Sequence record: MW825358.1
DNA length: 64,000 nt
Reading direction: 5' to 3' (one strand)
In this document: piece after piece, positions 1 through 64,000 of the stretch
Layout of the letters: every line of letters begins with the position of its first letter
Position numbering within the stretch: the stretch's first letter is position 1
Position numbers and translations under genes: made by a program
The notes under the pieces: model-generated
What the model was told of the DNA's origin: nothing
The model's input: the letters and a program-made list of their open reading frames with translations, nothing else
Database searches by the model: none

Positions 1-450
1 TTCATGAGCAGCACGCTCACCTCCAAGCGTGGCTGGTTGCGCAAACACGTGTTCGGCTCCCCGTTGTACTTTACCTTCCGGGCAGTGATTTCCTCGCTGT
101 CTGATGAGCACGAGTATGATGAGTTGCACCTGCCGTGGGGTGTGGCAGTGTCCACCTATGCACTGCACCTGACCTCGAAGATGTATCGGATGATTAATGA
201 AGAAACCGGTCGTCCGTTCACACCCAATGAGGTGCTCAAGCATCTGCGTGAGCATACCTTGCGGTATAGCCCCTTGTTGGACCGGCTCTTTGATGAGCTG
301 ATTGCCGAATGTCCATACAAGGGATTGCCAGTGCTGTTCAACCGTAATCCTTCACTGGACCGCGGTTCGATTCAGCAGTTCTTCGTGACCAAGATCATCA
401 AAGACCCGGAGATCAACGCCATCTCTATGTCTGTGTTGACGCTTAAGGCT
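1..450 (+). CDS. Non-virion RNA polymerase beta' N-terminal subunit (phiKZ gp55-like), exon 1; 5' end lies outside the window
   Basis: NRNPSLDRGS motif resembles beta' NRxPxLH. The frame reads ...SVLTLKA up to 450 and joins PNADFDGD at 862 after intron removal. Confidence 0.9.
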
Positions 451-861
451 CTTTAACGGGTCCTTCCGACAGTAATGTCGGTCGATCATCTCTCTAATTG
501 CTGGGACCTCTGACGCCAACTATCTTCGGATAGGCGGACACACTACTAAAGCGGAGTGGGTAACCACAAACGTCCAGTTTAAATAACGTGTGTCTTTTTG
601 CAGACAATCAGCAGCCAAGCTTCCTAACGGCATTACAAGTAACGTCGCGGTCACATGAAACCGCAGCCTAACAATACGGGTGACGTGAAGTAATTGATGC
701 GTGGAAGAAGGTTCATCGACTAGCCGAAAGGCGTAGGGTGCAAGCGCATCCGAAATGGGAGACTTCCGCGACGGCGGAAGAAGATATAGTCAGTACCTAG
801 ATGTGAATCTAGGCGGGAGTCAGCGCTCCGGGTCCGTGTAGCGAACGGATTGGACAAATAG
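451..861 (+). mobile_element. Group I self-splicing intron without an internal ORF
   Basis: Exon ends in U and intron ends in G. Core elements: P AATTGCTGGGA (496-506), Q AATCAGCAGC (606-615), R GTTCATCGACTAG (711-723), S AAGATATAGTC (781-791), with GACTA/TAGTC P7 pairing. Splicing restores KAPNADFDGD. Confidence 0.93.
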
Positions 862-1056
862 CCAAATGCCGATTTCGACGGCGATGCGCTCAACGGCATG
901 CCTTTGTTGGACAACCGTCACGCTTACGCCTTCAGTGCACTCGCCCCGCACCAAGGTGTGTTGGATCTGGACCGTCCGCGGGCCATGTCCAAGAACCAGA
1001 TCATGCCGCCTCCGGTGGCTTCCACGATCGCCAACTGGCTTCACCACGGCAAGTAA
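862..1056 (+). CDS. nvRNAP beta' N subunit, exon 2, carrying the catalytic NADFDGD motif (absent from the ORF track)
   Basis: Translates PNADFDGDALNGMPLLDNRHAY...NWLHHGK*, 64 aa. Confidence 0.92.
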   Translation, partial: PNADFDGDALNGMPLLDNRHAYAFSALAPHQGVLDLDRPRAMSKNQIMPPPVASTIANWLHHGK

Positions 1057-1120
1057 GAAAGCAGGGACGTTAAAGTCCCTGCTGTTGTACCCTACCTACC
1101 TATAAATCGAGGTTGATCAA

Positions 1121-1447
1121 ATGTCTGAGAAGAACTTCACCCGTGCCCTGGCCCTGTCGCTGAATAACCTTCTGCCGATGGCCAAGACCACACTGGAGGT
1201 GATGGATAACCAGATCGAACACGCCGATGCCCATGCCAGCCGGCTGGAGCACGAAGTGGGTGATAAGGCTGCCGCTGAGGACGTCCGCCAGTCCCAGGCG
1301 ACCGATGTCATCTCCCATCGCGCCGCAGTGCGCCGTATCCACCGGGCCGAAACCCTGCTGGCTCAGTTCAACGAAACGGAGCAGCATGTCAAGGATCTGG
1401 AGGAAGATCACTTCGACGGCGAGTTCGAGATCAAGTTCCCCGAGTAA
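1121..1447 (+). CDS. Hypothetical protein, paralog A of the acidic C-terminal motif family
   Basis: 108-aa ORF with RBS-like GAGG and phage codon bias; ends DHFDGEFEIKFPE. Confidence 0.8.
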   Translation: MSEKNFTRALALSLNNLLPMAKTTLEVMDNQIEHADAHASRLEHEVGDKAAAEDVRQSQATDVISHRAAVRRIHRAETLLAQFNETEQHVKDLEEDHFDGEFEIKFPE

Positions 1448-1449
1448 CC

Positions 1450-1489
1450 GGCATAATGCGGAGGACCTTCGGGTCCTCCGTACTGTGCC
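1450..1489 (+). terminator. Hairpin with UUCG loop
   Basis: GCGGAGGACC-TTCG-GGTCCTCCGT directly after a stop codon. Confidence 0.7.
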
Positions 1490-1507
1490 CCAACTAGATT
1501 TTTCTTC

Positions 1508-2014
1508 ATGACAATCTATCCGAAGATCCCGGGTCTGAACGTGCTGGTTGGGGGCGTGCGCCTGTCTCTCAAACCAATACTTTCCAGCAACCCTGATCCT
1601 GAGCTACGTGTACAGGTGCGCGCCGGGTTGACCGGCGATGTCGTCACGCATGGCTACTACATCGGTCTGCATGATGAAATCGGACGCCACAAACTCGAGT
1701 TGACCGAGCGCGATCTCAACCACATTACTCGGATGTATTTTCAACGCATCCGCACGCGCTTGGAATTGGAAGCCATTTTGCGCGGTAGCAATCTGTGGTG
1801 GACAACCATCTACCTGAAGTTGTGCCCGAATGTGGAGAATTTTGTCATACGCAATGTGACTTCTGAATGGGAAAAGATGGCGGCAGGCCACATCCCTGAT
1901 GATGAACTCTATATCGAGATCATCCGCGGTGAAGATGGGTTTTTAGCGTATCGACAGGATCATTACGTAACCGCTTTGTCGGACGTCGTAGATGGCGATA
2001 AAGTGAACAACTAG
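1508..2014 (+). CDS. Hypothetical protein
   Basis: 168-aa ORF that fills the intergenic space; no recognised motif. Confidence 0.7.
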   Translation: MTIYPKIPGLNVLVGGVRLSLKPILSSNPDPELRVQVRAGLTGDVVTHGYYIGLHDEIGRHKLELTERDLNHITRMYFQRIRTRLELEAILRGSNLWWTTIYLKLCPNVENFVIRNVTSEWEKMAAGHIPDDELYIEIIRGEDGFLAYRQDHYVTALSDVVDGDKVNN

Positions 2015-2023
2015 GAAGCGATT

Positions 2024-2149
2024 ATGGACATCAACAAATTACACCGCGCTCGAGTTTTGTTAGATAAGCTCGATAGCAGCCGCCTGTCCGTGCGGGGTAT
2101 GGGTGACGATAGCTACGATGGGGAGTTCAAGATTAAGTTCGAGGACTAA
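2024..2149 (+). CDS. 41-aa miniprotein, paralog B (absent from the ORF track)
   Basis: AGGAAG RBS; MDINKLHRARVLLDKLDSSRLSVRGMGDDSYDGEFKIKFED* aligns without gaps to the C-termini of 1121 and 2207. Confidence 0.8.
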   Translation: MDINKLHRARVLLDKLDSSRLSVRGMGDDSYDGEFKIKFED

Positions 2150-2206
2150 CTGGATCTGAAAACTATACCATCCCTTTGTCAACCGCCCACCACAAAGAGA
2201 AAAGTC

Positions 2207-2611
2207 ATGTCCCAACAAGACGATGGTGAGATTATGCCCAACGTATCGATCACCCATGTGGAGATCGTGGGTAATGCAGATGACCTGATCGCCAACCTGC
2301 CCGAACGGGTACGGGATCAGGTCCTGGAAGGAAAGCGCGCTGCGGATCTGACCCAGCTATTGGGTCTGGCACTGCGCGGCGTCACGCCCCTGGCCGATTT
2401 GTGGCGCAACCGCCTGGAAGGACTGCATGAGGAAAACGCTGATGGCGGAATCCAGGTGCAAATCGATCTGGCCAAGAAAGCCGTCTCGCGCGCCGACCAG
2501 GCCCTGACCAGGTTGGCCAACACATCGCTGGACATCACCAATTTGACCGATGATGCTTTCGATGATACCTTCCAAATCATCTTCACCGACGAGGTCGATG
2601 AAGAGTATTGA
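2207..2611 (+). CDS. Hypothetical protein, paralog C
   Basis: 134 aa; C-terminus DDAFDDTFQIIFTD matches the family motif. Confidence 0.8.
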   Translation: MSQQDDGEIMPNVSITHVEIVGNADDLIANLPERVRDQVLEGKRAADLTQLLGLALRGVTPLADLWRNRLEGLHEENADGGIQVQIDLAKKAVSRADQALTRLANTSLDITNLTDDAFDDTFQIIFTDEVDEEY

Positions 2612-2662
2612 TGTGGATTTTTACACTCACTTGCTACCGTATAGCACCCTAAAGGAAATGCA

Positions 2663-3283
2663 ATGCCAATCGTGATTGATGGCGATGCGCGTACATTCCG
2701 GGCGGCCGCATACGGTCGTCCGCATGAAGGCACCGTCCGATTCCTCCAGCGCCAGTTTGAAGATCCGTCCTTGGCTCTCCGTGTGGCCGACACCTCGTTC
2801 TTAGATCGAGCCCGGGCCATGTTCGATGACAACTATGGCGATGAAGCCATGGCACGCATCGAGGCCGTGCGGAACCGACTGCGCCGCAGTTGGAATCCCA
2901 ACACGATCTTCCGACTGGAGACAGTGGAAGAGTTCCAACAAGCCAATCCGCTCATGCAGCGTTGGGTCATGGCACAGCCCTTTGTCCGTCAACAGTTCAA
3001 GCGTGGCGCTGTCTCTGGCTACTTGGGCTCGTATGTGGACTTGGATGCCAAGTTCTCCGGCAAGGACCATTACGACTGGCGTCGCGCCATGTCGGGCATG
3101 GCCGTGTATGACGATGAGAATGGCTGGCTGGCCACCACCTACGGTGATGAGGAGCTGGAGGGCGATGAGCCCTTGTCCTTTGAGGACAAGCTCCATATCC
3201 AAGATACCTGGGAAATGGCTGAGTACTACCTGATGAGCGGTAAGCGCGACATCACCTCCCCTGCGGATGATCCCTGGGGTTAA
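2663..3283 (+). CDS. Conserved jumbo-phage protein; by synteny possibly phiKZ gp59 (Imp3)-like
   Basis: 206 aa, AAGGA RBS, position downstream of the beta'N gene. The gp59 identity rests on synteny only. Confidence 0.5.
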   Translation: MPIVIDGDARTFRAAAYGRPHEGTVRFLQRQFEDPSLALRVADTSFLDRARAMFDDNYGDEAMARIEAVRNRLRRSWNPNTIFRLETVEEFQQANPLMQRWVMAQPFVRQQFKRGAVSGYLGSYVDLDAKFSGKDHYDWRRAMSGMAVYDDENGWLATTYGDEELEGDEPLSFEDKLHIQDTWEMAEYYLMSGKRDITSPADDPWG

Positions 3284-3292
3284 TGGACAGCA

Positions 3293-3345
3293 CCCGGGAC
3301 CCTTCACAGGGGTCCCGGGCATGACCGCTGCTTCTTTTCTTTTTT
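3293..3345 (+). terminator. Intrinsic terminator
   Basis: CCCGGGACCC...GGGTCCCGGG stem followed by a T-rich tract. Confidence 0.75.
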
Positions 3346-3367
3346 GTCTTGACCTGAGATCACCGTC

Positions 3368-3784
3368 ATGTCGGAACCGGTTGTTCCTTCGCTATCTCTG
3401 GCCGGTTTCGTTACCGATATCCGAACCCAGATCGATAAGCTTTTTTCCTATTACTTGACCAGTGACTATTCCCAGACCACCATCTTTACCGGTCAGGTCT
3501 TGTCCCTGCAAAAGCACATCCAAGAATTCCAGCACGACAATTCCCAGCTGACCGAGCGGGTGCGTGCGGATCTGTCCTCTTATCTTGGCAGCATCTCTGA
3601 TGATGTCACAGTGCGGGTCAGTACCGATATCCCCAACCCAGATGATCCGAACCGTACGAACTTGACCATCGAGGCTTTGGTGGTCAAAGATGGGGTCACC
3701 TACAGCGTGGGTAAACTGATCGAGGTGCAAGACACCACGATTTCCAAGATCATTGAGTTCAACAATAAAGGTCTGGTTACATGA
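3368..3784 (+). CDS. Conserved jumbo-phage protein, possibly gp25-like baseplate wedge fold
   Basis: 138 aa; size and helix-then-strand pattern. The fold call is tentative. Confidence 0.45.
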   Translation: MSEPVVPSLSLAGFVTDIRTQIDKLFSYYLTSDYSQTTIFTGQVLSLQKHIQEFQHDNSQLTERVRADLSSYLGSISDDVTVRVSTDIPNPDDPNRTNLTIEALVVKDGVTYSVGKLIEVQDTTISKIIEFNNKGLVT

Positions 3785-4422
3785 GTCACAATCCCGAAGC
3801 TCCACCGCTGGAGAAGCTGTCGTCAGAAGCCATCGAACTGCCGGAAGGTCAAAAGCAGCTCAAGGCACTGCTCCAGCGCCTGATTGCAGACGTTGCCCGT
3901 GCCAACTCGCGCACCGACTTTGTCCTGCGTCAAAATCACTCCACGGCCGGCCAGCTGCACGAGCGTCTGGACTACCTCGAAGGTCTGCTGCGTTCGCTGT
4001 TTGAAGCCTCCGGCCTGCAGATGCCGCCCATGCGCATTCGCCCCATCGGGGCTCGCGCTGAGATTCTGCTGGAAGGTGATGAGCGCATTGCCAGCGTACA
4101 GACCAAGGTCATGAAGACGGCCAAGGCCCATCCGGTTTATGGTCACTATCAGTTCATGACCACCGCCGATCCTGAACATGGGATTGAAGAGCGTGTTTTC
4201 AGCGTGGACAAGCTGCCGGACAAGGTAATGACCGATGCTTTGATCGAGGCGGTGGAAAAGGCCTTGGCTGCCGAGCAGATCAGCACCGATGAGTTCTATC
4301 CCGTCATGATCAGCATGATCCACGATCGACCGATCAATGAAGACAGCGTGGCCATCACCCCTGTCACCAGCGAGGTTGCCTCCGATGCATCCGCACAAGC
4401 CGACACCCAGAGCCAATCCTGA
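3781..4422 (+). CDS. Hypothetical protein
   Basis: 213 aa; ATGA overlap with the upstream gene. Confidence 0.7.
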   Translation: MSHNPEAPPLEKLSSEAIELPEGQKQLKALLQRLIADVARANSRTDFVLRQNHSTAGQLHERLDYLEGLLRSLFEASGLQMPPMRIRPIGARAEILLEGDERIASVQTKVMKTAKAHPVYGHYQFMTTADPEHGIEERVFSVDKLPDKVMTDALIEAVEKALAAEQISTDEFYPVMISMIHDRPINEDSVAITPVTSEVASDASAQADTQSQS

Positions 4423-4990
4423 TCCACGAGACACGGCCCTGCAGCCGCCTAAGGAAAATCCGCCTGAGGTAACCCAGGCCTTTGAGCAGCTGGCCATTGA
4501 AATGCGTCAGCTGCCAAAACTCCCTGAGAGCGTCTTTGTCCAGCACCTGCTGCCGATCCTGGTGGCTGCAGGTGAGCAAAAGCGTGTGGACCTTACGCGC
4601 TGGCTGGACATTGCAGGTACGCCCCAGCGCGCCATCGAGGTGGTTGACGATAACACCGGTGAGCAGTTGTTCATCCTGCCGCCGTTGATGCGCTCTTTGC
4701 CCACCGTGTTCCAAGAAGAGCTGATCTACAGCAACATTGTGGGCGGATCTCTCCAGCGCACTGACGTTCACCCCATGGTGGGTCAGAACTTTCTGGCCGA
4801 TGCCTTGCGTAGGGTCCAGCTCGGGGTCAAGGGTCCGGATCTGGAATCACTGAAGAACTGGAATAGCATTCGGGCCCGGTATAATTTGCCACCCATTGGT
4901 GGTGAGGCTGCGGTCAAGCTCGGCGCTGCACCTGCATCTGCTGGAGGAGAGGGAAACCTGTCTTCCATGTTTGACGACCAAGACTACTAA
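4337..4990 (+). CDS. Hypothetical protein (true start probably downstream of 4337)
   Basis: Long ORF with phage codon bias and an acidic end SSMFDDQDY. Confidence 0.7.
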   Translation: MKTAWPSPLSPARLPPMHPHKPTPRANPDPRDTALQPPKENPPEVTQAFEQLAIEMRQLPKLPESVFVQHLLPILVAAGEQKRVDLTRWLDIAGTPQRAIEVVDDNTGEQLFILPPLMRSLPTVFQEELIYSNIVGGSLQRTDVHPMVGQNFLADALRRVQLGVKGPDLESLKNWNSIRARYNLPPIGGEAAVKLGAAPASAGGEGNLSSMFDDQDY

Positions 4991-5004
4991 GAAAAGAGTG
5001 GGGC

Positions 5005-6120
5005 ATGAAACCTGATTTGTATTTGGCCAGTGTGTCAGATGTACACCTTGGCCACAACAAAACGCCAACGTTGCACATCGCCAAGAACTTGATGAAGGCG
5101 TTTCCCGATGTGGAATCCACCGGGGAGTTGGACATGGTCATCTTTGGAGGTGACTTGTTTGACCAGCTGTTGACCATGAATCAGGCCGAAGTCACCCAAG
5201 CATTGGAGGCGATGGCATTGTTCATGTCCATGTGCCACCGACGCAAGATCCATGTGGTCTTTATGGAAGGCACTCCCAGTCACGACTGGGGTCAAAACCG
5301 TCTGCTGGAGATGTTTGATCGCCTGCAGGGCAATAGTCCGTACTTCCATTACGTCAAAGACCTTTCCATCATCTACTATGCAGACTTGGACATCCATGTG
5401 CTGTATGTGCCAGATGAGTGGCGTCCGGAAACGGATGACACCTGGAAAGAGGTGCGCGAGCTGATGCGCGAGCAGAATCTGGAGCAGGTGGATTTTACCA
5501 TCGTCCATGGCTGCTTTGATTTCCAATTGCCCGATCATGTTAAAGCGCCGCGCCATTTGGCAGAGCGCTATCAGCAGATCACCCGGCACTTAGTGTTCGG
5601 TGCCCACGTCCATACCCCTTCAGTCCATGGCAATATCCGCGTAAATGGTTCGTTTGATCGATTGGCCCATAACGAGGAAGAAGCCAAAGGACATTGGCGC
5701 GCCCGGTATTTTCCAGACCGTGCCCCGGAGGTCCAGTTCATTGTCAATCGTGATGCGATGACATATCTGACGGTGGAATGTACGGGGATGGAATTGGAGG
5801 AGGCCTTTGCGGTCTTGGATCGCGTGACCTCGGGGTGCCGGGAGGGTTCGCATTTTCGGATTAAGGCCAACAAGGCCGATCCGATCATTGTGGGCCTAGA
5901 TACGGTGCGCAAGCGCTATCCGCAATACCACTGGACCTCCAAAGTAGTAGAACAAGAGGAAGTCCAAAAGACCTTGCTAGTGGACATGCGCTCCCAGTTT
6001 GTCCAGGTTCAGATCACGCCCGAAAACATCGAAGAACTGCTCACGCAGAAAATGGGTGGGATGACCGCCAACCCGGCGATACTTGCACGGGCCGTCCAAC
6101 GCATGAAGGAGCTGGTGTAA
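5005..6120 (+). CDS. sbcD: SbcD/Mre11-like metallophosphoesterase nuclease
   Basis: SDVHLGH, GGDLFD, EGTPSHD, VHG and AHVH calcineurin-like motifs. Confidence 0.85.
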   Translation: MKPDLYLASVSDVHLGHNKTPTLHIAKNLMKAFPDVESTGELDMVIFGGDLFDQLLTMNQAEVTQALEAMALFMSMCHRRKIHVVFMEGTPSHDWGQNRLLEMFDRLQGNSPYFHYVKDLSIIYYADLDIHVLYVPDEWRPETDDTWKEVRELMREQNLEQVDFTIVHGCFDFQLPDHVKAPRHLAERYQQITRHLVFGAHVHTPSVHGNIRVNGSFDRLAHNEEEAKGHWRARYFPDRAPEVQFIVNRDAMTYLTVECTGMELEEAFAVLDRVTSGCREGSHFRIKANKADPIIVGLDTVRKRYPQYHWTSKVVEQEEVQKTLLVDMRSQFVQVQITPENIEELLTQKMGGMTANPAILARAVQRMKELV

Positions 6121-6121
6121 G

Positions 6122-6964
6122 ATGAATACAGTCCAGATTGCGGTGGAGAACCGTGATGTGGGACAGGTCCCGGTTTCGATCGGGACGTCCCTGGCTTTAG
6201 AAGGGGCCTTTGGGATCTACCCCGACCGGCCCGAGATGCCTCCGCCCCTTCAGCGGGTGCGGCAGGTGTGGGTGAACTTACGGACCATCGTACGTAACTT
6301 GTATGCGTGTCTGCCCACTGAGGTGCGCGATATGGTCCTGCCAGATGATCTTTGGCAGGCCGCCTTAGGGGAGCTGACCATTATCCGCAATGCGGTCACC
6401 CAGACCAGTCGTGGACAAGTCCAAGTGGTGTACTATGTCAGTGACTATGCCCGAATGCACCAACGCTTCCCCGGAGCGATCTTGCGTGAGCCTAAAACGC
6501 CCAAGCAGATCTTCCAACACAAGATCGAAGACACCACCTTGCGCATGATGCTTGAACGCAACCATGACCAACACGTGGAGTTGTACGATTTTGATATCAC
6601 AGGTCAGCACCAAGCCAGTTTTATCATCACCCATCTTCCGGTGGATCTGCTGGCCCGCTACCGCTTTGAGCGACTGGAGCTTTTAGAGTCCCATACCGGG
6701 ATTGTAAAAGGACCGGCCGCTTGGAATACCAAACTGACCAACGGACGGGAACTGAGCAATATCCCGTTTAATAAGTTCACCTTGCAACTCTTTGGCGATA
6801 ACGGAAATATGTTTGCACCGCAGGCACCGACGCTTCGCAAAACCGTGTTGGCCCTTGCCCACCGGTGGTCGTGGACGAACGTGTCTTCTCTTGATCTGGT
6901 TCGCAGTACGATCCAGAAGGTGGAGATTGACGAGCACCGCAAGGCGCTGCTGTCGCTGCTGTAA
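6122..6964 (+). CDS. Conserved jumbo-phage core protein (phiKZ gp66-like by synteny)
   Basis: 280 aa between sbcD and chmC. Confidence 0.55.
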   Translation: MNTVQIAVENRDVGQVPVSIGTSLALEGAFGIYPDRPEMPPPLQRVRQVWVNLRTIVRNLYACLPTEVRDMVLPDDLWQAALGELTIIRNAVTQTSRGQVQVVYYVSDYARMHQRFPGAILREPKTPKQIFQHKIEDTTLRMMLERNHDQHVELYDFDITGQHQASFIITHLPVDLLARYRFERLELLESHTGIVKGPAAWNTKLTNGRELSNIPFNKFTLQLFGDNGNMFAPQAPTLRKTVLALAHRWSWTNVSSLDLVRSTIQKVEIDEHRKALLSLL

Positions 6965-7017
6965 AAACTTCTACACATTTCCTATCCCATGAGGCATCTC
7001 CAACTGGAACACCCAAC

Positions 7018-7824
7018 ATGTCTGACGGCAATTTCAATCGTAACCCCAACGCAAAACCGCCCAATGTTCTCAACGAGTTCGCGCTGCGTCTGAACGGCGA
7101 ACCGATCAACGGCGGCAAGCGTCCGCCGTCGCTGATGGTCAATGTCAAGCGCGATGGTAAGTCTGGCCCGTGGGGCGTGCTCTTTGAGACGCGCACCAAC
7201 GTGGAAGGCGATAAGGACTACGGCAAGATCAGTTTCAACCTGGCCCTGCCGGAAATGTTCTTGGTCCTGTCCCTGATCGAGAAGTGGGTCAAGGCGACCG
7301 AAAAGGGCTTTGACAAGGTCGAACTCCACAACCGTCGCTTCATCCGCAACCAGAATGCGATGTCCAAGGAACCGATGTTTGATGGTTCCATCACCGTGGG
7401 TCGGACCGAGTCGGGCCAGATCTACATTGGCATCAAGGCCTGGGACAACGAGCGTCCGGTGTGCAAGTTCGTGCTCAAGCCGGTGGTGGACTTCCGCCGT
7501 GCGGTCAAGCTGTTCAAGTCCGATGGTACCGAGTGGGACGCTGGCGCCCTGAGTCAGGTCTTTGCTTCGGCCTGGGCCACGGCAATGACCAAGATCGTCA
7601 CCCAGGTCTACACCGATGAGTTCACTCCGGCTCCGCCGCGTGAGAACCAAGGTGGTGGTGGCGGTGGCGGTGGTAACCGCTACGGTGGCGGTGGTAACAA
7701 TGGCGGCAACCGCGGTGGCGGTGGCGGCTGGAACGGAAACAACTCCGGCGGCGGTAATTCCGGCGGTGGAAGTGGTAATAGCGGCGGCGCTTCCGATTGG
7801 GGCGACGACGACATCCCGATGTAA
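7018..7824 (+). CDS. chmC: ChmC-like phage-nucleus RNA-binding protein (phiKZ gp67 / phiPA3 gp61-like)
   Basis: Sits directly upstream of the sigma-like subunit and picA; folded N-domain plus G/N/S-rich tail ending DWGDDDIPM. Confidence 0.7.
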   Translation: MSDGNFNRNPNAKPPNVLNEFALRLNGEPINGGKRPPSLMVNVKRDGKSGPWGVLFETRTNVEGDKDYGKISFNLALPEMFLVLSLIEKWVKATEKGFDKVELHNRRFIRNQNAMSKEPMFDGSITVGRTESGQIYIGIKAWDNERPVCKFVLKPVVDFRRAVKLFKSDGTEWDAGALSQVFASAWATAMTKIVTQVYTDEFTPAPPRENQGGGGGGGGNRYGGGGNNGGNRGGGGGWNGNNSGGGNSGGGSGNSGGASDWGDDDIPM

Positions 7825-7844
7825 TCAAACATCGGACATAAGTG

Positions 7845-7873
7845 ATCGAGGGCCTTCGGGCCCTCGGTTTCTT
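7845..7873 (+). terminator. Terminator hairpin with UUCG loop
   Basis: CGAGGGCC-TTCG-GGCCCTCG then GTTTCTT. Confidence 0.75.
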
Positions 7874-8166
7874 CCCCTCAACAATTGGGCCGACGAAAAG
7901 CCTAATTCTATTTACCTGGAGCTGCGCACGTGACTCAGCTTAACTTCGCTGCTTTGTAACCCTGTAAAACCCCATATTCGAATCGATCACTCTCGCTGCG
8001 ACCACTTAGGCGCATCGGGGGTGGGAGAGATCGGCGCCTGAAGCCGGTCATAGTGGGCGATCTGCCGTAGGTACTTAAATCGACGCTTCACCCTAAGTAC
8101 ACTCAAACTAAATATAAACCTACACTATCGCTTAGTAGTCCAGCAAGCAAGGAAAACCTCACCGCC

Positions 8167-9753
8167 ATGAAAATGACCTCCATCTCCCCGCCGGGGCAAG
8201 GTCTGACGACCATTACGCTCGAACACCAGGGCATGACCCTGAACTGGGACGTTAGCAGTACCTACGCTCGGACCCAGTCCAAACTGGAAGAAGACATCGA
8301 CGTAATGACGGTGTTTGAAGAGATCAACGCGTACTGGGCCACAATGAGTCCGGAGCGCCAGACGGCCATCTTCGAAACCTACAAGGACATCCACTCCACC
8401 TTTATCGGTGATTATGACGTGGAACTGGCCGTACCCAAACTGCGCCAGAAAGTATCCACCCTCTACAACTACCATCCGCTGTCTGAACTCCAGCATTGGT
8501 TGCAGTTCCACGGTAACGTGGGATTTCCGGCCTCGGTCAAAGAACGCAACGATGATCCGAACATGCGTCAGCCCGATCGCACGTACTTGCGCAGCGATTA
8601 TTTCGGACTGGTGAGCCTGGCGGTGGCCTTCCGTCCCATGATTCCGATCTGGGGCATGTATATCTCCCGTCGTCGTCGTGAGCTGGGCAACAACTACAAG
8701 GAACGTGAGGCGTTCCGGTTGATGTACAACACCATGATCGCCCAGTGCCCGGAGATCGAACGGTTGCATGCGTTCATTGCCTCCTACACCGCCCCGATCG
8801 CAGCCAGTGACAAGTCCCTGACCGCGGTGATGTCAGGAAGCTCTACCACCGAGCTGGCGGCCACTTTGATGGCCATGGCGTGTGTGCGGCGTCTGGCAGT
8901 GCTCTCAGTGTCGGGCAATCCTGAGGTCAACAACCTCATCGCCAAGCTCCACTTCTTCGTCAACAACAAGATCAACTCCCTGGACCGGGACATGGGTCGC
9001 CCCTTCGGTGGCCGGATCTCGGAGAAAAAGCAGACCTCAGGCAGTGGCGAGGAAAGCAACATTTCCGTGGCTGAAATGTACAAGATGAAACCGGATATCT
9101 CAGACGGTGACATCATGTCCATCACGGTCTATGCCGAAGACCCCTACCGCATGGCTGCCGCCCGGGCTCCGGACCTGCCCCTAGAGTTACTGGATCAGTG
9201 CCTGGAGAACTGCCGCAAGATTCAACCTGAAGATATCGGGGAAAACCAAATCTGGTTGGCCCGCTGGATCTGTGATCCGGTGATCCCAGCCGAAGCCATG
9301 GAGCTGCTGACCTTCGAGCCGCTCCTGAACTGTCTGGCCTTGACCCAAGCGGTGCTTTGGCACTGGGGGTTCTATGACCTGGCAGTGATCGTGACTGCCA
9401 CCCCGCTTGCTGCGGAGGAGGATGTCGTGATTGGCGCCACCGAAGGTCGTTCGCGTATCTTGAAGGAAGACCTGCTCCGCCTACAGCAGGCTTACCCTTA
9501 CGAGCTTCCCGTCAAGAAGAACACCTCGGCCCGACAGTCCAACGTCGCTGCCCGTGGCGTGGATCGTCTGGCAGAGCTGCTCACGCGCAACGATTGGATC
9601 GTCAATGCACCACAAGTGCTGGTGAGCAAGTCCACCTCCCCGCCGGGATCGGGCTTTCTGACTGCACCTGCGGACTTGAAGATCCAGCTCTGTAAGCTGC
9701 TCTTCCATCCTAATTTCAAAATCAAGAAAACAGCCACAGTGAGTAATCCGTAA
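8167..9753 (+). CDS. nvRNAP promoter-specificity (sigma-like) subunit, phiKZ gp68-like
   Basis: 528 aa; size and synteny between chmC and picA. Confidence 0.75.
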   Translation: MKMTSISPPGQGLTTITLEHQGMTLNWDVSSTYARTQSKLEEDIDVMTVFEEINAYWATMSPERQTAIFETYKDIHSTFIGDYDVELAVPKLRQKVSTLYNYHPLSELQHWLQFHGNVGFPASVKERNDDPNMRQPDRTYLRSDYFGLVSLAVAFRPMIPIWGMYISRRRRELGNNYKEREAFRLMYNTMIAQCPEIERLHAFIASYTAPIAASDKSLTAVMSGSSTTELAATLMAMACVRRLAVLSVSGNPEVNNLIAKLHFFVNNKINSLDRDMGRPFGGRISEKKQTSGSGEESNISVAEMYKMKPDISDGDIMSITVYAEDPYRMAAARAPDLPLELLDQCLENCRKIQPEDIGENQIWLARWICDPVIPAEAMELLTFEPLLNCLALTQAVLWHWGFYDLAVIVTATPLAAEEDVVIGATEGRSRILKEDLLRLQQAYPYELPVKKNTSARQSNVAARGVDRLAELLTRNDWIVNAPQVLVSKSTSPPGSGFLTAPADLKIQLCKLLFHPNFKIKKTATVSNP

Positions 9754-11255
9754 TGAAAATCACCAAAATGCTCATGCTGGAAGTGGGTACGTACGATGAC
9801 ATGTATCAGCGTCCGTACACCAGCCATGTCGATGGCGTGCACATGACCCAGCTGCAAGAAGCCACCCACTACGGCCAGAACCTGACGGCCAGCGCGCTCA
9901 GTGCAGTGGGCTCGGACATCATCCGTCCCTCCAGCACCGTCTCGGCCATGGCAGGGATCGTCAACGGCTATGATCAGCGTCGCCTGTGCTTCATGATGGA
10001 AGTTGAGTTCCCCGGCACCACCGGTGGGATGTGCTTCGTGGAGTACCTGACCGGGTACACCGATGAGTTGGGCGTGTCCACGCTGCGTGGCAACAACCAC
10101 ATGAGCATCAATCCCAACATGCGCCTGTTCTTCAACAACGTGATCCAGGCACGGCGTGTGGCGGGAGCCAACCAGTTCGGTCGCCAGTACGACACCTCGG
10201 TCAACGGCGGCTTCCAGCTGATCACCTCCGACTACCAGCCGCGCCTGACCAGCCTGCACAAGACCCCGCATCTGATGCGGCCGCAGGATGTGTTCACCAG
10301 CATGTCCATGGAACGTACTCGCTCGATCATGGGCGATCACCAGGTTTACGACACCCGGGCCACCCATGGTCCGGCGCGTGTGGCCGTGTCGGCGCGTAAG
10401 AACTCCCTGCCGGGTTCTTTCCTGTCCAGCATGCTCACCACCTGGCGTTCAGAGTCGGACAAGGCCGATCATTCCGATGATTCGACCCTGTACTCGTCCA
10501 TGGCCGCCACCGTGGCAGAGCCGACCATCTCGCGGATGCGGACCCTGAGCCAGTTGGAAGTGGCCAGTGAACTGCGTATCGGTGGTTCGGTGTCTTGGCG
10601 GGAGCTGTGCGATGCCGACGATACCGGAACGCTGGAAGATCGCGTTCAGGTGACACTGGCCTTGTCTGACCGTTCTCGGGGCGCCCTGTCCCAGCGTGGT
10701 GAGATGTGCGGTTGGAATGGCAATGGCAACTCGGCCGTGGTAGCCACCAGCTTCGTGCAGGCCGTTCCGGGCTTCATGATGCAGCTCATGCTCACGATGC
10801 TGGACTTCTCAGTGACCAATCGCACGTTGGATGGGTCCTGGCAGGTGCTGATCAATGGCGTGCAGTCCTTCAACGATGGGGATAACTCCGGACAAATCGA
10901 CAACTTCATCTTCCGCCTGACCACCGAACTCATGCCCGGCCTGAGCCGCGGCAATGAAATGGTGATGACCATCCATGCGCAGTTTGACGTCATGAGCCAG
11001 ACCTACCTGCAGGTGGACCTGGATGATGGCGAGGGCTTGGTGCCGTATATGGCTCCCAGCTTCTGCGATGGTCTGTTCGCCTCCACCCGCGCTCCTGACT
11101 CAGACACCCTGGACAACTTCGCCCACAACCTGTCCCAGGTGATGTACGGGCTGGAGCAGGACTTCTCGGCAGGCGGTATGGGCTACGGTCCGGACGATGC
11201 CCAATTCAACAACAATCAAGGTACTGGCGGCTATGGCAATTCTGGACTTCTATAA
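9753..11255 (+). CDS. picA: PicA/Imp1 phage-nucleus protein import factor (phiKZ gp69-like)
   Basis: 500 aa, TAATG-coupled to the gp68-like gene; conserved position in Chimalliviridae. Confidence 0.7.
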   Translation: MKITKMLMLEVGTYDDMYQRPYTSHVDGVHMTQLQEATHYGQNLTASALSAVGSDIIRPSSTVSAMAGIVNGYDQRRLCFMMEVEFPGTTGGMCFVEYLTGYTDELGVSTLRGNNHMSINPNMRLFFNNVIQARRVAGANQFGRQYDTSVNGGFQLITSDYQPRLTSLHKTPHLMRPQDVFTSMSMERTRSIMGDHQVYDTRATHGPARVAVSARKNSLPGSFLSSMLTTWRSESDKADHSDDSTLYSSMAATVAEPTISRMRTLSQLEVASELRIGGSVSWRELCDADDTGTLEDRVQVTLALSDRSRGALSQRGEMCGWNGNGNSAVVATSFVQAVPGFMMQLMLTMLDFSVTNRTLDGSWQVLINGVQSFNDGDNSGQIDNFIFRLTTELMPGLSRGNEMVMTIHAQFDVMSQTYLQVDLDDGEGLVPYMAPSFCDGLFASTRAPDSDTLDNFAHNLSQVMYGLEQDFSAGGMGYGPDDAQFNNNQGTGGYGNSGLL

Positions 11256-12438
11256 GCAGCTGATCGAGAGCGTCGGCGGTGTCATCGGGGAAGAGGGTCT
11301 GATCTCTCTGCGTCGCCCCGAAGATGAACCGCAGCCGTTCATGGTCACCGGTAAGCGGCTGGCCCTGCCGCTGCCGGCTCTGCTCAACCAGGGCGCTTTC
11401 AACGCCGACGGGCAGGTCATCGCCTTCCATCCGATCTGCGAGAACGTGGTGCTCAAGACCAGCCCGGTGCTGGAGAAGTTCGAGCTGGCCATGACCTTCC
11501 GTCTGACCTACGTGCTGCGTGAGTTGATCATGCAGTTGACGGCGGTGGCCGCAGATCCCAAGCAGCACAAGAAGCTGAAGATGCGTGCCCAGGGCCTGCT
11601 CTCGGCCATGCCAGATGCAGATGAGAAAACCCGTGAGGCGTTCTTCAAGATTCTGAAGAACACCACCTCAGTGGGCGATCATCCGCTGATCAGCTTGTAC
11701 GTGCGGCAAGGCGGCGGGCTCTACAACGGAGAGAAGGTCAATCGACTGGCGCGTTTCTATCCGGCTGTGGTGCGTGAGCTGGAGCGTGGGGATCGCACGA
11801 TCTACGGGGTGAAGCTGCGGCAGGCCGACGAGGCTGCCTTCCAGGCCCTGATCGAGTACATCCTGCCCGAGTACCGGGATGATGATCACTACAGCTCCCC
11901 GTCCAACTCGCTGGTGGCTCCGTCCTTCCATGCGCTGATCAAGACCTACTACAAGGTTGCCAATCAGCTCAACAAGATCACGGAGATGTACGCTGAGCAG
12001 TTGACCAACGCCGATGAACTGCGCATCCCGACCGACTGGATCGAAGATGCCCAGGACCTGGGTCAGTTCCGTGAGAAGATCCCGGTGCTGCCAGGTAATG
12101 ACGGTGCAGACGGTGCCAAGCAGGTGCGGGTCCAACCGCAGGCGGCCATGGGTGCCACGGCCACACCGGCCACTACCCCAGCCGCCCCTGTCCGTCAGTC
12201 GGGCAAGGGCCTGTCCATCGATGAGGCCCTGAAGCTGGCACAGCCCAAGCCGCCTGCTTTCGGAGGACAGCAGCAGAGCTTTGGTCGGGGCAATCGCTTC
12301 GGCCAGCAAGCGCCGCAGGATGACCTGCCGCCGTGGGCACAGAGCAGCGTCCAGAACACCTTCGCCAGTCGTGGCGGCGGTTGGGGACGTGGCGGTGGCG
12401 GCGGTGGTTGGGGCGGTCGTGGTGGTGGGGTGCTGTAA
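11233..12438 (+). CDS. phiKZ gp70-like conserved protein with an FG/WG/RGG low-complexity tail
   Basis: Likely start at ATG 11233 overlapping the picA end; tail AFGGQQQSFGRGNRFGQQ...GGGWGRGGGGGGWGGRGG. Confidence 0.65.
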   Translation: MAILDFYKQLIESVGGVIGEEGLISLRRPEDEPQPFMVTGKRLALPLPALLNQGAFNADGQVIAFHPICENVVLKTSPVLEKFELAMTFRLTYVLRELIMQLTAVAADPKQHKKLKMRAQGLLSAMPDADEKTREAFFKILKNTTSVGDHPLISLYVRQGGGLYNGEKVNRLARFYPAVVRELERGDRTIYGVKLRQADEAAFQALIEYILPEYRDDDHYSSPSNSLVAPSFHALIKTYYKVANQLNKITEMYAEQLTNADELRIPTDWIEDAQDLGQFREKIPVLPGNDGADGAKQVRVQPQAAMGATATPATTPAAPVRQSGKGLSIDEALKLAQPKPPAFGGQQQSFGRGNRFGQQAPQDDLPPWAQSSVQNTFASRGGGWGRGGGGGGWGGRGGGVL

Positions 12439-12440
12439 GC

Positions 12441-12481
12441 GGCATACAGCCAGGGGCCCTTTACGGGGCCCCTGGCATGCT
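12441..12481. terminator. Bidirectional hairpin between convergent genes
   Basis: GCCAGGGGCCC-TTTAC-GGGGCCCCTGGC. Confidence 0.75.
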
Positions 12482-12828
12482 CAGGTAATTTTCTTCGTGA
12501 CAGTGCCGGCGATGGCTGCTAACTGCTGGAGTGTGGAGGCCAGCGGGACCATTAAAGCAACAGAAGAACCGTCGTAATCGCTGGAGCTGTACAGTCCGTT
12601 GATACGCATGGTCACCCAATGCATCCACGGTGGAATGTTCAACTCTGACATCGCACCGTTGAGATCACCTTCGTACTTATAGCCGATATGGGGTTGGATG
12701 ACCAACGTTTCCGAACCGGCCACTGACCGAAGCCAAACCAGATGGGTTTCCACCAACAACCGCCATGTGTTGGTGTAATAGAAATCCGCACCTGGGTCTC
12801 GCATCTTTGACTTGATCGTCAAGGCCAT
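12481..12828 (-). CDS. Conserved small protein, possibly LysM/gp53-like baseplate component
   Basis: 115 aa with YEGDL...WVTMRINGL pattern; function tentative. Confidence 0.5.
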   Translation of the reverse strand: MALTIKSKMRDPGADFYYTNTWRLLVETHLVWLRSVAGSETLVIQPHIGYKYEGDLNGAMSELNIPPWMHWVTMRINGLYSSSDYDGSSVALMVPLASTLQQLAAIAGTVTKKIT

Positions 12829-12866
12829 GACAAAACCCCTCTAAATGTTTTCATGCACATACTATC

Positions 12867-13472
12867 GTGGTGAGCACAGCTGAAGCGATTAAGATGAGTA
12901 AGACCAATTCACCCAACTATCCCCGTTGGTACGCCATGGTTAGGCGATGTACAGATCCTAACTGCAAGGAATATCAGTATTACGGTGCCCGCGGTATTCG
13001 TATCTGTGACAGATGGATGGTGCTAGAAAACTTTGACGCTGATATAGGTACGCCACCTTCGCCCGACCACACGCTCGAGCGCATTGACGTGAACGGACAT
13101 TACGAGCCAAACAATTGCTGCTGGGCTACCCCTAAAGAGCAGGCTCGCAATCGTAGAAGTAATGTTCTTCATGAACACCAAGGTCAAAAACGTTTTCTAG
13201 ATGACTTGGCTGAAGAGTACGGACTTCCTAAAAGAACCGTTATCGACCGGATGCGAAGAAAAGGAATGCCACTTTCAGAAGCACTAACTCAACCGAAAGC
13301 AGTGGAAGTGGCTTATTTGGAAGTAGGTGGTCAAAAAATCAGGCGAACCCAAGCCTTACGGTCCGCCGGTATTTCCTTGCCAACGTTCTTAAAACGACTT
13401 GACCAAGGAATGACCACTGAGGAAGCATTAACGACTCCAGTTGTAATGGGTCGTCCAAGGAAAACTAAATAG
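12867..13472 (+). mobile_element. Free-standing HNH homing endonuclease with C-terminal HTH-like repeats
   Basis: YGARGIRICDRW, TLERIDVNGHYEPNNCCWATPKEQARNRR; AT-richer codons than neighbouring genes. Confidence 0.88.
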
Positions 13473-13548
13473 TAAGCCCCGCGCCTACTAAGCTCTGACA
13501 AGCCGCCTTTGTTAGCATAGTACAAAATCGAACAGGAACTACTTCACC

Positions 13549-15957
13549 ATGAGTGAATTCAAAATCAACGAACATCGCGCAGAGTTGGCCTCCTCGGCAG
13601 GGTTTAACCCCACCGTGGCCCACGACTCCTCCGCTCGTGTTCAGATGATGGGGTCGCATCTGAGCCAGGCGCTGCCGGTGATTGGATGTGAAACCCGCCG
13701 TATCCTCACGGGTATGGAACGTGAGTTCGGGCGCGCCACCTTTAAGATCGAAATGCCTGTGGATGCGGAGATCATCAAGGTCATCCCCAAATACCCGGCA
13801 ACGATCGGCCAGGGCGGGATCAAGAAGAATCCCACCACGGCTGTGATTTACATGAACGTGGACACCAAGGTGTTTGACATCTTGGAGTTCGATAGCTACC
13901 ACTGCATGCATCAGCACTTTGGCTTCAACTACGTGTTCACCAAGGACATGAAGCGGCTGGTGCCCAAGGCCCATATCCCGGCCGGGACCGTGTTGGGCCA
14001 TTCCCCGACCTTGGATGAGCAGGGTAACTACCGCATCGGTCTGAATGCCAAGGTGGCCATGATGTCTGTCCCTGGAATCATCGAGGACGGTATCGTGGCG
14101 TCTGAGTCGTTCTGCAAGCGCAATACGACCAAGTGCATTGAAACCCGCGACTGCAGCTGGGGAAAGAACTTCTTCCCGTTGAACCTGTACGGAGATGAAA
14201 ACCACTACAAGCCGTTCCCGGACATCGGCGATCGTATCCGTGAGGATGGTCTGATCTTTGCCATCCGCAAGGTGCCCAGCGAAGATGACATCATGATGGC
14301 ACCGCTGACCATGGGTCGGGATGATCTGAATGAGGTGCGTTACTTCTTCGATCGCTGCGAATATGGCCATCCTGGCGCCCTGGTGACGGACATCACCGTA
14401 CGTCATGTGGATCGTCCTAACCCGCCAACTCCGGCAGGGATGGAGGAGCAGACGGCCAAGTACTACGAAGCGGCCTGCCTGTATCATCAGCAGATCCTGG
14501 ATGAGTACCAGCGCCTGGCCAACTTCCATCGTGAGCGCCTGGTGATCTCTCCGAAGTTCCAGGCCATGGTGATCGAAGCTCGGATGTACCTGCCCTGCCC
14601 GCTGCGGGGCAAGTCCACCCAGATGTATCAGCTCCAGCCGCTGGATGACTGGCGTGTGGATCTGACCTACGAGTACGACTTTGTTCCCAACATCGGCTCT
14701 AAGCTGACCGGTCTGCATGGGGATAAGGGCGTGATCTGTCAGGTCTGGCCGGATAAGGACATGCCGGTGGATGCCTGGGGTAATCGAGCCGAACTGATCG
14801 TAGCGGCACTGTCGACGATGGATCGCATGAACATCGGCCGACCCATCGAGCATGAAGTCAATGGCAATATGGAGATGGTGAGTGAGGAGATCCGAGCGGG
14901 CCTGAAGGCTCCTTCGGCCATTCCGATCGATCCGCAGATCCAATACGCCATGGACCAGGTGCGCGCGGCGATGGCAGAACGGGGTCAAACCCCTGCGGCC
15001 GATATGGTGGGTGAGCAGATCCGCAACTACGTAGCCGGAGATGTCAACCGCGCCTACAACGTGCTGTTGGACTTCTACGGGGAAGTATCCCCGAAGATGC
15101 GTGAGCTGTTTGATGAGGCCACCTATAAGGGCAACGCGCAATACCACGTGGATGATGTCGTGCGCAACGGCATGTTCCTGTGGGTTCCGATGGATACGCC
15201 TAAGCCGTGGATTCACCTGCAAGAAAATGAGGAGGGTAAGGTCGATTCGATTGGTGGCGCTGCCATTGATCTAATGCGCAAGTACCCAGCGCGCCGTGGA
15301 CCGGTGTGGTATCGTGGACGTTCTGGTACCGAATCGGTGACCGTGGATGACATCATGATCGCCAATACCTACATGGTGTTGCTGGAGAAAACCGGCAGCG
15401 ATTGGTCTGGTGTGGCCTCGGCGCGCCATCAGCACCATGGTCTGCCCACCAAGCTCTCCAAGTCCGATCGGTTCTCCCTGCCCTCGCGTGCCAACCCGGT
15501 GCGTATCATGGGCGAGGCGGAGGTGCGTCTGTCTGAATCGGCCGTCTATCCCCTGCCTGATAGTGGCGAGGATGCGGTGGCTGAGATCTTGGAGATGTCC
15601 AACTCCCCAGCAGCGCACAAGAACGTGGTGGAGAACATCCTGCGGGCCCGTTATCCCTCCAACATCGACTGTGTGTTGGATCGGGAGAAGATTCCGCATG
15701 GTTCAAGCCGCTCGCAAGTCTACGTCTCTCACTCCCTGCAATGTGCGGGGCTGGAGTTCTTCTACGTAGACCACACTGATGAGGAGGATCTGTACCCGAT
15801 GGATCCCATCGGCGGCCTGAAGGACATGGGCCTGGCAGATGGGGAAGGTCCGGATGAGGACGATGATGATAGCGATGAAGATGATGGCCCGGATGAAATC
15901 GTGACCGCCGGTGACGATGATGAAGGTTCTGAGGCAGAAGAGAAAAGTGAGGACTGA
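13549..15957 (+). CDS. nvRNAP beta C-terminal subunit (phiKZ gp71-73-like), uninterrupted
   Basis: SSARVQMMGSHLSQA, IEDGIVAS, IGSKLTGLHGDKGV and DRMNIG beta motifs; acidic tail. Confidence 0.92.
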   Translation: MSEFKINEHRAELASSAGFNPTVAHDSSARVQMMGSHLSQALPVIGCETRRILTGMEREFGRATFKIEMPVDAEIIKVIPKYPATIGQGGIKKNPTTAVIYMNVDTKVFDILEFDSYHCMHQHFGFNYVFTKDMKRLVPKAHIPAGTVLGHSPTLDEQGNYRIGLNAKVAMMSVPGIIEDGIVASESFCKRNTTKCIETRDCSWGKNFFPLNLYGDENHYKPFPDIGDRIREDGLIFAIRKVPSEDDIMMAPLTMGRDDLNEVRYFFDRCEYGHPGALVTDITVRHVDRPNPPTPAGMEEQTAKYYEAACLYHQQILDEYQRLANFHRERLVISPKFQAMVIEARMYLPCPLRGKSTQMYQLQPLDDWRVDLTYEYDFVPNIGSKLTGLHGDKGVICQVWPDKDMPVDAWGNRAELIVAALSTMDRMNIGRPIEHEVNGNMEMVSEEIRAGLKAPSAIPIDPQIQYAMDQVRAAMAERGQTPAADMVGEQIRNYVAGDVNRAYNVLLDFYGEVSPKMRELFDEATYKGNAQYHVDDVVRNGMFLWVPMDTPKPWIHLQENEEGKVDSIGGAAIDLMRKYPARRGPVWYRGRSGTESVTVDDIMIANTYMVLLEKTGSDWSGVASARHQHHGLPTKLSKSDRFSLPSRANPVRIMGEAEVRLSESAVYPLPDSGEDAVAEILEMSNSPAAHKNVVENILRARYPSNIDCVLDREKIPHGSSRSQVYVSHSLQCAGLEFFYVDHTDEEDLYPMDPIGGLKDMGLADGEGPDEDDDDSDEDDGPDEIVTAGDDDEGSEAEEKSED

Positions 15958-15963
15958 TCTAGC

Positions 15964-17901
15964 ATGAGAATCCATGCACGTGATTTGGCTGCGATGCCAA
16001 AGGAGAGGCTGTGGAAGGGCCTCCCAGCTTCTTTGACCATTGTCTTTGACGATGGTGAGGTCAAAGCCGATCAGCGTCAGGCGGTCTTCTCGGCGTACTT
16101 GTGGGGGTTTTACAACCACTTCCCCAAAACACCGGCTCTGACGCGACACTTCATTGGCACACAACGGGTGGGGACGGATACCCACCTGAAGTACATCAAC
16201 ATGGTGCGCTGGGATGTCTTTGATGCCCACGGCCGTGATCTGGACAATGAGAAGCTGAGCAAGCTGGCGTTGGAGGAGACTAATATCTTCTACAACGTCA
16301 TGACCACCAAGCTTGAGCCGTTTGTGACCACCTTGGCCCTTCCCGATATCGTGGAGGTCCTAGAGCACCCCTCGGTGATCGAAGTCAACGGGGCGGTGAC
16401 AAACTCAGACAAGTCCATCCACCATGCTCACCACACCATCGAGGCGGTTCTCAAATCCAAGACGGACTTGCAGAACAACATCTTGGCCCGCTCGGTCAAA
16501 TCCGGTCTGGTCAAGATTGGTCAGGTGCTTCAGTGCGTAGGTCCACGTGGGTCGGTGACAGATATCGACTCGCAGATCTTCTTGTTCCCCGCTCGCTCGG
16601 GGTTTGCGCTGGGGCTGTATCGGTTCTATGAATCCTTCATCGAATCGCGCACGGCGGCCAAGTCGCTGACCTTTACCGAAAAGCCGCTGCAAGATACGGA
16701 GTACTTCAACCGTCGCTTGCAGTTGCTGGCCGGTACCATTCGCGATATCTACGATGGCGATTGTGGTACGCCAGACTACCTGCTGTGGCAAATGTCCGCC
16801 GGTGATCTGTCTGCGTTCTCAGGCAAGTACTATCTGCAAGAGGACGGGACGTTGGGGACGATCTATGACAATGAAGAATGCCGAAAGAATCTGGTGGGTA
16901 AAACCTTAAGGATTCGCTCGACCCTGCATTGTGATACGCCCGATCCGGCCTTGGTCTGCGCCAAGTGCTACGGGGAGCTGGAACGCTCGATCCCTTATGG
17001 CACCAATATCGGTCACGTCGGGGCCACGGCCCTGTGTAAGCAGGCCTCCCAGCAGGTGCTCTCGGTCAAGCACTTGGATACCTCAGCCAGCTCCACCGGA
17101 CTGCGGTTCTCCGACTATGAGCAGCGGTATGTGCGCATCGGCAATGACCCGAACCTGATCTTCCTGGCCCCGCGTCTGAAGGGCCATAACGTCAAGTTGT
17201 ATGTGCGCTCTGATGAAGTAGAGCGTCTGGCAGAAGTCAAGTCGGCTGAGAAGGTCGAGGTGCTGCTGTCAGGTCAGATCAGTCAGCTCAACCAAGTCTG
17301 CTTTAAGGTGACCTACAACGGCAAGGAAGAGCAAGATCTGGTGCAAGTGGCCAACGGCAGTCGTACCAGTTCCTTCTCCAAGGAAATGCTGGTATACCTG
17401 CGCACCCATGGCTGGAAGATGCTGGACAATGGGGACATCGAGGTGGACCTGGCGCAGTGGGATTATGATCTTCCGATCTTCTCCACCCCACGTCGTCAGG
17501 AAAACATGCTCGATTACATGGCCACGATCGAGAAGTTCCTCAAGGCCATCAAGCGCGGCGGTTCGGTCAAGTCCCTCAAGGACTATGATACGGTCGATGC
17601 GGCCTTGCGTGGGTTTTACGAGCTGGTCAGTTCGCGGCTGTTTGTGAACATTGTCCACCTGGAGTTGTTGGTGAAGGTCTGCCAGATCCGCTCGTCCAAG
17701 CATCGGGATTATCGACCCCCGCTGCGTGGGAACAAGATGGAGTACGGTAAGTTTGACTTCAACATCTTCCACCGCTCTCAGTCTGCGGCCATGGCTTTCC
17801 AGAACCACAAGCAACAGTGGAACAACCCGGCCACCTATCTGGTGACCAAACGTCCGTCCCATCCGCTGGATCAGATCATGCTTCCGCTGCCACGGAAGTA
17901 A
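15964..17901 (+). CDS. nvRNAP beta' C-terminal subunit (phiKZ gp74-like)
   Basis: ESRTAAKSL...YFNRRLQ bridge helix, DCG...RSTLHC...CAKCYG zinc site, QQVLSVKH trigger loop. Confidence 0.92.
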   Translation: MRIHARDLAAMPKERLWKGLPASLTIVFDDGEVKADQRQAVFSAYLWGFYNHFPKTPALTRHFIGTQRVGTDTHLKYINMVRWDVFDAHGRDLDNEKLSKLALEETNIFYNVMTTKLEPFVTTLALPDIVEVLEHPSVIEVNGAVTNSDKSIHHAHHTIEAVLKSKTDLQNNILARSVKSGLVKIGQVLQCVGPRGSVTDIDSQIFLFPARSGFALGLYRFYESFIESRTAAKSLTFTEKPLQDTEYFNRRLQLLAGTIRDIYDGDCGTPDYLLWQMSAGDLSAFSGKYYLQEDGTLGTIYDNEECRKNLVGKTLRIRSTLHCDTPDPALVCAKCYGELERSIPYGTNIGHVGATALCKQASQQVLSVKHLDTSASSTGLRFSDYEQRYVRIGNDPNLIFLAPRLKGHNVKLYVRSDEVERLAEVKSAEKVEVLLSGQISQLNQVCFKVTYNGKEEQDLVQVANGSRTSSFSKEMLVYLRTHGWKMLDNGDIEVDLAQWDYDLPIFSTPRRQENMLDYMATIEKFLKAIKRGGSVKSLKDYDTVDAALRGFYELVSSRLFVNIVHLELLVKVCQIRSSKHRDYRPPLRGNKMEYGKFDFNIFHRSQSAAMAFQNHKQQWNNPATYLVTKRPSHPLDQIMLPLPRK

Positions 17902-17933
17902 GAAATGCCCTAGTGGACCCATGATGTAGAGGC

Positions 17934-17983
17934 ACACAGGCGGTGGGTCTTCCCACCGCCTGTGTGTTAGTGTCTTTTTCTTT
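17934..17983 (+). terminator. Intrinsic terminator
   Basis: 14-bp stem ACACAGGCGGTGGG/CCCACCGCCTGTGT plus T tract. Confidence 0.8.
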
Positions 17984-17998
17984 GCGAGGCTAGGGCCC

Positions 17999-20644
17999 AT
18001 GTCGGCTACTTCAGATACGATCGCCCCGTCCAGTGGGTTTACAGCCGACGACATAATCAAGGCTATGAATGAGCGTCCGCCGCGATTGCAGCTGGACGTG
18101 TATAGTCACGGCGTAAGAGCCAGTCATTTCGGTGCAGAAATCCGTGCCTTCTTTATCGACCTGTGTCGAACAGAGTGGGCTGACTTTAGTATGGTGCGAG
18201 TAGGACGCTTTAAGTTCGCTCGCAAGATCTCACGGGTGTTCGTCGGGACTAACCGCGATCGCAGCGTGTTCCATTTCCATCGTAACCAGCTAGACTTTGT
18301 CTTGGCGCGGTTGCGTAAGCAAAACATCTTCGAAGATCGGATCTTAATTGTCCGACACGAGCTATATACCCCGGCCAAGGTGACCCACAAGGTCAATGAC
18401 ACCCGGCCCCCGCGGGAAGAACAACTCCCGATGATCGAGTACATCCACGCGCCCTGTGATCCGCGCTATGCCCCTTCCAAGGTGGTGACCTTGCAGACCG
18501 GTAAAGGCAAAGCGCAACCGCTGGATGCACGTATTCGAGTACCAGGTAGCTGGTCTACGATGGGGGAGATGAAAGTAGGTAGTAAGGTCATCGCTAAGGA
18601 CGGTTCTATTGTTCAAGTGACCGGTGTCTACCCTCAGGGCCTGAAGGAAATCTTTCGTGTTACTTTTGCAGATGGCCGCAGTACTGAATGCTGCGCTGAG
18701 CATCTGTGGAAAGTCTTCTATATCAACACAGTGCCACATCGGCGGTGGAGGATTGTTGACACAAAAGAAATGATTCGTTTACTGGCCATGCCTAATCCGC
18801 GAGTTTACATTGACTTGCCGGACGCAGAGACCCAGCCGGATGTCGAACTTCCAATGAACCCTTACATCCTCGGCGCGATTTTGGGAGATGGGCACATCGG
18901 GTTAAAGATGCTAAGTTTCTCTAGTAAGGATGAATTCCTTATTGAGCAGTTAAGAGAGGCTTTGCCGGAAGGGTTGTCGTTGAAACATTTGGGGCGTTAC
19001 GATTATCGGATCATTGGTGAGCGTGGCAAAACAAATGCTTGGATCAGGATAATGCGGGACCTGGAGTTGGACGGATGCCTGAGCTTTAACAAGGCAATCC
19101 CCGAAGACTACATGAACGGATCTCACAATCAGAGACTGGCCCTTGTCCAAGGTCTTTTGGATACAGATGGTACGGTCGGGCGCGACACAGGAACGGTGCA
19201 ATTCTGCACCACCAGCCCCTTCCTAGCCATGCAGTTTCAGTACCTAATCCGGTCGCTGGGTGGCATCGCTTCATTGGGCACCCGTAACCCCAGCTATTTC
19301 CACAACGGCGAACGACGTCTCGGTCGTCAGGCATTCGTCATCACTGTGCGTCACAAGGAACCTAGTAGTTTGTTTAGGCTGCCTAGGAAGGTCGAGCTTT
19401 GTAAGGATGACGGTCAGTATGTCTCCGGACTTAAGCTTCGTGTGATGTCGGTGGAATCTATCGGTGAGAAGGAGGCTCAATGCATTTCAGTTGATCATCC
19501 CGATCATCTGTACGTCACCGATGACTTTATCGTCACGCACAATACTTTCCTGAGTCTGTACAGCATGCGTCAGTTTGAAACGCGTATTGCCATCATCTTA
19601 AAGGGTATGTACATCGATAAGTGGATCCCCGACGTTGAAGGGGCCTATGGGGCTGAGAAAGGCTCCTTGATGGTCATCCGCGGAATCCCGCAGCTACGTG
19701 CGGCCATTGAGATGGTCAAGCACGGTAAGTTCAGTCCTCGGGTGGTGATCATCTCCAACAAGACCATGTTCATGTACTTGCAGTACTACGAGAAGTTCGG
19801 CGTAGATGAGTACCTGTCTGTGGCCCCGATGGATCTGTACAAGTACTTTGGAATTGGTATCCGTCTGATCGATGAGGTCCACCAGGAGTTCCACTGCAAT
19901 TTCCGCCAGGACCTGTACACCCACATTCCCTTGACCTTGTCCTTGTCAGCGACCTTAGATCCGGACTCGCCGTTTAAGGATCAGATGTACAAGATCTGCT
20001 GGCCGGTGGGGACCTGGGCTCCTGAGTTGGCCCATGACTGCTACATTGCCGTCAAGGCCCTGTGGTATCGCTTCCGCAATCTAGACGGGATCAAGTGGAT
20101 CAACCCCATGCGCCAATACAGCCATGGTGAGTTTGAAAAGTCGATCCTGAAAAAGCCCCAGGTGCTGGCCAACTACGTAGAGATGATCACCGACATTGTC
20201 CAAACTGGCTTTATGTCAGTGCGCGAGCCTGGACAGAAGATGATCATCTTTGTGGCCTCCATCCAGTTGGCAACAATTCTTACCACACAGCTCAAAAGCC
20301 TCTACCCCAAGCTTTTGATCAACCGCTACGTGGAAGATGATGAGTACGAAGATCTGGTGGCAGCCGATATCTCGGTCTCCACTTTGTTGTCAGCCGGTAC
20401 CGCCGTGGACATCCCCAATCTGCGCGTTACTCTTATGACGACGGCTTTGAGCGACAAACAAGCCAACCTGCAAGTGTTGGGTCGTACCCGTAAGCTCGTT
20501 GATTGGCCAGATGTCACCCCGGACTTTTTGTTCCTGGTGGCTAAGGACATCGACAAGCAAGTCGGCTACGCCCAAGACAAGCGGGTGAAGTTCGAAGGCA
20601 AAGTCAAGTCGTTCCAAGATCTTCGGACCAATTACGTGGTATAG
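17999..20644 (+). CDS. SF2 (DEAD/DEVH) helicase, phiKZ gp75-like, with intein
   Basis: Walker A QTGKGK|T after splicing, LIDEVH, SATL and QVLGRTR motifs. Confidence 0.9.
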   Translation: MSATSDTIAPSSGFTADDIIKAMNERPPRLQLDVYSHGVRASHFGAEIRAFFIDLCRTEWADFSMVRVGRFKFARKISRVFVGTNRDRSVFHFHRNQLDFVLARLRKQNIFEDRILIVRHELYTPAKVTHKVNDTRPPREEQLPMIEYIHAPCDPRYAPSKVVTLQTGKGKAQPLDARIRVPGSWSTMGEMKVGSKVIAKDGSIVQVTGVYPQGLKEIFRVTFADGRSTECCAEHLWKVFYINTVPHRRWRIVDTKEMIRLLAMPNPRVYIDLPDAETQPDVELPMNPYILGAILGDGHIGLKMLSFSSKDEFLIEQLREALPEGLSLKHLGRYDYRIIGERGKTNAWIRIMRDLELDGCLSFNKAIPEDYMNGSHNQRLALVQGLLDTDGTVGRDTGTVQFCTTSPFLAMQFQYLIRSLGGIASLGTRNPSYFHNGERRLGRQAFVITVRHKEPSSLFRLPRKVELCKDDGQYVSGLKLRVMSVESIGEKEAQCISVDHPDHLYVTDDFIVTHNTFLSLYSMRQFETRIAIILKGMYIDKWIPDVEGAYGAEKGSLMVIRGIPQLRAAIEMVKHGKFSPRVVIISNKTMFMYLQYYEKFGVDEYLSVAPMDLYKYFGIGIRLIDEVHQEFHCNFRQDLYTHIPLTLSLSATLDPDSPFKDQMYKICWPVGTWAPELAHDCYIAVKALWYRFRNLDGIKWINPMRQYSHGEFEKSILKKPQVLANYVEMITDIVQTGFMSVREPGQKMIIFVASIQLATILTTQLKSLYPKLLINRYVEDDEYEDLVAADISVSTLLSAGTAVDIPNLRVTLMTTALSDKQANLQVLGRTRKLVDWPDVTPDFLFLVAKDIDKQVGYAQDKRVKFEGKVKSFQDLRTNYVV
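18512..19543 (+). mobile_element. Class 3 intein (344 aa) with LAGLIDADG homing endonuclease
   Basis: Starts AQPLDA and ends VTHN with +1 Thr. WCT triad: HLW, QCISV, THN. Endonuclease blocks ILGAILGDG and VQGLLDTDG. Confidence 0.92.
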
Positions 20645-20655
20645 GGGTTGTCATC

Positions 20656-21297
20656 ATGACAGAGCAGCAGGTTTTCGAGATGGACGGTGAGGTCAGTGAA
20701 GAGCAGTGGGCGCTTGTCCTTGCGGACGCCCCTGCGATGGATCGCCTCCCCGCAATGGTGGTAGACCACTTTGGCCCTGCCATCGATGCAGAGTCAGAGA
20801 GCGTGGCTGAGGCCAAGATGGCCAAGATCGGGATGGAAAACTCCGTCCGACTCGGGGTGTGCTTTCTCCACCAAGCTTTCGGGGCCCGGCTCAACACCTT
20901 GTTTGAACAATACGATCTACACATCGGCACCGCTGTGGAGATGTTTCTCGAAGACCTGCTGCTTGAGTTTCACGACTCGTTAGAAGAAGGCAGTGAGATC
21001 GATCCGGTTGAAAATTACTCATCGGCCGAAATATGTGGGAGGTTTCTCGGCTATCTGGTCTTGAATCTTTACCACGAAGAATTTGAAGATGTCTTTACGG
21101 ACGCTGAGTGTGATGTGCGCACCGGATACTATCCCAAGTTCAAAGCCCATGAGATCCTGCTTAAACTGCCTGAAGTGTTGCATCATGCGCAGATTGAACC
21201 GGAGCTTCTTAAGGCGGTTCGCTATAACGCACAGATGACGGTCCACTTGATGATGTTTTCCATCATGGAACCTGACAAGTCAACGATTTGGCACTAA
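20656..21297 (+). CDS. Hypothetical acidic protein
   Basis: 213-aa ORF with AGGGG RBS. Confidence 0.7.
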   Translation: MTEQQVFEMDGEVSEEQWALVLADAPAMDRLPAMVVDHFGPAIDAESESVAEAKMAKIGMENSVRLGVCFLHQAFGARLNTLFEQYDLHIGTAVEMFLEDLLLEFHDSLEEGSEIDPVENYSSAEICGRFLGYLVLNLYHEEFEDVFTDAECDVRTGYYPKFKAHEILLKLPEVLHHAQIEPELLKAVRYNAQMTVHLMMFSIMEPDKSTIWH

Positions 21298-21312
21298 CTA
21301 AAAGAGACGCCC

Positions 21313-21855
21313 ATGGACCTAAATCCCAACATGCTGTTGGATGCGACTGCCCTGCGTGATGCCCTGATGTTGTCAGAGCGGGACTGGCGCAACTTATTGC
21401 GTGAGTTTGAAGGCCTGGGTGATGCGGCCCAAGAGATGGCAGAAACTCCCTTGTTGAAAAAGGCGTACGAAGAGCGCTTCAACGCAGGAACCATGGGTCT
21501 TCACACCGATGTGCGCTCTGCGGTGGCCCTGTTGATCCATTCGGCCCTGACACCTAGCGAGGTCAGGGTTTTTGAAGAGCTGGATCTAGGACATCAGATG
21601 ACCCAAGGTCTGGTGCTGACTTCGCGGATCATGCGTGAGCGCGCCCCGTCTATCCCAGGAGAGATCTTTGTCAAGACATTGCGCATGCAGTGCTTTGGAG
21701 AGATCTTGCGCGCTGTAGGTCAGGATTTGATTGACCCCAAACCGGTGTTTGAAAAGATCCTGGATCGACTCCACGTTTTACCTGAGCAGCGCATGTCATT
21801 GCTCAGTGCTGCGGTGGCCAATTCAAAGCCCCGCACTGGCCATACCCTGCATTAA
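21313..21855 (+). CDS. Hypothetical protein
   Basis: 180-aa ORF. Confidence 0.7.
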   Translation: MDLNPNMLLDATALRDALMLSERDWRNLLREFEGLGDAAQEMAETPLLKKAYEERFNAGTMGLHTDVRSAVALLIHSALTPSEVRVFEELDLGHQMTQGLVLTSRIMRERAPSIPGEIFVKTLRMQCFGEILRAVGQDLIDPKPVFEKILDRLHVLPEQRMSLLSAAVANSKPRTGHTLH

Positions 21856-21862
21856 CCCTTTC

Positions 21863-21897
21863 CCTGTCCTGTACCGCTGGTCCCGGTACAGGACAGG
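21863..21897 (+). terminator. Hairpin, probable terminator
   Basis: 14-bp stem CCTGTCCTGTACCG/CGGTACAGGACAGG. Confidence 0.65.
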
Positions 21898-21925
21898 TAT
21901 TTGCCCGCAAGTAGGAGAGAGTGGA

Positions 21926-22498
21926 ATGAATGAGTGTAGTAACGTTGTTGAGTTAGATCCCAACCGAGGTGCCAGCTCACGCAAGATCTTGGAGGGAATC
22001 AATCGCCTACCCCCGATGAGCGGCCCTATCAACGGCCGCAAGATGATTCACTTCCAACTCATCGGTGAGCCGTATCGAGGCTCATTTTTGACATTGGAAG
22101 AATGGGTCGACGGTACAGCCGATGTACCTGGTGAGGGCATCAGTCAGTTCGGTAAGTATTTCAACCATGGCACCATTACTCCCGACGGAGAGGTGTTGGT
22201 GGCCCATCAGATCTTCCATTGGCGCATGTCGGCCCATAGCTACTACGGAGGAGATTTCATCACCTCGCTGGGGAGCGAAGGGATGCGTAATGTGAACAAT
22301 GCAATGAGTCGAGAGCTTTGGGGGAGCTGCGTGGCTTCGATCGCCGATGATCGCATCCGCGCAAGTGCGTGTCGTAAATTGGCCGTTGAGGGGGTGGCCG
22401 AGGGCAGGTCCTACCGGGACTTTGTTCTGGCAATGCACGAGATCCATAGGAAAGAATATACGCCCGATTACCATAATCCGCGTATTTTGTTCCTGTAA
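21926..22498 (+). CDS. Hypothetical protein
   Basis: Start reassigned to ATG 21926 after an AGGAG RBS; 190 aa. Confidence 0.7.
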   Translation: MNECSNVVELDPNRGASSRKILEGINRLPPMSGPINGRKMIHFQLIGEPYRGSFLTLEEWVDGTADVPGEGISQFGKYFNHGTITPDGEVLVAHQIFHWRMSAHSYYGGDFITSLGSEGMRNVNNAMSRELWGSCVASIADDRIRASACRKLAVEGVAEGRSYRDFVLAMHEIHRKEYTPDYHNPRILFL

Positions 22499-22525
22499 CC
22501 CTTAAGCAATAGGAAGACACAAGGC

Positions 22526-22915
22526 ATGACAAACAACAACTATACCTTGGGCAAGAAAGATCTATTGGTCCACGCCGCTGCCGCTGCGATGCGAGGCAGC
22601 GTTCGTCCTGAACTGATTACCCCAGGCGTCATCCTGGGGATCAGGCGTATTACTCAAATGAAAGCCGAAGCACGCTGGTACGGCCTGCATGGCAATGGTG
22701 AGGATGTAGCTGAGGACTTCCGTCTGGCCTCCTCCCATGGTCCCCACACAAATGAACGCACCCATTTCTACGTCGTTGACCGCGCGTGGAATCGGTTCAG
22801 TCATTGGTGGCACCGCGTACAACTGCACGACTTTATGTACCTGCGCCCCTTGCGCAGTTCCGATGCGCTCTCGCGCGAGCTGAAACTGTTTAGAACACGA
22901 GAGTTGTTCATTTGA
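22526..22915 (+). CDS. Hypothetical protein
   Basis: 129-aa ORF with an AGGAAG/AAGG RBS. Confidence 0.65.
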   Translation: MTNNNYTLGKKDLLVHAAAAAMRGSVRPELITPGVILGIRRITQMKAEARWYGLHGNGEDVAEDFRLASSHGPHTNERTHFYVVDRAWNRFSHWWHRVQLHDFMYLRPLRSSDALSRELKLFRTRELFI

Positions 22916-22925
22916 CGGCATATCC

Positions 22926-22980
22926 ACCCACCGCAGCCAGACAGGCGTGCGGTGGGTGTATGCTGACGATTTGTTTTTTA
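22926..22980. terminator. Hairpin between convergent genes
   Basis: ACCCACCGCA...TGCGGTGGGT stem with a downstream T run. Confidence 0.65.
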
Positions 22981-24750
22981 GGCTACTTCGGCAAAAGGAC
23001 GTTCCACCGTCCCGCTGCGTTGGGCTTGGAAGTCGGCCAACAACTCATCCAGTCCGGGGGACTGGTAGATCTGCTGACAAATCTCCACGGCATTGACATG
23101 ACCCCCTGAAAGATTGACACCGGCTGCCCGGCGATAGATCTCAGGGATGTTCTTGATATAGCACAGTTCCTGGGCGGTGGTTTCCTTGGAGATATTCATG
23201 ATGATCTCCACATTCGGATAGGTACCTTCCACGTCCAAGTCGGCCACATGTGCACGGACGTAGCTCTTAACCTCCGGTAGCTCCTCTAGCAGACACAGAC
23301 CATCGTCCTCGACCAAGTGCGAAGGCAGCGTCACAATCCAGTCTGTGATGGCAATGACGTGCTGGTCATTATCATCGATCATCTTGTTAGAGGTGGCCGC
23401 ACAGACCCGGCCGTTATCCAGCGCCAGGAAATGCAGGTCATCGCAAGTACGCCGAGGCTGCGATGGAAACCGCTTGTACTCAGAGTGCGCACACATCAGC
23501 GAGATCATCGTGACCAAATCCGTGGTCTGCTCATCTAGCATTTCCACCGAGACGCAGTCAAAGATGTTGTAAATGCAGTACTCGAGCGGATAGTTCTCCT
23601 GCATGAACTTGTGCCAAGGTCCGCTCTTGAGGTGGTCGGCCTCCTTGAACTTCAGCTTGCGAATGCCCAGCTCTTTTTGCAAGATTGCATCCAGCGCATA
23701 GGAGTTGTCCTTGCCGCCTGCAATGCGCAGTTTCAAGTACACGCACATGGCATCTAAGGCATACCAACTTGCCGGGGTGATGACCTCATGCCAACGCTCA
23801 GCTGGTGCAAGGGCCATGGTCTTACCTGAAGCAGTCACCTTCTGAGCAGGGCCTTGTTTGTACTCAAACTGCTTAAAGGCCTTGGGGATAGACGGATCTG
23901 AAAAGACCGTGGCATGGTCATAGCCGTAGGTCGTCAAGTCCTGCATCATCTTTTGCATATCGAAGTCGATATTCCAAAAGGCGAGAATATCTGGTGCCCA
24001 GGCGTGGGCCGTTTGAATGATCTCATAGGCGCAGTCACCCGCGTTATCCACAAACTGGATTTCAAGATTCAGATTGCGCGCTCGGATGACATCGCCGATA
24101 CTAGAATCTTTATCCCCCATGTAGTACTCAAACTTCTCCCGCAACTTACCTTCAGCATTGTCGATGTGCTTGAGGAAGTCCTTGACCACCACCAGCTTGA
24201 TCCGATCTTTCATCGTGATCGAGGCCATGATGATCTCCCCAAAGCCCTTGACCTCGGGATCGGTGATGAGCATATTCGTTTCGGTATCCACCACCGCCAC
24301 CATATTGGGCGTGACCCGGTGGGGCCACTTTTTCAGGTAGTGGTGTTTGGCCAGCACACACGAATTGACATCGGTGCCGTAGACATACGGACTTTGGGCA
24401 ATCTGGCGCAGGTCAATGCGCCCGGCTGGAATGCGCCCCAGCTTACGCATGATCTCAGCCCCCAGTTCTTTCTCAGTCGCCATATGGCGATCTACCCGGT
24501 CCAAGTACTCCCACTCTTTCTTGTCCTTGTGGGCATACTGTCCTTGGCGGTAGAAATCCTTGGTGATGTAGTACGGACGCTTTTGGTTATAGATCTGCTT
24601 GACCTTGGCTTTACGGGGCGAGCCGTCAGCCGGATATTCATATTCCTTGATCAGCAGCAAGTCATGCTCGCTGCCGTCTTGGGCCGTAAAGTACAACGCG
24701 TGCTTGCACTCGTACTCGGACTTTGCGGGGGTGTTTGCGGTGTCAGACAT
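22978..24750 (-). CDS. Family B DNA polymerase subunit, exonuclease plus motif A (phiKZ gp82-like split polB)
   Basis: Exo I VDTET, Exo II FWNIDFD, Exo III YNIFDC, polymerase motif A DLDVEGTYP. Confidence 0.88.
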   Translation of the reverse strand: MSDTANTPAKSEYECKHALYFTAQDGSEHDLLLIKEYEYPADGSPRKAKVKQIYNQKRPYYITKDFYRQGQYAHKDKKEWEYLDRVDRHMATEKELGAEIMRKLGRIPAGRIDLRQIAQSPYVYGTDVNSCVLAKHHYLKKWPHRVTPNMVAVVDTETNMLITDPEVKGFGEIIMASITMKDRIKLVVVKDFLKHIDNAEGKLREKFEYYMGDKDSSIGDVIRARNLNLEIQFVDNAGDCAYEIIQTAHAWAPDILAFWNIDFDMQKMMQDLTTYGYDHATVFSDPSIPKAFKQFEYKQGPAQKVTASGKTMALAPAERWHEVITPASWYALDAMCVYLKLRIAGGKDNSYALDAILQKELGIRKLKFKEADHLKSGPWHKFMQENYPLEYCIYNIFDCVSVEMLDEQTTDLVTMISLMCAHSEYKRFPSQPRRTCDDLHFLALDNGRVCAATSNKMIDDNDQHVIAITDWIVTLPSHLVEDDGLCLLEELPEVKSYVRAHVADLDVEGTYPNVEIIMNISKETTAQELCYIKNIPEIYRRAAGVNLSGGHVNAVEICQQIYQSPGLDELLADFQAQRSGTVERPFAEVA

Positions 24751-24843
24751 GTCGATTGGCTTCTTGTTTTACCCTGCCGGTATAGTATTGATATGAAGCA
24801 TAAGTTTTCACTGTTAACCCATCCACCTTTGAGGCTATGGCTC

Positions 24844-26196
24844 ATGAAAAACCCCAAGCTGCCCCAAATTTCGATGGAGGCACTCAATTATCAGGGCCGT
24901 TCTACTCTGCTGTTTGACCTGACCTCCGTGATCTTACTCCTGCGACAAGAGCAGGTCATGACCCAAGCGGTCCTTGATCGTAGTGGTCTGGCTGAGATCG
25001 TTCAGCGCCGTACCAAGATGCAGGTGAGGTTTTACTTAGAAGAAGGCGTGGTCTCGGCAAATCGCCATCAAACCCCACCGGTCTATAGCGGGTGCTATGG
25101 GGAACCGCCGGTGGTAGATGCCAACAACCCCTTCTACAAACTCCTGATCAAATCCGGCCAGGCGGCCGAAGGACAGGGCTCGCTTCACCGCCATCAGGCA
25201 GCACTGCGACTGGCCAGCAACACGTTGGGCAGCGTCAATCTCAAGTCTGGTGAAGTCCAAGGGATCTTTAGCTCCCTGATCTCTCGGGTGTGGCTGGATG
25301 ATTCAATCGTCCATCCCTACTCGACCCTCACCCCCGAAGAAGCAGCCGTGACGATCTTGCACGAGCTGGGACATCTGTTTAGCTTCTTTGAGACGATGGC
25401 CTATTCGGTGGCTTCGAATATGATCATCTCCACCGCCGTGGAAGCATTGCGGGAAGTGGAGGACCAGGAAGTCAAGGTTCGCCTGATCGCTCAGTCTTAT
25501 AGCCCCTTTGGGATCAAGCCTGCCGATGCCAACGCCATTGCCTCCTCTGAACCGGATGTGGCCCGCTCGCTGCTGTTGAAGTCCTTTGAGGAGATTGAAC
25601 AGTCGCGCGTCAAGAGTTCCATGCCCGATGCTGACGGTGTCTATAACTGCCGCTCCATTGAGTTTATGGCAGATCAGTACGCCATTCGCCATGGTGGCGC
25701 AGTCGCACTGGCCTCAGCAGCACATAAGTTGGCCAAACTCCATACACCTGACTATGGAAAGTCGTCTTTGGCTTTCTACGCCACCCAGGCGCTCCGTTAC
25801 GGCCTGGTAGCAAGCGGTTGCTTTGTCCCGGGACTGATCCCCTTGACCTTGATCGTCACTGCGCTGTGCTCGTTCCTGTGCGCCTCAGAGGCCATCGATG
25901 CAGATGCCACCTCCGATCCCTCTGAACGCCTGGGCTTGATCAAGAAAGATCTGGTGCAGGTGCTGAAAAATACTCGACTCGATGCCAAGCTGCGCAAGCA
26001 GATTTTGCAAGATGTTGAGGTGATTGATCAGATGCGTGCTGAGGTCAAAGAACACTCAGGCTTGTTCCGCTTTGTGTGGCGCAATGTCATTCCCGCCGGC
26101 CGGCGCCAATCCAAGATCCGTGAGTTCCAGCAAGGGCTGGAAGAGCTGATCAACAACGACCTTTTTATCAAAGCCCACCAACTGAAGGTTGGCTAA
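24844..26196 (+). CDS. Probable virion head protein with zinc-metalloprotease motif
   Basis: Start reassigned to ATG 24844 (450 aa). Propeptide ISME|A; HELGH...EFMADQYA (M48-like); hydrophobic hairpin near the C-terminus. Confidence 0.7.
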   Translation: MKNPKLPQISMEALNYQGRSTLLFDLTSVILLLRQEQVMTQAVLDRSGLAEIVQRRTKMQVRFYLEEGVVSANRHQTPPVYSGCYGEPPVVDANNPFYKLLIKSGQAAEGQGSLHRHQAALRLASNTLGSVNLKSGEVQGIFSSLISRVWLDDSIVHPYSTLTPEEAAVTILHELGHLFSFFETMAYSVASNMIISTAVEALREVEDQEVKVRLIAQSYSPFGIKPADANAIASSEPDVARSLLLKSFEEIEQSRVKSSMPDADGVYNCRSIEFMADQYAIRHGGAVALASAAHKLAKLHTPDYGKSSLAFYATQALRYGLVASGCFVPGLIPLTLIVTALCSFLCASEAIDADATSDPSERLGLIKKDLVQVLKNTRLDAKLRKQILQDVEVIDQMRAEVKEHSGLFRFVWRNVIPAGRRQSKIREFQQGLEELINNDLFIKAHQLKVG

Positions 26197-26218
26197 TCCC
26201 TCAAAGGAACTTAGTACC

Positions 26219-26632
26219 ATGAAAATCAATGCACGCATGCTGACCACCCACCTGCTCGAGGCAGGCATTGGTGGTGAGGCCCAGGCTGGTTATCTGCAAT
26301 CGGCCGTGGCCCGCGTGATCGGCTACCTGCTGCCGATTCCGAGCGAGCCGGTGGAAGTCCTGGAGCACATTAAGGGCTCCTTGGAAGATGTGGCGGCCAA
26401 GGCGCTGGATGCGGTCTTGGAAGTGGCCCCGCTGGACCACGATGCCACAATGGAACTGATCTTCCAGGTGTGGAAGGTGCGGTATAACCTGGTGCACCCC
26501 AGCATCAGTGCTCCGACCTGGAAGCTGCTGGACATCGCCGCCAGCCAGGGCCTGATCAGCGCCCCGGTCAGCTTTGCCGATCCGCTGGTGCAGCGCCTGG
26601 GCGCGCTGCTGTCCAAGGAAATGGAAGGCTAA
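26219..26632 (+). CDS. Hypothetical protein
   Basis: AAAGGA RBS before ATG 26219; TAATG-coupled to the next gene. Confidence 0.7.
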   Translation: MKINARMLTTHLLEAGIGGEAQAGYLQSAVARVIGYLLPIPSEPVEVLEHIKGSLEDVAAKALDAVLEVAPLDHDATMELIFQVWKVRYNLVHPSISAPTWKLLDIAASQGLISAPVSFADPLVQRLGALLSKEMEG

Positions 26633-27711
26633 TGCGCGCCTTGGGACTGGCGCTTGAAGCGCTACGTTCCGACTCTGCCGAATTGCGCCAGCTGGAATAT
26701 CAGCTCCAGCTGGCGCAGGAGCTACAACGCCAATTGGAAACCCAGCGCGGTGTAGGTCGCCATGATATCCAAGTGGCCATGGAGTCCTTTGGGCTAGAGC
26801 TTGGTCCGTATTACCCCATCAACTCCTTTACCTTGCAACCGTCACTGACCAACTATACGGTGACCCAAGAAGGACTGAAGGAGTTCATCAGCCAAACCAT
26901 CAGTAAGATCATCAAGGCTATCTTTGCCGCGATCTCAGACTTACTTCGAATTGTGATCGAAGGTGATGAGACCTACAACGTGGCTGAGACTGAAAAGCAG
27001 CTTGAAACGCTGCGCAAGATCTCAACCTTGCGTTATAACTGGGACGAGCTGATCGCCCAAGGCAAGCAAGGTCCTACCGATGAGCTGCGCAGTAAGTCTG
27101 CCACCCTTGAGCGCTTGCTGTTAAAGTTCGAAGACATCAGCAAGCTGGAAAAAGATGCGCTGTCTGAAGGTTCGATCATTGCCAAGGTCCGCGCCTTTGA
27201 TGAGAAGATTGCCCCTTGGATCCAAGAGATCACCGCTCAGTTCAACGCCCTTAACAAGGCGCTTAAGTCCCATCAGCTGGAGGGACTGGAGGTCTTGGAC
27301 CGAGACGCCATGTTCGTACGGATGTTCCAAGCCGTGATGGATGTCTTAGAGCAAGGCGAGAACATTGAAGGGGCAAAGATTGGGCTGGAGACTTTGGTGT
27401 CGATTGTGGCCCGAGGCAATGCCAAGATCAATCAGCCTTTGTATGAGTCTGCACCCAAGATGGTCGGCAATGTCCGACAACTGGCAGCCCTGACCAAAGA
27501 TGTCGAGCATGCCATCAAGCGTGCTGAGGAATCTGAAGCGGGCATCATTCGGGAACAGTTAGGACAAATTGCCACTGACTTAAACCGCATTCGCCGGTAC
27601 CTGCGTCAGGTCAAACAGCTTCATCAGATCCGAGTGAAATGGATTGGTCGGTTTGTTGAGATCTATCAACTGGCCGCCGAGATTCGCAAGCAGCTCCAAT
27701 GGACAGCATAA
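26632..27711 (+). CDS. Internal head protein with propeptide
   Basis: ALE, AME and TQE cleavage-type sites; SFTLQPSLTNYTVTQE motif typical of jumbo-phage head paralogs. Confidence 0.65.
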   Translation: MRALGLALEALRSDSAELRQLEYQLQLAQELQRQLETQRGVGRHDIQVAMESFGLELGPYYPINSFTLQPSLTNYTVTQEGLKEFISQTISKIIKAIFAAISDLLRIVIEGDETYNVAETEKQLETLRKISTLRYNWDELIAQGKQGPTDELRSKSATLERLLLKFEDISKLEKDALSEGSIIAKVRAFDEKIAPWIQEITAQFNALNKALKSHQLEGLEVLDRDAMFVRMFQAVMDVLEQGENIEGAKIGLETLVSIVARGNAKINQPLYESAPKMVGNVRQLAALTKDVEHAIKRAEESEAGIIREQLGQIATDLNRIRRYLRQVKQLHQIRVKWIGRFVEIYQLAAEIRKQLQWTA

Positions 27712-27712
27712 A

Positions 27713-27751
27713 AGCCAGCCTCTCCTAACCGGGAGGCTGGTCTTTTTTTTT
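27713..27751 (+). terminator. Intrinsic terminator
   Basis: CCAGCCTCTCC/GGGAGGCTGG stem plus T9. Confidence 0.85.
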
Positions 27752-27768
27752 GTCGATGCCCTGTACCG

Positions 27769-28107
27769 TTACAGGATCACCGCCGGGGTCGCCGGCAGAA
27801 CCTTCTTCACAGCCTTCTTGCGGATGGTCTTCTTCACGACCTTGGCCTTGAGCTTCTTGGCCTTGGCCTTAGCACGACGCGCTTCCAGCTTGACCTGGTG
27901 GTTACCCCAGACCAGCACGGCCTCTCGGGCAGCACAGATGTTGGAAGGCATGCCATCGGCGTCGATGGTGATCTTCGTACCGCGCAGGAAGTCCGGTGCC
28001 ACAGTGGCTTCGGTGACCTTGGTCGGATTGCGCTTGCCATAGGCGTCATTGACGCGCAGGCCGGTCTTGTTGCTGTAGTAGGCAGTGCGGGTGGTGTACT
28101 TAGCCAC
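27769..28107 (-). CDS. Small basic protein with a histone H1-like Lys/Ala tail
   Basis: GTG start with GAGGA RBS; RRAKAKAKKLKAKVVKKTIRKKAVKK. Confidence 0.75.
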   Translation of the reverse strand: MAKYTTRTAYYSNKTGLRVNDAYGKRNPTKVTEATVAPDFLRGTKITIDADGMPSNICAAREAVLVWGNHQVKLEARRAKAKAKKLKAKVVKKTIRKKAVKKVLPATPAVIL

Positions 28108-28225
28108 GGTGAATCCTCGTTAGTGTTTTGATGTGAGAGTTGCTAGACTCACAGATCCTCCTTCACGCGTAAAGAAAAACTTCACACTGTAACTTAGTGG
28201 ACCACCACCTTTAACTTGGACACTT

Positions 28226-28690
28226 ATGAGTAACCCTATTTCTGAAGCCTTGCTGCCGGATGAGACCAAGGCAATGCTGGCCAATGTGCGTGAGCGCGTT
28301 GTCAACTACGTGAGCAAGATGGCCCCAGGTGTGGCTATCTCAGATGCCGATGGTGCCACCCAGCAAAAGCTGCTGTGGACAGGCGTGTTGATGTACGTGA
28401 TGAACCTTCCGGCCACTCAGTTTGAGTACGGCTGGGGTGAGTTCTTGAAGCTGGTCCAAGAGCACCGTAAGGGTGCCTTCTCGCTGGCCTACGTCAATCG
28501 CTTCCAAGCCAACTTGCTACTGACCTTGCCTGAGCGCCGCAACTTCCAGCGTCTGATGCATCTGGCAGAAAAGACCTGCGATCCCAAGGCTCGCCCGCTG
28601 GGCCTGAAGCAGATTGACATGCGCCTGATTCTGGCTGGCTTACCTAGTGAGCCGGTGCGTCAGAAGTTCATTGCTTTCTACCAGATCTAA
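28226..28690 (+). CDS. Conserved jumbo-phage hypothetical protein
   Basis: 154-aa ORF followed by a hairpin. Confidence 0.7.
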   Translation: MSNPISEALLPDETKAMLANVRERVVNYVSKMAPGVAISDADGATQQKLLWTGVLMYVMNLPATQFEYGWGEFLKLVQEHRKGAFSLAYVNRFQANLLLTLPERRNFQRLMHLAEKTCDPKARPLGLKQIDMRLILAGLPSEPVRQKFIAFYQI

Positions 28691-28694
28691 AGTG

Positions 28695-28735
28695 CGACAT
28701 AAGCCCCTGCCCATAAGGGCAGGGGCATTATGACG
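28695..28735. terminator. Bidirectional hairpin flanked by CATA/TATG
   Basis: GCCCCTGCCC-ATAA-GGGCAGGGGC. Confidence 0.75.
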
Positions 28736-28876
28736 TTGATGGGTACGTAACCCTAACCCCGGATAGAGGTTTCTTGGTGACCATGGACTGGTATTTAGAC
28801 AGTCGTGGGTCGTTGGAGTTGAAGGCCGCTAGTTAGGACCGGGTGTGCTCCACATGGTTACCATCACCGTAACAAT

Positions 28877-28933
28877 TTACGTGAAGCACGTAGCTAGATC
28901 GAGTTCTTCGGTCTTTAAGGACTTACCGTGCAT
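28877..28933 (-). pseudogene. Displaced duplicate of the last 18 codons of the vRNAP beta' gene
   Basis: Encodes MHGKSLKTEELDLATCFT*, versus in-frame MHGKSLKTEELDLETCFS* at 28933-28989. Confidence 0.88.
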
Positions 28934-30234
28934 CAAGAAAAACAAGTTTCTAAATCTAATTCTTCTGTTTTCAAGCTTTTTCCATGCATGGCAGCCATGA
29001 AAAGCGACAAGAAGGTCGAGCCGATGTCCGAGGCGTAAGTGCCTAAGGCTTGCGGGGTGGAGGCAATGCGCTCACCCATGCACTTGGCACAGAAGTTTGC
29101 ACCGCTCGTCCGGCAATACACTGGCGAGCGTACCAACAAGGTCTGACCCACCAAGCCCTTTAAGGACTCTTCGGTCAACACCACAGGCTGACCTTTCTCG
29201 ATCCGGTAGTTACCCACGTAATGGGGCGCCTTGTCCTTGGTCATCAACACCGTCAGTCCCAACTTAGAACCACAATCGTCTTCGGAGACTTGCGAGTTCT
29301 GGAAGATACGGTTGTTGAACTTGGTTTCCACGCCGCCCAGTGCGGTCTGTGCACCACGTGAGAAAGAACCATCGCGCAGCTGGTTGACCATGGCCGGTAA
29401 CTTGGAGATATCCCAAGCCTCATCTAGCGAGGTCGGGATCAACTCACCTTGGACACCAAAGCCTGCACTGATGCCCTGCATGATGAACACCTTCAGGCGC
29501 ACCACGTCGTAGGACTTGTCCTTGATGTAAAAGCGCTCACCTGGATCGCCTTGCATCCACTTGCGATCCATCTTGGTCAGCTCATCCAAGATATTGGCCA
29601 GCACCACTGGATCATGCAGACGATCCTTGTTCTGGGCCAACAACTCATCACGGCGCTGGATCATGGCCGGGTCTGCGGTCATGGTCTTGCGCGTGGCAGA
29701 CGGCACACACAGCTGAGAAAACCCAGGCAGCTGACCGACAGCTTCACTGAAGAGCTTGTACTCACTGGTGCGAATGGGCCGGGCCTGCAACGGAAGCTTT
29801 AAGGCTTCTTCCTCAGGCATCGTGTCATCCCAGCGATCTTGAATCTGCTTTTCGATCGTTCCGATCTTGACCAGACCGGTCATAAAGCCGATCTTGCCAT
29901 GGAAGGGATGATTGAGGATCAGTTCGTTGACCAGGGCATTGCCGTAGGTGGTCTCCACCCGTTCGGTCACATTGGTCATCTGGCCAGGATTGAGTACCAG
30001 CTTTTCTAAGGGACGGAACAAGGGCTCACCGGGCATGGCGTCCTCAATGACCTCAAAGCCCTCATCATACTCCTTGCTGTAGCACGCATAGCGACCATCG
30101 GGCAAGGTAAACAAACCAAACGGGTAAGGATGCTCCCCACCCGGTCGGGTAATGGAGAACGCCTCAAGCACCCAGCGCTTGTGGAGGTAGTTCTCATTGC
30201 CCATGCAGATCAGAAAGTAATCTTTCTTGAACAT
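28933..30234 (-). CDS. Virion RNA polymerase beta' middle subunit (phiKZ gp80-like)
   Basis: GSFSRGAQTALGG bridge helix, DDCG...RSPVYC...FCAKCMG zinc site, LFMAAMHG trigger loop. Confidence 0.88.
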   Translation of the reverse strand: MFKKDYFLICMGNENYLHKRWVLEAFSITRPGGEHPYPFGLFTLPDGRYACYSKEYDEGFEVIEDAMPGEPLFRPLEKLVLNPGQMTNVTERVETTYGNALVNELILNHPFHGKIGFMTGLVKIGTIEKQIQDRWDDTMPEEEALKLPLQARPIRTSEYKLFSEAVGQLPGFSQLCVPSATRKTMTADPAMIQRRDELLAQNKDRLHDPVVLANILDELTKMDRKWMQGDPGERFYIKDKSYDVVRLKVFIMQGISAGFGVQGELIPTSLDEAWDISKLPAMVNQLRDGSFSRGAQTALGGVETKFNNRIFQNSQVSEDDCGSKLGLTVLMTKDKAPHYVGNYRIEKGQPVVLTEESLKGLVGQTLLVRSPVYCRTSGANFCAKCMGERIASTPQALGTYASDIGSTFLSLFMAAMHGKSLKTEELDLETCFS

Positions 30235-30243
30235 GTCAACTCC

Positions 30244-31056
30244 TTACAGTAGAGACTTGATGTCACGATCGAGCACCATCAGGTCCGGGATCGACAGCTC
30301 AAAGGTTTCCTTGAGTTTGGCCAACAAGGCCGGGATGGCATCTAGCGACGCATCTGAGGCATAGGCAAAGGCCACCAGCTCAGCGCCCAGCTTTGATACC
30401 GGAACGGCGTGTAGCGCTTCCAGGTGCGGTTCAATGGCCATTTCAAAGGGCAGACCCAGACGCAGTCCTTCATCTAGCGCGATAATGAACACACTCTCCT
30501 CATCAAAGCGCGCCTTGGGTAACAAAGCGCACAGGCGCTTTTGAGCGGCCGCCACCAACAGCTCATCAGGCTGTGGTTCTGGATTGCCAGCCTGAGTGAC
30601 CTCGCCAATGCGTGCGATCAGATCATCACTGACAGACTTGAGCACCAGCATGTACTCACCGGCACTGAGGTCACTGGTGATCTCCAAGATATCGGCCAGT
30701 GAGGCCTCGTTACCTTCCACGTTATCCAGCAGGGAGTTCAGGGTTTCCCGATCATCCCAATTGCTGATGCGCTGCACCCCTTGCATAATCGAGTTAAGTT
30801 GCGCTAACTCAATTTCAGGGTGGACGGCAATACCGAATTCTTTCAGGGTGTTTGTCAGGATCGGATGTAAGGTGCCGAAGATACCTTCGAAGACCAGATC
30901 GCGATCGCCACTGTCTGCCACACCCAGCACATTACTGAGCAAATACCTGTGCTGATCTACACCTGCCGCATCAAGGGTGTGACAGCAATCCATCACCAGC
31001 ACGCGCATTGGCGCGGTGGCGGTTGTGTGGAGATAGGCCTCCAATTGGTCCAACAT
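30244..31056 (-). CDS. Conserved hypothetical protein (phiKZ gp79-like by synteny)
   Basis: 270 aa, AGGAG RBS, co-oriented with the vRNAP gene. Confidence 0.65.
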   Translation of the reverse strand: MLDQLEAYLHTTATAPMRVLVMDCCHTLDAAGVDQHRYLLSNVLGVADSGDRDLVFEGIFGTLHPILTNTLKEFGIAVHPEIELAQLNSIMQGVQRISNWDDRETLNSLLDNVEGNEASLADILEITSDLSAGEYMLVLKSVSDDLIARIGEVTQAGNPEPQPDELLVAAAQKRLCALLPKARFDEESVFIIALDEGLRLGLPFEMAIEPHLEALHAVPVSKLGAELVAFAYASDASLDAIPALLAKLKETFELSIPDLMVLDRDIKSLL

Positions 31057-31156
31057 AAGGGGCTCCTAGGGATAGTACTAAAAGTTTACACCAAACTGTT
31101 CTCATATGAGAAGTCATGCCTTCTTCGCAATTTTCCAAATCTTCTGAGTTACTGAC

Positions 31157-31597
31157 ATGCCTAACCATCAAAAGCGCAGCCAGAATGATCAGCCGGTGTG
31201 GGATGTGCTCAACGGTCTGTCTGCAGCCGTTGGTCAGTGCACCCAGATTCCTGGACGACTCATTCCTTACTTGTCGGACAAAACCCTGCTGAGCAAGATC
31301 TCAGATCTGGGACGGTTTAACCGACTGGCCTCTACCTTACGAAACGATATCCGTCGTTTGACCGATCAGTTCCTTAGCATCCAGCAGCAGCACGCAGGGC
31401 GCACCGGGAATGTGGCCAGTCAAGACGATCTGATGGTTTCCATCCAGATTCACCAAAACTACGTTGAGTGGGCAGCGACCTTCGACGATGTAGTGATCCC
31501 CACCGTCATGGATATGTTCGAAATGATTCAGCAAGCAGGGGTCACTGACCTGCCGGCTATCAGCTCGGCCAGTCAAACGGTCGAACGCCACCATTAA
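31157..31597 (+). CDS. Conserved hypothetical protein
   Basis: 146-aa ORF. Confidence 0.65.
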   Translation: MPNHQKRSQNDQPVWDVLNGLSAAVGQCTQIPGRLIPYLSDKTLLSKISDLGRFNRLASTLRNDIRRLTDQFLSIQQQHAGRTGNVASQDDLMVSIQIHQNYVEWAATFDDVVIPTVMDMFEMIQQAGVTDLPAISSASQTVERHH

Positions 31598-31611
31598 GCG
31601 GAATTGCAACA

Positions 31612-33306
31612 ATGAGTAACGAGAACAATCCGACCTCTCAGGATGAGAGCTTTGTCGAGAACGATATTCCTCTGCCCCATGAGGTCGCCCCGGTCGCACC
31701 TGTTGCCGAACAGACGCCCGTTGTCGAGTCGATCATTGATCCGATGGTGTCTGGGACTGATGAGGCAGCGTGTTTTGAGGTGGACGAAACGCTAGACGCG
31801 CAGGCCGCGGCTGAGGCAGCCATCAACCAGATCGACGAAGAAGACGGTTATGCCGTATTCGTGCGGCGCGGTGTCAACCCCCATGCTGAGATGTCCTTTG
31901 ATCCGAGCCGACCGCTGGATCCGCGTCGCCCCTGGCGTCCGGGTGAGCATCTGAGCGTGGTGCCTTGCACGGCCGAAGAGTTTAACCACCTGGTGCAGAA
32001 TGTGGCCCGACTGGACCCGACCGGTTCAAAGACCGGTGCGCAGTGGACCCAGGCCGTCTATCAGGGTCAGGAAGTTATGCCGCGCGGTAACGCACTGGCC
32101 GGTGCGGTGACCCGTGAGACCTCTCTGTGGCGCCAAGGTGTGACCACCGGTGGTGAGGGAACGATGGACCTGATGGCAGGGCGTCCGCGCTTTGGTGAGC
32201 AGAACCAGCACAAGGCCTTGGTAGGTGATGAGGCAGTGCAGTACATGCAGGCCATGCTCGGCACCGGTCATGTCACACGCGTACCGCTGTGGCACTCCGG
32301 GATCTGGATCAACCTCAAGGCCCCGTCTGAGCAGCAGCTGCTGGAACTGGAGCGTCGCATTTCCAATGAGAAGATCTCTTTGGGTCGGGCCACCAACGGG
32401 TTGATCTTCTCCAACACGATGGTCTTCCACAACAGCTTCCTGTTCAACTTTGCCTTAGGGCTGGTGTTTGATTGCTCCATCAGCGCATTTACCACCGAAA
32501 CGCTTAAGCGCAAGATCCTGCTCACTGACCTGCCCACCTTGCTGTGGGGCTTGCTGTGTACGATCTACCCCAACGGGTACAAGTATCACCGTCCGTGCGT
32601 GAATGATCCTTCCAAGTGCACCCACGTGGCTGAGGCGATACTGGATATCATCAAGCTGTGCTGGACGGACAATACGGCCTTGACCGAAGCCCAGCGCAAG
32701 CACATGGTGCGCAAGACCGCCAAGTTCACGGATCTGGAGCTGTCTAACTATGTCAGTCAGCACAGCTACAACAGCAAGGCCACTGTGACTGTGCGTGATG
32801 TGGATGGTATCAAGACCACCGTCCAGCTGCGCGTGCCGACCCTGGCAGACTATGAACAGTCTGGCTTTAACTGGGTCGAAGGCATTGTCACGGGCACGGA
32901 TATGGCCTTTGGTTCCCAGCTGGGTGGTGAGGAGCGCAATGACTACATCATGGAACAGGCCAGTGCCACCAGCCTGAGCCAGTACGCCCACTGGGTGGAG
33001 CGTGTGAACTTCAACAACGGACTGACCTGGGTCGATGACCGGCAGACCATGGAGAAGATCATCGGCCAGCTCACTGGCGATACGCGTGCCTCGGAGTCCT
33101 TCTTGGAAGGGATGCGTGCGTTCATCAATGATGCCACCATTTCGTTGATTGCTATCCCCTCCTACAAGTGCCCAGTCTGCCAGCATGATCAGAATGATCC
33201 GGAAGAGAAGAAGCATCCGCATCTGATCCCGATCGACATTGGCACGATTTTTTTTATCCTTCTCGGCCAACGCACCCAGCTACTGCTCAATTCGGCGATC
33301 TTGTAA
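31612..33306 (+). CDS. phiKZ gp77-like protein; putative tail/baseplate assembly chaperone (gpG or T4 gp26-like)
   Basis: 564 aa; CVNDPSKC and CPVC Cys pairs; ends ...GTIFF over a T8 run. Confidence 0.55.
   Translation: MSNENNPTSQDESFVENDIPLPHEVAPVAPVAEQTPVVESIIDPMVSGTDEAACFEVDETLDAQAAAEAAINQIDEEDGYAVFVRRGVNPHAEMSFDPSRPLDPRRPWRPGEHLSVVPCTAEEFNHLVQNVARLDPTGSKTGAQWTQAVYQGQEVMPRGNALAGAVTRETSLWRQGVTTGGEGTMDLMAGRPRFGEQNQHKALVGDEAVQYMQAMLGTGHVTRVPLWHSGIWINLKAPSEQQLLELERRISNEKISLGRATNGLIFSNTMVFHNSFLFNFALGLVFDCSISAFTTETLKRKILLTDLPTLLWGLLCTIYPNGYKYHRPCVNDPSKCTHVAEAILDIIKLCWTDNTALTEAQRKHMVRKTAKFTDLELSNYVSQHSYNSKATVTVRDVDGIKTTVQLRVPTLADYEQSGFNWVEGIVTGTDMAFGSQLGGEERNDYIMEQASATSLSQYAHWVERVNFNNGLTWVDDRQTMEKIIGQLTGDTRASESFLEGMRAFINDATISLIAIPSYKCPVCQHDQNDPEEKKHPHLIPIDIGTIFFILLGQRTQLLLNSAIL
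33247..33256 (+). other. Candidate -1 programmed ribosomal frameshift site (T TTT TTT)
   Basis: ATT TTT TTT ATC; the -1 frame has no stop from here into ORF 33333-33773. Confidence 0.6.
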
Positions 33307-33332
33307 TCAATCAAGAAAGTCAGAACGGGCAC

Positions 33333-33773
33333 GTGCTCTTTCCCGGCTTTGGAGTCGAAAAAGCCAAAGACCTTGCGCCAGTCAAACAACTGGCCGAGGT
33401 CATGCGGACCGCCGAGCGCAAGACCTTAACCCCGTATGAGAGCCAGCTCTTACTGCGGGAAGCCTATGATGACACCTTTGGGATTGCCAAGCACAGTCAA
33501 TCGCGCAATCCCATGTCATTGGTCAGTGTCCAATCCTCAGAGTTGATTGGACCTTTCAGCAGACAGTATCGCTTGTACAAGCGTTTTGCCACCTTGGACA
33601 TTGGTAAACTGTTTGGCTTAAATATCACCGAGTTTCTCCAGCAGCCGCGGGAGATGATCGAATTGATGTTTGCCATTGCTGAAGAACGCACTCAGATTGA
33701 GAACCGTAACAATGACCGTGCTGAAGCCGCCTTCCAGCGTAGCTTGGACAGCGGGAGAATGCCTGCGGTTTAA
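33333..33773 (+). CDS. Probable T-part of a frameshift fusion, or a separate small protein
   Basis: Lies in the -1 frame of 31612; GTG start with weak RBS; LFGLNITEFLQQPRE resembles tail-chaperone T domains. Confidence 0.6.
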   Translation: MLFPGFGVEKAKDLAPVKQLAEVMRTAERKTLTPYESQLLLREAYDDTFGIAKHSQSRNPMSLVSVQSSELIGPFSRQYRLYKRFATLDIGKLFGLNITEFLQQPREMIELMFAIAEERTQIENRNNDRAEAAFQRSLDSGRMPAV

Positions 33774-33788
33774 CCGATTGGAGATCGC

Positions 33789-33911
33789 ATGATCGTCTAT
33801 GAAGGTCCCGGCAACTTATTTGAGTGTGGGGTACAAACCATCACGTGCAGTGAGAGCGGGAGGCAATGCCTCCCGCTCTTTTTATGGTTCCGAATAAGTT
33901 CACACCCTTAA
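33789..33911 (+). pseudogene. Orphaned original 5' end of the macrodomain gene
   Basis: GGAG RBS; MIVYEGPGNLFECGVQTITCS matches MIIYEGPGDLFSCGMQCITCS at 34723 (16/21 aa), then runs into a terminator. Confidence 0.88.
33853..33883 (+). terminator. Intrinsic terminator at the edge of the HNH insertion
   Basis: AGAGCGGGAGGC-AAT-GCCTCCCGCTCT-TTTT. Confidence 0.85.
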
Positions 33912-33958
33912 TATCAAATTGAGAAGGACTGTCAACCTTTTACAATTAAGGGAAACAA

Positions 33959-34726
33959 ATGAGAATTGATGTTACCGGCCAGCGTTTTGGACGATTGGTG
34001 GCTCTTAGTCACCGCCAGGTCGCAGTGGGGAATCGCAAATATATTCGCTGGCTTTGCCGGTGTGATTGCGGTAATTTGACAGAAGTACTTCTGTCAAATC
34101 TCAAAAATGGCAACTGCTCTAGTTGCGGATGTCTTAGTAAGGAGCGAGTTGCTTCTTTAAATAAGACACACGGAATGTCAGGCACAAGGGAGTATGCGGC
34201 ATGGGGCGCCATGATCTCACGATGCCACAATCCCAATGCTCAGGCCTTGGATAATTACGGCGGACGGGGAATTTCAGTTTGTGAGCGCTGGCGCAGCTCC
34301 TTTGAGAATTTTTACAATGACATGGGCCCTCGCCCCTCTGATGAACACTCCATCGAACGCCGCAACGTCAACGGTAACTACGAACCGGGTAACTGTTACT
34401 GGGCCACTGCCGATGTTCAAGCCAACAACCGACGGAACACCCTGTATGTTGAGTACCTAGGGGAAAGACTCACCGTAATGGCCCTTTCAGAGAAAACGGG
34501 GGTTCCTTATCAAAAGCTGTATGAAAGGATCTATCGGTTGGGGCAGTCGGTTGAAGAAGCCATCAGACCAGATCAAGAAGTGAAGTTATACGAAGGGTTC
34601 GGTAAGAAACTTAGTCTCAAGCAATGGGCGGTGGAACTCAACATGAACTACTACACGCTCTACGACAGGTTCAAAACCCACGGCTCGATTGAAAAAGCAG
34701 TAAAGAAACCTGTGAGGTCCAGATGA
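33959..34726 (+). mobile_element. Free-standing HNH homing endonuclease
   Basis: RIDVTGQRFGRL, CRCDCG, SCGC, YGGRGISVCERW, SIERRNVNGNYEPGNCYWAT...QANNRR, with C-terminal HTH-like repeats. Confidence 0.9.
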
Positions 34727-35181
34727 TCATATACGAGGGACCGGGAGATCTATTCAGCTGCGGCATGCAATGTATAACTTGCTCGATAAATACTGTCGGT
34801 GCGATGGGAAAAGGGATTGCATTGGAGTTCAAGCGTCTAGTGCCAGGGCTGTATGAATACTACCGCCAGCACTATCATGATAAACCTCCACTGTTTCCCA
34901 GTGTCAATAAAGTGCTAGTCTACAACGTCGATGCCGAGCGCAAGGTGTTGTTACTGCCCACCAAAGACCACTGGGTATATCCTTCCAAAGTAGAACTGAT
35001 TGATCGCAATTTGCAGGTGCTCACCGAAACCTATCGGGAGCTTGGAATTGAATCCCTAGGACTGCCGTTGATTGGCTGCGGCCATAATACCGGACAGCTT
35101 TCCTGGGAGCGTCAAGTTCGACCTTTGGTCTATCAGCACTTGGATCCCTTACCGATCCCTGTAAAGATCCTGACAGGCTGA
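34723..35181 (+). CDS. Macrodomain ADP-ribosylglycohydrolase (DarG/Appr-1-p-like)
   Basis: GDLF, INTVGAMGKGIALEFK, PTKDHW and LGLPLIGCG motifs. Confidence 0.88.
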   Translation: MIIYEGPGDLFSCGMQCITCSINTVGAMGKGIALEFKRLVPGLYEYYRQHYHDKPPLFPSVNKVLVYNVDAERKVLLLPTKDHWVYPSKVELIDRNLQVLTETYRELGIESLGLPLIGCGHNTGQLSWERQVRPLVYQHLDPLPIPVKILTG

Positions 35182-35220
35182 CATAGACCCCCGCCCACAA
35201 GGCGGGGGCTTATGGCGTCG
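35179..35220 (+). terminator. Hairpin flanked by CATA/TATG
   Basis: CCCCCGCC/GGCGGGGG stem. Confidence 0.7.
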
Positions 35221-35230
35221 ATTCAAGGGA

Positions 35231-35257
35231 ATTTGAGAACTATATTAACTTAGTGAA
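35231..35257 (+). promoter_or_regulatory. Putative early (vRNAP) promoter
   Basis: ATTTGAGAACTATATTAACTTAGTGAA matches copies at 53819 and 54884 and resembles the phiKZ early TATATT core. Confidence 0.65.
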
Positions 35258-35291
35258 GTCTGTCTCAATCAAATCCTCTAGGAGCATTACC

Positions 35292-35846
35292 ATGCAACAA
35301 CAAAGCTATCGCCTTGACCGAAACGATCGCAATCCGCGTCTCCCATATGGCGATCTGCTTTGGGAAGGCACGGTGAGCCCCAGTAAAGCATTTGCCTCGC
35401 TGATCATCTACGAACTGGGCTATGGGGGAACGATCACTGAACTGAGCGAAACCAAGCTCATCGTTCAGACCTGCGTGATGTCCAAGATCGACCATGTCGT
35501 CTTTGAGGGCACTAAGGAAGAAATGGAGCCGCTGCTGCAGTACGTGGCGATCTTCCATCAGCTTTCTTCAGAAGATGATATCGGCAGGATCTTCGACGCC
35601 TTGGAAGGTACTGCGCTGAAGGAAAAGCTCCTGCGGCCTTTGTACCTCACCACCGCCGGGATCATGATGGTGGGCGGCAGTCGTGCCCATCGAGCCATGA
35701 TCGGGTTTTTGGTGGAGAAAGAAGGACAGGTCGAGCAGCTCAGTCAGTACGATCTCAAGGACCTGGTCGCCCTGGGCCAGCTGGTCATCGAAGGGGCCAG
35801 TCGCAGTGAAGCCATTGCCACCCTCGATACTGTCGTTGAGGCTTAA
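35292..35846 (+). CDS. Hypothetical early protein
   Basis: AGGAG RBS before ATG 35292. Confidence 0.7.
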   Translation: MQQQSYRLDRNDRNPRLPYGDLLWEGTVSPSKAFASLIIYELGYGGTITELSETKLIVQTCVMSKIDHVVFEGTKEEMEPLLQYVAIFHQLSSEDDIGRIFDALEGTALKEKLLRPLYLTTAGIMMVGGSRAHRAMIGFLVEKEGQVEQLSQYDLKDLVALGQLVIEGASRSEAIATLDTVVEA

Positions 35847-36221
35847 ATGGCCGCCAAGAAGTCAGCGGCCGTGTTGGCCGTGCAGATGTGTGATGCGGTG
35901 ATGGCCTTGCGGGTATTTGGTGATAACAACAGTGTCTATCAGACCCGTTTGGAGAATGAGATCTCCAAACGGGGTTGGCGCATGGATGAGGCACGGATTG
36001 AAAAGATCCGCTCTGAGATGCATCAACGCCAAGCTGAACTGGATAGCCTAATGGCCAAGTTGCGTCAATGCCTGACTGATTTTGGTACCATCACTAAAGC
36101 CGAAGAGAAAGCTTTGGGATGGTACTGGGATGAGGCCACCGTGATCCGCGATAACTACAATGCCCGTGCCCGGGACATCACCGCCAACCTTCCCACCTTT
36201 CATCAATTCCGCCCTCGCTAA
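35847..36221 (+). CDS. Hypothetical coiled-coil protein
   Basis: 124 aa, abutting the upstream stop. Confidence 0.7.
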   Translation: MAAKKSAAVLAVQMCDAVMALRVFGDNNSVYQTRLENEISKRGWRMDEARIEKIRSEMHQRQAELDSLMAKLRQCLTDFGTITKAEEKALGWYWDEATVIRDNYNARARDITANLPTFHQFRPR

Positions 36222-36233
36222 CAGGAAAAGAAC

Positions 36234-36875
36234 ATGAAACTCAAATCGAATGAATCTGCTTTTACGCTATACTGGAAAGACGGTCGCCGCGAAATCATCG
36301 TCGGTGAGGACATAGCCGATGCGTTCCACAAGGCCGGCTACGGCAGTGGGGCGCTCGGTGCGCTGGACTGGTATGACCAGTTACCCAGTGATACCCATCG
36401 CTGGGATGCGGACAGTAAGGACTGGGTCAAGCGTACTCCGAATCGGTTCAGCGACATCAATAGTCCTGAAAAGATCTCTTCTGCCATGATTCAGAGCTAC
36501 TTGGAAGAGTACCACCGGGTCGAGCTGGAAATGCCGTCCAAGGATCTGCTCTGTGTGGATCTGGAATACAGTAGGTACCCAGACGGTTGGGCCCGGCACA
36601 TCCGCGTCTACACAGCCCACTACCACGAAGGCCCCTACTGCGATGATGGTAGTGAGGAGACCCATCACTACATGGTGGGTGGGACGCACTACTTCCATCC
36701 GCAGGATATCGACAAGGCCTGCGAGCTGGTGCACAAAATGCTGCTGGCCTGGACGGCTCGTCTTAAGGATCATCTGGATCTGGCAGCACGCAATCACTGG
36801 GATGCGCTTTTCACCCAAGACCACGGTCAGGTTGACATCAAAGAAATCTGCGACAACCAACCGGTCCTCCTCTAA
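36234..36875 (+). CDS. Hypothetical protein with an N-terminal FTLYW..G...AGYG.GAL.ALD domain
   Basis: AGGA RBS; 213 aa. Confidence 0.7.
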   Translation: MKLKSNESAFTLYWKDGRREIIVGEDIADAFHKAGYGSGALGALDWYDQLPSDTHRWDADSKDWVKRTPNRFSDINSPEKISSAMIQSYLEEYHRVELEMPSKDLLCVDLEYSRYPDGWARHIRVYTAHYHEGPYCDDGSEETHHYMVGGTHYFHPQDIDKACELVHKMLLAWTARLKDHLDLAARNHWDALFTQDHGQVDIKEICDNQPVLL

Positions 36876-36892
36876 CTTTTAAGGAATTCAAC

Positions 36893-37258
36893 GTGACACC
36901 AAGAACACTGGAAGAATTGATGGCCCCGCGTCGTCCTGAGTTGGCCAACGCCAAGGGTGTGTTGACCCTGGAGGAAGCCAAGCAGTGGGCTGACAAGTAC
37001 GGCCGTACGCAGTGCTACAGCGCCGTGGGTGTAGTCGACCCAGTGTTCTTCTTCACTGACGACTACTGCTTTGGGGTGGGCAACAAACTCCCCGAGTACT
37101 TCGTTCCCACCTCCACCACCTTGCCCCTCAAGATCGCACCCCGCCCTGGGTTCGAAGATGGGTGGTTGCGGACGTTGGACGAGTATATCTCCGTGTTCCA
37201 TCGCGGCGAGAGCTTGCTGCAAACCCCGCTGGACCTGCTGATCCACCTCAACGCTTAA
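36893..37258 (+). CDS. Hypothetical protein
   Basis: AAGGA RBS, GTG start, 121 aa. Confidence 0.65.
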   Translation: MTPRTLEELMAPRRPELANAKGVLTLEEAKQWADKYGRTQCYSAVGVVDPVFFFTDDYCFGVGNKLPEYFVPTSTTLPLKIAPRPGFEDGWLRTLDEYISVFHRGESLLQTPLDLLIHLNA

Positions 37259-37317
37259 CCCTCAACCCTCATAGCGCCCACATCCCGTGGGCGTTTTCCT
37301 CCTAAGGAGTCCGTTCC

Positions 37318-37737
37318 ATGAACACCACGAAGATCCCCGCCCCCGTGTTGGGTTTGACCGATATGACCAAGCTGAACAAGCTTTCCCTGCAAATGGCTCG
37401 TGAGCAGCAGTGTCAGTTCCAAAGCATGCTTGGTGCGATCCGCCAGCGTAACCAGGCCTTGCCCACCGGTACGCCGCGTCGGCTGTATGCGACCATGATG
37501 CAGCGCCAGCTGCGTGAGCTGCTGACATTGACCCAGGCCTATCGCGATGGGACCTTCGAGATCATCATGGAAGTGCAAGCAGCTGCCAACAATTGCTTGT
37601 CAATGCCTTGGGAGGCCCGCGAGGCCGGCCTGCGCATGCTCCATGAGATCGAAAAGGAAGCCCAACTCAATTTGCAAGAGGAGATCAAGCTCTGTCTTGC
37701 CATTGAAACCCTACGCGATGAACTGTTGACTGCCTAA
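37318..37737 (+). CDS. Hypothetical helical protein
   Basis: AAGGAG RBS, 139 aa. Confidence 0.7.
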   Translation: MNTTKIPAPVLGLTDMTKLNKLSLQMAREQQCQFQSMLGAIRQRNQALPTGTPRRLYATMMQRQLRELLTLTQAYRDGTFEIIMEVQAAANNCLSMPWEAREAGLRMLHEIEKEAQLNLQEEIKLCLAIETLRDELLTA

Positions 37738-37753
37738 CAAGGACAGAACCGAA

Positions 37754-38125
37754 ATGGAACTTGCTATCGATTATGCCCCCAAGGCGCCTCAGTTTCGCTA
37801 CCTGCAAACGGTGTTGATCCAAATACTCACACAGGGCCTCTACAATCCCAGCTTGATCATGGGTGACCTGGAAGCCCGCCGGGTGGAGATAGTGAAGGAA
37901 CTGGAAGAGCTGGAGTATCTGCGCAACACCGCGGGATTCTTTGCTTCGAGCAGTCCTCGTCCGCATTCGTTGAGTGAAGAGCAATACGCAAAGATCGTAG
38001 ATCGCAATGATCTCATGTACGGACTGTATCTGGAAGATCAGATTGCCGCGCAGGAGTTGTTGGTCACGATCGTGCGTGCACAGGTGGCGCTAACTCCGCC
38101 TGTGGCAGGTGTGACGATTCACTAA
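37754..38125 (+). CDS. Hypothetical protein
   Basis: AAGGA RBS, 123 aa, followed by a hairpin. Confidence 0.7.
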   Translation: MELAIDYAPKAPQFRYLQTVLIQILTQGLYNPSLIMGDLEARRVEIVKELEELEYLRNTAGFFASSSPRPHSLSEEQYAKIVDRNDLMYGLYLEDQIAAQELLVTIVRAQVALTPPVAGVTIH

Positions 38126-38170
38126 CAGCATAAGCCCCTCCCACCGTTTGGTGGGAGGGGCTGCTATGCA
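38126..38170. terminator. Bidirectional hairpin flanked by CATA/TATG
   Basis: GCCCCTCCCACC-GTTT-GGTGGGAGGGGC between convergent genes. Confidence 0.8.
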
Positions 38171-38187
38171 GTCTTTTCTTTTTGACC

Positions 38188-41103
38188 TTAGGTGGCCGTG
38201 TGCTGAATGAAAGCCACCGACACATCGTCTTGGACACCAATGGTCCCATCGGCCTTGGCAACGGCCTTCTTACGAATAGACAAGCGGGCAGAGTTATCCA
38301 CCAGCGTGACAGCCTCGTAGTTCTCAATACCGCCCAAGCCTGAGACATTCACACCAATGGTATCGCCTGTCACGCGGTTGCGCAGCGCTGAGATAATGGC
38401 CGACATGGTCACTACCGGATTTTGTAACTGCTCGTGAATGACTTCGATAGCCGTGGTGGTCAAGGCTGTACGCAATGCCGCATCGCGGAAAGCGGTGGCC
38501 GAGAGGTAATAGGTGACCGAGAAGGTCTGGGCCGCTTCCATCGAGACCGTCTTATCTTCCATCACCTTGGCATTGATGTTACCCATCGTGGACTTAGGAT
38601 AGAAGAACAAGCTGGTCTTTTCCAGCAGTGAGGACTGGACCGAGGCAATGTCCGTACCCAACCAACCCACCACGGTGGCCGGAATCGAATCCCGGTACTG
38701 AACGGTGGGTAGGTCATCGGAGAACCAATAGGCACCATCGACCAAAAACAGATCGATCTGACGCAGCATCTGACGGGTAGATTCCACCACCGGATTACCG
38801 TCGGCATCCAGTACGACATCCCCTGCGTAATGCTGCATCACCACCTCGCCTTGATCATTCAAGACCGGATCACCCTTAGCGTGTAAGATCACCCAAGAGA
38901 TCTCACCGGTATCAGGATCGGTGGTGTACTCGATAGCGCCGGTGACCGGATCGCGCTGGTAGATGTTCTGACTGTAGACCATGGCCTCATCAGACAGATA
39001 CCGGCGATAATCCTGCGAGCCTGCCACAGAACGCGATGCGGCCCACATCCCTGGCAGAGCCTCACCTAACTTGATGGTCAGTCGCTCATGCATCAGACCA
39101 ATGGCATCAGAAGGCAGGATGTTCGTGCCCATGTCATCATCAATCGTTGAGCGCTCAAAGCCTTCGATCTGCAACTGGTTGGCTGCAAAGTAGACATCAA
39201 AGTCGGTGGTCAAGGCGGTGGCGTACTCACGCACGGTATCATCAAACATCTGGAAGGTAGTGACGATGAGATTGTCATTACCATCCACGTCATACTCAGT
39301 GCCGATCACAAAGGTGTAAACACGTTCGCCTGCTTCAGTCAGACCCGCCAGGCTGCCGTTTTGATAGGCCTGGTTGCGCTCCCCGTATGGAGTGTAACCT
39401 AACTGCACAAAGACCTGGTCATCGTTGAGTTCTTTCCAGGTGGTACCTGATTGCAACACCAAGGTCACCAAGTAGCCTTCTTCGATGCGGCTGATTTGAT
39501 AGCTCTTGACCGACACAGACATAGCCGTGGTGGCATTTTCCGTGATAAAGCTCTTGGACTCGATGGAAGGTGCTTCCAAGTAATACGGGCGATGCTCAAA
39601 CAGATCATTGGTCATGTCCAGCACGTAGTGGAACGGACTGTACAGATACCGGTTCTCATTGATCCGGCGGGCCCGCACGTCCACTGGCAGCGCCTTGAGG
39701 TTATCTACCGTGACTTTGGGCACCACCGAGATCAGACCGTTCAGGTTCTGATACAAAGTGCTGGGCATCAACGTAATGCGATTACCGTTGTCCTTGACCG
39801 TGCTCAACCCCGACAAGGTTGCCATCGAGTTGGTCAGGGTCATCATCGTGCACCCTGCGCCTGAGATCGTGGACTGATCGCTGGGTGCGGGTAAGGAACG
39901 GGTGGCGATATACTGACGGTTAGTGACATTGTCAATATCCAACACCATGTCATAACCCAGATTAGCCAGCGTGGCACCGACCTGTACACGGGTGATCGGT
40001 ACAGAGGGCTTGCCCAATGAGTTGGTGATCACGCGCTCGCGCAGCTCAGCCAGTGACATTGCCGCCCGACCACCGGAGACGGTGGAGTCAGAGAACTGGG
40101 CCAAGGTGGTGAGGGACTTGAAGGCAGACATGTACGCATTGCCGTTAGGCAGGTCCAGATCTCGCCAGGTGGCCACGAACTGATTGGCGCTATAGTCAGA
40201 CAGCACCATCTCCATCGGCCCGCGGGTGGTGTAGATGTCCACACGCAACTCAGAGTTGATCATCCGCAAGGTTTGGTAGATCTGTGGGATTGAGACCGTC
40301 AAGGTCTGTCGATCCACCTGCAGCACCGCGGTGGGTACATTCGGATCAAACACCTGGTCGGTGTGCGTGGTGACCATTTCCACCCAACCTGCACTGGTAG
40401 AGCGATACACCCGGGCGTAATAGAAGTTGTCCGGGAAGGTAAAGGTCTTGCTGACCAGCTGGGACAAGTTGGTGGAAATCTGCTGAGACACAATGTCCAT
40501 CTGCTTGAGCGTAAGCTCAAGCTTTAAGAACCGCGTGCCATTGTAGAGCACTTGGCTGGACGGGACCACGTTAGAGGTCAGGGTCTGCAGCGGGGATAAC
40601 TGGCTGTTGTCAAAGACCACCGACAAGCCACCATGGGGCATGATGCGAATGTTGATCGCATACTGCAAGGTAAAGGCAACATCACCCACCACGATCTTGG
40701 AGTGCTTGGGGATGGTCATCTGCGCAATGCCCGTCGACTCGATATCCACCGCCTTTTGGTAGATCTCATCTAACCCCAAATACAACATGAACTGGGCACT
40801 AGCCGGTTGGGCAAAACGATCCACGTAATCGGCATTGGACATATGCAGATACAGATCATCTTGCGTCATGGCCATCGAGGGGTACTGTCGACGGTTATAG
40901 GCTTCCATCTCCAAGAACAAGGCGGAGGCATTAACCGCGCCAGCCTCGTAGAGATGGATGAACGGATTGGTCGGACTGACGATGTCATAGGTCCCATCCA
41001 GGACCGCTTCTAGCACATCCAAACCCTGACCGATGGCCAGTTCTGGATTTGCCAACATACGACGGGCGTTGGCCAGCCAAACGGCAGTATTAACGTTGGA
41101 CAT
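38188..41103 (-). CDS. Large virion structural protein, probable baseplate wedge (phiKZ gp87-like)
   Basis: 971 aa, beta-rich; VSGGRAAMSLAELRER resembles the gp6/BaseplateJ GG.D.E motif; synteny. Confidence 0.65.
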   Translation of the reverse strand: MSNVNTAVWLANARRMLANPELAIGQGLDVLEAVLDGTYDIVSPTNPFIHLYEAGAVNASALFLEMEAYNRRQYPSMAMTQDDLYLHMSNADYVDRFAQPASAQFMLYLGLDEIYQKAVDIESTGIAQMTIPKHSKIVVGDVAFTLQYAINIRIMPHGGLSVVFDNSQLSPLQTLTSNVVPSSQVLYNGTRFLKLELTLKQMDIVSQQISTNLSQLVSKTFTFPDNFYYARVYRSTSAGWVEMVTTHTDQVFDPNVPTAVLQVDRQTLTVSIPQIYQTLRMINSELRVDIYTTRGPMEMVLSDYSANQFVATWRDLDLPNGNAYMSAFKSLTTLAQFSDSTVSGGRAAMSLAELRERVITNSLGKPSVPITRVQVGATLANLGYDMVLDIDNVTNRQYIATRSLPAPSDQSTISGAGCTMMTLTNSMATLSGLSTVKDNGNRITLMPSTLYQNLNGLISVVPKVTVDNLKALPVDVRARRINENRYLYSPFHYVLDMTNDLFEHRPYYLEAPSIESKSFITENATTAMSVSVKSYQISRIEEGYLVTLVLQSGTTWKELNDDQVFVQLGYTPYGERNQAYQNGSLAGLTEAGERVYTFVIGTEYDVDGNDNLIVTTFQMFDDTVREYATALTTDFDVYFAANQLQIEGFERSTIDDDMGTNILPSDAIGLMHERLTIKLGEALPGMWAASRSVAGSQDYRRYLSDEAMVYSQNIYQRDPVTGAIEYTTDPDTGEISWVILHAKGDPVLNDQGEVVMQHYAGDVVLDADGNPVVESTRQMLRQIDLFLVDGAYWFSDDLPTVQYRDSIPATVVGWLGTDIASVQSSLLEKTSLFFYPKSTMGNINAKVMEDKTVSMEAAQTFSVTYYLSATAFRDAALRTALTTTAIEVIHEQLQNPVVTMSAIISALRNRVTGDTIGVNVSGLGGIENYEAVTLVDNSARLSIRKKAVAKADGTIGVQDDVSVAFIQHTAT

Positions 41104-41117
41104 TGAGGGCCCTTTTC

Positions 41118-42188
41118 TTAGGTGGTGGACGTTGCAGCACCGGCAGTGTTCTCACTGCGCAGGGAAGTCAGTTGTTGACTGGTCATCCACCACTGCAACT
41201 CATTGGTGTAAGGATCAATACGCGGATAGCCGTGATAGTTGGCCGCCAACAGTTCGGTGTTGGGAACCTGGACCAGATAGCTACCACGTACCGCATCGTG
41301 CATGTGGGGATTGAACAAGGTCACCACATCGTTGAACTCTTGAATCAAGATCGGGTCTTGATACATGGCCCCCACGCAGTGAAAGGGAATGGCGATCTGA
41401 CTGGCACGCGATTGCTCAAAGGGCGAATCGGTGGAAAAGTCAAAGGCCTGCCCTAAGGCAGAGGAAGTGGGGAAGGCAGCTCCGCAAGCGGCGATCTTTT
41501 GCACATAGGTGCGAGTGGGGTCCAAGATCAGTCGATAGATGCGCGTTTGGTAATCAATCTCACGCAGCATTTCTCGATCCGGGTAGGGCAGCATCCGACC
41601 TTGGTAGACCAAGGACATGTAGATCAGCCACACTTGGAACATTAAAGATATAGGATCGCCTGCCACGTTGCGGAAACTGGCATTGAGATCAAAGGCCGAA
41701 TAGATCGTATCGATACCATCGACCATGGTCCAACTTTCTTTGGCCAAGCCTTCTGCTGAGTTGTAATACTCAGCCACCGGATCTGGCCAACCGCTGAGGG
41801 AGATCAGGTTGTTGGACAGTAAGGGAATGAAGGCCATCATTGGATCATTCAGTAACGAGGCCTCGCCTGCTGCCTGCAAGGTGGCATCGACCTCAGGATC
41901 CAACCAGCGACGAATCGAGCCCGGATAATGGCCTTGTTTGATACCTTTGCCTGCACCTAAGATCGACAAGCGACGATCTGTGGCAAGGTTATTGTATGAC
42001 AAGTTCATAGCCGGCCGGGTGAAAAACGTCAGGCCCTGGTTATCTTGGTTATACGGAATCGGATTTCCCGACCCGCGGTGGTTAATGCCCACCAGTGCAT
42101 TGACCATACTCTCACTCAAGCTACCGATGCTTGAGTTACGAGAGATATAGTCCAATTGCTCCATCAGTTTTTCGTAAGTGTCACTCAT
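41118..42188 (-). CDS. Virion structural protein, tube-like (phiKZ gp88-like)
   Basis: 356 aa; GLTFFTRP motif; synteny. Confidence 0.6.
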   Translation of the reverse strand: MSDTYEKLMEQLDYISRNSSIGSLSESMVNALVGINHRGSGNPIPYNQDNQGLTFFTRPAMNLSYNNLATDRRLSILGAGKGIKQGHYPGSIRRWLDPEVDATLQAAGEASLLNDPMMAFIPLLSNNLISLSGWPDPVAEYYNSAEGLAKESWTMVDGIDTIYSAFDLNASFRNVAGDPISLMFQVWLIYMSLVYQGRMLPYPDREMLREIDYQTRIYRLILDPTRTYVQKIAACGAAFPTSSALGQAFDFSTDSPFEQSRASQIAIPFHCVGAMYQDPILIQEFNDVVTLFNPHMHDAVRGSYLVQVPNTELLAANYHGYPRIDPYTNELQWWMTSQQLTSLRSENTAGAATSTT

Positions 42189-42215
42189 GTTTTACATCCA
42201 GCAAGGAATTCAGAA

Positions 42216-43391
42216 ATGATCGGTACGTTTGCCGCAAAAACGGGCCTGGTGGGCGCCCTCGGCTTTATTGCCAAAATCACCAGCAAGTTCCTCACGATGC
42301 AGAAGAACAGTTCACTGTCCAACTTCACCAGCGTCTTGCGCGTCGAACCGGTCACCCTGATCGATAAGCGTCTGGAACGTGCGGAGTATCTGACGGATAT
42401 CTCCAAGACCATGTTGAGCCTGTTTAGCGGCTACTACCTGCAAGCTGCCTCTGTGATGGGCAATGTCGGTCAGGTCAATGTCATGCGCATGCTCGATGTG
42501 CTCAACCCGCAGCGCGATGGCTCAATGGCCGCAGCTTCGGTGGTCGATGCAATCAACGGGGCTAACCCGTCTATCGGTATGCTGTCGATGGAGTCCTATC
42601 AAGGCGCCCGTCTGCCGCGTCCTGGCGATGCGCTGGGTCTGGAAGACTTGGGCGAGGTGGCTTTTGACCGCAGCACCGCCGGTCGTTTCAAGGAGCTGCA
42701 CGGCACCACCAAGGCGGCCACTGGCGATAAGGCCTTTAAGGCTGCCAATGAAGTCAACAACCTGGCGGTGGGCAATATCCTGGAAGTGACCATTGACGGT
42801 GGCGAGGGCAATAAAGCAATCGTTCCGGTGTCAGTGCGTCTGGCCACAGCGTATGTGGATAACGACGTCCTGGTTCATATTTTGGGCGGTTCGGGCCATG
42901 ATAATTCCTTCAGGGAACGTATCCATCGCTGGAAGGCCGGTGACTTGCAGTTCGTGCGCGACATCTTGCTGTGTCAGGATATGATTGATGAGCAAAAGCG
43001 CCTGATGCTCAAAGACAAGACCGGTGCCCTGCAGGCCCTGGTTAAGCGCCGTGCCAACAACGCTGCCGCTGCTGCCACCACGGGTCTGCCCTCCATTGCC
43101 GGTTCTTCGGCCATCGTGATCCTGTCCAAGGAAACAGCCACTGATCTGGAGCGAGCCAATCTGGGTAAGTTGGCCAATGAAGGGTTCCGTCAGAAGATCT
43201 ATGCTCAGGCACTGGCCATGTTCATCGTGGTGGTGGACACCGACTATGAGACCGTGACGATCTACACCCGTGGCGTGGACCTACCGTCCAAGTACTCCAT
43301 TCGCGAGCTGAAGGCCTCTAGCAAGGGCACAGGTCCTGACGTTGGCGAAATCCTCAAGGCATACAGGCTCGGCATGAGCCCGATTCATTAA
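42216..43391 (+). CDS. Inner-body head protein (phiKZ gp89-like)
   Basis: AAGGA RBS before ATG 42216; SME site; size and synteny. Confidence 0.6.
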   Translation: MIGTFAAKTGLVGALGFIAKITSKFLTMQKNSSLSNFTSVLRVEPVTLIDKRLERAEYLTDISKTMLSLFSGYYLQAASVMGNVGQVNVMRMLDVLNPQRDGSMAAASVVDAINGANPSIGMLSMESYQGARLPRPGDALGLEDLGEVAFDRSTAGRFKELHGTTKAATGDKAFKAANEVNNLAVGNILEVTIDGGEGNKAIVPVSVRLATAYVDNDVLVHILGGSGHDNSFRERIHRWKAGDLQFVRDILLCQDMIDEQKRLMLKDKTGALQALVKRRANNAAAAATTGLPSIAGSSAIVILSKETATDLERANLGKLANEGFRQKIYAQALAMFIVVVDTDYETVTIYTRGVDLPSKYSIRELKASSKGTGPDVGEILKAYRLGMSPIH

Positions 43392-43410
43392 GTACCCGGA
43401 GAACATTTAA

Positions 43411-44325
43411 ATGAGCATCAAATCATTCCTCCAGTCGCTGGTTCCGCATTTTGAGCGTAACCGCATCATCGAGGATATCGATGGACTGGCCGTGGATCTG
43501 GAATCCAGCCTGATCCCGAGTTACGAGGCTGCCAATAAGCTCTTTGCCGGTAAGAAGTTCGCTTCCAAGCCGGGTACGGAGATGCAGTCCCTGTTCAAGA
43601 TCCGCCATCCCCAAGAGCGCGGTGTGAGCTTTATCAGCTTCACCCTGAGCACGCTGAAGAACCTACTGGAAACGCTCAAGATGATCGAGCGTTTGGTCCA
43701 AGAGATCTTTGCCCGGGACGTGACCAAAGACGGTCTGACCTTTAAGAAGGTGGCCGTGCTTCAGTTCCTGACCGCAGCGCGTTTCTACTGCGACTATGCA
43801 GGTCGTTATCTGCTGCGTGTGATCGAAGCTGAAACCCTGGCCCAGAAGGCCGGCGATACCAGCGGCCGGCTCGATGCCACACTGCTGCCGGTGGATCTGA
43901 AGTTCTTCAACGAAGGCTTTGAGGCCTGGCTGCAGGCTGCGCACCTGATGGCCATGCCCACTGCAGAGTTGGCAGAAAAGCTCGGTAACATGCAGGACCT
44001 GCAGGTGGTGGCCGATCGCATTAGCGTGATCACCGCCACGGTTGGTGTGGATCAAGTGGATCCGCTCAAGCTGGGCTTCCTGGGCGCTGCGGCGACCTCC
44101 AGCCCGGTCTATCTGCTGCGCTCGGCCTTTGCCCGCTGGCAGGTGGCTGCGCACACCATGCGTAAGGAAGAAGCCAAGATGGTGCAGCTCAAGCTGTTCC
44201 AGCTCAAGGACGCCTACGCCGGTCGCAACGATCCCAAGATCCAGGAACAGATCGAGTACAACGAAGGTCGCCTGGCCCGCCTGCGTGAAGAGCTGGCCAA
44301 CTTCGAAGAGCGCTACGGTTCCTAA
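43411..44325 (+). CDS. Head protein (phiKZ gp90-like)
   Basis: 304 aa; GGAG RBS; synteny. Confidence 0.6.
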   Translation: MSIKSFLQSLVPHFERNRIIEDIDGLAVDLESSLIPSYEAANKLFAGKKFASKPGTEMQSLFKIRHPQERGVSFISFTLSTLKNLLETLKMIERLVQEIFARDVTKDGLTFKKVAVLQFLTAARFYCDYAGRYLLRVIEAETLAQKAGDTSGRLDATLLPVDLKFFNEGFEAWLQAAHLMAMPTAELAEKLGNMQDLQVVADRISVITATVGVDQVDPLKLGFLGAAATSSPVYLLRSAFARWQVAAHTMRKEEAKMVQLKLFQLKDAYAGRNDPKIQEQIEYNEGRLARLREELANFEERYGS

Positions 44326-44354
44326 GGGGACCGTAGTTGCAAGGAGAATTTAAG

Positions 44355-44858
44355 ATGACAATCGTTGTCTATCCGCGCCTTTACACCTCGCGCTTGCCAG
44401 AAGGCGAGGCGGTGGTGGTCTCAGAGGGAGACCAGTCAATTGAGCTGCTGTATCTGACCTCGCTTGATAAAGGCACCAACATCAAGGGGTGGCCCTTCCA
44501 GCGTCAGGTGCTGATCAATGCCCTGCGTTTGTTCGGTGATCTCAAAGACTGGTTTGGTGACCAGTTGACCAATCCGAATCTGGTGGGGCATAACCGCCAG
44601 TTCATCGAAGATACGTACAACTTCATCACCACCGGTCAGCGTGCCTTGCCGGTGACGACATGGTATGACCTTGTCGAAGAGGGTGGTTTGCGCCATCAGG
44701 CCCATGCCATTCCGCAAAGTCTGCTGGACAGCAAGAAATTGCTGGAGTCCACGGCTTTGTCCTTGGAGCTGCTGCAACAGTGGGTCCAACGGCCCAATGG
44801 TGTGGAAGATCTGATCAACACCCTTCACCTGCTTTTTGGTAAAGCACGTTCCAACTAA
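44355..44858 (+). CDS. Conserved virion-associated protein
   Basis: AAGGAG RBS, 167 aa. Confidence 0.65.
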   Translation: MTIVVYPRLYTSRLPEGEAVVVSEGDQSIELLYLTSLDKGTNIKGWPFQRQVLINALRLFGDLKDWFGDQLTNPNLVGHNRQFIEDTYNFITTGQRALPVTTWYDLVEEGGLRHQAHAIPQSLLDSKKLLESTALSLELLQQWVQRPNGVEDLINTLHLLFGKARSN

Positions 44859-44874
44859 ACCCCTGGAGTTTGAA

Positions 44875-47250
44875 ATGAAGAACACCCGTATTGCACAGTC
44901 CCTGCGCAGCTTGATGGTGAGCCCTTCGCTTGAGAGCGACACCGAGACCGGTCCGGCCGGTGAGGGCGTGGTCAAGCAGGAGCTGGAAGCTGCCCAGGAC
45001 CTGCCGGCCGATGGCGCTGCTGCCCCGGCTGAAGACAAGGACCTGACCACCCATTCCGTGGAAGTGGCCGAAGGCACCGAGACCGAATCGGCTGCCACCG
45101 AAGTTGACGGTGAGGCTGCTGAAGCTGTCACCACGACCGAGCAGGCTGAGAACGTCACCACCTCCACCGAGTCCATCGAAGTGGCTGAGGCCCCGGCTGG
45201 TGAGGCTGTGGTCCACGCTGAAGTGGAGAAGGTCGACGAAACCCCGGCTGATGCCCAGATCGGTGAAGCCGAAGGCGCAGAGCTGTCCACCACGACGGAA
45301 GAAGTCGGTGAGCGCTCGGAGTTGGAAGCGGCTGCAACTGAAGTGACCGGCGATGAAGTCGAAGGTGCCGAGACCGTCGTGGCTGACGCAGAGCAGGCCA
45401 CTGCGGCCGAGCTGTGCGAAGGTGGCGAGGCCACTGTTTCGCAGGAAGGCATCAAGGGCGCTATCGGCGGCGTGATCGCCACCATCATTCCCGGTCTCGG
45501 CGTTTTGCCGGGCGGCATCATGGGGCATGCCATCGAAGAGCAGGCCAATGAAATCCTCAAGCTCGAAGAGCAGCTGAAGGAAGCGAAGAAGGAACTGAAG
45601 GATCTCGGCAAGAAGGCTAAGGCCTCCAACGAATCCATCGACGGTGAAGTCGATGCGACCGACGCCGCTGCTGCGGCTGCTGCGTTTGCCGAAGGTGCTG
45701 CTGGCGCGGCTGAAGCCGCTGCTGCTGTTGCCGCTGGTGACGAAGCTCCGGTTGAGCAGGCTGCTGAGGCTGTGGTGGAAGCCAATGCTGCGGCCGATGA
45801 GGCTGTGGAAGCGGCCGCCGATGCCGGTGAAGCTGCTCAGGAAGTGGTGGAGATCGCCGCTGATGCCCCGGCTGAGGAAGAGGCTGGTCTGGACGAAGAG
45901 ATCGCTGGCGGCGACGCTGAGATCGCTGAGATCGAAGGCGACATCGCCGACGCTGAAGACGCCGCGGCTGAGTTCGAGGAAGGCGCCGCCACCCTCGAGG
46001 CGCTGGTCGATGCGCTGCGTGATTGCCAGCAGATGGGCGGTATGACCCCCCAGACGGCGCGCATGTTCAACATCGGCTTTGAGTCGGTGGCCGTGCGTCT
46101 GACCGGTGCTCCGTTCAAGGACGAGACCGGTGGTTCGGTGATTCCGTCGATGGAGTCCTTCGGTGGCACGATGCGTCGTGACCGTGCGACGGAGATCTCC
46201 ATGGAAGCTGCTTCGGATTGGCTGAAGAAGACCCTGGAAGTGCTCAAGCGCACCCTGGCTCAGATCAAGGAGTGGACCATCAAGTTCTTCCAGGCCGTGT
46301 TCACTCAGGCTGGTCGTTACAAGGCCCGTGCTACCAAGTACAAGGCTGTTGCCCAGAAGCTGGGTTCGACTCGTGGCAAGTCCGGTAAGCTCAAGGTCTC
46401 CGATGAGCTGGCTCGTAAGATCCAGGTGGGTGGCGATATCTCCCATTGGGACATGAGCGACCTGCTGGCGTTGACGCAAGCTGCTGCCGTGCGCAATAAG
46501 GAAGGCACCCAGTTCCTGATGGCCATGCGTGATAACCTGAATAAGGTGGCCGATCGCATTGTGAAGGGTGAGATTACCGATATGGAATTGATCGGTAATT
46601 CTCTCATGGTGGGTTCCTCGTCGATGGAAGGTTCGCTGCGCAATGCTGCCTTTAGCGAGCCCTACAGCGCAGATGGCCAGGAAGGCTTCCAGACCAAGGT
46701 CCTGCCCGGCGGTGTCCGTCTGGCTGCGATCAGTCCGAAGTCTGAGAGTGAAGATAGCTTCAAGGCCAAGCTCATGATCGCCCTGCGTGGTTGGCGTGTG
46801 GTGCAGGTCCCGGTTGACGATAAGACCGCGGTCAAGACCGAAATCGCTACGCCTTCGGCTGCTCAGCTGAGCAAGATCTGCGGTGACGCACTGAGTGTGT
46901 TGGCCGCGGTGGAGAAGGCCAAGAGCGAGTTCAAGGCCGAAGCCTTTGATCTGGCCAATATCAACATCAGTGGTGAGGCCAGCGAAGATCAGGCCAAGTT
47001 GATCCGTACGGTCGCTGCCGATTACAGCGCAACTGTGCGTATTGCCTCGGCCGGTACCTCCAAGCTGTTCAAGTACGTGATCAGCACCACCGGTGCTTAT
47101 CTGGACTTCGTGGCTGTGGCGCTGAAGGACTACGGCGTGCAGGTCACTGCGGCCGGTCAGGTTGGCCAGGCAGTCACCGATGTGGCCGATGCGGCCAAGA
47201 ACGTGGCGTCTGCAACCGTTGACACGGCCAAGGCGGCCGTTGCAGCTTAA
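44875..47250 (+). CDS. Internal head protein (phiKZ gp93-like family) with a long acidic propeptide
   Basis: SLE, SQE, SNE, SME and SME sites; E/A-rich N-half; PSMES...ISMEAASDW family motif. Confidence 0.8.
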   Translation: MKNTRIAQSLRSLMVSPSLESDTETGPAGEGVVKQELEAAQDLPADGAAAPAEDKDLTTHSVEVAEGTETESAATEVDGEAAEAVTTTEQAENVTTSTESIEVAEAPAGEAVVHAEVEKVDETPADAQIGEAEGAELSTTTEEVGERSELEAAATEVTGDEVEGAETVVADAEQATAAELCEGGEATVSQEGIKGAIGGVIATIIPGLGVLPGGIMGHAIEEQANEILKLEEQLKEAKKELKDLGKKAKASNESIDGEVDATDAAAAAAAFAEGAAGAAEAAAAVAAGDEAPVEQAAEAVVEANAAADEAVEAAADAGEAAQEVVEIAADAPAEEEAGLDEEIAGGDAEIAEIEGDIADAEDAAAEFEEGAATLEALVDALRDCQQMGGMTPQTARMFNIGFESVAVRLTGAPFKDETGGSVIPSMESFGGTMRRDRATEISMEAASDWLKKTLEVLKRTLAQIKEWTIKFFQAVFTQAGRYKARATKYKAVAQKLGSTRGKSGKLKVSDELARKIQVGGDISHWDMSDLLALTQAAAVRNKEGTQFLMAMRDNLNKVADRIVKGEITDMELIGNSLMVGSSSMEGSLRNAAFSEPYSADGQEGFQTKVLPGGVRLAAISPKSESEDSFKAKLMIALRGWRVVQVPVDDKTAVKTEIATPSAAQLSKICGDALSVLAAVEKAKSEFKAEAFDLANINISGEASEDQAKLIRTVAADYSATVRIASAGTSKLFKYVISTTGAYLDFVAVALKDYGVQVTAAGQVGQAVTDVADAAKNVASATVDTAKAAVAA

Positions 47251-47269
47251 GCGATTGTCTGCGTAGGTG

Positions 47270-47306
47270 CATAACGCGAGGGACCCTTCGGGGTCCCTCG
47301 CTTATG
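47270..47306 (+). terminator. UUCG hairpin flanked by CATA/TATG
   Basis: GCGAGGGACCC-TTCG-GGGTCCCTCGC. Confidence 0.75.
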
Positions 47307-47344
47307 TTGGTCATCGTATGTAGACCTTATCTCGAGATTGTACA

Positions 47345-47743
47345 ATGAAAAAGCTCAAGCAGAAATTCCTTGCGACCCTAGAGTCCTTCGATGAGGGTGC
47401 TGATACGGCCATCGACCACACCGCCACACCGGTGCCTGTCGAGGATCTTACCCACCAGATCGAACTGGCTAAGCTGGATGTGGAGAGTCTGGTCAGTCTG
47501 AAAGAAGCCATCTCTGAAAATACGGAGGTTGGTCTGGAGGCGATGTCTGCCAAGATGGCACATATCCAACTTACGGCCATCCAGCGTCGGCATGGCTTGC
47601 AAGATGATCTTCCTTCCGTGCAGGATTTCCACGGTCGCGGTGCCCGCTTGGCTACTGCCGTGTCGCTGGAATCGGTGAGTAACACCATCGAGCATGTGCA
47701 AGGTTGGATTGCCCGTGCCAGTGGCGCGACAGAAACCATATAA
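47345..47743 (+). CDS. Short internal-head paralog, N-terminal domain only
   Basis: TLES, GLEA, PSVQDF...AVSLES motif; stops about 20 aa after the last SLE. Confidence 0.7.
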   Translation: MKKLKQKFLATLESFDEGADTAIDHTATPVPVEDLTHQIELAKLDVESLVSLKEAISENTEVGLEAMSAKMAHIQLTAIQRRHGLQDDLPSVQDFHGRGARLATAVSLESVSNTIEHVQGWIARASGATETI

Positions 47744-47746
47744 AAC

Positions 47747-47776
47747 ACAGGAGGGTCTTTGGACCCTCCTGTTATG
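47747..47776 (+). terminator. Hairpin followed by TATG
   Basis: ACAGGAGGGTC-TTTG-GACCCTCCTGT. Confidence 0.7.
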
Positions 47777-47820
47777 CCGCCATTCTATGTAACCTTTTCA
47801 ATTACCCCAAGGAGCCTGCT

Positions 47821-49152
47821 ATGACTGCCCATGTCAAGCGAGCATTTGTGACTACGCTGGAGTCGATCAAGCAAGAAGCCTTGGCAGGCTCGCTGGAAGA
47901 GTCCTACGAATTTGAACTGCCTGACAATTATCCCTTTGATGGGATTGACAGTGGCTTTGAAGCCTGGTCTGGCTTGGAGAGCCTGATTGAGTCCTTGCGT
48001 GATGCCCAATCGGTTGGACTGAATCGGGAACAAGTCCAAACGCTCTTTGCCAGCACCGAAGCGTTGCAAGAACATTCGATTGTTGGCGAGATCTTGCTGC
48101 CTTCGCTGGAAGCCTTTGAGATGTTCTCTGCCAATGCCACCGAAGTTTCGATGGAGGCCTTGCGTGAGTCGGTCAAGCGTACGATCCAGGCGGTACTCAA
48201 AGCCATTGCCCAGTTCTGGGTGCGGCTGGTGGATTTTGTCCAAGACGTCCTGCGCTCTACCGCACTGACCCGAGGTCGTGTGGCTGTGGTGGAAAGTCGT
48301 GTGCGTCAAGCCTACGGACTTGCCCCTAAAGTGGACAAAGTCGATGTCTCAGGGGTGATCTTGAATCTGTCCTCTGAGCGCGTGCGCGCCGTGGACTTTC
48401 GCCGCCTGAGTCAAAACCTGCAAACCCTGCACTCGCAGATCAGCAATGTCCGTCAAGCCTACGTGCCGATGGTCACGCGCCTGGCAACTGAAATGCTGCG
48501 TGTGTTTGAGCAGTGGCCCACAATGGATGGTCCGACCTGGTTGGCACGGTTAAACAGCATTGCCAGTAATTATGATCCGGCCCGGGTACTCTCAGCAGCA
48601 GGCCCGCTCAACCCGCGTTTGAATGCCACCTTTGGCGCTGATGCGTTAATGGCACCGGCCTTACCGGGTATGAAGAACATGGTCATCATCCCAGCCTCAG
48701 GCGATGCGGCAGATCTGTCCACCACAGAAGTGCGCCGCGCGGCCGCCTTGCAAAACGCACAGGTGGTGGTGACCCAGTTGCGTCCAGATTCAACCTTCCA
48801 CGAAAAGCGGGAGATGATGGATGTCCTACCCTTGGCCAACGTAGAGGCCATCGTCCGGCAGGTGCGCGCGATCTTAGATGAGATCGATGCCACCACCCGC
48901 GATGACTCGCGTCGGGTCTTGCGTGATATGGCTGCTCGGATGGATCGGCTGGCCCGCAGCGGTCTGTCTATCCCCGATGGTCAAAACATGATCTTCCAAG
49001 CCGGTATCAATTACGCCCGTGCAGTCTCGCGTTGGTGTAAGGAACCGTATTTCTCCCTGATTGGTCATGGTGTCTATGTGTGCAACCAGACTTTGCGTCT
49101 GTGCAATGCCCACCTCGGTGCCTATCTTCTTTCTCCTGCTCAAGCAAGGTAA
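47821..49152 (+). CDS. Internal head protein paralog
   Basis: AAGGAG RBS; TLES, GLES, PSLEAF...VSMEAL motif. Confidence 0.78.
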   Translation: MTAHVKRAFVTTLESIKQEALAGSLEESYEFELPDNYPFDGIDSGFEAWSGLESLIESLRDAQSVGLNREQVQTLFASTEALQEHSIVGEILLPSLEAFEMFSANATEVSMEALRESVKRTIQAVLKAIAQFWVRLVDFVQDVLRSTALTRGRVAVVESRVRQAYGLAPKVDKVDVSGVILNLSSERVRAVDFRRLSQNLQTLHSQISNVRQAYVPMVTRLATEMLRVFEQWPTMDGPTWLARLNSIASNYDPARVLSAAGPLNPRLNATFGADALMAPALPGMKNMVIIPASGDAADLSTTEVRRAAALQNAQVVVTQLRPDSTFHEKREMMDVLPLANVEAIVRQVRAILDEIDATTRDDSRRVLRDMAARMDRLARSGLSIPDGQNMIFQAGINYARAVSRWCKEPYFSLIGHGVYVCNQTLRLCNAHLGAYLLSPAQAR

Positions 49153-49157
49153 TTAAC

Positions 49158-50441
49158 ATGTCTGCCCGATTGGCCAATGCCATCAAACTTGCATCAGAAG
49201 ATGCACTTGCCACTGTTTCTTTAGAATCAATCGAACACAACCTTGCCGAGTCCACCGTTTCCTTAGAGCAGCACTTAGAGGATCTGGAAGGTCTGCAGCT
49301 GGTGGCCGCTGGTCTGGAGTCGGTGGTGGTGTCTTTTGAATCCATCGACAGTCCCTCAGCCCAACAATTTGAAACTCACCGCACCCAAGCTGCGACCTAT
49401 CTCCAGCTTAGCGGTTTGTCGGCTGAAGAAGCGCGCAGCGTCCTTCCGTCAATGGAAGCGGCCGGTTCGGGCTGGGAGTCCTTCAAGGCGTTCTTAGTGC
49501 GTCTGTGGGAAATGGTCAAGGCTGCCCTGACCAAGACTCTGACCCTGATCATGCAGTTGCTGCGCCGCTCCACCACGGGTGAGAAGGTGGCCATGGGTCG
49601 CCTGCGTCTGGCACAAACGGCCATGGCCAAACTGTCGGCGTCTTTGACGATCAAGCCGGTGGTTACCCTGAATCAAACCCACCGCTACCTGTGCTCGGAA
49701 ACGCAGATCCCCAAAACCCTCCAGGAAGTCATGGGTAATCTGCGTACCTACAAGACCAACCGTGATCTGGTGTTGCGTGAGATGCCTAACGTGATGGCCA
49801 AGGTGGTTGATGATCTGACCCATGCCTTAGATCGACTGGCCTTGGGTGGTACTGTTGAGCAGGTCTCTGCTTCTGTTGTGGCCGTGGGTCCGGATATGCT
49901 TAAGGCGTTGGAGCCCCTGCGCCCCGGTCCGATGGGTCAGAAGCTGGGGGTGGTCAACGGTCACCTGTCGTTGGCCTATGACCGAGCGGTGGAAGTGGCT
50001 GGCGTGGAGAACGGAGATGAAGTCAATCTCAGCAGCCTGGGCGTGCGTGTGACTCAACTGACACTTGACATGCCCGAGATCGATGGTCAGGACTTCCCGG
50101 CCCTGCGCGTGGCAGAGCTGAAGGAACTGCATCGGATGGCGGTGGATCTGATTGACACTGCTAGTCAGGCTGAGGCGCAGTTGGCCCGTGTGGTCAACAA
50201 GGTCTCGATCAAGGCCCGTGGGCTGGACTTTGATGCCATCATCAAGAGTGTGCTGCGTAAGGAAGGTCTGAGCGTGGAAGCCCAGACGGTGCTGAAGCAA
50301 GTACTGCACCTGCGTCAGGCCATGCCGCGTTGGGTGGTGATCCCCGCCGCACAGATCTGCTCGATCAACATCTTGGTGGTCAATGCGATTATCTCGATGA
50401 TCAATACCCAGGTTGAGAACTACCAAGATCCCAACCAGTAA
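49158..50441 (+). CDS. Internal head protein paralog
   Basis: ASE, SLE, SLE, GLE, SFE and PSMEA sites. Confidence 0.78.
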   Translation: MSARLANAIKLASEDALATVSLESIEHNLAESTVSLEQHLEDLEGLQLVAAGLESVVVSFESIDSPSAQQFETHRTQAATYLQLSGLSAEEARSVLPSMEAAGSGWESFKAFLVRLWEMVKAALTKTLTLIMQLLRRSTTGEKVAMGRLRLAQTAMAKLSASLTIKPVVTLNQTHRYLCSETQIPKTLQEVMGNLRTYKTNRDLVLREMPNVMAKVVDDLTHALDRLALGGTVEQVSASVVAVGPDMLKALEPLRPGPMGQKLGVVNGHLSLAYDRAVEVAGVENGDEVNLSSLGVRVTQLTLDMPEIDGQDFPALRVAELKELHRMAVDLIDTASQAEAQLARVVNKVSIKARGLDFDAIIKSVLRKEGLSVEAQTVLKQVLHLRQAMPRWVVIPAAQICSINILVVNAIISMINTQVENYQDPNQ

Positions 50442-50546
50442 GTAGAAACTGGTACTCCACGTTCTTTTTGGACGTGGAGTACCATTCTATGGCGTTCATT
50501 CACTTAACAATTGAATTGAGCGTACGCCAAAAACCCTTATGGAAAT

Positions 50547-52652
50547 ATGCATATGACCAAGATCTCCAAAGCCCTCCGCTCCATCGCTGCTGCACAGCGT
50601 GTGAGTATGGAGGACGCCACTCCGACCGTGCAGGGTCAGGAAGGCGAGTTGAACGAGGCGGAACTGAAGGAAGTGGCCGACAAGGCCGCAGCTGAAGTTG
50701 CTCCGGCCGAAGGTGAAGGTGAGGCCGCTGAGGCCGCGCAAGATACGCAAGTGGAAGGCCAAGCGCCGACCAGTGATGACGGTGCTGCCAGCGAGGCGGT
50801 GGCCGAAGACGGTACTGCTGCCCCCACCGAAGCGGAACTGCCGACGCTTGATGAAAGCGCGCAGGATCCTGCTGCTGAAGGTGGTGAGATCGAAGCGTCC
50901 GACGTGCCGGCTGAGGACATCCAGACGCCGGCTGAGGCCGAACTGGAAGAAGCCCCGCCTGTTGAGGGCGAAACCGATCCTGCAGCTGAGCTGCCCGCTG
51001 AGCCGGTTGCGGAAATCACCGATACCCCGCCGGCTGCGGAAACCGCACCGGAAGGTGAAGTGGTGGACGAAGCTGCCGCCATTGACGCAGGTGCTGAAGC
51101 TGAAGCCGTGACCCCTGAGGTTGATCCGACCGTGCCGGCCGAGTCAAGCCCCGAAGCGACCCCTGCTGAAACCACCGACGCACCTGCTGCCGAGGTGACT
51201 GAGTCCCCGGCTACCGAGCCGGTGAGTGAAACGAAGGAGGCTGCAGCTCCGGGTCCGAAGACCGATACTTCAGAAGCTGTGCAGGAAGTGGTTGAATTGA
51301 CCGAAGCTCTGGCAGAAGCCAGCAGTGCAGAAGAAGTGGTGCAGCAGGCTCGTACCTTGAGCGATGATCTGACCGATGTGGCTCAGAGCGCTGAGGTGAT
51401 GAATGAAAACGGTGGTGTCTCCCTGGAGTCCCTGACCGGTCTGCGTCTGGCCCTGCGTGCGGCGACCCGTGAGCTGGGTCGTGAGGAAGTCTCCTTAGGC
51501 GTGAGCATGGAGTCCTTTGCCGGTCGTCCGCGCGATGCCCGTGAGCGAGTGTCCCTGGAAGAACTCAACGACCTGATTGCTGAGCTGGATCATGCCCAGC
51601 CGCAGCTGGAGCGTCAGGCAATTGATTCGCTCGATCGTCTGGTGGGTGCCCTGAAGGATGCCCTACCCAGCGCCCTGGAGCGTCTGAAGGCTGTGGTAGC
51701 GCTGGCCGCAGTGTCCAGCGATGAGCGTGAAGGCGGTGCGGTGCAGGTCGATGACGGTCTGGCCAAGGCCCTCAGCGGCGAAGGTGGGATGCCTGAGGAT
51801 CTGGCAAACTTCCTGCAGACCTATGCAGCACTGGGTAATGCCCTGCTGACCGGCTACGCCGATGCAGCCTACCGGGCTGCCAAGGGTGCCTCATTGATGA
51901 CCAATGCGGTGGACTTCTCTTCCATCGAAGCGTTCTGGGAGAAGGTGGGTAAGGTGGTGGACGGGGTGACCGATCCGCGTACGGTGCTGTCCCGCAGTCA
52001 GTTGGAAGCGACCCTACCTGGTGGTGGTCAGCTCTTTGCTTTGCCGGAAGGTGAGATTGAGGCGTCCAACCCGGTGGTCAAGTCGCTGTTTGACTACACC
52101 ACCAACTACGCCCCGCTTGAGGCAACGGTCAGTGCTAACGTTGAGAGCGCTGCGACCTATCCGGCCCTGTCGGCTTCTAAGATCGTGTTGGTGGGTAAGG
52201 CACTGGAAGATGTGCTGTGCATCGATACGATCTGCGAGAAGCTGTGCGAAGGTCAGAAGCTGTGGCCTGAGGCGCAAGATGCCATCCGTCATCTGCGCGA
52301 GAATCTGGCCAATGCGCCGGAGCAGATCGATCAGAGCGCGGGCGCTAACTTCAGCCAGTTGGTTAAGTTCGTGGAAGTCAGCTACTCGCTGGCAACCTGG
52401 CCGCTGCTGAACTACTTGGGGAACCTGGTGTTGACCACCAACGCCTTCGTGCTCTTTGCCGAGCGCGCCCTCAAGGCTGAACCGGCTGCTGCGCCGGAAC
52501 CGGAAGTTGCCGCACTGCCCGTCGAAGGTGAGGCTGTAGCTGAACTCCCGGCGGAACTGACGGGCGATCAACCGTCTGCCGCAGAAGAGGTGGCGACCGA
52601 GCCTGCCGCTCCGGCTGAGCCTGCCGCGGATGCTGATCAGTCCGTTCTGTAA
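50547..52652 (+). CDS. Internal head protein with acidic E/A/P-rich propeptide (phiKZ gp97-like)
   Basis: VSME, VSLES, VSMESF and VSLEE sites. Confidence 0.75.
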   Translation: MHMTKISKALRSIAAAQRVSMEDATPTVQGQEGELNEAELKEVADKAAAEVAPAEGEGEAAEAAQDTQVEGQAPTSDDGAASEAVAEDGTAAPTEAELPTLDESAQDPAAEGGEIEASDVPAEDIQTPAEAELEEAPPVEGETDPAAELPAEPVAEITDTPPAAETAPEGEVVDEAAAIDAGAEAEAVTPEVDPTVPAESSPEATPAETTDAPAAEVTESPATEPVSETKEAAAPGPKTDTSEAVQEVVELTEALAEASSAEEVVQQARTLSDDLTDVAQSAEVMNENGGVSLESLTGLRLALRAATRELGREEVSLGVSMESFAGRPRDARERVSLEELNDLIAELDHAQPQLERQAIDSLDRLVGALKDALPSALERLKAVVALAAVSSDEREGGAVQVDDGLAKALSGEGGMPEDLANFLQTYAALGNALLTGYADAAYRAAKGASLMTNAVDFSSIEAFWEKVGKVVDGVTDPRTVLSRSQLEATLPGGGQLFALPEGEIEASNPVVKSLFDYTTNYAPLEATVSANVESAATYPALSASKIVLVGKALEDVLCIDTICEKLCEGQKLWPEAQDAIRHLRENLANAPEQIDQSAGANFSQLVKFVEVSYSLATWPLLNYLGNLVLTTNAFVLFAERALKAEPAAAPEPEVAALPVEGEAVAELPAELTGDQPSAAEEVATEPAAPAEPAADADQSVL

Positions 52653-52660
52653 AGAAACAA

Positions 52661-52695
52661 CATAGGCAGGGGCCCTTCGGGGCCCCTGCTTTATG
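52661..52695 (+). terminator. UUCG hairpin flanked by CATA/TATG
   Basis: GCAGGGGCCC-TTCG-GGGCCCCTGC. Confidence 0.78.
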
Positions 52696-52831
52696 TCGTT
52701 CTAGTATGTCAATGTATTTCTTCACATCACGTGCACAAAATAGTATTTCTTGACATTTAGGTACCAGAGTGTGGAGAAGGTAAGTCGACATACCGGATCC
52801 GACCCGTTTTAAACCTTCGTAAGGAGTCAAC

Positions 52832-53257
52832 ATGCGACTTTTGAACCTAGGTGGTCAAGATAGCCAGCATAGCCCGCTGGTGATAATGGCCATGGGGGAT
52901 TTGAAGGACGGTGAGGCGTGTTATCATTATCGTGCGAGTCGGGACCATGGGGCGTCAATGTCAGTTGACGGTATGGAAGTAGTTTTCGACAGCAGTGCAC
53001 GCGATAGTGACGCTGAACCAAATGGGGTTTCAATCGACTGTCTTCTAGCGATTTGTGAAGACCAAGCCAAGCAACTCTCAATGGACAATCCCGTCCATCG
53101 AGTGGTGGCAATGCAACTGCTCGCAGCTCGGAGAGCTTTGGCAGTTGAAAGTCAAGGACGTAATATGAGCCCGGTACCTACACTGGGGGAAGCAACAAAC
53201 CTGAGCATTCCAGCCGCCGCACCGGCCAATGTTCAGACAGGGGGATTTAACCATTAG
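52832..53257 (+). CDS. Divergent Tad1-like protein, copy 1
   Basis: YHYRA...VVFD...PNGVSIDCLLAICED; clear paralog of 53301. Confidence 0.55.
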   Translation: MRLLNLGGQDSQHSPLVIMAMGDLKDGEACYHYRASRDHGASMSVDGMEVVFDSSARDSDAEPNGVSIDCLLAICEDQAKQLSMDNPVHRVVAMQLLAARRALAVESQGRNMSPVPTLGEATNLSIPAAAPANVQTGGFNH

Positions 53258-53300
53258 GGGCTACCTTTCCACCTAAGCGATAAAATCCAGAGGTTACACC

Positions 53301-53741
53301 ATGCGCCAGATCCATAGCCACAACGCATACGGCACACACGCCCTGAAGATCACGGCAAACCCGCCGCAGTTCCGTGGCATGCCTTCTCACCAGTATCTGA
53401 TCGAAGGGTTTGATACCACCGAGAACAGCGCAGTTCGTTCCGGCGGCTACGTGCCGCGTTTCCGCAACTTGTCCATCGTGTTTGAAACCGACCAGTCCAA
53501 TCCCGACCGGCCGGATGGAGTCTCGATGGACGCCGTGTTGGCGATCCTGTGCGATCACCTCAACGGCATCCAGTCCGGTCCTAATGCCTCGCAAGGCAAG
53601 CAGATGGCACTGGAGTACATCGAAAGCGCACGTCAGTTGCTGATTGAGGACGCTCAGGTCATGCAGCATGACAACATGTCGCGCTTCAACAATACGCGCT
53701 CGTCCGGGGAAATCCGTTACGCCCAAACCGGCACCCTGTAA
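53301..53741 (+). CDS. Tad1-like (Thoeris anti-defence sponge fold) protein, copy 2
   Basis: SHQYLI...IVF...GVSMDAVLAILCDHLNGIQSGPNAS..KQMALEYIESA aligns with the recalled Tad1 HEYVI...IKFQ...GV..[33 protein letters not shown]. Confidence 0.72.
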   Translation: MRQIHSHNAYGTHALKITANPPQFRGMPSHQYLIEGFDTTENSAVRSGGYVPRFRNLSIVFETDQSNPDRPDGVSMDAVLAILCDHLNGIQSGPNASQGKQMALEYIESARQLLIEDAQVMQHDNMSRFNNTRSSGEIRYAQTGTL

Positions 53742-53748
53742 CAGGCAA

Positions 53749-53790
53749 CGCCCTTCCTCCCGTAGAAAGGAGGAAGGGCGCTTATGCCGT
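53749..53790 (+). terminator. Hairpin followed by TATG
   Basis: CGCCCTTCCTCC/GGAGGAAGGGCG stem. Confidence 0.75.
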
Positions 53791-53818
53791 CGATTGGGAA
53801 AAAGGTCGATTGAAAGGT

Positions 53819-53845
53819 TTTTCACAACTATATTCTTCTAGTGAA
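53819..53845 (+). promoter_or_regulatory. Putative early promoter
   Basis: TTTTCACAACTATATTCTTCTAGTGAA. Confidence 0.65.
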
Positions 53846-53892
53846 CAACTACAAAGCTAAACCATTCTCTCACCACTAACAAGAGATTACCC

Positions 53893-54060
53893 ATGTCAAA
53901 GTTACACAAATACGGACCGACGCTTCTCCGCATTGGTCTTGTCGGTGTGGCCGCCACTGGTGTGGTGATCCTCGCCAATGTGGCATTTTCCAAAATGCTC
54001 GGAGACAGCGAACTGGCTGGTGAGATAGTCAGTGACCTGCTCGATGTAGTGACCAGCTGA
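53893..54060 (+). CDS. 55-aa single-pass membrane protein (absent from the ORF track)
   Basis: MSKLHKYGPTLLRIGLVGVAATGVVILANVAFSKMLGDSELAGEIVSDLLDVVTS*. Confidence 0.7.
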   Translation: MSKLHKYGPTLLRIGLVGVAATGVVILANVAFSKMLGDSELAGEIVSDLLDVVTS

Positions 54061-54121
54061 AGCTTGTAAAGTTCAACAAGAATCCCCCAAGCCCATTCAA
54101 TACGTTGAAGGAAACCAAACC

Positions 54122-54862
54122 ATGAAGTACAAGACTCTGATCGTCTCCAACCTGCTGGCCGTTGCTGCTGTGCAGTATGCTCGCAACTTCAGCCTCCTGT
54201 CCACTGAGCCGGACCAGATCGACCAGGACACCCAGGAGTTTTCGATCACCTATCGTGAAAACGATCGCGACGCCCTGAAGCTGATCGGCACCCGTTTGAG
54301 CGAGCAGTACTTCTCGGTTTCCTTCGCTGGCGACGAGGAGCTGCTGAAGCTGATCGAAACCAACGGCTGGGAATCCAGTGCTCAGGCGGTGTACAACTTC
54401 CTGTCGGCCATCGATCCCAATGGCGTACCCACCGACTTCCAGTTCCACACCTACGACACGCCCGAATACACCGCCCTGGTGGACCAGGATGCGTTCGTGG
54501 AGATCGACGAACTGGAGCAGCTGCTGGGCATCGAGACTGACGATGAAGCCACGCAGGCCACGCTCAACCTGGCCGAGGCGGCACTGGATCAGCTCAATGA
54601 GATGGTCGAAGGCGCAATCCAGGACACGACCGAAGCGGTGGAAGAAGCCGCACACGAAACGGCCGAGATCCTCGAAGAGGCCGTGATTGAGGAAGAAACC
54701 CAGGCTACCAAGCCCGGGCTGTTTAGCCGTGCCTGCCGCTTTGTGGCGAACAGGCGCGTGGCCGCAACCCTGGTCGTCGGTACGGCGGTCGTGGGGATTG
54801 TAGGCGGGCTCCTGCTCAAGGATCGCCTGTCCAGTGCCGGTGTGGAGGTGGACCTTGCTTAA
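54122..54862 (+). CDS. Acidic protein with a C-terminal membrane anchor
   Basis: AAGGA RBS; ATLVVGTAVVGIVGGLLL followed by KDRLSSAGVEVDLA. Confidence 0.78.
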   Translation: MKYKTLIVSNLLAVAAVQYARNFSLLSTEPDQIDQDTQEFSITYRENDRDALKLIGTRLSEQYFSVSFAGDEELLKLIETNGWESSAQAVYNFLSAIDPNGVPTDFQFHTYDTPEYTALVDQDAFVEIDELEQLLGIETDDEATQATLNLAEAALDQLNEMVEGAIQDTTEAVEEAAHETAEILEEAVIEEETQATKPGLFSRACRFVANRRVAATLVVGTAVVGIVGGLLLKDRLSSAGVEVDLA

Positions 54863-54883
54863 CGGCGAGGTCTAACCAAAACA

Positions 54884-54910
54884 ATTTCACCGCTATACTC
54901 TCCTGGTGAA
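54884..54910 (+). promoter_or_regulatory. Putative early promoter
   Basis: ATTTCACCGCTATACTCTCCTGGTGAA. Confidence 0.55.
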
Positions 54911-54972
54911 GTCCGGCAATTAAGAATAAAAGAGACTTCACCAACCATCACTCACCAAGAGGAAATCGCATC

Positions 54973-55110
54973 ATGATCATCAACATCAAGCCCACCACCA
55001 AGTCCGTGATCAAGGAAGTGGCCCGCGTGGCCGCCTGCATGGGCGTCGTCGTGTTCGTCGGCTCCGTTGTCCAGGGCGCTGCTGCCCGGGCCTTCGGATA
55101 CGCCGAGTAA
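54973..55110 (+). CDS. 45-aa membrane protein (absent from the ORF track)
   Basis: GAGGA RBS; MIINIKPTTKSVIKEVARVAACMGVVVFVGSVVQGAAARAFGYAE*. Confidence 0.75.
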   Translation: MIINIKPTTKSVIKEVARVAACMGVVVFVGSVVQGAAARAFGYAE

Positions 55111-55165
55111 CCCTCGCCCCCAAGCCACGCTTCACCACCTCCCTTCCAATCAAAGGTATCGCATC

Positions 55166-55291
55166 ATGAACTTCATCATCCCCAAGACCCCGCTGGGCCA
55201 GCTGGCTGTCGGTTACATCGCTGTGGTGACCGCCCTGTCCACCACGATCTCCGTGGCGGCCATGGCCGGCCACGCTCTGCTGCGCCGCTAA
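55166..55291 (+). CDS. 41-aa membrane protein
   Basis: AAAGGT RBS; MNFIIPKTPLGQLAVGYIAVVTALSTTISVAAMAGHALLRR*. Confidence 0.75.
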   Translation: MNFIIPKTPLGQLAVGYIAVVTALSTTISVAAMAGHALLRR

Positions 55292-55414
55292 ATCTGGAGG
55301 CCTGCTGTGAAGGACCGAGTGCAACACACGGCTCGGTCCTCCAGTGAGGCCGAGCAGATCTTCAACAACAGCTTCAACCATCGCCCCACTCATTCATTCC
55401 AAGGAAAACATCGC

Positions 55415-55762
55415 ATGAACACCAACTCCAACGCCGCCCAGAACATCAACAACGACACCCTGTCCGACATCGACCGCGCCGCTACTGCCGCGCGCCTGCA
55501 GGCCGAGATCGACGAGCGCCAGGAACAGCTCAACAAGCTGCGCAGCGAGAACGATGCCAACGCCACCGGCGCCTCCAACGTGGCCAGCGAGCTGCGCAAG
55601 GGCAACAAGCTGCGTACCTTCCGCCGCGTGCTGGGCTGGACGGCCGGCGTGGGCGTGGTCGCCGTCGGTGCGGCCTACGTGATCGGTCGTGTCCGCGCCG
55701 CTGGCGTGGAAGTGCCGGTGGGCGAGGCCATCGACGCGGCCATCGACGCGGTCGGCAACTAA
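55415..55762 (+). CDS. 115-aa coiled-coil protein with a C-terminal membrane anchor
   Basis: AAGGA RBS before ATG 55415; VLGWTAGVGVVAVGAAYVIG then RVRAAGVEV. Confidence 0.78.
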   Translation: MNTNSNAAQNINNDTLSDIDRAATAARLQAEIDERQEQLNKLRSENDANATGASNVASELRKGNKLRTFRRVLGWTAGVGVVAVGAAYVIGRVRAAGVEVPVGEAIDAAIDAVGN

Positions 55763-55770
55763 GCCACCAG

Positions 55771-55821
55771 GCTGGCCCTCCTTCGGGAGGGCCAGCTGGC
55801 ATGGCTGGTTGTTTTTTTTTT
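55771..55821 (+). terminator. Intrinsic terminator with UUCG loop
   Basis: GCTGGCCCTCC-TTCG-GGAGGGCCAGC plus a downstream T run. Confidence 0.8.
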
Positions 55822-55878
55822 GTTGAGTACGGGCGGATCTTATGACTGATCATCTCCCAGCCCTTAGGAATTGTCCCT

Positions 55879-57540
55879 ATGCCCAGGTTCGCAATGGACG
55901 TACCACAGACCTACGAGAATATCGTACGGCCTGTCTCCCTGGAGATTGCCCAGCAGCTGGTCAAGATGTTGTATCTGCCTGGTAATGTTGAAGTGTTGAT
56001 GCCAGGTGCCTCAAAGACCACTAAGGTCCAAGGTACCACATTAGAAGACACCGATCCGACCAATCCGGCCTCGTTTAACCATGACAACCGCTTGAAAGTG
56101 GAGGTCACGGAAAACCCGGTCGAAGATCGCATCCTGACCACCGCTGTGCATCAAAAGGAAAACCTCCCCTTCTTTTTTGATCCCAAACTCGGGGTCCGCA
56201 TGTTCCCGGTGTACTCAGGAACAGAGCTGTCTTTTACTTTCACCTACCGTGCTGAAAATCGCACCTTGGCCCGCCGCTTTCGCAATGAGATGCTCTCACG
56301 TACTTCACAGATGCGTGAGGAGAACTTGCATGAGCTGAGCTACTACTATCTGGTTCCACCAGGCTTTGTAGCGTTGCTGCGGCATTTACATGAGCTGCGC
56401 GAAAACCAAGGTGGCTATGGTCAGGACTTTGACCATTGGGTCCAAGAGCATATCACGGCCAATGCCACGATCTTGACCAACCAAATTGGCGGGCAGCCGG
56501 CTTTGGCCATTGCTGAGTTCCAAACCAATTCCTTCGGCGTGTTCCAATTGGTGGGCACCGTTGAGGAAGAGGAAGAAGATAAACCTTCTGGTTCTTGGTT
56601 AGTGACCTTCCAATACAAGGTGGTCTTTGACCAGGTCATTCAAACCACCGCGCAGTGGCCTTTGATGGTGCACAATCAATTGATTGATGCTAAGTGGTAC
56701 GACAACGGCCCCAATGCGTCAGGACAACTGGTTGATCCCAATCGTCGTGCTCGCAAGCCCTCGCTTTCGCGTCATGCATTGGATCACTTCACCACCGTCT
56801 ATCCCAGTGCGTGTAAGACCCGCCTGCTCGATGGCGTGATCCTGCCTCAGTTTGACGAATGGCGCCCCACCACGGTCGTGCCAGAGACCAGTACGTTGAT
56901 CTCAGCGATGATTCAGATCGATCCGACCGCTCCGACCATCTTGTTTAACTTGATGGAAGATCTAGGTGGGTATCAGCTCAATCCAGAGCTGGAGGAGTTC
57001 ATCAAAGGCGAGGCACCGTACATGAACATCCGGGGAGCTTCGATCTTTGACCTGCGCTTGTTTATTGACGATGACCCGATGGATGATGACCTGGTGGTGG
57101 TCACCCCGGATCTGACGGTCACCACGCGTAACGTGTTGAACATTCGGCGTAACTATCACATTCGCCTGGCCCTGCTGAACAATCTGTTCTTGCTTGACGA
57201 TGCGGCCTGGCAACGCCTGCGTCGCGGCGGTGAGGCGGCTGTTCAATTGATCAACTGCCTGCAATACAAGTTGCTAGGCAAAGCCTTTACTCCGCGTCTG
57301 TTGGGTGGATACCTGATTCGTGATGATGACTTGCGCTTGATTGCGCAGCGCATTAACGATTTGAAGGTTCCACACAAGGGCGGCCTGGAACATGTCATGC
57401 TAACTGTCAACGGTGTTGTCATCGTTGCTAATCGGAGTTTAGAAAATGGGAATCGTCAAGGCAACGCCAACGGCGCCGCCACCGAAGGATCCGATCCAAG
57501 TCAAGATCCATTCACCGATCCAACCAACTGCGGTTGTTGA
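55879..57540 (+). CDS. Virion structural protein (phiKZ gp98-like by synteny)
   Basis: 553 aa, AGGA RBS. Confidence 0.6.
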   Translation: MPRFAMDVPQTYENIVRPVSLEIAQQLVKMLYLPGNVEVLMPGASKTTKVQGTTLEDTDPTNPASFNHDNRLKVEVTENPVEDRILTTAVHQKENLPFFFDPKLGVRMFPVYSGTELSFTFTYRAENRTLARRFRNEMLSRTSQMREENLHELSYYYLVPPGFVALLRHLHELRENQGGYGQDFDHWVQEHITANATILTNQIGGQPALAIAEFQTNSFGVFQLVGTVEEEEEDKPSGSWLVTFQYKVVFDQVIQTTAQWPLMVHNQLIDAKWYDNGPNASGQLVDPNRRARKPSLSRHALDHFTTVYPSACKTRLLDGVILPQFDEWRPTTVVPETSTLISAMIQIDPTAPTILFNLMEDLGGYQLNPELEEFIKGEAPYMNIRGASIFDLRLFIDDDPMDDDLVVVTPDLTVTTRNVLNIRRNYHIRLALLNNLFLLDDAAWQRLRRGGEAAVQLINCLQYKLLGKAFTPRLLGGYLIRDDDLRLIAQRINDLKVPHKGGLEHVMLTVNGVVIVANRSLENGNRQGNANGAATEGSDPSQDPFTDPTNCGC

Positions 57541-58834
57541 TACCCGCTATACCCCGCGTGCGTCCTTGCTCTCCTATGTGGAGGGTAGCTCGTGGGAAGT
57601 GCTGTACTACTCCCAGGTCTTGGGAGCAGGCTCTGAACCGGGCCCTTGGCAGTTGGAGCGCAATCCGACTGACCAGCAGTATGTGCGCATTGCCAATATG
57701 GAGATCAAGGTCACTGCGGCCTTATCGCCTAATGAAGATACCGAAGGGCGCTCGTTTGATGTGGTGGGGACTGCGACGGTCTATCCGCATATCAAGCCGA
57801 ACATCGGTGACATGTTCATTGCCGACATTGGCGATGGGCGTCGGGGTTTGTTTGCCATTACCGATGTCAACCGCAAGACCTACCTGCGTGAGTCTTATGC
57901 CGAGATCACCTACAACCTGGTGAACTATGCCGACTCACGTCCTGAGATCGAACAGGACTTAGAACGCAAGACCATCAAGCGTACGGTGTTCTACCGTGAG
58001 TTCTTGCAGTTTGGTCAGAACCCGCAGTTGCTGGAAGGTGAGTTCAACGTACTGCTGGATATGCAGCGCCTGTACGCGGATCTGCTGAACTTCTACCTGC
58101 GTGATTTCTATTCGGGCCAGTACCAAACGCTGTTGATCCCAGGTCAGGCCGGCCCGGCTTATGACAGCCATCTGACCAAGGCCATGGTGGATTGGATCTC
58201 AACGGATGAGTCGCCGATGATCAAGAAGGTGCGCATGCCGGTGGTCACTGCCAACGCTAACTCCCAAGCCTACACGCTGTGGGATGCGTTATCGCGGATG
58301 AACTACAGCTATCTGCAAGCGGCCATCCAACGGGCCCGGTTGCTGCCCACCAACGCCTTCAAAGGCATGCCAGAGATCTCTAGCATCTACTACACAGGCA
58401 TTGCCTATGTGGTGTGCCCGGAAGATCCGCGCACGGACGTGGATGCCCCACATGAGTGCAATCCGGTTACTTACTCTGGCGGCTCGCTGCTGGCCATGAC
58501 CCGACTGCGTTGGAAGGACTTGTTGCGCTACACCCCCACCGGTGTACTCAAGGGCTTTACCCCTGAAGACCCCAATGCCAGCCAGCTGCCTGATATCGTG
58601 CCGGTCACGATGGATGACTACTACGTGCTTTCAGAGAAGTTCTATCGCCCCAGCGATGCACCGATGGCCTCCAAGCTGGAAGTGCTGACCAAGCAAGGGT
58701 TGATGCAAGAACCCATCGATAAAGTCACCTTGCTTGCACTGGCCCGCTCGGCCATGAACTGGCCTAACTTAGAACGCTTCTACTACATGCCGATCCTCTT
58801 CGCGTTGATGAAGGTGGCTTTAAGGACTAACTGA
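57446..58834 (+). CDS. Virion structural protein (phiKZ gp99-like by synteny)
   Basis: 462 aa; GGAG RBS; 95-nt overlap with the upstream gene. Confidence 0.6.
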   Translation: MGIVKATPTAPPPKDPIQVKIHSPIQPTAVVDTRYTPRASLLSYVEGSSWEVLYYSQVLGAGSEPGPWQLERNPTDQQYVRIANMEIKVTAALSPNEDTEGRSFDVVGTATVYPHIKPNIGDMFIADIGDGRRGLFAITDVNRKTYLRESYAEITYNLVNYADSRPEIEQDLERKTIKRTVFYREFLQFGQNPQLLEGEFNVLLDMQRLYADLLNFYLRDFYSGQYQTLLIPGQAGPAYDSHLTKAMVDWISTDESPMIKKVRMPVVTANANSQAYTLWDALSRMNYSYLQAAIQRARLLPTNAFKGMPEISSIYYTGIAYVVCPEDPRTDVDAPHECNPVTYSGGSLLAMTRLRWKDLLRYTPTGVLKGFTPEDPNASQLPDIVPVTMDDYYVLSEKFYRPSDAPMASKLEVLTKQGLMQEPIDKVTLLALARSAMNWPNLERFYYMPILFALMKVALRTN

Positions 58835-59481
58835 TGTCTACACGTACTGTTGTGATTGAAAACTTCGTGCCACGCACTCCTCCGCCGGCACAACAATCTG
58901 CAGCGTACAAGATCTTCCACCATGAGTTTGCGGCCTCGGTCCCGTACATGTACATTTATTCGGAAGAATACATCCGTCAATCGGGTGTGGTCACCACCGA
59001 TAATGCCGTGTACGATGCCAAGTTGCCCACAACGCTAGTGGGGGGTCGTTGGACGCCTGCCCAGCTGGCGATGTTCTTGGATGAAGGGGCCACGATTCGT
59101 CTGGATAATCCTGCCGATGCCAAGGTCGTGTATGACATGGTCTTCCAGCATTTAGAAGACTGGCACAACGCCATTCGCAATACCGGCACCTTTGACTTTA
59201 TTGGCCCGCCTGAGCGTGAGCTGATGATGCTCTCGCGTCTGGCTGATAATCTCTACGGGTATGCGGCCCGCTTCTTTACCCAAGAACGTCCGCGTGGCTC
59301 TTTGGCCCGCCGCTTTGATCAAATCCGTGGGCGCAATGCCAAACTCGGTAGTGGTCGCAAGCGTGTGGATCCCAATGCACCGGTGCCAGAACAGAGCAAG
59401 CAGAAGATGGCAGACCACAATGGCTTTACCCAGACGATCCTGGGTGCAAAAGGTGTGGGCGGGAGTAACCGATGGAGCTAA
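58834..59481 (+). CDS. Conserved hypothetical protein (phiKZ gp100-like by synteny)
   Basis: 215 aa; TGATG coupling. Confidence 0.6.
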   Translation: MSTRTVVIENFVPRTPPPAQQSAAYKIFHHEFAASVPYMYIYSEEYIRQSGVVTTDNAVYDAKLPTTLVGGRWTPAQLAMFLDEGATIRLDNPADAKVVYDMVFQHLEDWHNAIRNTGTFDFIGPPERELMMLSRLADNLYGYAARFFTQERPRGSLARRFDQIRGRNAKLGSGRKRVDPNAPVPEQSKQKMADHNGFTQTILGAKGVGGSNRWS

Positions 59482-60839
59482 GGGAATCGCCTTTGTGGCA
59501 AGAGATTCAAACCATTGCCTTTGACCAAACGTCTCTCGCCCCCTTGTATGCCTACAAGGTCGAGTTTAAAACCAGCGAGGGCACCACCGTGCCCTTTAAG
59601 GTGATCTCCTTGTATATCAAGCGAGAATACAGTCAGTCCTTTGGTGATGAGATCATCTTAGAGGCCATGTTCCCAGCTGGGGACTACCACTATGACATCT
59701 ATCCCTACAAGCAGAACTTGCTTGCCACGGTGACACGAGAAGGGCGTCAGCGCAGCAGTGATACGGCACTGGCCACCCCTGAGCGGATTGCCCAGCAATA
59801 CCGGGCGGTGTTAATGGAGGACAACTCAGCCACGGTTATCGGTGCTCGTAACAACGTGCAGTCCAAACAGGCAATGAACTTGTCTGACGTGGTGACGGTA
59901 CAGTTCCAGCTGATTGATCTGGCCTTAGAGCGCATTCGGATGCACTCGGTGGGTGGGTTGTTCCGTAACGTTACCCCTGCATCGGTGGTGGAGTATGTGC
60001 TGACCACCGTCAGTACGGGCATGCAGCTGGATGAGGCCAATATGATCAAGGGAGTGGACATGGTCCCTTCCCCCAATCAAGATGCCTACCAGCACATCGT
60101 CATTCCGCACGGTACCCGCTTCCCCGACTTTCCTGGGTTTATGAACCGCAAGGTTGGCGGGATCTACCCGGCCGGGATGGGGGTGTACCTGCAAAGTCAA
60201 CAATGGTATGTGTATCCACTGTTTGACTTGACCCGGTTTGACAATCCAGGTACCTCCAAAACCTTGACCTTGTTTAACCTCCCCACCAATCAGCTACCCA
60301 ATGTGGAAACGACCTATCGCACCACGGCCAATCAAGTTTTGGCATTGGTGACAGGAGACGTGTCCCATGTAGATTTGAGTGAAACCAAATTACTCAATGA
60401 AGGTAACGGTACGCGCTACTTAGATGCACGTACGGTGGTAGATACGTTTGCTGTGACTGGCACCGGTGATAACAAAGCCGCTGTGACACGTGCAGAGAAC
60501 AACAATGAATTTGTCACCGATGTCCGGCAGACAGGACTGAACAATGTGGTGACCTCCGGGGCACGCATTACCTCCAATAAGTTCTTGGAGATGTCTAAGC
60601 TGGCCGCACGAACTGGAGCTAACATCCAGTGTACTTGGCAGAACTCAGATCCTACGCTGATCCAGCCTGGGATGCCGGTCAAGTTCATGTATATCAAGGA
60701 CGATCAAGTTCGCGAACTCCACGGTGTCGTGTTAGGCGCGATTCACTACGTTCAAACCTACGGTAAGGGTGTGACTGAATCACGCCACATTGTCGAATCT
60801 GTCCTCAATCTGTTCGTTGAACGCGAGCAAAGTATTTAA
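59472..60839 (+). CDS. Baseplate hub-like virion protein (phiKZ gp101-like)
   Basis: 455 aa, beta-rich; IQPGMPV..Y late-fold pattern typical of hub proteins; synteny. Confidence 0.6.
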   Translation: MELRESPLWQEIQTIAFDQTSLAPLYAYKVEFKTSEGTTVPFKVISLYIKREYSQSFGDEIILEAMFPAGDYHYDIYPYKQNLLATVTREGRQRSSDTALATPERIAQQYRAVLMEDNSATVIGARNNVQSKQAMNLSDVVTVQFQLIDLALERIRMHSVGGLFRNVTPASVVEYVLTTVSTGMQLDEANMIKGVDMVPSPNQDAYQHIVIPHGTRFPDFPGFMNRKVGGIYPAGMGVYLQSQQWYVYPLFDLTRFDNPGTSKTLTLFNLPTNQLPNVETTYRTTANQVLALVTGDVSHVDLSETKLLNEGNGTRYLDARTVVDTFAVTGTGDNKAAVTRAENNNEFVTDVRQTGLNNVVTSGARITSNKFLEMSKLAARTGANIQCTWQNSDPTLIQPGMPVKFMYIKDDQVRELHGVVLGAIHYVQTYGKGVTESRHIVESVLNLFVEREQSI

Positions 60840-60848
60840 GGAGTTGTC

Positions 60849-61358
60849 ATGTCCAATCCCACAGCCCATGATAAATTGCTGGGCCTTATCAACGCTGCCA
60901 ACCCGGGGAAGAACTTCACGCTGGAGGAAATCTCCTTCGGCGCACCTTCCACGGTGACGGGTACGAAAAACACGCAAGTCACAGTGACCGCCCAAAGCGG
61001 CTCGCCCTATAGCGGCTCGCGCCAGGTGACCTACAACCGTGTGTCACTGGCGGGCGCACCGGGTGTAGAGAGTACCGAGTTCACAATGGACCCGGACTGG
61101 GTCAACATTGCAGATCTGATTCCCGCCGTGGCAGCCCGCTTCGGTCGTTTGATCGATGCCAGTGATATCACCGACGGCGCCCTGCCGGCGGCGGATCAAG
61201 ACGGGGTCATCACTGTACTCCTGACAGCTGCGACCAGTTCGCTGTTGTGGATTGGTTCTGTGCAGCTGACCATCGTGCCGGCTTTGATCCCGCTGTCTGA
61301 AGCCATTGCCAACAATGAGTTGGACGGTCTGGATCTTGACGATCTGACTGTGAGCTAA
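60849..61358 (+). CDS. Tail fibre/tail-tip family module (phiKZ gp131-135 N-terminus-like)
   Basis: LINAAN...NTQVTVTA...YSGSRQVTYNRVSL motif. Confidence 0.65.
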   Translation: MSNPTAHDKLLGLINAANPGKNFTLEEISFGAPSTVTGTKNTQVTVTAQSGSPYSGSRQVTYNRVSLAGAPGVESTEFTMDPDWVNIADLIPAVAARFGRLIDASDITDGALPAADQDGVITVLLTAATSSLLWIGSVQLTIVPALIPLSEAIANNELDGLDLDDLTVS

Positions 61359-61367
61359 GAAAAACGG

Positions 61368-61404
61368 CATAGACCCCTCCCCGGTTAAGGGGAGGGGCTT
61401 TATG
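61368..61404. terminator. Bidirectional hairpin flanked by CATA/TATG
   Basis: CCCCTCCCC/GGGGAGGGG between convergent genes. Confidence 0.78.
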
Positions 61405-61411
61405 CTGTCGA

Positions 61412-61864
61412 TTACTTCTGAGCGACCTTCATCCAGGGCCGCTCATCGCGCGGCTCAGGGTTCCAAGGACTGACGGCCACGAACTTGTACTTCTTCAAGT
61501 CATCGCGGGTGGAGAGCTTGATCTGGCGGTTATCCAGATAGAAGGCTTCTGTAAAGTCCTCAGAGGCCACCTCACACAAGCAATGACCTTCTCCGGTCTC
61601 TACATAGCACACCACCAGGCGCACGTTGTAGCCGTAGCGCCGGGCACCATCGGCGGCAACCAGTGCAAACTCTTCACAGTCACCTGTAAAGCGCGTCACA
61701 CCCGACCGGCCGATATTGAGCAGCGTGGACGAATCCTCCCAGCGCTCCACCATCCCATGCTTTTGCTGGTCGGTGATATAGGTGAACTTCTCACGGATCT
61801 GGCGGTGCAGGTCAGAAAGCTGACCGTAGGCGCCCCGGGCAAAGCCTTGTTGGTCATTACTCAT
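61412..61864 (-). CDS. Transglutaminase-like cysteine protease (BTLCP/LapG-like) catalytic domain
   Basis: YITDQQKHG..ERW, GDCEEFA (Cys), GEGHC (His) and YLDN (Asp). Confidence 0.85.
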   Translation of the reverse strand: MSNDQQGFARGAYGQLSDLHRQIREKFTYITDQQKHGMVERWEDSSTLLNIGRSGVTRFTGDCEEFALVAADGARRYGYNVRLVVCYVETGEGHCLCEVASEDFTEAFYLDNRQIKLSTRDDLKKYKFVAVSPWNPEPRDERPWMKVAQK

Positions 61865-62028
61865 TAGCAGGCACCTCCACGCTTACGAAGATCCACACAC
61901 CCCGGAGGCGGGGCGGTGGTGCCCTCAGTCTTCAACGGAGCCGAACCACGCGGCTGTGCGGTAGAGGCACAGCCGTACAATCCACCAACGCTCAGCGTCA
62001 GCAGAAGAGCAACAAGAAACGCTTTCAT
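61864..62028 (-). CDS. 54-aa lipoprotein resembling the BTLCP N-terminal segment (absent from the ORF track)
   Basis: MKAFLVALLLTLSVGGLYG|CAS lipobox; TTAPPPGCVDLRKRGGAC*; TAATG overlap with the protease gene. Confidence 0.78.
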   Translation of the reverse strand: MKAFLVALLLTLSVGGLYGCASTAQPRGSAPLKTEGTTAPPPGCVDLRKRGGAC

Positions 62029-62126
62029 GGAACGAAACTCCGGCAGTAAGGTTATCTATACGATACGACGTAAATGATTACAGGCATTTGTGAATGATGT
62101 GTCTATTACCGTTTACGTGAGTCGTC

Positions 62127-62873
62127 ATGAGCAGTCACCAGCCCTCTGGGCATTTCATTGTTATCGAGGGCCCGGACGGCTCAGGCAAGACCACGCAGCT
62201 CAAGCTTCTAAAGGACTGGCTGGAAAACGCCGGTCATGAGGTCGTGGTAGCCCGCGAGCCAGGCGGGACCAAGTGGGGGATGGAAATCCGCCGGATCTTC
62301 CTGGAAGGTCAAGGTGAGCTAGACCCCATGGCCGAGGTCATGTTGCTGTTGGCTGCCAAGGCACAGGTATTACGCGAGGTGATCTATCCGGCCTACAACA
62401 CCGGCAAGATCGTGCTCATGGATCGCTACAGCGACTCCCTGCTGGCCTACCAGGGCGGTGGTCGCCAGTTGGGACTGCGTGTCCTCCAGGACGTCCTAAG
62501 GGCCGCTGAGTTGAACTTCCCTCCGACCTTGTCAATCTACATTGACACGACCCTGGAGACCTGTATGCAGCGCATCTCAATGCGCCCAGGCGCGGAGAAC
62601 AACTCCATCGATGCATTAGGCACGGCCTATCATCAGCGAGTGCATCGGGTGTATCACCAACTGGCAGAAGATGCCCGACTGTGTGGTCGTCCCTACGCGG
62701 TGGTCGATGGAGGTTCTTCGGCAGAGGATGTTCATCTTGATGTCCTATCGCATCTACCTAATGCATTGCACAAGCACTCTCCAGTGCGGGCTATGCAAGG
62801 GCGTGGAAGCTTTGGAGGCGTCTTTCAGGTTATCGAAGAAAGTCCTGTGTGTGAGGTAGCGCTGCGTGACTGA
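62127..62873 (+). CDS. tmk: Thymidylate kinase
   Basis: FIVIEGPDGSGKTT, REPGGT and DRYSDS..AYQG motifs. Confidence 0.95.
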   Translation: MSSHQPSGHFIVIEGPDGSGKTTQLKLLKDWLENAGHEVVVAREPGGTKWGMEIRRIFLEGQGELDPMAEVMLLLAAKAQVLREVIYPAYNTGKIVLMDRYSDSLLAYQGGGRQLGLRVLQDVLRAAELNFPPTLSIYIDTTLETCMQRISMRPGAENNSIDALGTAYHQRVHRVYHQLAEDARLCGRPYAVVDGGSSAEDVHLDVLSHLPNALHKHSPVRAMQGRGSFGGVFQVIEESPVCEVALRD

Positions 62874-63387
62874 ACTGACCAACAAACAATTGCTGACCGA
62901 GCTGGAACAAAAGATGCGCCTGGGCGATAACGACCGGGACTATCTAATCAACCAGCTCATGATCCTGACGGCGGTCTTAAGTCATGTCAAAGACAAGGAC
63001 ACCGGATTAGGCCGTGCTGCGCTGGGTGGGATCCACTACTGCGTGAACCGCCTGCGTATCCTTTGGCGTGAACCCGAAGCGCCTGAGGGCAAGTCGTTAG
63101 AGGAGCTAGAAGAGATCTATGCCAAGATCGAACTGGGTCGCTTTGCGCAAAGTGAGGTCGAGCTGCGCAAGGCCGCGCTTAAGTACAAGGACGGCTATGT
63201 CTTAGTGCGCGCCCACAAGATCGAAGTCCAAGACCGGACCTTCTATCTGTTAAGTAGTGCCAAGGACCAGACCACTTCGGAGGGTAGACGCTTAACCACC
63301 GGCGAGTTGCTGGAGACAAGCGACCCTGGCGTGCCAAACTTTCAACGCGTATTGCAGGAGCTGCAGTCCGCTCACCAAGGATCTTGA
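62866..63387 (+). CDS. Hypothetical protein
   Basis: 173 aa; overlaps the tmk stop. Confidence 0.65.
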   Translation: MTELTNKQLLTELEQKMRLGDNDRDYLINQLMILTAVLSHVKDKDTGLGRAALGGIHYCVNRLRILWREPEAPEGKSLEELEEIYAKIELGRFAQSEVELRKAALKYKDGYVLVRAHKIEVQDRTFYLLSSAKDQTTSEGRRLTTGELLETSDPGVPNFQRVLQELQSAHQGS

Positions 63388-63390
63388 TGC

Positions 63391-64000
63391 ATGAGCAGTA
63401 ATGTTGTCTGTCTCTACCACGATGATTGCTACGATGGACTCGGTGCGGCCTGGGCCTTGTTCAAACGCTTCCCAGACGCTGAGTTCATCAGTGTCCGCTA
63501 TAAGGAAGCCCCGCCTTCGTCTTTGAAAGGCAAGGTGGTGTATATCGTGGACTTTTGCTACCCCTTTGATGACTTGATGTCTATTCTGTTCCAAGAGCCA
63601 GAAGAGCTGTTCATCTTGGATCATCACAAGGGCATGGACACCACGATCCACCGCTTTAACTTGGCAGTGTGGTTGTTTGGACTGGACCCCACGCGCTTTC
63701 GCGGTCTGTTCGATGCCACCCGTTCAGGTGCGCTGATCACATGGGAGACCTTGCATCCTGACTTGCCGGTTCCGCAGATCATTCGCCATATCAGCGATCG
63801 CGACCTGTGGCGCTTTGAGCTGGACGGGACCAAGGAAGTGATGGCCGGACTGGGAAGCTACCAGATGGACCTTCAGACCTGGGACCGGCTGTTTCGCTGG
63901 ACGCCTGACTATGATCCAGAAGATTCAGGTGACCCGCATTTTGCCGCCATTGACTCGTTTGAGTCAGACGGCTATCCGATCTTGCGTAAGTTGCAGATTG
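63391..64000 (+). CDS. DHH-family phosphoesterase (NrnB-like), truncated by the window edge
   Basis: YHDDCYDG, IVDF, ILDHHK, SGA and ISDRDLW motifs. Confidence 0.88.
   Translation, partial: MSSNVVCLYHDDCYDGLGAAWALFKRFPDAEFISVRYKEAPPSSLKGKVVYIVDFCYPFDDLMSILFQEPEELFILDHHKGMDTTIHRFNLAVWLFGLDPTRFRGLFDATRSGALITWETLHPDLPVPQIIRHISDRDLWRFELDGTKEVMAGLGSYQMDLQTWDRLFRWTPDYDPEDSGDPHFAAIDSFESDGYPILRKLQI

Follow-up and report, generated by a model that had tools for sequence, protein, structure and literature searches.

A family of small acidic proteins with a common C-terminal module next to the nucleus and import genes of Xanthomonas phage LucasX, and a miniprotein attributable to an in-frame deletion

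In phiKZ, Imp2 (gp47), Imp4 (gp48) and Imp5 (gp287) have been characterized as clade-specific and cargo-specific import factors and proposed to act as adaptors beside the conserved core of Imp1, Imp3 and Imp6 (bioRxiv 10.1101/2024.03.27.586873). The cargo of chimalliviruses has yielded no linear import signal in published work. The proteins described here are encoded by Xanthomonas phage vB_XciM_LucasX, a jumbo phage with a genome of 305,651 bp, within a stretch of 64,000 nucleotides of record MW825358.1 (the window). Like Imp2, Imp4 and Imp5, they are small phage proteins of unassigned fold and confined to one chimallivirus clade, here that of LucasX and RTH11, but they are encoded directly upstream of an Imp3 homologue, a slot in which the phiKZ factors are not found, have no sequence similarity to these factors and share a common module as mutual paralogs, which Imp2, Imp4 and Imp5 do not. 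Searching the LucasX and RTH11 genomes with gp47 and gp48 gave nothing at E <= 1, which for a single-sequence search is a weak negative. The same position between the nvRNAP beta'N gene and Imp3 is occupied by gp57, gp58 and gp58.1 in phiKZ, by gp108-113 in 201phi2-1 and by other slot genes in RVTF4 and Xoo-sp14, all of them likewise small, clade-specific and uncharacterised, but without the two features that define the LucasX proteins, namely hairpin signature and acidic tail. Homology to these genes was rejected, as the profile of the family is absent from all four phages, with a best E > 1 for their slot genes.

The features of the window on which the comparison rests are the following:

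1060-1083, plus strand: GC-rich hairpin after exon 2 of the nvRNAP beta'N gene and 5' of LUCX_62 (GenBank terminator 1049-1097)
1121-1447, plus strand: LUCX_62, 108 aa, the shortest type in the family (A-type), essentially the module alone
1458-1480, plus strand: GC-rich hairpin, loop TTCG, in the LUCX_62/LUCX_63 intergenic region
1508-2014, plus strand: LUCX_63 (X), 168 aa, a companion gene in the same slot, outside the family
2024-2149, plus strand: LUCX_64, the miniprotein, 41 aa, derived by in-frame deletion from an E-type member
2150-2185, plus strand: promoter-like element directly 3' of the LUCX_64 stop, with a core 18-mer at 2164-2181, conserved in the genomes compared
2207-2611, plus strand: LUCX_65, 134 aa, a family member extended by 45 aa at its N-terminus
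2663-3283, plus strand: LUCX_66, 206 aa, homologue of phiKZ gp59 (Imp3), by phrog_3254 and a tblastn match on PHIKZ059
9753-11255, plus strand: LUCX_74, 500 aa, homologue of phiKZ gp69 (Imp1/PicA)

The three open reading frames singled out in the earlier note (1121-1447, 2024-2149 and 2207-2611) are present exactly as given there and end in the sequences quoted; the second of them, reported as unannotated, is already entered as CDS LUCX_64 in MW825358.1, in which LUCX_62 and LUCX_65 are annotated as well. Their placement within a nucleus and import locus is borne out, since chimallin (LUCX_59) is encoded immediately upstream of the window, the end of the nvRNAP beta'N gene falls at window 456/1056 (two exons, compared with the reference one exon at a time) and the homologues of Imp3 and of PicA/Imp1 are nearby, the match of the latter falling inside phiKZ gp69 (E 1.9e-35, phiKZ 59655-61085). 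In all eight genomes with context (LucasX, RTH11, L003, L004, L005, L010, L012 and L016), the order is chimallin, nvRNAP beta'N, one to six family genes and the Imp3 homologue, the slot being bordered upstream by RNA_pol_Rpb1_2/chimallin and downstream by the conserved 206-aa Imp3 homologue. A companion gene of the LUCX_63 type, for which no Pfam or PHROG match was found, is kept in the slot in seven of the eight.

The paralogy of the three genes, proposed in the same note, is supported by pairwise BLASTP, in which LUCX_64 aligns with LUCX_62 (E = 6e-11, 14/39 identical) and LUCX_62 with LUCX_65 (E = 4e-05, 12/40 identical), both without gaps, and by a six-frame profile search of the whole LucasX genome, in which LUCX_65 (E 8.7e-34), LUCX_62 (1.3e-28) and LUCX_64 (1.3e-13) are the only matches. 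The same search found six family genes in RTH11, all of them adjacent, and no copies elsewhere in either genome. When the profile was run against 1.84 billion representative proteins, 40 clusters matched and no more, among them those of the three LucasX proteins (P0002, P0005 and P0038), with LUCX_64 covering profile positions 48-88 alone. The motif is thus conserved in relatives of LucasX, so that one of the outcomes which the earlier note named as speaking against its idea is not observed; over their full length, LUCX_62 is 43% identical to a 111-aa gene product of L003, and LUCX_65 is 43% identical to P0017. The absence of gaps over 39 residues, which had been taken as a property of the motif, holds among the three LucasX copies and not beyond them, since two subfamilies in relatives have a one-residue insertion. 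Members are strongly acidic, with a median pI of 4.5 and a median net charge of -14. By these sequence comparisons, LUCX_62, LUCX_64 and LUCX_65 constitute one previously undescribed family of small acidic proteins.

The core of the family is a C-terminal module of about 85 residues, made up of a two-helix hairpin and an acidic-aromatic tail, that is found at the C-terminus in every match, preceded by N-termini of anywhere between 0 and about 250 aa. Helix 1 carries the signature L-T-Q-x-L-G-V-x-L-R-x-V-L-P-x-A, followed by an acidic turn, helix 2 ends in R-A-x-x-A-L-x-x-L, and the tail of 25 residues, L-x-I ... D-D-x-F-D-x-x-F-x-I-x-F-E-D, shows the strongest conservation in the family. The module is complete in LUCX_65 and in LUCX_62 (helix-1 signature at aa 6-21, helix-2 end and tail at aa 70-108) and incomplete in LUCX_64. 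The upstream helix noticed earlier in the two long members is likewise confirmed, and the L, L and P of L..xL...L..xxP.A are nearly invariant across the family. The 39-residue motif is, however, not a self-contained helix plus strand, as had been supposed, but comprises the final ~15 residues of helix 2 and the tail of the larger module.

In the AlphaFold2 model of LUCX_65 (mean pLDDT 88.2 and pTM 0.71 with a 42-sequence alignment, for a monomer, which may mislead if the protein is an obligate oligomer), the helices span residues 33-76 and 80-104 and the tail residues 105-128, followed by the acidic end EVDEEY. The hairpin is predicted with a pLDDT of 93-98. For the tail, an alignment of 15 sequences gives a pLDDT of 60-77 and one of 42 sequences a pLDDT of about 95, and no regular structure is assigned to it by DSSP. 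The module thus most likely folds as one unit, being modelled as a single confident domain, and the pLDDT values suggest that the tail may be clasped onto its own hairpin or that of a partner. Antiparallel helical hairpins usually pair into four-helix bundles, and because of this, oligomerisation of the module can be envisaged.

Searches for known relatives gave little. No Pfam or PHROG family matched LUCX_62, LUCX_64 or LUCX_65, the 42 family members produced at most isolated sub-threshold matches to the same collections, and profile comparison with PDB gave no match with E < 0.3. Foldseek against PDB and BFVD, and VIA-align wide, retrieved generic hairpins and self-matches without any relative, while the only ESM Atlas matches were hairpins, the long N-terminal head of P0018 having none. 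The sole structural resemblance is to proteins with two long antiparallel helices, such as HisKA/DHp, Rop, the ESCRT-III hairpin and designed two-helix bundles, at a level reached by any hairpin (Z about 8, Foldseek E > 1) that implies no homology. With respect to the HisKA/DHp dimerisation hairpin, the resemblance seen is a generic one (TM 0.5-0.58 to the Atlas model, Z about 8), and the family has no His box. None of these hairpins has the conserved acidic-aromatic C-terminal tail. Acidic, aromatic-ended C-terminal tails that dock on partner proteins are known from the tip of bacterial SSB and from T7 gp2.5 and gp4, otherwise different proteins that have in common with the family an acidic stretch with conserved Phe residues at the extreme C-terminus; the tail of the family is longer (about 25 residues), its hydrophobic positions follow a fixed pattern, and the model shows it packed in the domain rather than disordered. 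Two further ideas were discarded: mimicry of the PhuZ C-terminal tail, as the PhuZ homologue of LucasX has a quite different end; and mimicry of the terminal segments of chimallin, which in this clade are Arg/Gly-rich and not acidic. Arg-rich chimallin tails were also considered as a possible electrostatic partner, but their occurrence does not discriminate, since Xoo-sp14 has such tails without having the family.

The origin of LUCX_64 can be read from its two ends. Its residues 1-5 are those of the 179-aa orthologues (MDINK start), and its residues 6-41 match residues 144-179 of these proteins in 25 of 36 positions (69%, E 6e-15). Its start region shares 19 identical nucleotides with L003, and an SD sequence, AGGAAG, lies 6 nt 5' of the ATG. 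A positional orthologue, P0012 (141 aa), exists in L016, whose gene order X-141aa-153aa-Imp3 mirrors X-41aa-134aa-Imp3 in LucasX. Judged from these alignments, LUCX_64 is the product of an in-frame internal deletion in a member of 141-179 aa, rather than a purpose-built gene consisting of the motif alone, as the earlier note had it. The deletion removed codons 6-143, which encoded the head at the N-terminus, helix 1 and two thirds of helix 2, and spared the ribosome-binding site as well as five codons at the start and 36 at the end, the latter with tail and stop, for which reason LUCX_64 is better viewed as a truncated paralog than as a separately evolved motif-only gene. Its cluster is a singleton, from a single genome, and relatives have either a full-length gene or none at this position. 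With its good SD, its open frame and all five invariant residues, LUCX_64 is probably translated. Its dN/dS against full-length orthologues is 0.12-0.23, as compared to 0.15-0.27 among those orthologues, with synonymous sites near saturation (pS about 0.67), and its motif identity of 18-24/35 equals that of the intact A-type, with no relaxed constraint seen. With synonymous sites so close to saturation, this conservation fits a recent deletion as well as a retained function.

A parallel case is provided by the LUCX_65-type gene, which in RTH11, L003 and L005 has been almost wholly lost in frame, leaving an ORF of 4-5 codons. Non-coding elements of the slot are retained in relatives: the hairpin at 1458-1480 is kept with compensatory changes, and the promoter-like element precedes LUCX_65 in LucasX, likewise in L016, and the Imp3 leader in RTH11, L003, L004 and L005. 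Its core 18-mer recurs identically upstream of LUCX_18 and a related element lies upstream of chimallin, these two exact copies and the chimallin variant being all that a genome-wide search for a consensus yielded; a DNA-pattern scan of IMG/VR with the element found two contigs only. This sharing of sequence suggests that 2150-2185 is a promoter, and LUCX_65 may be transcribed early together with Imp3. LUCX_62 is preceded by a good SD of its own (GAGG).

The explanation that we consider probable as a whole, with room for doubt, is that of a clade-restricted, fast-turning-over multigene set of chimalliviruses, whose members are gained and lost at a single fixed location, bordered by the nvRNAP beta'N gene and the Imp3 operon, with a folded base of hairpin and tail under variable heads and with LUCX_64 as a deletion-truncated paralog. 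The module would serve as a common base for assembly or docking of the variable N-terminal heads, a role that we infer, and as a guess at function we favour such a base being shared by proteins that are possibly clade-specific import adaptors.

A reading along the lines of the earlier note takes the tail as a free docking peptide, a helix plus a beta-augmenting strand, for a nucleus component such as ChmA, PicA/Imp1, Imp3 or nvRNAP, with LUCX_64 maintained by selection as a competitor or regulator of the long adaptors. This fits the conservation of the tail, the highest within the family, its flexibility in the model from the shallow alignment, the retention in LUCX_64 of the invariant residues, SD, open frame and a motif conserved as in intact paralogs, the location amid nucleus and import genes, and the precedent of Imp2, Imp4 and Imp5 in phiKZ, no homologue of which is seen in LucasX or RTH11. 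The deeper alignment, however, places the tail confidently within the domain, the miniprotein is limited to a single genome with full-length genes or none in its relatives, and chimallivirus cargo is without a linear import signal in published work, which leaves this reading tentative and on the whole unlikely.

Alternatively, the family may consist of early anti-defence or host-takeover proteins that, for instance, mimic DNA by their acidity or inhibit host enzymes, and in which the hairpin would be a dimerisation scaffold and the location would reflect shared early timing only. Small size, helical structure and the acidity of all members are compatible with such a function, as are the copy number of one to six with repeated gain, loss and truncation, usual for arms-race genes, and the element ahead of LUCX_65 in common with the upstream regions of chimallin and LUCX_18. 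Acidity alone is nevertheless weak evidence, neither sequence nor fold searches found similarity to known anti-defence or DNA-mimic families, and a slot strictly conserved in 8/8 genomes is unusual for mobile accessory genes, so we hold this alternative to be doubtful. A more specific form of the adaptor idea, in which the family provides the clade's cargo adaptors for import by PicA/Imp1-Imp3, the heads choose the cargo and LUCX_64 is a head-less competitor tuning import, appears improbable in all its parts together.

Among the polymerase co-factors of other phages there are small acidic helical proteins that bear a C-terminal tail, T4 gp33 being one, and by this analogy the members could be accessory or specificity factors of nvRNAP, the module binding the polymerase and the heads selecting promoters or regulators. 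The family does adjoin the nvRNAP beta'N gene in every genome with context, but conserved hairpins lie between the polymerase gene and the family genes, homology to any transcription factor is lacking and other chimalliviruses keep the polymerase with unrelated genes in the slot, making this very unlikely. That the similarity is due to chance or composition, or that 2024-2149 is non-coding, to which the shortness of LUCX_64 and its restriction to one genome might point, is hardly credible in view of its E value in the six-frame profile search, its identity to the C-termini of orthologues and its conserved SD, start and stop.

In protein sorting of nucleus-forming phages, no linear or modular targeting element is known yet, and the cargo-specific import factors of phiKZ are confined to Pseudomonas phages. 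A family with one conserved module, interchangeable heads and probably early expression thus offers candidate import factors in Xanthomonas phages that are cheap to test, with LUCX_64 as a natural truncation allele in which the tail is left while hairpin and head are gone. If the adaptor reading is true, no transferable element for docking or licensing would have been found for a phage nucleus before this module. If these are ordinary accessory or anti-defence genes, a new family has still been named with its borders, the miniprotein explained as a deletion product, and birth-and-death evolution documented in the variable slot beside chimallin.

The three ORFs that the earlier note had grouped by a shared C-terminal motif were found as described (the window's initial 6 kb match MW825358.1 62001-68000 at 100% identity), and LUCX_62, LUCX_64 and LUCX_65 constitute a real, previously undescribed and clade-restricted protein family of Xanthomonas phage vB_XciM_LucasX and its relatives. 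That note took 2024-2149 to be unannotated; the public record holds it as CDS LUCX_64, and the other two are likewise annotated CDS.

Features of the family locus (window coordinates)
1121-1447, plus strand: LUCX_62, 108 aa, A-type member
1508-2014, plus strand: LUCX_63, 168 aa, non-family companion gene
2024-2149, plus strand: LUCX_64, 41-aa miniprotein
2150-2185: conserved promoter-like element, directly 3' of the miniprotein stop codon
2207-2611, plus strand: LUCX_65, 134 aa
2663-3283: 206-aa gene, homologue of phiKZ gp59

Judged by BLASTP, the similarity of the motif among the three proteins far exceeds chance, since the miniprotein matches the 108-aa protein with E = 6e-11 and the latter matches the 134-aa protein with E = 4e-05, both without gaps across 39-40 residues. 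A family profile run against all six frames of the entire LucasX genome matched at exactly these three places, and in the related phage RTH11 it matched six neighbouring genes. With the long members, tblastn against about 50,000 phage genomes matched only LucasX and RTH11, a word-based search (5.8 billion proteins) added members from three metagenomic contigs of jumbo phages (310-317 kb), and exhaustive HMMER against 1.84 billion cluster representatives returned only 40 proteins with E <= 0.001, 35 of them with E <= 1e-10. The profile had no match in Xoo-sp14, phiKZ, RVTF4 or 201phi2-1, no Pfam or PHROG family and no solved structure matched the family, and the BFVD matches were the LucasX proteins themselves only. 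All members are strongly acidic (median pI 4.5, median net charge -14).

The upstream helix noticed in the two long LucasX members is common to the entire family, whose C-terminal unit is a module of about 85 residues that in every HMMER match forms the C-terminus or ends a few acidic residues short of it, preceded by none to about 250 residues. AlphaFold2 modelling of the 91-residue LUCX_65 module with 15 sequences gave two long antiparallel helices (pLDDT about 93) and a tail without regular secondary structure (pLDDT 60-77). With 42 family sequences, the full 134-residue LUCX_65 was modelled at a mean pLDDT of 88.2 and pTM of 0.71, with helices at residues 33-76 and 80-104 and a tail pLDDT of 97 (101-110) and 95 (111-120). 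By these helix boundaries and tail values the 39-residue motif, read earlier as a separate unit, is placed inside the module, as the predicted final ~15 residues of helix 2 plus a ~24-residue tail. An extended segment with high confidence is normally packed onto the rest of the protein; hence the conserved L, I, F, F, I and F side chains of the tail may lie on the hairpin of their own chain or of an oligomer partner. Structure searches with the family models returned generic hairpins only.

The best matches of the miniprotein are three 179-aa E-type members (69%, 64% and 58% identity), its residues 6-41 aligning to 144-179 of each. Its first five residues are the start of the 179-aa protein of locus L003, and 19 nt spanning the start codon are identical in the two genes. 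Locus L016, one of the two relatives nearest LucasX by Imp3 identity (58%), has the order companion (151 aa)-141 aa-153 aa-Imp3, matching companion (168 aa)-41 aa-134 aa-Imp3 in LucasX; its 141-aa protein is E-like and its 153-aa protein is a full-length LUCX_65 orthologue. In the simplest history the miniprotein is a deletion derivative of a full-length family gene, with about 100-138 codons lost in frame. What was retained is the Shine-Dalgarno sequence AGGAAG, placed 6 nt from ATG, together with the start codon, the final part of helix 2, and the tail with its stop codon. The 41-aa product is recorded by NCBI and by an independent Logan assembly and is a singleton in databases. The deletion view is supported by parallel loss of the LUCX_65-type gene in RTH11, L003 and L005 (L002:12104-12224, L003:9964-10083 and L005:8889-9008, aligned to window 2150-2662), where only a 4-5-codon ORF is left, lining up with the first and last codons of the gene in LucasX and L016; this makes it the second gene of the array to be lost almost completely and in frame. 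The promoter-like element and the Imp3 leader are intact around these remnants.

Over its 36 motif codons the miniprotein has dN/dS of 0.12-0.23 against full-length orthologues, the same as among full-length genes (0.15-0.27). Within the motif it is identical to orthologues at 18-24 of 35 positions, as many as for the intact A-type gene and more than for LUCX_65, and none of the five invariant residues has been lost. With synonymous sites near saturation, this pattern of constraint fits continued function and recent deletion equally well.

The earlier placement of the cluster at the beta'N end of a nucleus/import locus is borne out, because homologues of gp59/Imp3 and of gp69 Imp1/PicA lie downstream of the family genes, flanked on the other side by nvRNAP beta'N and chimallin. 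In phiKZ, gp59 is Imp3, conserved and required for proper Imp1 function (10.1101/2024.03.27.586873). The Imp1/PicA homologue, LUCX_74 (500 aa, window 9753-11255, E = 1.9e-35), is an unnamed 'hypothetical protein' in GenBank. On every contig with enough flank the order is DNA polymerase, an opposite-strand 361-aa gene, chimallin (PF25677), nvRNAP beta'N (PF00623), family genes with their conserved 150-170-aa companion, and the 206-aa gene; in other chimalliviruses unrelated small genes occupy the same slot.

Family genes between nvRNAP beta'N and the Imp3 homologue
L010: one (337 aa)
L012: two (106, 188 aa)
L016: two (141, 153 aa)
L003: three (111, 178, 179 aa)
LucasX: three (108, 41, 134 aa)
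L004: four (109, 178, 164, 179 aa)
L005: five (115, 178, 172, 175, 119 aa)
RTH11: six (106, 110, 190, 156, 179, 175 aa)

An R2K-type ATP-grasp gene (PF14243/PF18299, 254 aa; L010:11064-11828) sits between the 337-aa family gene and the Imp3 gene. Chimallin C-terminal tails are Arg/Gly-rich in the Xanthomonas-type clade (L001 (2991-4934), L002, L003, L010, L012, L016 and L018), with 8-14 R+K per last 60 residues, whereas those of phiKZ, 201phi2-1 and RVTF4 have 1-2. A group I intron (Rfam RF00028, 54.7 bits; window 441-861) interrupts LucasX nvRNAP beta'N just 5' of the catalytic NADFDGD codons, with exon 1 ending near 447 and exon 2 starting near 862 in the LUCX_61 frame; GenBank gives the gene as two separate hypothetical CDS, and the exons were compared one by one. 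The gene is uninterrupted in RTH11 and L003, and the intron position is occupied by an endonuclease-type ORF in L004 and L010.

The promoter-like element lies 5' of the LUCX_65-type gene in LucasX and L016, 5' of the Imp3 leader in RTH11, L003, L004 and L005, and upstream of both family genes in L012. Its 18-nt core TATACCATCCCTTTGTCA (window 2164-2181) has exactly two copies in the LucasX genome, the other upstream of LUCX_18 (record 25500-25517), and a shorter variant precedes chimallin. It is probably an early-promoter copy that joins LUCX_65 to the Imp3 gene in a single early unit. Judged by analogy to the operon p18-imp3-orf60-orf61 of phiKZ (10.1101/2024.03.27.586873), the Imp3 transcription unit probably begins with LUCX_65. 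Two conserved GC hairpins flank LUCX_62. The companion gene has no Shine-Dalgarno sequence; its leader (window 1448-1507 and counterparts in L002, L003, L004 and L005), a GC hairpin followed by CTGTGCCC.CAA..GGATTTTTCTT.ATG, is near-identical in five genomes while the proteins are only ~50% identical, and could act as a promoter or as another conserved regulatory element.

Most likely the module folds into a base for assembly or docking that all members share, with specificity in the variable N-termini. A role at the phage nucleus, though still improbable in absolute terms, leads among candidate functions because of an unchanging location next to chimallin and Imp3, transcription probably shared with Imp3, and a clade lacking phiKZ-type Imp2 and Imp4 (these cargo-specific factors had no homologue in the LucasX or RTH11 genomes by a single-sequence search, which is weak). 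Its main rival, that the family comprises early anti-defence or host-takeover proteins, draws on how acidic and small its members are and how rapidly they are gained and lost; polymerase co-factors are a weaker rival. The specific version with import adaptors and the miniprotein as their competitor is distinctly unlikely. The docking-tag idea is made less likely, though not refuted, by a published study that detected no linear import signal in chimallivirus cargo (10.1101/2024.03.21.585822). The original observation stands and its interpretation holds in part. The family is of interest for its location between chimallin/nvRNAP beta'N and the Imp3 homologue, and the miniprotein is accounted for as a deletion derivative.

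Follow-up and report, generated by a model that had tools for sequence, protein, structure and literature searches.

The 3' end of the gene for the C-terminal beta' fragment of the virion RNA polymerase (vRNAP) in Xanthomonas jumbo phage vB_XciM_LucasX occurs twice in tandem, and we posit, with a probability of roughly 85%, that this tandem was left behind by a free-standing GIY-YIG homing-endonuclease cassette that has lost its nuclease. The window, i.e., the whole stretch of DNA that was analysed, comprises 64,000 nucleotides of the 305,651-bp record MW825358.1, and subtracting 62,000 from a record position gives the window coordinate. The host gene of the putative cassette, LUCX_91 (28933..30234, minus strand), encodes 433 amino acids. 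According to our analysis, the cassette would have targeted the coding sequence of the trigger-loop histidine (ATG CAC GGT AAG...) near the 3' end of this gene, and would have consisted of the synonymously recoded last 18 codons with their own stop, followed by a nuclease gene. Insertion would have moved the native tail downstream and put it out of frame, the recoded tail would have kept the essential gene whole, and the nuclease gene would subsequently have been lost in the LucasX lineage and in the metagenomic relative L008.

On the minus strand, the in-use tail (28933..28989), a putative cassette-derived replacement 3' end, comprises 18 codons and a TGA. It is followed by the displaced native tail (28877..28933, minus strand) of 18 codons and a TAA, which lies out of frame with LUCX_91. 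The original prediction of a tandem, recoded duplicate with a one-base overlap between stop and ATG proved exact on this strand, the A being common to the in-use TGA and the displaced ATG (TGATG). Its count also agreed with our recount by hand: 16 of the 18 residues are identical between the tails and 12 of the 15 degenerate shared codons differ. The serine codon belongs to different codon families, AGC in the in-use and TCC in the displaced copy. A tblastn search found just two copies of the tail in the whole LucasX genome, by which a paralogous polymerase as tail donor was ruled out. LucasX alone matched in two places among the 134 cultured-phage records that match the tail, and a scan of the whole LucasX genome yielded only one further partial duplicate of a gene end, at the 5' end of a macro-domain gene.

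The in-use copy had been described as AT-rich and foreign-looking, and its composition fits this description. Its GC3 is 3/18 (0.17) versus a genome coding mean of 0.68 and a value of 0.61 in the displaced copy. Only 0.006% of the 77,205 18-codon windows in 208 probable LucasX genes have a GC3 this low, and the in-use tail has the lowest GC3 among the 208 gene ends, the next lowest being 0.33.

Homologues of LUCX_91 were found by tblastn in 314 jumbo-phage records, where they are labelled as RNA polymerase beta/beta' subunits, one of them as 'vRNAP beta' subunit 2'. A phmmer search of the LUCX_91 protein against the PDB returned noise only, and a family profile was required. The profile of 31 homologues aligns with residues 778-936 of E. 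coli beta' (E about 1e-5 to 8e-4) and also with phiKZ gp74. The alignment stops at His417, which is invariant across the 31 homologues and lies opposite the His of ...MRTFH, the beta' trigger-loop His936, so that the trigger-loop label originally given to this residue is borne out by the comparison with bacterial beta'. The candidate breakpoint within the MHGK codons falls in a conserved stretch of essential coding sequence, as expected of a homing target.

The relatives of LucasX indicate which copy is inherited. Single tails are found in RTH11, the closest cultured relative (70% amino acid identity), and in the loci L005, L006, L012, L013, L014, L034, L035, L037, L038 and L039. The proteins of these relatives end about ten residues past MHGKSLKT, and nearly all of the genes, those of RTH11 and nine further single-tail relatives, read CAC GGT/GGC AAG TCN/AGY, as does the downstream copy in LucasX. 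Because the downstream codons match the single tails of relatives, we regard the downstream copy as inherited and the in-use copy as the newcomer. The proposal that the displaced GC-rich copy is ancestral thus agrees with both the codon style and the sequence of the single tails (RTH11, L012, L037 and others); the AT-rich end is not ancestral among the relatives, and nuclease-containing alleles exist.

The derived codons CAT GGA AAA AGY are common to the in-use tails of LucasX, L008 and L036 only. Over the first 13 codons, these three recoded tails are mutual best matches (0.76-0.81), and their mean identity to all other tails is 0.61; judging from these sequences, the three are of shared origin. 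L008 (75% amino acid identity) carries a nuclease-free tandem, in which the in-use tail opens with ATG CAT GGA AAA AGC and is AT-richer, and the old-style tail behind the in-use stop shares 84% identity with the only tail in L012. The recoded tail is present in LucasX and L008 and absent from nine other clade members. The protein tree of 36 homologues has a polytomy as its backbone, on which one gain and two gains of the recoded tail in LucasX and L008 are indistinguishable. A scan of IMG/VR for the recoded-tail pattern found none, and the sole match to the pattern in JGI metagenomes (L015) was rejected as a chance match in an unrelated gene.

The third recoded tail (CAT GGA AAA AGT) is part of a longer allele in L036, a metagenomic relative with 66% amino acid identity. 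The 16-nt junction TCTTGATGCACGGTAA is identical in L036 and LucasX. In L036, the old-type sequence breaks off after ATGCACGGTAA, 11 nt past the new TGA, and about 440 nt with an open reading frame (ORF) follow. The order is new tail, TGCACGGTAA, a 131-aa ORF, the full native tail and then, as elsewhere, the 3' UTR with its terminator. The native tail opens with a 9/11 copy of the 11-nt sequence, and the nuclease remnant lies between ATGCACGGTAA and ATGCATGGGAA. This second tail shows 0.77 identity to the tail of L038, a relative with 84% protein identity to L036 that groups with it in the tree (98/91 support). L038 has a single tail and neither recoded tail, insert nor nuclease. The cassette is therefore polymorphic in its presence, as befits a mobile element, being found in L036 and absent from L037, L038 and L039, and we posit that L036 gained it horizontally, since its close sister L038 is without it.

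The 131-aa ORF of L036 matches the homing endonuclease family phrog_314 (E = 1e-5), the I-TevI DNA-binding domain PF20987 (E = 8e-4; its 19.7 bits fall short of the 27-bit cut-off) and, at E = 0.02, NUMOD1. Its homologue P0121 passes the PF20987 cut-off with 29.3 bits. In a collection of 5.8 billion proteins, the ORF aligns at 40-47% identity with the C-terminal two thirds of proteins of 200-202 aa, which are encoded on 220-240 kb contigs and carry both PF01541 (GIY-YIG) and PF20987. The N-terminal ~77 residues of these homologues, including the GIY-YIG motif, are missing from the L036 ORF in the alignment, and the ORF is probably a truncated GIY-YIG/I-TevI-like homing endonuclease. Within the last ~20 codons of the polymerase gene, the identity of L036 to L038 drops and that to LucasX climbs, with a boundary that is not sharp. 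L036 and L008 read GGI where the others read GSI, and the AT-rich third positions of L036 reach about 14 codons upstream. These observations are only suggestive of an upstream co-conversion tract; in a sliding comparison of LucasX with L008, no 3' tract stood out by a sharp rise in identity.

An intact nuclease, one of these full-length homologues, is found in L040, a 240-kb IMG/VR phage contig whose polymerase fragment is 40% identical to that of LucasX. Here the recoded in-use tail is followed by a 40-nt spacer, an intact GIY-YIG ORF (P0124; 22.8 bits against PF01541, cut-off 22.6) and the displaced old tail. The stop codon of P0124 directly abuts the displaced tail, which starts just past the counterpart of ATGCAYGGNAA. 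In translation, the L040 tails read KSLKTAPYNFKKMIF and KSLKTAKYDFKKMIF; the residue is the same at 13 codons, of which only 5 are identical. The junctions in the two alleles differ, as the L040 nuclease abuts old-tail position 12, whereas the L036 nuclease is preceded by the 11-nt fragment and followed by a complete tail; a single insertion history yielding both junction types was sought and none was derived. L042 and L043, viral contigs of 116-150 kb, carry a homologous polymerase gene and, starting about 100 nt behind it, a 450-aa ORF with repeated GIY-YIG modules from this nuclease family. This ORF (L042 1685-3037, identical in L043) appears by eye to contain three tandem GIY-YIG-like modules followed by a DNA-binding region, of which Pfam scored one module (residues 204-279). 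A displaced tail is not recognisable in these two contigs.

The predicted order of new end, nuclease and old end is hence realised in L036, with a truncated nuclease, and in L040, with an intact one. An intact-nuclease allele in the LucasX clade itself was not found, the nuclease of L036 being truncated and the polymerase of L040 only 40% identical. LucasX has neither a PF01541 match nor a DNA-binding module of the I-TevI/NUMOD type nor a homologue of P0121-P0125 across its 305,651 bp, and Pfam and PHROG indicated no nuclease in the neighbouring genes LUCX_89, 90, 92 and 93. Since the GIY-YIG gene is absent, we consider LucasX to carry the footprint of the cassette and not a member of it. The later loss of the nuclease, as originally proposed, is in line with a LucasX genome free of any GIY-YIG gene next to alleles in L036 and L040 with a nuclease between the tails. 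The proposed origin from an endonuclease cassette is supported, as the alleles have the expected structure, with the correction that the nuclease is of the GIY-YIG type and neither of the HNH endonucleases in the window. A group I intron at the tandem was rejected because Rfam is blank over 28650-29050 even at E <= 1 and the copies abut without a spacer. We likewise rejected a diversity-generating retroelement, as the differences lie at synonymous positions and are of all kinds, among them C>T, T>A, G>A, C>A and TCC>AGC, instead of being confined to adenines.

How the nuclease was lost may be read from the junctions. The native tail of LucasX opens with the 11 nt ATGCACGGTAA (28923..28933, minus strand), which in view of the L036 and L040 junctions are the candidate insertion breakpoint as well as the candidate deletion repeat. 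The likely route of loss would be recombination between two 11-nt repeats, ATGCAYGGNAA, on either side of the nuclease in alleles of the L036 type, and recombination of ATGCACGGTAA with ATGCATGGGAA would give exactly the LucasX junction, in which the new tail abuts the old. Cleavage of the naive allele is predicted near ATGCACGGTAA^G, because the breakpoints of L036 and L040 coincide there and because of the general behaviour of I-TevI-like enzymes (PMC8393795). Resistance to cutting would result from the recoding together with the insertion. With respect to timing, four-fold degenerate sites are saturated between LucasX and L008 genes (0.37 identical), yet the displaced tails of the two are 68% identical by hand count, with mostly third-position differences. 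The displaced tails would thus have been coding for most of the time since the split, which points to a recent displacement in each lineage.

One aspect of the tails needs an added assumption under the cassette origin. New and old tails agree with each other in each genome (...TCF in LucasX, ...H.SLT in L008, KTAELDL in L036) although their codons differ, and tails within a genome are closer in amino acids than orthologous copies. The new tail of LucasX has TGT TTT where the native one has TGC TTC and other cassettes have TCA CTG or TCT CTT. The new tail may have gained the lineage-specific residues of the native tail later by point mutation. The likeness may reflect either such host-restoring mutations, i.e., adaptive convergence, or donors that were close kin. 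A more tentative proposal, to which we give somewhat less than even odds, is that the GIY-YIG nuclease and the recoded tail act as a natural cleave-and-rescue weapon of jumbo phages that, during mixed infections, cuts the vRNAP gene of naive competitors, an action shown for the intron nuclease of PhiPA3. In that case the LucasX tail would have been retained as an immunity allele against relatives armed with the nuclease. If so, the convergence of the tails would mark the extreme C-terminus as a lineage-specific polymerase contact.

Among the alternatives, the order of events could have been reversed, with the duplication or the recoded tail arising first as a resistance allele, for instance by recombination with a lower-GC relative, and the GIY-YIG gene colonising the redundant and still cleavable old copy later in some lineages such as L036. 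The tandems of LucasX and L008 without a nuclease fit this order, as does the L036 remnant, which lies behind the initial 11 nt of an old-type tail, as if it had homed into the displaced copy. However, L038 is without both recoded tail and nuclease, which implies that these arrived together or in quick succession, L040 pairs a recoded tail with a nuclease in an unrelated lineage too, and the complete native tail behind the L036 nuclease would not be expected from simple homing into the old copy. We therefore consider the reversed order improbable. Plain tandem duplication of the gene end in situ, followed by divergence without any mobile element, would be in keeping with the different, in-frame 90-nt tandem duplication in L004, L009 and L010, which indicates that the region does duplicate. 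It has very little probability in our estimation, as it would have to account for a serine codon-family switch, a GC3 of 0.17 in a genome at 0.68, almost fully changed synonymous sites with just two residue changes, and nuclease genes between the copies in relatives. The recoded type also occurs in L036, which belongs to a well-supported separate clade and has a sister without it.

That both tails are used, through frameshifting or TGATG termination-reinitiation giving an alternative C-terminus or an 18-aa peptide, could be suspected from the overlap of the copy 2 ATG with the copy 1 stop in LucasX, and from the old copies of LucasX and L008, which have kept 68% identity with mainly third-position changes despite the 0.37 identity at four-fold sites. 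Recent displacement accounts equally well for this coding-like conservation, a slippery site is absent, and the frame relation is inconsistent, copy 2 lying in frame +2 in LucasX, in frame +1 and without an ATG in L008, and being cut after 11 nt in L036. On these frames we rejected a frameshift or reinitiation that gives two C-termini, and a function for both tails seems highly unlikely. Laboratory engineering might be read into the wholesale synonymous recoding and into the NsiI (ATGCAT) and HindIII (AAGCTT) sites of the new tail, but the copies differ in two amino acids and LucasX is a soil isolate that was sequenced directly (PMC9009655). The published assembly rests on 250-nt reads at about 238x (PMC9009655), and window positions 28300-29700 show zero differences from a Logan assembly made independently from what is probably the source run. 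Since the duplication is kept in that assembly and a like architecture occurs in two unrelated metagenome assemblies, from environmental samples of other studies, an assembly artefact or an engineered construct can practically be dismissed. A nuclease cassette that has lost its nuclease is thus the reading we prefer.

This reading is further supported by a second locus 5 kb from the tandem. The macro-domain gene (33789-35181, plus strand) is interrupted after codon 21 by an intact HNH endonuclease gene (33959-34726; phrog_374, E = 2e-70). The native 5' end of the macro gene persists upstream as a remnant of 21 codons with a terminator behind it. At the HNH stop, which it overlaps in ATGA, the gene starts anew with a duplicate of these codons that is recoded and AT-richer, a serine codon having changed from AGT to TCG. 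In L008, L009 and L010 the macro-domain gene is uninterrupted. A cassette with an HNH gene and an AT-richer recoded gene end would follow the same principle as the one proposed for the polymerase tandem.

Downstream of the displaced tail lies a 3' UTR with a terminator (28700..28876, minus strand), conserved in an alignment of eight loci, the terminator being annotated in the record. It would represent the right-hand homology flank of the cassette, and it also follows the native tail in cassette-free relatives. This 3' UTR, about 160 nt between the polymerase gene and its terminator, is conserved among relatives that are saturated at synonymous sites (L004 2078-2235, L008 5358-5520, L009/L010 5393-5545, L012 4303-4450, L034 4303-4465 and L035 2840-2975). 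The conserved blocks are TGTGGAGCAC, CTTCAACTCC..CGACC and GGTCACCAAGA, with hairpins that show some compensatory changes. The element may be a structured RNA; no Rfam family matched it over 28700-28876. RTH11 and L005 have a different conserved element at this position. The ~90-nt tandem duplication in L004 (1930-2077) and in L009/L010 (5270-5392) comprises the tail and the start of the 3' UTR. In the corresponding proteins P0003-P0005 (460-463 aa) the first stop has become GAA, which places two tail motifs in frame, and the sister of P0005, P0006, is without this duplication.

Further features of the surroundings were noted. Positions 28480-28715 of the window are identical to a 236-nt contig from the 2019 soil-metagenome run X2, which suggests that LucasX or a near-identical relative was present in an independent sample. 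Between the polymerase gene and the LUCX_90 homologue, relatives carry one or two genes of 330-350 aa and a BubE-family gene (L002 4517-5551, L009 5614-7086, L010 5616-8153), which are absent from LucasX (28226-28877). The 330-350-aa genes have a faint match to a phiKZ internal protein, and LUCX_90 is annotated as a DMT permease, for which Pfam offers no support. The sole Rfam match in the window is a group I intron (RF00028, 54.7 bits; 441-813, plus strand), which splits the gene of another RNA polymerase subunit shortly before the NADFDGD codons, with the exon resuming at ~860.

When homing endonucleases invade essential genes of phages, they usually do so within self-splicing introns or inteins. 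The GIY-YIG family described here seems to enter the trigger-loop region of the vRNAP gene without an intron, carrying a recoded replacement for the codons that it displaces. The four alleles may be seen as stages of a life cycle, namely intact (L040), truncated (L036), deleted (LucasX and L008) and empty (L038 and others). They offer a concrete case in which competition and gene exchange mediated by nucleases can be tested in jumbo phages, both nucleus-forming and related ones, and they would explain odd scars in the form of a duplicated gene end that annotation pipelines overlook. For LucasX, a biocontrol candidate, the tandem would be a harmless scar.

Several known systems share parts of this arrangement. 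Synthetic Cleave-and-Rescue (ClvR) drives link a nuclease against an essential gene to a recoded rescue. The vRNAP element similarly links a nuclease to a recoded, presumably uncleavable version of an essential gene. The ClvR rescue acts in trans and spreads by killing non-carriers, whereas the likeliest mode of spread for the vRNAP element is self-copying into the cut site, with the 'rescue' limited to the final 18 codons. Prophage e14 and phage 21 integrate into icd with a phage-borne alternative 3' end. There, too, an element swaps in a synonymous-variant 3' end and the original end remains beyond it, but these are whole prophages that use an integrase, and for the vRNAP element we propose nuclease-driven repair, an integrase being absent at the LucasX tandem.

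Closer in enzymology are the Seg proteins of T-even phages, free-standing GIY-YIG homing endonucleases capable of 'intronless homing' (Belle et al. 2002, via PMC12908238). Like Seg, the nucleases of the LucasX relatives have, in their full-length form, a GIY-YIG catalytic domain together with a probable I-TevI-type DNA-binding domain; they have no intron, are present or absent between close relatives and adjoin the presumed cut sequence. Unlike the Seg genes, which are intergenic and depend on target polymorphisms, the vRNAP element enters the end of an essential coding sequence and brings recoded codons. In jumbo phages, homing endonucleases in polymerase genes are known as intron passengers (PMC11620839; review PMC12908238), among them the intron-encoded HNH endonuclease gp210 in the vRNAP gene of PhiPA3 (PMC11620839). 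Like gp210, the vRNAP-tail enzyme would be aimed at a catalytic, conserved codon block of a chimallivirus-type vRNAP subunit, and both could act in the competition between co-infecting jumbo phages. They differ in that gp210 is an HNH nickase within a self-splicing group I intron of the beta subunit, whereas the vRNAP-tail enzyme is of the GIY-YIG type and without an intron, the gene being preserved by a recoded end and not by splicing.

The closest counterparts are organellar. In fungal mitochondria, the replacement of gene ends by free-standing endonuclease genes is known. A study by Paquin et al. from 1994 is said to describe a free-standing endonuclease gene in Allomyces atp6 that carries a replacement gene end, with the native end downstream. 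For Tremella mitochondria, partial foreign gene replacement with terminal duplication has been summarised (PMC8393795). In a limited literature search, we found no description from phages of a recoded tail combined with a GIY-YIG gene. As in the organellar cases, the nuclease gene would travel with a foreign terminus, which keeps the host gene whole and leaves the native end as a pseudo-fragment. The differences are that the host is a bacteriophage, that the gene encodes an RNA polymerase, that the replacement spans 18 codons, and that in LucasX the nuclease has been removed so that the copies abut. We therefore rate the tandem of LucasX and the alleles of its relatives as a phage case of a gene-end-replacing nuclease whose kind is known from organelles.

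Follow-up and report, generated by a model that had tools for sequence, protein, structure and literature searches.

Organization of the LUCX_94–LUCX_95 Locus

The window analyzed was the whole 64,000-nt stretch taken from sequence record MW825358.1, whose source is Xanthomonas phage vB_XciM_LucasX, and the genes in question were LUCX_94 and LUCX_95. The following features of the locus were located (positions are those of the window):

31157..31597, + strand: LUCX_93, phiKZ gp78-like, first gene of the LUCX_93-94-95 transcription unit
31612..33306, + strand: LUCX_94, 0-frame ORF of 564 aa (proposed short isoform), phiKZ gp77 / Chimalliviridae core gene cg18 family
33249..33255, + strand: slippery heptamer T_TTT_TTT, putative −1 shift site, within the T8 run at 33248–33255
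33256..33306, + strand: 0-frame tail of 16 codons plus stop, conserved C-terminal helix of the proposed short isoform
33255..33773, + strand: −1 frame extension of 172 codons plus stop (stop at 33771–33773)
33333..33773, + strand: LUCX_95 as annotated, 146 aa with a GTG start, match to phrog_12109
33852..33880, + strand: intrinsic terminator closing the LUCX_93-94-95 unit, a 13-bp stem followed by a T tract, also present in the GenBank annotation

A sequence-only reading of this DNA had pointed out that the 564-aa gene carries a T8 run shortly before its stop and that the −1 frame stays open from this run into the ORF starting at 33333; both points were confirmed. The shift site is preceded by 548 residues of LUCX_94, the register at the run is ATT TTT TTT ATC, which places T_TTT_TTT in the X_XXY_YYZ register, and the heptamer is followed by 16 sense codons and the stop. 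The −1 frame continues for 172 codons and contains the whole GTG ORF; the fusion of approximately 720 aa proposed in that reading agrees with the sum of both parts. The same reading had named the pair gp77/gp76, which had to be corrected, as the downstream ORF in the phiKZ RefSeq record is PHIKZ076.4 and not gp76.

The start of the −1 extension overlaps the 0-frame tail, so that this stretch would be read in two frames. In LucasX, the extension consists of a variable linker of about 25 residues that is predicted to be disordered, followed by a conserved helical domain. The annotated GTG of LUCX_95 lies 27 nt past the LUCX_94 stop. In our reading, LUCX_95 is not a separate gene but a segment within the −1 extension, because this GTG corresponds to the valine of a conserved H-V-x-x-P-x-F-G motif, of which the preceding histidine is also conserved.

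LUCX_94 Belongs to the Chimalliviridae Core Gene Family cg18

By homology, LUCX_94 is identified as Chimalliviridae core gene cg18 (core table in the supplement of 10.1101/2023.02.24.529968), orthologous to phiKZ gp077, Goslar gp081 and RAY gp267; the PhiPA3 annotation of the homologue names phiKZ gp077 as well. LUCX_94 matched phrog_4585 with an E-value of 2.7e-112, with the profile aligned to 545 of 551, and tblastn returned 221 jumbo-phage records with a match to the family. The locus is surrounded by gp78-like and gp79-like genes, a virion RNA polymerase beta gene, a terminator, an HNH endonuclease gene and a macro-domain gene. Synteny with gp78, gp79 and gp80 was found to be kept in jumbo-phage relatives, and a neighbor of the LUCX_93 type is also present in PhiPA3, phiKZ, 201phi2-1, Goslar, RAY, and others.

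Conservation of the Frame Architecture

The shift site was mapped in 117 distinct loci, of which 112 were complete and five ended at a contig edge. These related loci span 27–63% identity and a GC content of 26–61% (0.26 to 0.61). The sequence-only reading had named loss of the slippery run or of the open −1 bridge in relatives as evidence against a frameshift, and the opposite was found: 111 of the 112 complete loci conserve both, with a 0-frame tail of 8–44 codons and a −1 frame that is open for 144–181 codons from the site. In the five incomplete loci, the −1 frame was open all the way to the contig edge. The +1 frame, used as a control, was open for a median of 10 codons at the site. Within the gene bodies, just 1.4% of positions have at least 150 open codons in the −1 frame; set against this background, the arrangement found at the site is far beyond chance.

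Cultured phages that fit this layout include phiKZ, PhiPA3, 201phi2-1, Goslar, RAY, PCH45, PA_ZH1, Eowyn, FLC9, Xoo-sp14, SA002, AH06, and Bacillus phage AgentSmith. The length of the linker varied between 13 and 36 codons across relatives; the indels were of whole codons and the frame was always kept. No in-frame fusion of the two parts was found in 91 word-indexed homologues (482–671 aa), nor in the 150 top-ranking members of a set of 1,708 cluster representatives; these 150 all end about 20 residues or less from the end of the profile. RTH11, the nearest cultured relative of LucasX, differs from all others in its frame relations, through a single apparent frameshift.

These observations bear on the alternative explanation that the two frames are an artifact of sequencing through a homopolymer and that the true gene is a single continuous ORF of about 720 aa. 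Homopolymer runs are error-prone, and the deviating frame relations of RTH11 could be taken in the same direction; against this, 111 of 112 assemblies, produced independently by many laboratories on different platforms, show the two-frame layout, and the 0-frame tail is conserved in its own right and coincides with the C-terminal end of the PHROG profile. The probability of such an error is therefore considered negligible.

Start Codons and Annotation of the Downstream ORF

In the 18 GenBank/RefSeq jumbo-phage records examined, the locus was presented as two unrelated hypothetical genes, the second with an arbitrary start. No report of a frameshift at this locus was found in the literature on phiKZ, Chimalliviridae, jumbo phages, SPN3US, and 201phi2-1, and the expectation of the sequence-only reading that none had been assigned in Chimalliviridae agrees with both searches. 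Literature matches to "gp77" were discarded, as they followed the numbering of other phages and did not concern the phiKZ gp77 family.

Taken as annotated, LUCX_95 would be an independent gene translated from its own GTG at 33333, perhaps by termination coupling to LUCX_94, and the T run would be two Phe codons only. This is the treatment given in every record examined, LucasX does carry a GTG shortly past the stop, and both Phe residues show conservation on the protein level. The relatives argue against it on several counts. Conservation of the −1 ORF begins upstream of the LUCX_95 GTG. Among 40 representative −1 ORFs, 27 contained no possible start codon (ATG, GTG, or TTG) up to and including the first conserved Phe; the −1 ORF of phiKZ is free of start codons for 84 codons, and that of one surveyed locus (L029) for 150 of its 154 codons. 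By eye, no Shine-Dalgarno-like sequence was seen upstream of candidate starts of the −1 ORF. The annotated length of the downstream gene ranges from 68 to 182 aa, while 144–181 codons are always open, and the frame relation survives the linker indels described above. An independent gene would also leave unexplained the codon choice at the site, which favors TTT over TTC and a T-ending codon 546 beyond what the protein needs (see below). We consider two independent genes very improbable.

The Slippery Site and Selection at the Nucleotide Level

A canonical X_XXY_YYZ heptamer was present in 103 of 111 loci (65 TTTTTTT, 36 TTTTTTC, one TTTTTTA, and one GGGTTTT). The remaining eight had a non-canonical first position, mostly G_TTT_TTY, on which the P-site tRNA could re-pair only imperfectly.

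Codon choice was compared in 31 lineages (<50% identity), with the expected shares derived from each gene's own codon usage. Codon 547 was TTT in 30 of the 31 lineages, for which the product of expected shares is 10^-16.9, and codon 546 ended in T in 25 of the 31, across seven different amino acids, with a product of 10^-17.3; since the lineages share ancestry, neither figure is a true probability. In eight genes, the TTT at the site is the only TTT codon, all other Phe codons being TTC. The T run at the site is 5–9 nt long, and outside the site no T run in these genes exceeds 5 nt. On the protein level, F547 was invariant in 44 sequences, and F548 and R554 were at least 90% conserved. Judged by codon choice, synonymous positions at the site are more constrained than the protein requires.

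RNA structure around the site was also analyzed. The sequence-only reading had seen no obvious stimulatory structure downstream, and this holds for LucasX: the 120 nt after the run folded no better than shuffled sequences (z = −0.36), the 50-nt segment after the site was unusually unstructured, ranking at the 96th percentile among segments of the same gene, and no Rfam family matched at the site. Neither a downstream hairpin nor, by eye, an upstream Shine-Dalgarno-like stimulator was seen in LucasX or in most lineages with T7–T9 runs. Hairpins were commoner in the lineages with shorter runs, and none was found in the long-run lineages. One sub-clade of the TTC type carries a 10-bp hairpin 7–9 nt past the heptamer, with two compensatory pairs, and TTC-type sites fell into the lowest folding-energy decile 35% of the time, compared to 10% by definition. 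A stimulatory RNA structure common to the family was rejected, as no shared element was found.

The run lengths and the hairpins also bear on transcriptional slippage, in which the polymerase would add an extra U on the T run and some mRNAs would be read straight into the extension, yielding the same two proteins. Runs of T8–T9, which occur in LucasX and in roughly one in five of the 53 loci surveyed first, are long enough for slippage of bacterial RNA polymerase, and the long-run lineages lack a downstream hairpin. Moreover, these genes may be transcribed by multisubunit polymerases of the phage itself, and slippage would then depend on the behavior of those enzymes. About a third of the lineages, on the other hand, have only T6–T7 followed by C, in exact X_XXY_YYZ register; this makes a short run for a polymerase to slip on and an ideal one for tRNA-Phe to re-pair on. 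Likewise, the run keeps a conserved register with respect to the reading frame, a property that concerns the ribosome and not the polymerase, and the hairpin of the one sub-clade stands at the classical 7–9 nt spacing. From these features we infer that the slip is ribosomal, and transcriptional slippage appears unlikely.

Proposed Expression by Programmed −1 Frameshifting

Taken together, the comparative evidence strongly supports the programmed −1 frameshift put forward in the sequence-only reading. LUCX_94 and LUCX_95 are very probably one gene that is recoded by programmed −1 ribosomal frameshifting to give two isoforms. Most ribosomes would read through T_TTT_TTT in the 0 frame and stop 16 codons further on, giving the 564-aa protein, whose last 20 or so residues would form the conserved helix. 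A minority would slip back by one base at the heptamer, where tRNA-Phe occupies the P site as well as the A site, and both tRNAs could re-pair perfectly with UUU after the slip. The slipped ribosomes would translate 172 further codons in the −1 frame into a protein of about 720 aa, in which a flexible linker and the conserved helical domain would take the place of the terminal helix. Because the extension lacks a separate initiation site, the ratio of the isoforms would be set by the rate of slipping.

Should the frameshift prove real, this locus would have to be re-annotated as a single recoded gene in hundreds of genomes, and the extension would join cg18 in the core set of the family. Two isoforms of a core gene in a set ratio would be a pattern typical of assembly factors and scaffolds, and would thus offer a handle on the role of cg18. 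With regard to recoding, the locus would represent a U-run site of deep conservation that works in hosts as different as Bacillus and Pseudomonas.

Comparison with Known Recoded Genes

The layout was compared with systems in which recoding yields a second, C-terminally altered product. A conserved −1 frameshift of tail assembly chaperones was reportedly described by Xu, Hendrix and Duda in 2004. Like lambda G/GT and P2 E/E+E′, the LucasX pair consists of overlapping ORFs, with a heptamer near the end of the first and no start of its own in the second; a short and a C-terminally extended product would share the N-terminus (for LucasX, from gene architecture only), and the layout is conserved where the sequence is not. 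The sequence-only reading had proposed a tail chaperone pair of the lambda G/GT or P2 E/E′ kind. The expression logic of this proposal, a short product and a C-terminally extended trans-frame product, was matched in gene architecture, whereas identity as a lambda G/GT-type tail chaperone was not supported by gene size, genome position, or family membership. The upstream part of LUCX_94 comprises 548 aa, about four to five times larger than G-like proteins (~100–150). The locus adjoins virion RNA polymerase genes, unlike the lambda and P2 genes in the interval between tail tube and tape measure, and the presence of the Churi homologue at 15 min is early for a tail chaperone. No match of LUCX_94 to a TAC family was obtained by Pfam, PDB sequence, or PDB fold searches.

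Extension of a minor fraction of the product by recoding near a stop codon is also found outside the tail chaperones. The T7 capsid contains 10A and 10B, a minor fixed fraction carrying an extra C-terminal domain through recoding near the stop codon, and capsid and tail proteins of Listeria phage PSA are said to be extended by frameshifting (Zimmer and colleagues, 2003). The LucasX gene resembles both in having a C-terminal extension by putative recoding near the stop, and differs from them in that they are abundant virion proteins with known roles, whereas virion membership is doubtful here. In E. coli dnaX, a −1 shift at a homopolymeric heptamer gives the two isoforms tau and gamma in a set ratio. 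Unlike in LucasX, the shifted product of dnaX is the shorter one, and the dnaX site has an upstream Shine-Dalgarno-like element and a downstream hairpin.

Protein Fold and Possible Function

Searches with single proteins and with all alignment members found no Pfam family for either part, and PHROG matches were only to families of unknown function. No match was obtained in a sequence-profile search of PDB. The AF2 model of LUCX_94 (pLDDT 81, pTM 0.79) was helical at residues 543–563, and the family was shown to contain four invariant cysteines (C329, C336, C520, and C523). A fold search of PDB with the 564-aa model gave nothing below E = 1. The model of the extension was poor (pLDDT 65, pTM 0.39); its fold matches in BFVD were orthologous uncharacterized jumbo-phage proteins only, and no T4 hub protein was among them.

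Virion membership of the gp77-family protein is doubtful. In mass spectrometry of a Goslar virion preparation that also contained the non-virion proteins chimallin, PhuZ, and thymidylate synthase, both annotated pieces of the locus were detected, gp081 with 24 peptides and about 22 copies, and gp082 with one peptide and about three copies (10.64898/2026.04.21.720040); this one gp082 peptide is indirect evidence for the extension. The 201phi2-1 record marks gp138 and gp139 as found in the virion by mass spectrometry and leaves gp135–137 unmarked. The Churi homologue is listed as non-structural and present 15 min after infection (PMC11849849).

A structural comparison to T4 gp26/gp51 had been suggested in the sequence-only reading. 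These proteins (PF12322, T4_baseplate) have been called "hub assembly chaperones" (PMC3004832). A Foldseek search of BFVD predicted models with the LUCX_94 model showed a weak likeness (E 5e-5 to 1e-2, target-normalized TM ~0.5) to proteins some 250 aa in length that carry the names "baseplate hub assembly protein, T4-like," "baseplate hub subunit," and "baseplate hub assembly chaperone." This likeness was not confirmed by profile comparison. In hhalign, the cg18 family and PF12322-type proteins shared one motif, L-R/K-x-P-T; the probability was 0.6% against a single PF12322-type protein and 6% over 29 columns against a three-sequence alignment of DLP6 and two IMG/VR loci, the only two PF12322-type loci found in a scan for comparators. 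None of the 44 family members matched PF12322 at E-values up to 1, compared to 187 bits for the DLP6 comparator. LUCX_94 further differs from T4 gp26/gp51 by being twice the size and by its four invariant cysteines. T4 gene 26 gives two products by internal initiation, and we know of no frameshift in the T4 gp26/gp51 genes.

The guess that the cg18 protein may be a baseplate-hub-type assembly factor derives from the weak fold resemblance of the predicted model, and is put forward as a tentative possibility. The more specific proposal, in which cg18 would correspond, within Chimalliviridae, to the hub assembly factors of the T4 gp26/gp51 type and the frameshift isoform would act as GT does for lambda, is regarded as more doubtful still. 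If this proposal is true, long-tailed phages would share with the largest contractile-tailed ones a chaperone stoichiometry set by frameshifting, vested here in an unrelated protein of much greater size, and the missing tail assembly factor of phiKZ-type phages would be identified. As a separate observation on nomenclature, members of the family in AgentSmith, AH06, MJ359, and pEa_SNUABM_43 have already been given names of the hub-assembly kind by some annotators.

Organization of the Locus in Xanthomonas Phage LucasX

The window was identified by megablast as part of vB_XciM_LucasX (MW825358.1, 305,651 bp), and window positions correspond to record positions minus 62,000. The features of the locus are as follows:

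31612–33306, + strand, LUCX_94, 564 aa, 'hypothetical protein' in GenBank
33248–33255, + strand, T8 run
33249–33255, + strand, heptamer T_TTT_TTT
33333–33773, + strand, LUCX_95, 146 aa, GTG start, 'hypothetical protein' in GenBank
33852–33880, + strand, strong intrinsic terminator 3′ of LUCX_95

The heptamer lies in the X_XXY_YYZ register relative to the 0 frame, because the 0 frame reads ATT TTT TTT ATC across the T8 run. After the heptamer, the 0 frame continues for 16 sense codons before a stop, and the −1 frame from 33255 is open for 172 codons, into and through LUCX_95. The sequence-only reading had described the T8 run, the 0-frame reading and the open −1 frame, and comparison with the window sequence showed it to be correct in every particular.

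LUCX_94 matched phrog_4585 (E 2.7e-112), with residue 562 aligned to profile position 545 of 551, and the short 0-frame tail is therefore the normal C-terminus of the family. Homologues were found by tblastn in 221 jumbo-phage records, and the PhiPA3 record names phiKZ gp077, 201phi2-1 gp136 and EL gp47 as homologues. In the Chimalliviridae core-genome supplement (10.1101/2023.02.24.529968) this family is core gene cg18 (Goslar gp081, phiKZ gp077, RAY gp267; 'hypothetical protein'), and the downstream ORF is missing from the core-gene list beside it. Gene order around cg18 is conserved, with a gp78-like gene upstream and divergent genes for gp79 and the virion RNA polymerase subunit gp80. A cg18-family profile searched against 1.84 billion representatives matched 1,708 clusters (E ≤ 0.001). 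Four cysteines are invariant in the family (C329, C336, C520 and C523, the last two within a C-P-x-C motif), which suggests a zinc site.

Comparative Survey of the Two Reading Frames

Related loci were taken from IMG/VR (49), metagenomes (80) and GenBank or RefSeq records (18), and the two Phe codons at the proposed shift point (547 and 548 of LUCX_94) were placed in each by tblastn. This gave 117 distinct loci with a mapped site, of which 112 hold both stops. In 111 of these 112 complete loci, the 0-frame tail is 8–44 codons long (median 15) and the −1 frame is open from the site for 144–181 codons (median 166); the +1 frame, used as control, has a median openness of 10 codons. Five loci are truncated by a contig end, and their −1 frame stays open as far as the cut. 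Within gene bodies, a −1 frame open for at least 150 codons was seen at just 1.4% of positions. The downstream protein was in the −1 frame at 35 of the 36 loci where tblastn could recognise it. An effect of base composition was ruled out as the cause of the open −1 frame, because GC spans 0.26 to 0.61 across the loci. The longest 0-frame tail of the set (44 codons compared to the median of 15) was found in Serratia phage PCH45 (MN334766.1, surveyed locus L060), which keeps the heptamer and a 173-codon −1 ORF.

The sole exception among the 112 is Xanthomonas phage RTH11 (OQ790161.1, surveyed locus L002), the nearest cultured relative (56% identity). As deposited, its orthologue differs from all other members by one frameshift; its annotated ORF (627 aa) follows a frame that corresponds to neither of the conserved continuations, and the end of this ORF is non-homologous. 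The frameshift may be genuine or may stem from the assembly.

An in-frame extension was absent from all 91 word-indexed homologues (482–671 aa) and from the best 150 of the 1,708 representatives, which end at most about 20 residues from the profile end. A single base change would fuse the two parts and still the two-frame state persists, which speaks for a need for both products.

The Proposed Slippery Site

A canonical heptamer is present in 103 of 111 loci (65 TTTTTTT, 36 TTTTTTC, one GGGTTTT and one TTTTTTA, the latter in Bacillus phage AgentSmith); in the remaining eight the first heptamer position is off, mostly as G_TTT_TTY. At the protein level, F547 is invariant and F548 is conserved in at least 90%. 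Codon usage was examined in 31 lineages with less than 50% identity. TTT stands at codon 547 in 30 of 31, compared to 249 of 784 Phe codons elsewhere in these genes, eight of which have no TTT elsewhere. In 25 of 31 the third base of codon 546 is T, although this codon specifies Val, Ile, Leu, Thr, Ala, Ser or Gly. Products of expected shares (10^−16.9 for codon 547 and 10^−17.3 for codon 546) are not true probabilities, since the lineages are related, but at such divergence synonymous sites are saturated. T runs are 5–9 long at the site and reach at most 5 at other positions in these genes. The nucleotides of the site are thus constrained beyond the Phe-Phe conservation of the protein.

Together, the frames (111 of 112 loci in agreement), heptamer and codons strongly support the proposal that a programmed −1 frameshift joins LUCX_94 to the downstream ORF, and we consider −1 ribosomal frameshifting very probable from this comparison. 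No published or annotated report of this recoding was found in the literature or in the GenBank/RefSeq records examined.

Stimulatory Structures and Possible Polymerase Slippage

The lack of a downstream stimulatory structure noticed earlier holds in LucasX: no RNA structure stands out (fold z-score −0.36; 96th percentile in folding energy among windows of the same gene), and Rfam gave zero matches at the site. Nor was a family-wide structure found at the site, where folding energy ranks at a median 68th percentile among windows of the same gene. A sub-clade with T_TTT_TTC (IMG/VR loci L024, L027, L029, L030, L031 and L032) carries a 10-bp hairpin that begins 7–9 nt past the heptamer and occupies about 7–55 nt 3′ of it, with a 19-nt loop and the 0-frame stop codon within the 3′ arm; two of its pairs are maintained by compensatory changes on both sides. 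Family-wide, structure is more frequent at sites ending in TTC than at those with longer T runs, and 35% of TTC-type sites compared to 11% of TTT-type sites fall in the lowest folding-energy decile. This pattern is consistent with ribosomal frameshifting in lineages with short runs and leaves room for a contribution of polymerase slippage where the run is 8–9 T. When slippage is counted as an alternative route to ribosomal frameshifting, an outcome of two isoforms is more probable still than ribosomal frameshifting by itself.

Start Codons and Annotation of the Extension

When 40 −1 ORFs were aligned, the first conserved element was an H-V-x-x-P-x-F-G motif. Its valine is the annotated GTG of LUCX_95, and the conserved histidine precedes this GTG. 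In 27 of the 40, the stretch up to and including the conserved Phe in this motif contains no ATG, GTG or TTG. The phiKZ −1 ORF runs for 84 codons without a start codon of any kind, and that of locus L029 for 150 of 154. On these sequences the extension lacks an independent start. The linker between site and motif varies from 13 to 36 codons, which shows that indels happen there, yet always as whole codons.

The annotated downstream ORF is 68 aa in AH06, 77 aa in AgentSmith, 80 aa in phiKZ (PHIKZ076.4) and 182 aa in RAY, where it shares 136 nt with the upstream gene; this length is set by where a start codon chances to fall. Several records show apparent 'intergenic gaps' of 117–219 nt after the gp77-like gene that are −1-frame coding sequence. 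Gaps or variable downstream ORFs were found in phiKZ (L064, NC_004629.1), AH06 (L054), AgentSmith (L053), RAY (L062) and PA_ZH1 (L056). A joined CDS across both parts was absent from every feature table of the 18 GenBank or RefSeq records examined.

Expression Data

In Goslar virion preparations, gp081 was detected with 24 peptides (about 22 copies) and gp082 with one (about 3 copies) (10.64898/2026.04.21.720040). At least one phage therefore translates the extension, at about 1/7 of the upstream signal, on the basis of one peptide. The same preparations also hold chimallin, PhuZ and thymidylate synthase (10.64898/2026.04.21.720040). The Churi homologue gp256 was among the non-structural proteins present 15 min after infection (PMC11849849). 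In the 201phi2-1 record, gp138 and gp139 are marked as detected by virion mass spectrometry, and gp135–137 are not.

Protein Models and Functional Leads

For the 564-aa protein AF2 gave a good model (pLDDT 81, pTM 0.79), with the N-terminal 80 residues disordered. Its last helix (543–563) starts just ahead of the site, so that a −1 shift would replace this helix. A fold search of PDB showed no solved structure alike. In BFVD the top matches were the protein's own family; weaker matches (E 5e-5 to 1e-2, target-normalised TM about 0.5) were predicted models of roughly 250-residue proteins with names for T4-like baseplate-hub assembly proteins or hub subunits. A review of the T4 tail names gp26 and gp51 as hub assembly chaperones (PMC3004832). 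Alignment of the family with a DLP6-type gp26 alignment by hhalign gave a probability of 6%, spanning one motif, and the hub-assembly link from the fold matches was not confirmed by sequence methods. None of 44 family members matched PF12322. The extension model was poor (pLDDT 65), with about 38 disordered residues followed by helices, and in BFVD resembled nothing but its own uncharacterised orthologues.

The pair had also been proposed to be of lambda G/GT type. Assignment to the lambda G/GT family failed its tests; the likeness is limited to the expression logic, in that the pair 'works like G/GT'.

Downstream HNH and Macro-Domain Genes

The region 3′ of the extension ORF contains:

33789–33851, copy of the macro-gene 5′ end, 21 codons, directly ahead of the terminator
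33959–34726, HNH endonuclease ORF (phrog_374, E 1.6e-70), between the extension ORF and the intact macro-domain gene
34723–35181, intact macro-domain gene, 70% identity to the RTH11 counterpart

In RTH11 and Goslar the macro-domain gene directly follows the extension. The region 33789–35181 looks like a homing-endonuclease insertion with a duplicated target. In GenBank, LUCX_96 starts at 34175 (183 aa), and the open frame from 33959 is 255 aa long. This longer frame fits the HNH PHROG profile from residue 2, and the annotated start of LUCX_96 is therefore probably too far downstream.

Follow-up and report, generated by a model that had tools for sequence, protein, structure and literature searches.

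Why does the macrodomain gene of the jumbo phage LucasX begin twice, with a nuclease gene between its two beginnings? The window analyzed here, a stretch of 64,000 nt from Xanthomonas phage LucasX (MW825358.1), was the subject of an original prediction, according to which a nuclease cassette had entered the gene after codon 21, without an intron, and had brought its own replacement head. Cassette-free alleles, a recurrent break point, the ancestry of the heads, and the divergent cassettes of the loci L073 and L075 all speak for that proposal. We read the locus as a mobile, intron-free, self-rescuing homing cassette of ~935 bp (33852–34785) that carries a replacement 5′ end, and assign this reading a probability of about 0.8.

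The comparison set comprises 123 related macrodomain loci, with the relatives RTH11 and G001 (from IMG/VR) and the metagenomic phage loci L068 to L075. The whole genomes of LucasX, G001, and RTH11 were rebuilt from 20-kb pieces. A search for RNA sequencing runs that contain this locus returned none.

Architecture of the locus

The predicted order is found in full (Table 1): a ribosome-binding site and 21 original codons, a hairpin, the HNH-annotated nuclease gene, and a second start that overlaps the nuclease stop. A recount of the two heads also gives the predicted figures, with 16 of 21 residues identical and 12 of the 15 shared degenerate codons different (37/63 nt identical). The old head, whose GGAG lies 6 nt ahead of its ATG, occupies the position where the uninterrupted gene of RTH11 begins. 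This head is stranded; its open frame, 40 codons in all, continues across the hairpin to a stop at 33909–33911. The new head continues into a 152-aa Macro-domain ORF (PF01661), which looks like a DarG-type DNA ADP-ribosyl glycohydrolase and is probably not essential.

Table 1. Features of the macrodomain locus and of the duplicated RNA-polymerase tail in the LucasX window.
Feature	Position	Strand	Remarks
LUCX_95, upstream gene	33333..33773	+	Syntenic in RTH11, L073, and L075; part of the left homology arm
Old (native) macrodomain start	33779..33851	+	GGAG Shine-Dalgarno at 33779-33782; 21 codons at 33789-33851, MIVYEGPGNLFECGVQTITCS
Left end of the cassette	33852..33889	+	13-bp G+C-rich hairpin (33852-33880), then a T-run and TATG (33886-33889), TTTTTATGG
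Conserved leader block (TTCNNACCCTTAMTAT...)	33898..33928	+	Common to the cassettes of L068, L073, and L075
Nuclease gene	33959..34726	+	255 codons (255 aa); the name HNH endonuclease comes only from PHROGs and AlphaFold DB clusters
GAGG Shine-Dalgarno of the new macrodomain start	34714..34717	+	Inside the last codons of the nuclease gene
New (cassette-borne) head, right end of the cassette	34723..34785	+	21 codons, MIIYEGPGDLFSCGMQCITCS; ATG overlaps the nuclease TGA (ATGA)
Macrodomain gene body	34786..35181	+	Codons 22-152, DarG-like; right homology arm
Inserted replacement tail	28933..28989	-	A/T-shifted, 18 codons and TGA; of the RNA-polymerase subunit gene 30234..28933
Displaced native tail	28877..28933	-	18 codons and TAA; ATG overlaps the TGA of the gene

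The hairpin is stable (−26.6 kcal/mol, z −5.1) and has homologs in all six nuclease-bearing loci as well as 5′ of the macrodomain gene in G001, where the nuclease is absent. It had been predicted to be a terminator that silences the old start. The hairpin is indeed present, but TATG follows 107 of 208 GC hairpins genome-wide (background 2.5%), and since the cassette hairpin is one instance of this standard punctuation, it probably does more than silence, combining a terminator with a restart signal. The leader block behind it may serve as a promoter or as part of the 5′ UTR. An equivalent of the GAGG at the other end of the cassette (GAGG or GAGA) precedes the macrodomain start in L068, L070, L072, L073, and L075. 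Translation from the new start may be coupled to that of the nuclease.

Identity of the nuclease

The nuclease matches the PHROGs families phrog_374 (1.6e-70) and phrog_3377 (4.2e-59), both named “HNH endonuclease,” and AlphaFold DB clusters with the automatic names HNH or AP2. It matches no curated HNH profile: Pfam gives no match of any kind, even at E ≤ 10, NCBIfam gives none, and neither a sequence search nor Foldseek against the PDB returned a match. The predicted model (pLDDT 90.9) is divided into an N-terminal Cys-rich β-domain, a central ββα region that holds H130, N145, and N157 (strands 130–134 and 146–150, helix 151–155), and C-terminal helical domains. H130 is conserved in 27 of 33 sequences and the two asparagines are invariant, which makes for a plausible H-N-N motif. 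The closest solved chain to the model is the HNH enzyme PacI at a Z score of only 6.0, and the model hints at an HNH fold.

The copies in L068, L072, L073/L074, and L075 are 63 to 74% identical to the LucasX nuclease. Some copies may be inactive, since those of L073 and L075 lack the last ~50 residues. In the LucasX deposit, the nuclease gene begins 72 codons late.

Relatives with and without the cassette

The cassette is present in only 6 of the 123 macrodomain loci. The uninterrupted allele that the prediction expected in relatives exists in two of them: in RTH11, the upstream gene is followed by 13 nt and an uninterrupted 152-aa macrodomain gene, and in G001 an uninterrupted gene follows the hairpin. 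Four other metagenomic lineages (L068, L072, L073/L074, and L075) have the same broken-gene layout as LucasX, and in all of them the gene is broken after the same codon (TGCAGT/ATC). L070 has the hairpin, the nuclease, and the macrodomain gene without any old head, and its gene body is 91% (nt) and 98% (aa) identical to that of G001. The locus is therefore polymorphic for the presence of the cassette between G001 and L070 and between RTH11 and L073/L075.

The head duplication in LucasX is far beyond chance. When each of the 123 genes was searched for a match to its own head upstream (BLOSUM62), the best score was 77 to 96 in five of the loci with a nuclease and never exceeded 28 elsewhere. The start codon and GAGG are kept in all cassettes. 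LucasX itself has no close cassette-free relative; its old head is taken to be the native one because it is syntenic and by comparison with the RTH11 clade.

Ancestry of the two heads

The two heads of one locus have separate ancestries. The old heads of L073 and L075 differ from the RTH11 head at 14 and 12 of 63 nt, respectively (78–81% identity), which matches the 18% divergence of the gene bodies (82% nt identity). The new heads of the same loci differ from the RTH11 head at 20 and 23 of 63 nt (63–68%; P = 0.006 and 0.0004). Across host lineages, the new heads have cassette-specific residues in common; that of LucasX agrees with those of L075 and L073 at 18/21 and 17/21 residues, with mostly synonymous differences (17 nt but only 3 aa against L075). 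As judged from these comparisons, the old heads follow the host lineage and the new heads the cassette, and the new head appears to be a translated sequence under protein-level constraint.

The prediction had further described the new head as recoded. A diverged second head with saturated synonymous change is present, but it is indistinguishable from an imported diverged allele. Independent draws from LucasX codon usage give an expectation of 8.6 changes against the 12 of 15 seen (P = 0.055); the same test gives P = 0.044 for the RNA-polymerase tail and mixed results for the other four cassettes. Synonymous change is at saturation and not clearly above it, so a diverged foreign allele fits equally well as selected recoding, and “over-saturated” recoding was rejected as unproven.

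The GC3 value of the LucasX macrodomain body (0.54) is close to that of the nuclease gene (0.53), and the neighboring genes range from 0.61 to 0.76. Import of the whole macrodomain gene together with the nuclease was considered and rejected, as the body in the RTH11 clade is clearly native right after codon ~26.

Mobility of the cassette

L073 and L075 are 98 to 100% identical in their flanks, including the equivalent of the upstream gene LUCX_95, but the identity drops to 65 to 86% between position 2802, which lies in the old head, and position 3703, 15 nt beyond the new head. The mismatches are clustered in this interval, with sharp boundaries and short tracts, as expected from co-conversion. 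Near-identical flanks around such divergent cassettes require a recent exchange, in which the block has moved as a unit. It is only in the RTH11-like and G001-like clades that recent mobility is demonstrated. When distant lineages are compared, the nuclease and the host macrodomain gene have diverged to about the same degree, so that long vertical co-descent explains much of the distribution.

This rough parallel could be extended to the whole distribution: a single ancient insertion would have been inherited vertically, and the old head would have been selected as a small leader ORF or as a regulatory site such as an operator of the nuclease. I-TevI is autoregulated through operators that resemble its homing site, the old heads keep their start codon and Shine-Dalgarno sequence, and those of LucasX and L068 differ mostly at synonymous positions. 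Differences of the latter kind are equally expected, however, if the old heads worked until a recent invasion. The open frame after codon 21 of the old head has a different end in each lineage, and in L072 the head itself is already broken. RTH11, nested beside L073 and L075, is cassette-free with an intact head, and the exchange between the latter two is recent. We consider purely vertical inheritance unlikely.

A slim chance remains with a one-off recombination scar, produced by a tandem duplication or an illegitimate join with a relative that has a spacer nuclease, in which nuclease and head would not be mobile as a unit. The G001/L070 lineage, with its arrangement of hairpin, nuclease, and macrodomain gene without a duplication, is a plausible progenitor; the LucasX hairpin closely resembles the hairpin of that lineage; and a left junction end-joined at the cut site would yield exactly this structure once. 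The same break point and layout are found in five diverged lineages, however, the block is bounded by co-conversion tracts between L073 and L075, and the new heads have residues in common across hosts. The scenario is a good account of the first origin of the cassette but not of its present distribution.

Highly improbable is a group I or other self-splicing intron that carries the nuclease and splices the old head as exon 1 to codon 22, the second head being incidental: although 33851 and 34786 can be joined in frame, a T precedes the break and a G ends the putative intron as in group I introns, and nuclease-bearing group I introns are described for related jumbo phages (PMC11620839), no Rfam family matches between 33000 and 36000 at E ≤ 1 and no ribozyme core was recognized there, only ~107 and 59 non-ORF bases surround the nuclease gene, the second head appears constrained at the protein level and keeps its start codon and Shine-Dalgarno sequence in six lineages, the old head of L072 cannot be an exon because its codon 21 is an in-frame TAG and it contains an insertion of 13 nt, and L070 combines the cassette with a working gene in the absence of an old head.

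Proposed homing route

In this reading, the homing cassette begins with the hairpin and its TATG punctuation, continues with a short leader and the free-standing gene of an HNH-like nuclease, and ends with a ribosome-binding site and start codon with substitute codons 1 to 21. It lies precisely at the junction of codons 21 and 22 in the DarG-like gene. In a mixed infection, the nuclease would cut cassette-free alleles at or near the conserved TGCAGT/ATCAAC. The break would be repaired from the cassette-bearing genome, where the native head and the upstream gene provide homology on the left and the gene body on the right, and the cassette would be copied in with short co-conversion tracts on either side. 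The native head would remain as a dead stub before the hairpin, and the macrodomain would be read from the cassette start that overlaps or abuts the nuclease stop. The cassette head differs from native heads just 5′ of the junction, which would keep the nuclease from cutting the new junction again and make recombination between the heads less frequent.

Replacement gene ends elsewhere

A second duplicated gene end lies at 28877 (Table 1), where the nuclease gene is absent between two tail copies of an RNA-polymerase subunit gene; this duplicate is a scar. The mean RSCU is 0.74 for the inserted tail versus 1.13 for the remnant, and the displaced native tail agrees in its codons with RTH11 and L190, each of which has a single tail. 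The complete form is found in G001 (80918–81865), in which an inserted tail, a GIY-YIG gene, and the native tail follow one another in the RNA-polymerase subunit gene. The macrodomain case had been seen as the complete form of the scar; the scar is instead the 3′-end version, and its complete form carries a GIY-YIG rather than an HNH-like gene. The broader idea of a recurring intron-free strategy fares well and extends to unrelated nucleases, with this G001 tail and with an HNH gene plus tRNA-Thr found within a split tRNA in LucasX. A clean loss of the nuclease, by contrast, had been expected to be difficult and is evidently possible, because the 28877 scar has lost its nuclease gene and kept both tails.

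A genome-wide screen for nearby peptide duplicates, which the prediction had suggested for the flanks of homing endonuclease genes, yielded the macrodomain head and the G001 RNA-polymerase tail and no further nuclease-associated match. The no-gap, no-overlap filter of the screen excluded the LucasX tail scar, which was added by hand. The other nearby duplicates were discarded as tandem paralogs (tail-fiber-like genes, small gene families, and tRNA genes read as protein). Flank-versus-flank scores are 70 and 74 where a nuclease sits between two copies of a gene end and at most 35 for eight other nuclease copies in LucasX and G001, the flanks of which hold no end duplicates; the layout is therefore not general to this nuclease family.

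It is possible, at slightly short of even odds, that jumbo phages harbor a general, previously undescribed class of natural “home-and-rescue” elements, in which homing nuclease genes of unrelated families enter conserved genes together with a diverged replacement, be it a head with expression signals, a tail, or a whole tRNA. The replacement would then be under selection to diverge, since divergence prevents self-cleavage and hinders the deletion that recombination of the two copies would cause.

Implications

Selfish nuclease genes are known to reside in coding sequence by RNA splicing, protein splicing, or gene splitting, and the cassette would add a fourth way. For annotation, it explains short “recoded” duplicates and stubs in phage genomes as footprints of past invasions. 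RTH11 versus L073/L075 and G001 versus L070 offer natural pairs in which homing, co-conversion, and the immunity of the target can be studied in jumbo phages that form a nucleus. As the invaded gene resembles a DarG-type enzyme, the cassette may also shuffle alleles of a counter-defense gene between phages.

Comparison with known systems

Replacement gene tails were known before from fungal mitochondria; for gene heads, or for phages, no description of the arrangement was found in the open-access literature, which is not proof of its absence. The closest layout is that of the mitochondrial mORF “gene hybrids,” in which an inserted C-terminus and an endonuclease ORF precede the displaced native C*-terminus, as in atp6, atp9, cox2, and nad3 of Glomus (Beaudet et al. 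2013, PMC3630166) and in atp6 of Allomyces (Paquin et al. 1994, as cited in PMC3630166). In both systems, a free-standing endonuclease gene carries a substitute for the displaced gene end, the native copy is a stub that matches close relatives (here the head matches the RTH11 clade, and the tail matches RTH11 and L190), and the inserted copy is similar in protein but far more diverged in DNA. The RNA-polymerase tail, complete in G001 and a scar in LucasX, has exactly the mORF layout. The macrodomain case differs in that the N-terminus is replaced and the nuclease lies upstream of the rescued gene; with a replaced 5′ end, the cassette has to bring its own start codon and ribosome-binding site along with transcription punctuation. 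It differs also in its host, a bacteriophage, and in its nuclease, which is HNH-like and not LAGLIDADG or GIY-YIG.

The free-standing homing endonucleases of T4-like phages (Seg and Mob) home without introns and co-convert their flanks (PMC2988022). Presence/absence polymorphism between relatives and co-converted flanking markers are common to these elements and the LucasX cassette, as are signals of the neighboring gene embedded in the nuclease gene, which favor retention of the nuclease (PMC2988022). T4-type elements occupy intergenic positions or divide a gene so that two polypeptides result, as in Aeh1 nrdA, T4 gene 60, and gene 43, and the word “duplicat” does not occur in that review (PMC2988022). 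Unlike these split genes, the LucasX macrodomain gene remains whole, since the cassette brings a duplicate of the gene end with it.

Other routes into coding DNA are self-splicing introns, inteins, and “fractured genes” with split inteins (PMC2677866). They likewise keep a nuclease gene within a conserved coding target without loss of host function. LucasX uses neither RNA nor protein splicing; a replacement end makes the gene functional again in the DNA itself.

The original prediction had likened the element to a cleave-and-rescue drive. Synthetic home-and-rescue (HomeR) gene drives (PMC7968924) are the closer match, because the footprints at this locus are those of homing, that is, of copying by gene conversion. 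Both engineered designs follow the same logic as the cassette, a nuclease directed against a functional gene and combined with a re-coded, cleavage-resistant piece of that gene, the resistance being presumed in LucasX. In contrast to the synthetic drives, the LucasX cassette is natural, protein-guided, and viral, and its target gene is probably not essential. As a natural counterpart of home-and-rescue drives, it shows how such elements persist and how they decay, through the truncated nucleases of L073 and L075 and the nuclease loss at 28877.

Architecture of the macrodomain locus

The window corresponds to bases 62001-126000 of Xanthomonas phage vB_XciM_LucasX (MW825358.1, 305,651 bp), a phiKZ-like jumbo phage of the host X. 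citri. All genes at the locus are deposited as "hypothetical", and the start of the nuclease gene is placed 72 codons late. The order described in the original prediction is present in full: a stranded macrodomain start (old head), a hairpin, a nuclease gene and an ATGA-overlapping second start (new head) that continues into the macrodomain gene. A recount reproduced its figures, with 16 of 21 residues identical between the two heads and 12 of the 15 shared degenerate codons changed; at the nucleotide level the heads agree at 37 of 63 positions. The observation is thereby confirmed.

Features of the LucasX macrodomain locus (window coordinates) and of the split tRNA gene (L011, a piece of the LucasX record beyond the window)
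Feature	Position	Strand	Description
Old-head Shine-Dalgarno	6 nt 5′ of ATG at 33789	+	GGAG
Old head	33789-33851	+	21 codons, end ...TGC AGT
Hairpin	33852-33880	+	13-bp G+C stem, -26.6 kcal/mol, z -5.1; then TTTTTATGG
Nuclease ORF	33959-34726	+	255 codons; TGA overlaps ATG at 34723
New head and macrodomain gene	34723-35181	+	152 aa, Macro domain (PF01661)
Split tRNA gene, 5′ part	about 17105-17133 (L011)
HNH gene in split tRNA	17145-17684 (L011)		Classical HNH
tRNA-Thr(TGT) gene in split tRNA	17687-17769 (L011)
Split tRNA gene, 3′ part	17782-17811 (L011)		T-arm/acceptor part

Alleles with and without the cassette

The uninterrupted allele was found in two relatives. In the related phage RTH11, the macrodomain gene (152 aa, 70% protein identity to LucasX) is in one piece and begins 13 nt past the upstream-gene homologue, which places the LucasX old head at the normal gene-start position. 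The gene is likewise uninterrupted in G001, an IMG/VR jumbo phage of 324 kb, and is preceded there by a hairpin whose stem is almost identical to that of the LucasX cassette.

The nuclease was searched against 5.8 billion proteins and the contigs of the matches were looked up, which gave five further metagenomic loci with a homologue (63-74% identical) directly upstream of a macrodomain gene. Four of them (L068, L072, L073/L074, and L075) carry a stranded head, which lies 3′ of the upstream gene and 5′ of the hairpin. It is exactly 21 codons long and ends in TGCAGT in L068, L073, and L075, as in LucasX. In L072 it is decayed: codon 21 is a TAG, and ...TGCAGT is preceded by 13 extra bases. The fifth locus, L070, consists of hairpin, nuclease and macrodomain gene without a stranded head. 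The bodies (codon 22 onward) of L070 and G001 are 91% identical in nucleotides and 98% in amino acids, so that these are nearly one phage and form a presence/absence pair. The nuclease is absent from all 114 additional macrodomain loci taken from metagenome and viral contigs; the best upstream match to a gene's own head scores 77-96 in the five duplicated loci and no more than 28 among these 114.

Ancestry of the two heads

L073 and L075 belong to the RTH11 clade, with bodies 82% (nt) and 93% (aa) identical to RTH11. Compared with the single head of RTH11, the old heads of these two phages show 14 and 12 differences in 63 nt, respectively, which fits the 18% divergence, while the new heads show 20 and 23 (P = 0.006 and 0.0004). 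The latter resemble the LucasX new head (17-18 of 21 aa), and a cysteine at position 17 is common to all three and occurs in no old head. The old head is best read as native and the new head as part of the cassette. The new heads of LucasX and L075 differ at 17 nt and in only 3 residues, and the start codon and GAGG are kept in all cassettes, which argues that the new head is translated and under purifying selection.

An intron, spliced out between old head and body, is very unlikely: Rfam gave no match at E ≤ 1, the L072 stub is unfit as an exon and L070 has none, and a second head inside an intron would be unconstrained, yet it is conserved as protein. A search for RNA runs containing the sequence returned none.

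The new head had been described as recoded. Against the 12 of 15 changed codons, 8.6 are expected from independent draws of LucasX codon usage (P = 0.055). The four other cassettes show 10/13, 8/12, 4/11, and 9/13 changed codons, and the LucasX and RTH11 bodies show 59/92 in the same comparison. Synonymous sites between the heads are saturated, as they would be in any pair of alleles with about 75% protein identity. If a long-diverged allele was imported, the synonymous change is explained without directed recoding; selection for divergence of the replacement head is possible.

Mobility and insertion site

In their flanks, L073 and L075 match at 98-100% through 2.8 kb on the left and 2.9 kb on the right, whereas identity is only 65-86% in the stretch that starts within the old head at 2802 and ends at 3703, 15 nt past the new head. 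Within this stretch the hairpins differ, the nuclease genes are 76% identical in nucleotides, and 7 differences in the 63-nt old head and 9 in the new head far exceed the expectation from the 2% background (P = 3e-4 and 5e-6). This pattern has the form of a classical homing footprint, a foreign block at a fixed site, and marks the cassette as mobile as a unit. Co-conversion tracts reach about 57 nt to the left and 15 nt to the right.

The insertion point (slash) lies between codons 21 and 22, and native alleles read ...CAR ACN ATC NNN TGY AGY / ATC AAY ACN GTN GG..., where the conserved INTVGAMGKG motif begins. The new-head junctions of LucasX, L073, and L075 read ...CAA TGY ATA ACN TGC.... 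We infer that the nuclease cuts at the codon 21/22 site and that the new-head differences confer immunity. Cassette-free alleles, recurrence and head ancestry support the proposal of a nuclease cassette inserted in the macrodomain gene with its own replacement head, and comparative footprints give the proposed homing mechanism good support.

The GC3 of the LucasX macrodomain body (0.54) is like that of the nuclease gene (0.53), and neighboring genes have 0.61-0.76. This might reflect a long co-conversion tract or merely a weakly expressed gene.

The nuclease and the invaded gene

PHROGs places the nuclease in families named HNH endonuclease (1.6e-70), AlphaFold DB clusters of its family are auto-named HNH or AP2, and residues 130-155 form a beta-beta-alpha element in a confident structure model (pLDDT 90.9). 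Of 33 sequences, 27 keep H130, and N145 and N157 are invariant. Against this, no match was found in Pfam (even at E ≤ 10), NCBIfam or PDB sequences, nor by Foldseek of the model against the PDB; an exhaustive structure aligner ranked the HNH restriction enzyme PacI first, at only Z 6.0. Given the family names, the weak PacI match and the lack of a profile match, the protein is called HNH-like, and its proposed homing-element behavior rests on population evidence, not on fold.

Further family copies occur in G001 (at least six) and LucasX (one, 12867-13472), none with flank duplicates. The LucasX copy is 36-37% identical, is without the N-terminal domain, has a GC3 of 0.43 and lies 76 nt upstream of an 802-aa gene. 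The L073 and L075 nucleases (both 3001-3621, 206 aa) are without the last ~50 residues, a C-terminal helical domain, and stop 4 nt before the macrodomain start with no overlap; these copies may be decaying.

The macrodomain protein has homologues in 247 phage records and aligns with the DarG antitoxin model NF048014 over its macro domain (E 1e-28); as this domain alone is present, the match stays under the equivalog cutoff. It may act in phage counter-defense against DarT-type DNA ADP-ribosylation.

Hairpin and leader

Of the 208 G+C-rich hairpins in the LucasX genome, 107 have TATG within the next 14 nt (background 2.5%), mostly as hairpin-TTATGC and often on both strands of one hairpin (e.g., window 28703-28726, 33853-33879, and 35188-35208). 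The motif also occurs at the loci examined in G001, RTH11, and metagenomic relatives. The combination looks like a genome-wide terminator-plus-promoter punctuation signal. In phiKZ-type phages, TATG has been reported as a late-promoter motif. The hairpins of all cassettes are of this type; that of LucasX, being among the 107, is normal transcription-unit punctuation of the phage and probably ends upstream transcripts and restarts transcription at TATG. The old-head ORF (33789-33911) keeps its Shine-Dalgarno and ATG and stays open across the hairpin as far as the stop codon 33909-33911, 30 nt beyond, so that non-stop messages would result from termination at the hairpin. LucasX, L068, L073, and L075 have another leader block of ~30 nt in common; the leader is short in L070 and L072.

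Related arrangements in LucasX

The macrodomain locus had been taken as the complete form of a scar at 28877. The two are of the same kind, but the scar is a 3′-end version, the complete form of which carries an unrelated GIY-YIG nuclease. Gene 30234..28933 (-), homologous to an RTH11 gene annotated "RNA polymerase beta subunit", ends in an 18-codon tail of strongly A/T-shifted codons (mean RSCU 0.74). Directly after it, a second tail copy with normal codons (RSCU 1.13) starts at an ATG overlapping the TGA; the two copies agree at 16 of 18 residues and differ in 12 of 15 codons. RTH11 and L190, a closer relative, have one tail each, with codons as in the downstream copy, which is thus native, the in-gene copy being inserted. 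In G001 the arrangement is complete: the inserted tail is followed by a gene for a 264-aa GIY-YIG/NUMOD1 nuclease (PF01541 2.4e-9) and then by the native tail, which starts at an ATGA overlap. In LucasX the nuclease ORF is gone and both tails remain. Loss of a nuclease therefore does occur; the original prediction held clean loss of the HNH to be difficult.

Between native tail and terminator (window 28727-28876, -) lie ~150 nt of non-coding sequence that include a long inverted repeat (GGTGACCATGG...CCATGGTTACC). RTH11, G001, L190, and L191 have comparably long spacers at the equivalent place.

At record 137,105-137,811 (~11 kb past the window end), a split tRNA gene carries an insert, and the acceptor halves of both parts are complementary. 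The insert reads as a nuclease cassette carrying a whole replacement tRNA, a third variation in the LucasX genome.

Comparison with known systems

A review of mobile elements in T4-type phages covers nuclease genes that split the gene they enter, as well as nuclease genes that contain host promoters, and does not describe duplicated gene ends (PMC2988022). Searches of open-access literature found no phage example of such a gene-end-carrying nuclease cassette. In fungal mitochondria, mobile endonuclease ORFs create hybrids of an inserted C-terminus, the endonuclease and the displaced native C-terminus; the native copy is like that of close relatives, and the inserted one has diverged in DNA, not in protein (PMC3630166, where Paquin et al. 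1994 are cited for these ORFs). The RNA-polymerase tail arrangement has the same layout, and the macrodomain head is the same principle reversed. As a gene head is replaced instead of a tail, the element also has to provide punctuation together with a start codon and its ribosome-binding site. The likening to a cleave-and-rescue drive fits less well than one to engineered home-and-rescue drives (PMC7968924), whose design logic is closer. Sequence comparison thus supports the interpretation originally placed on the macrodomain locus, and the element is best described as a known kind in a novel form: 5′-end, phage-borne, and HNH-like.
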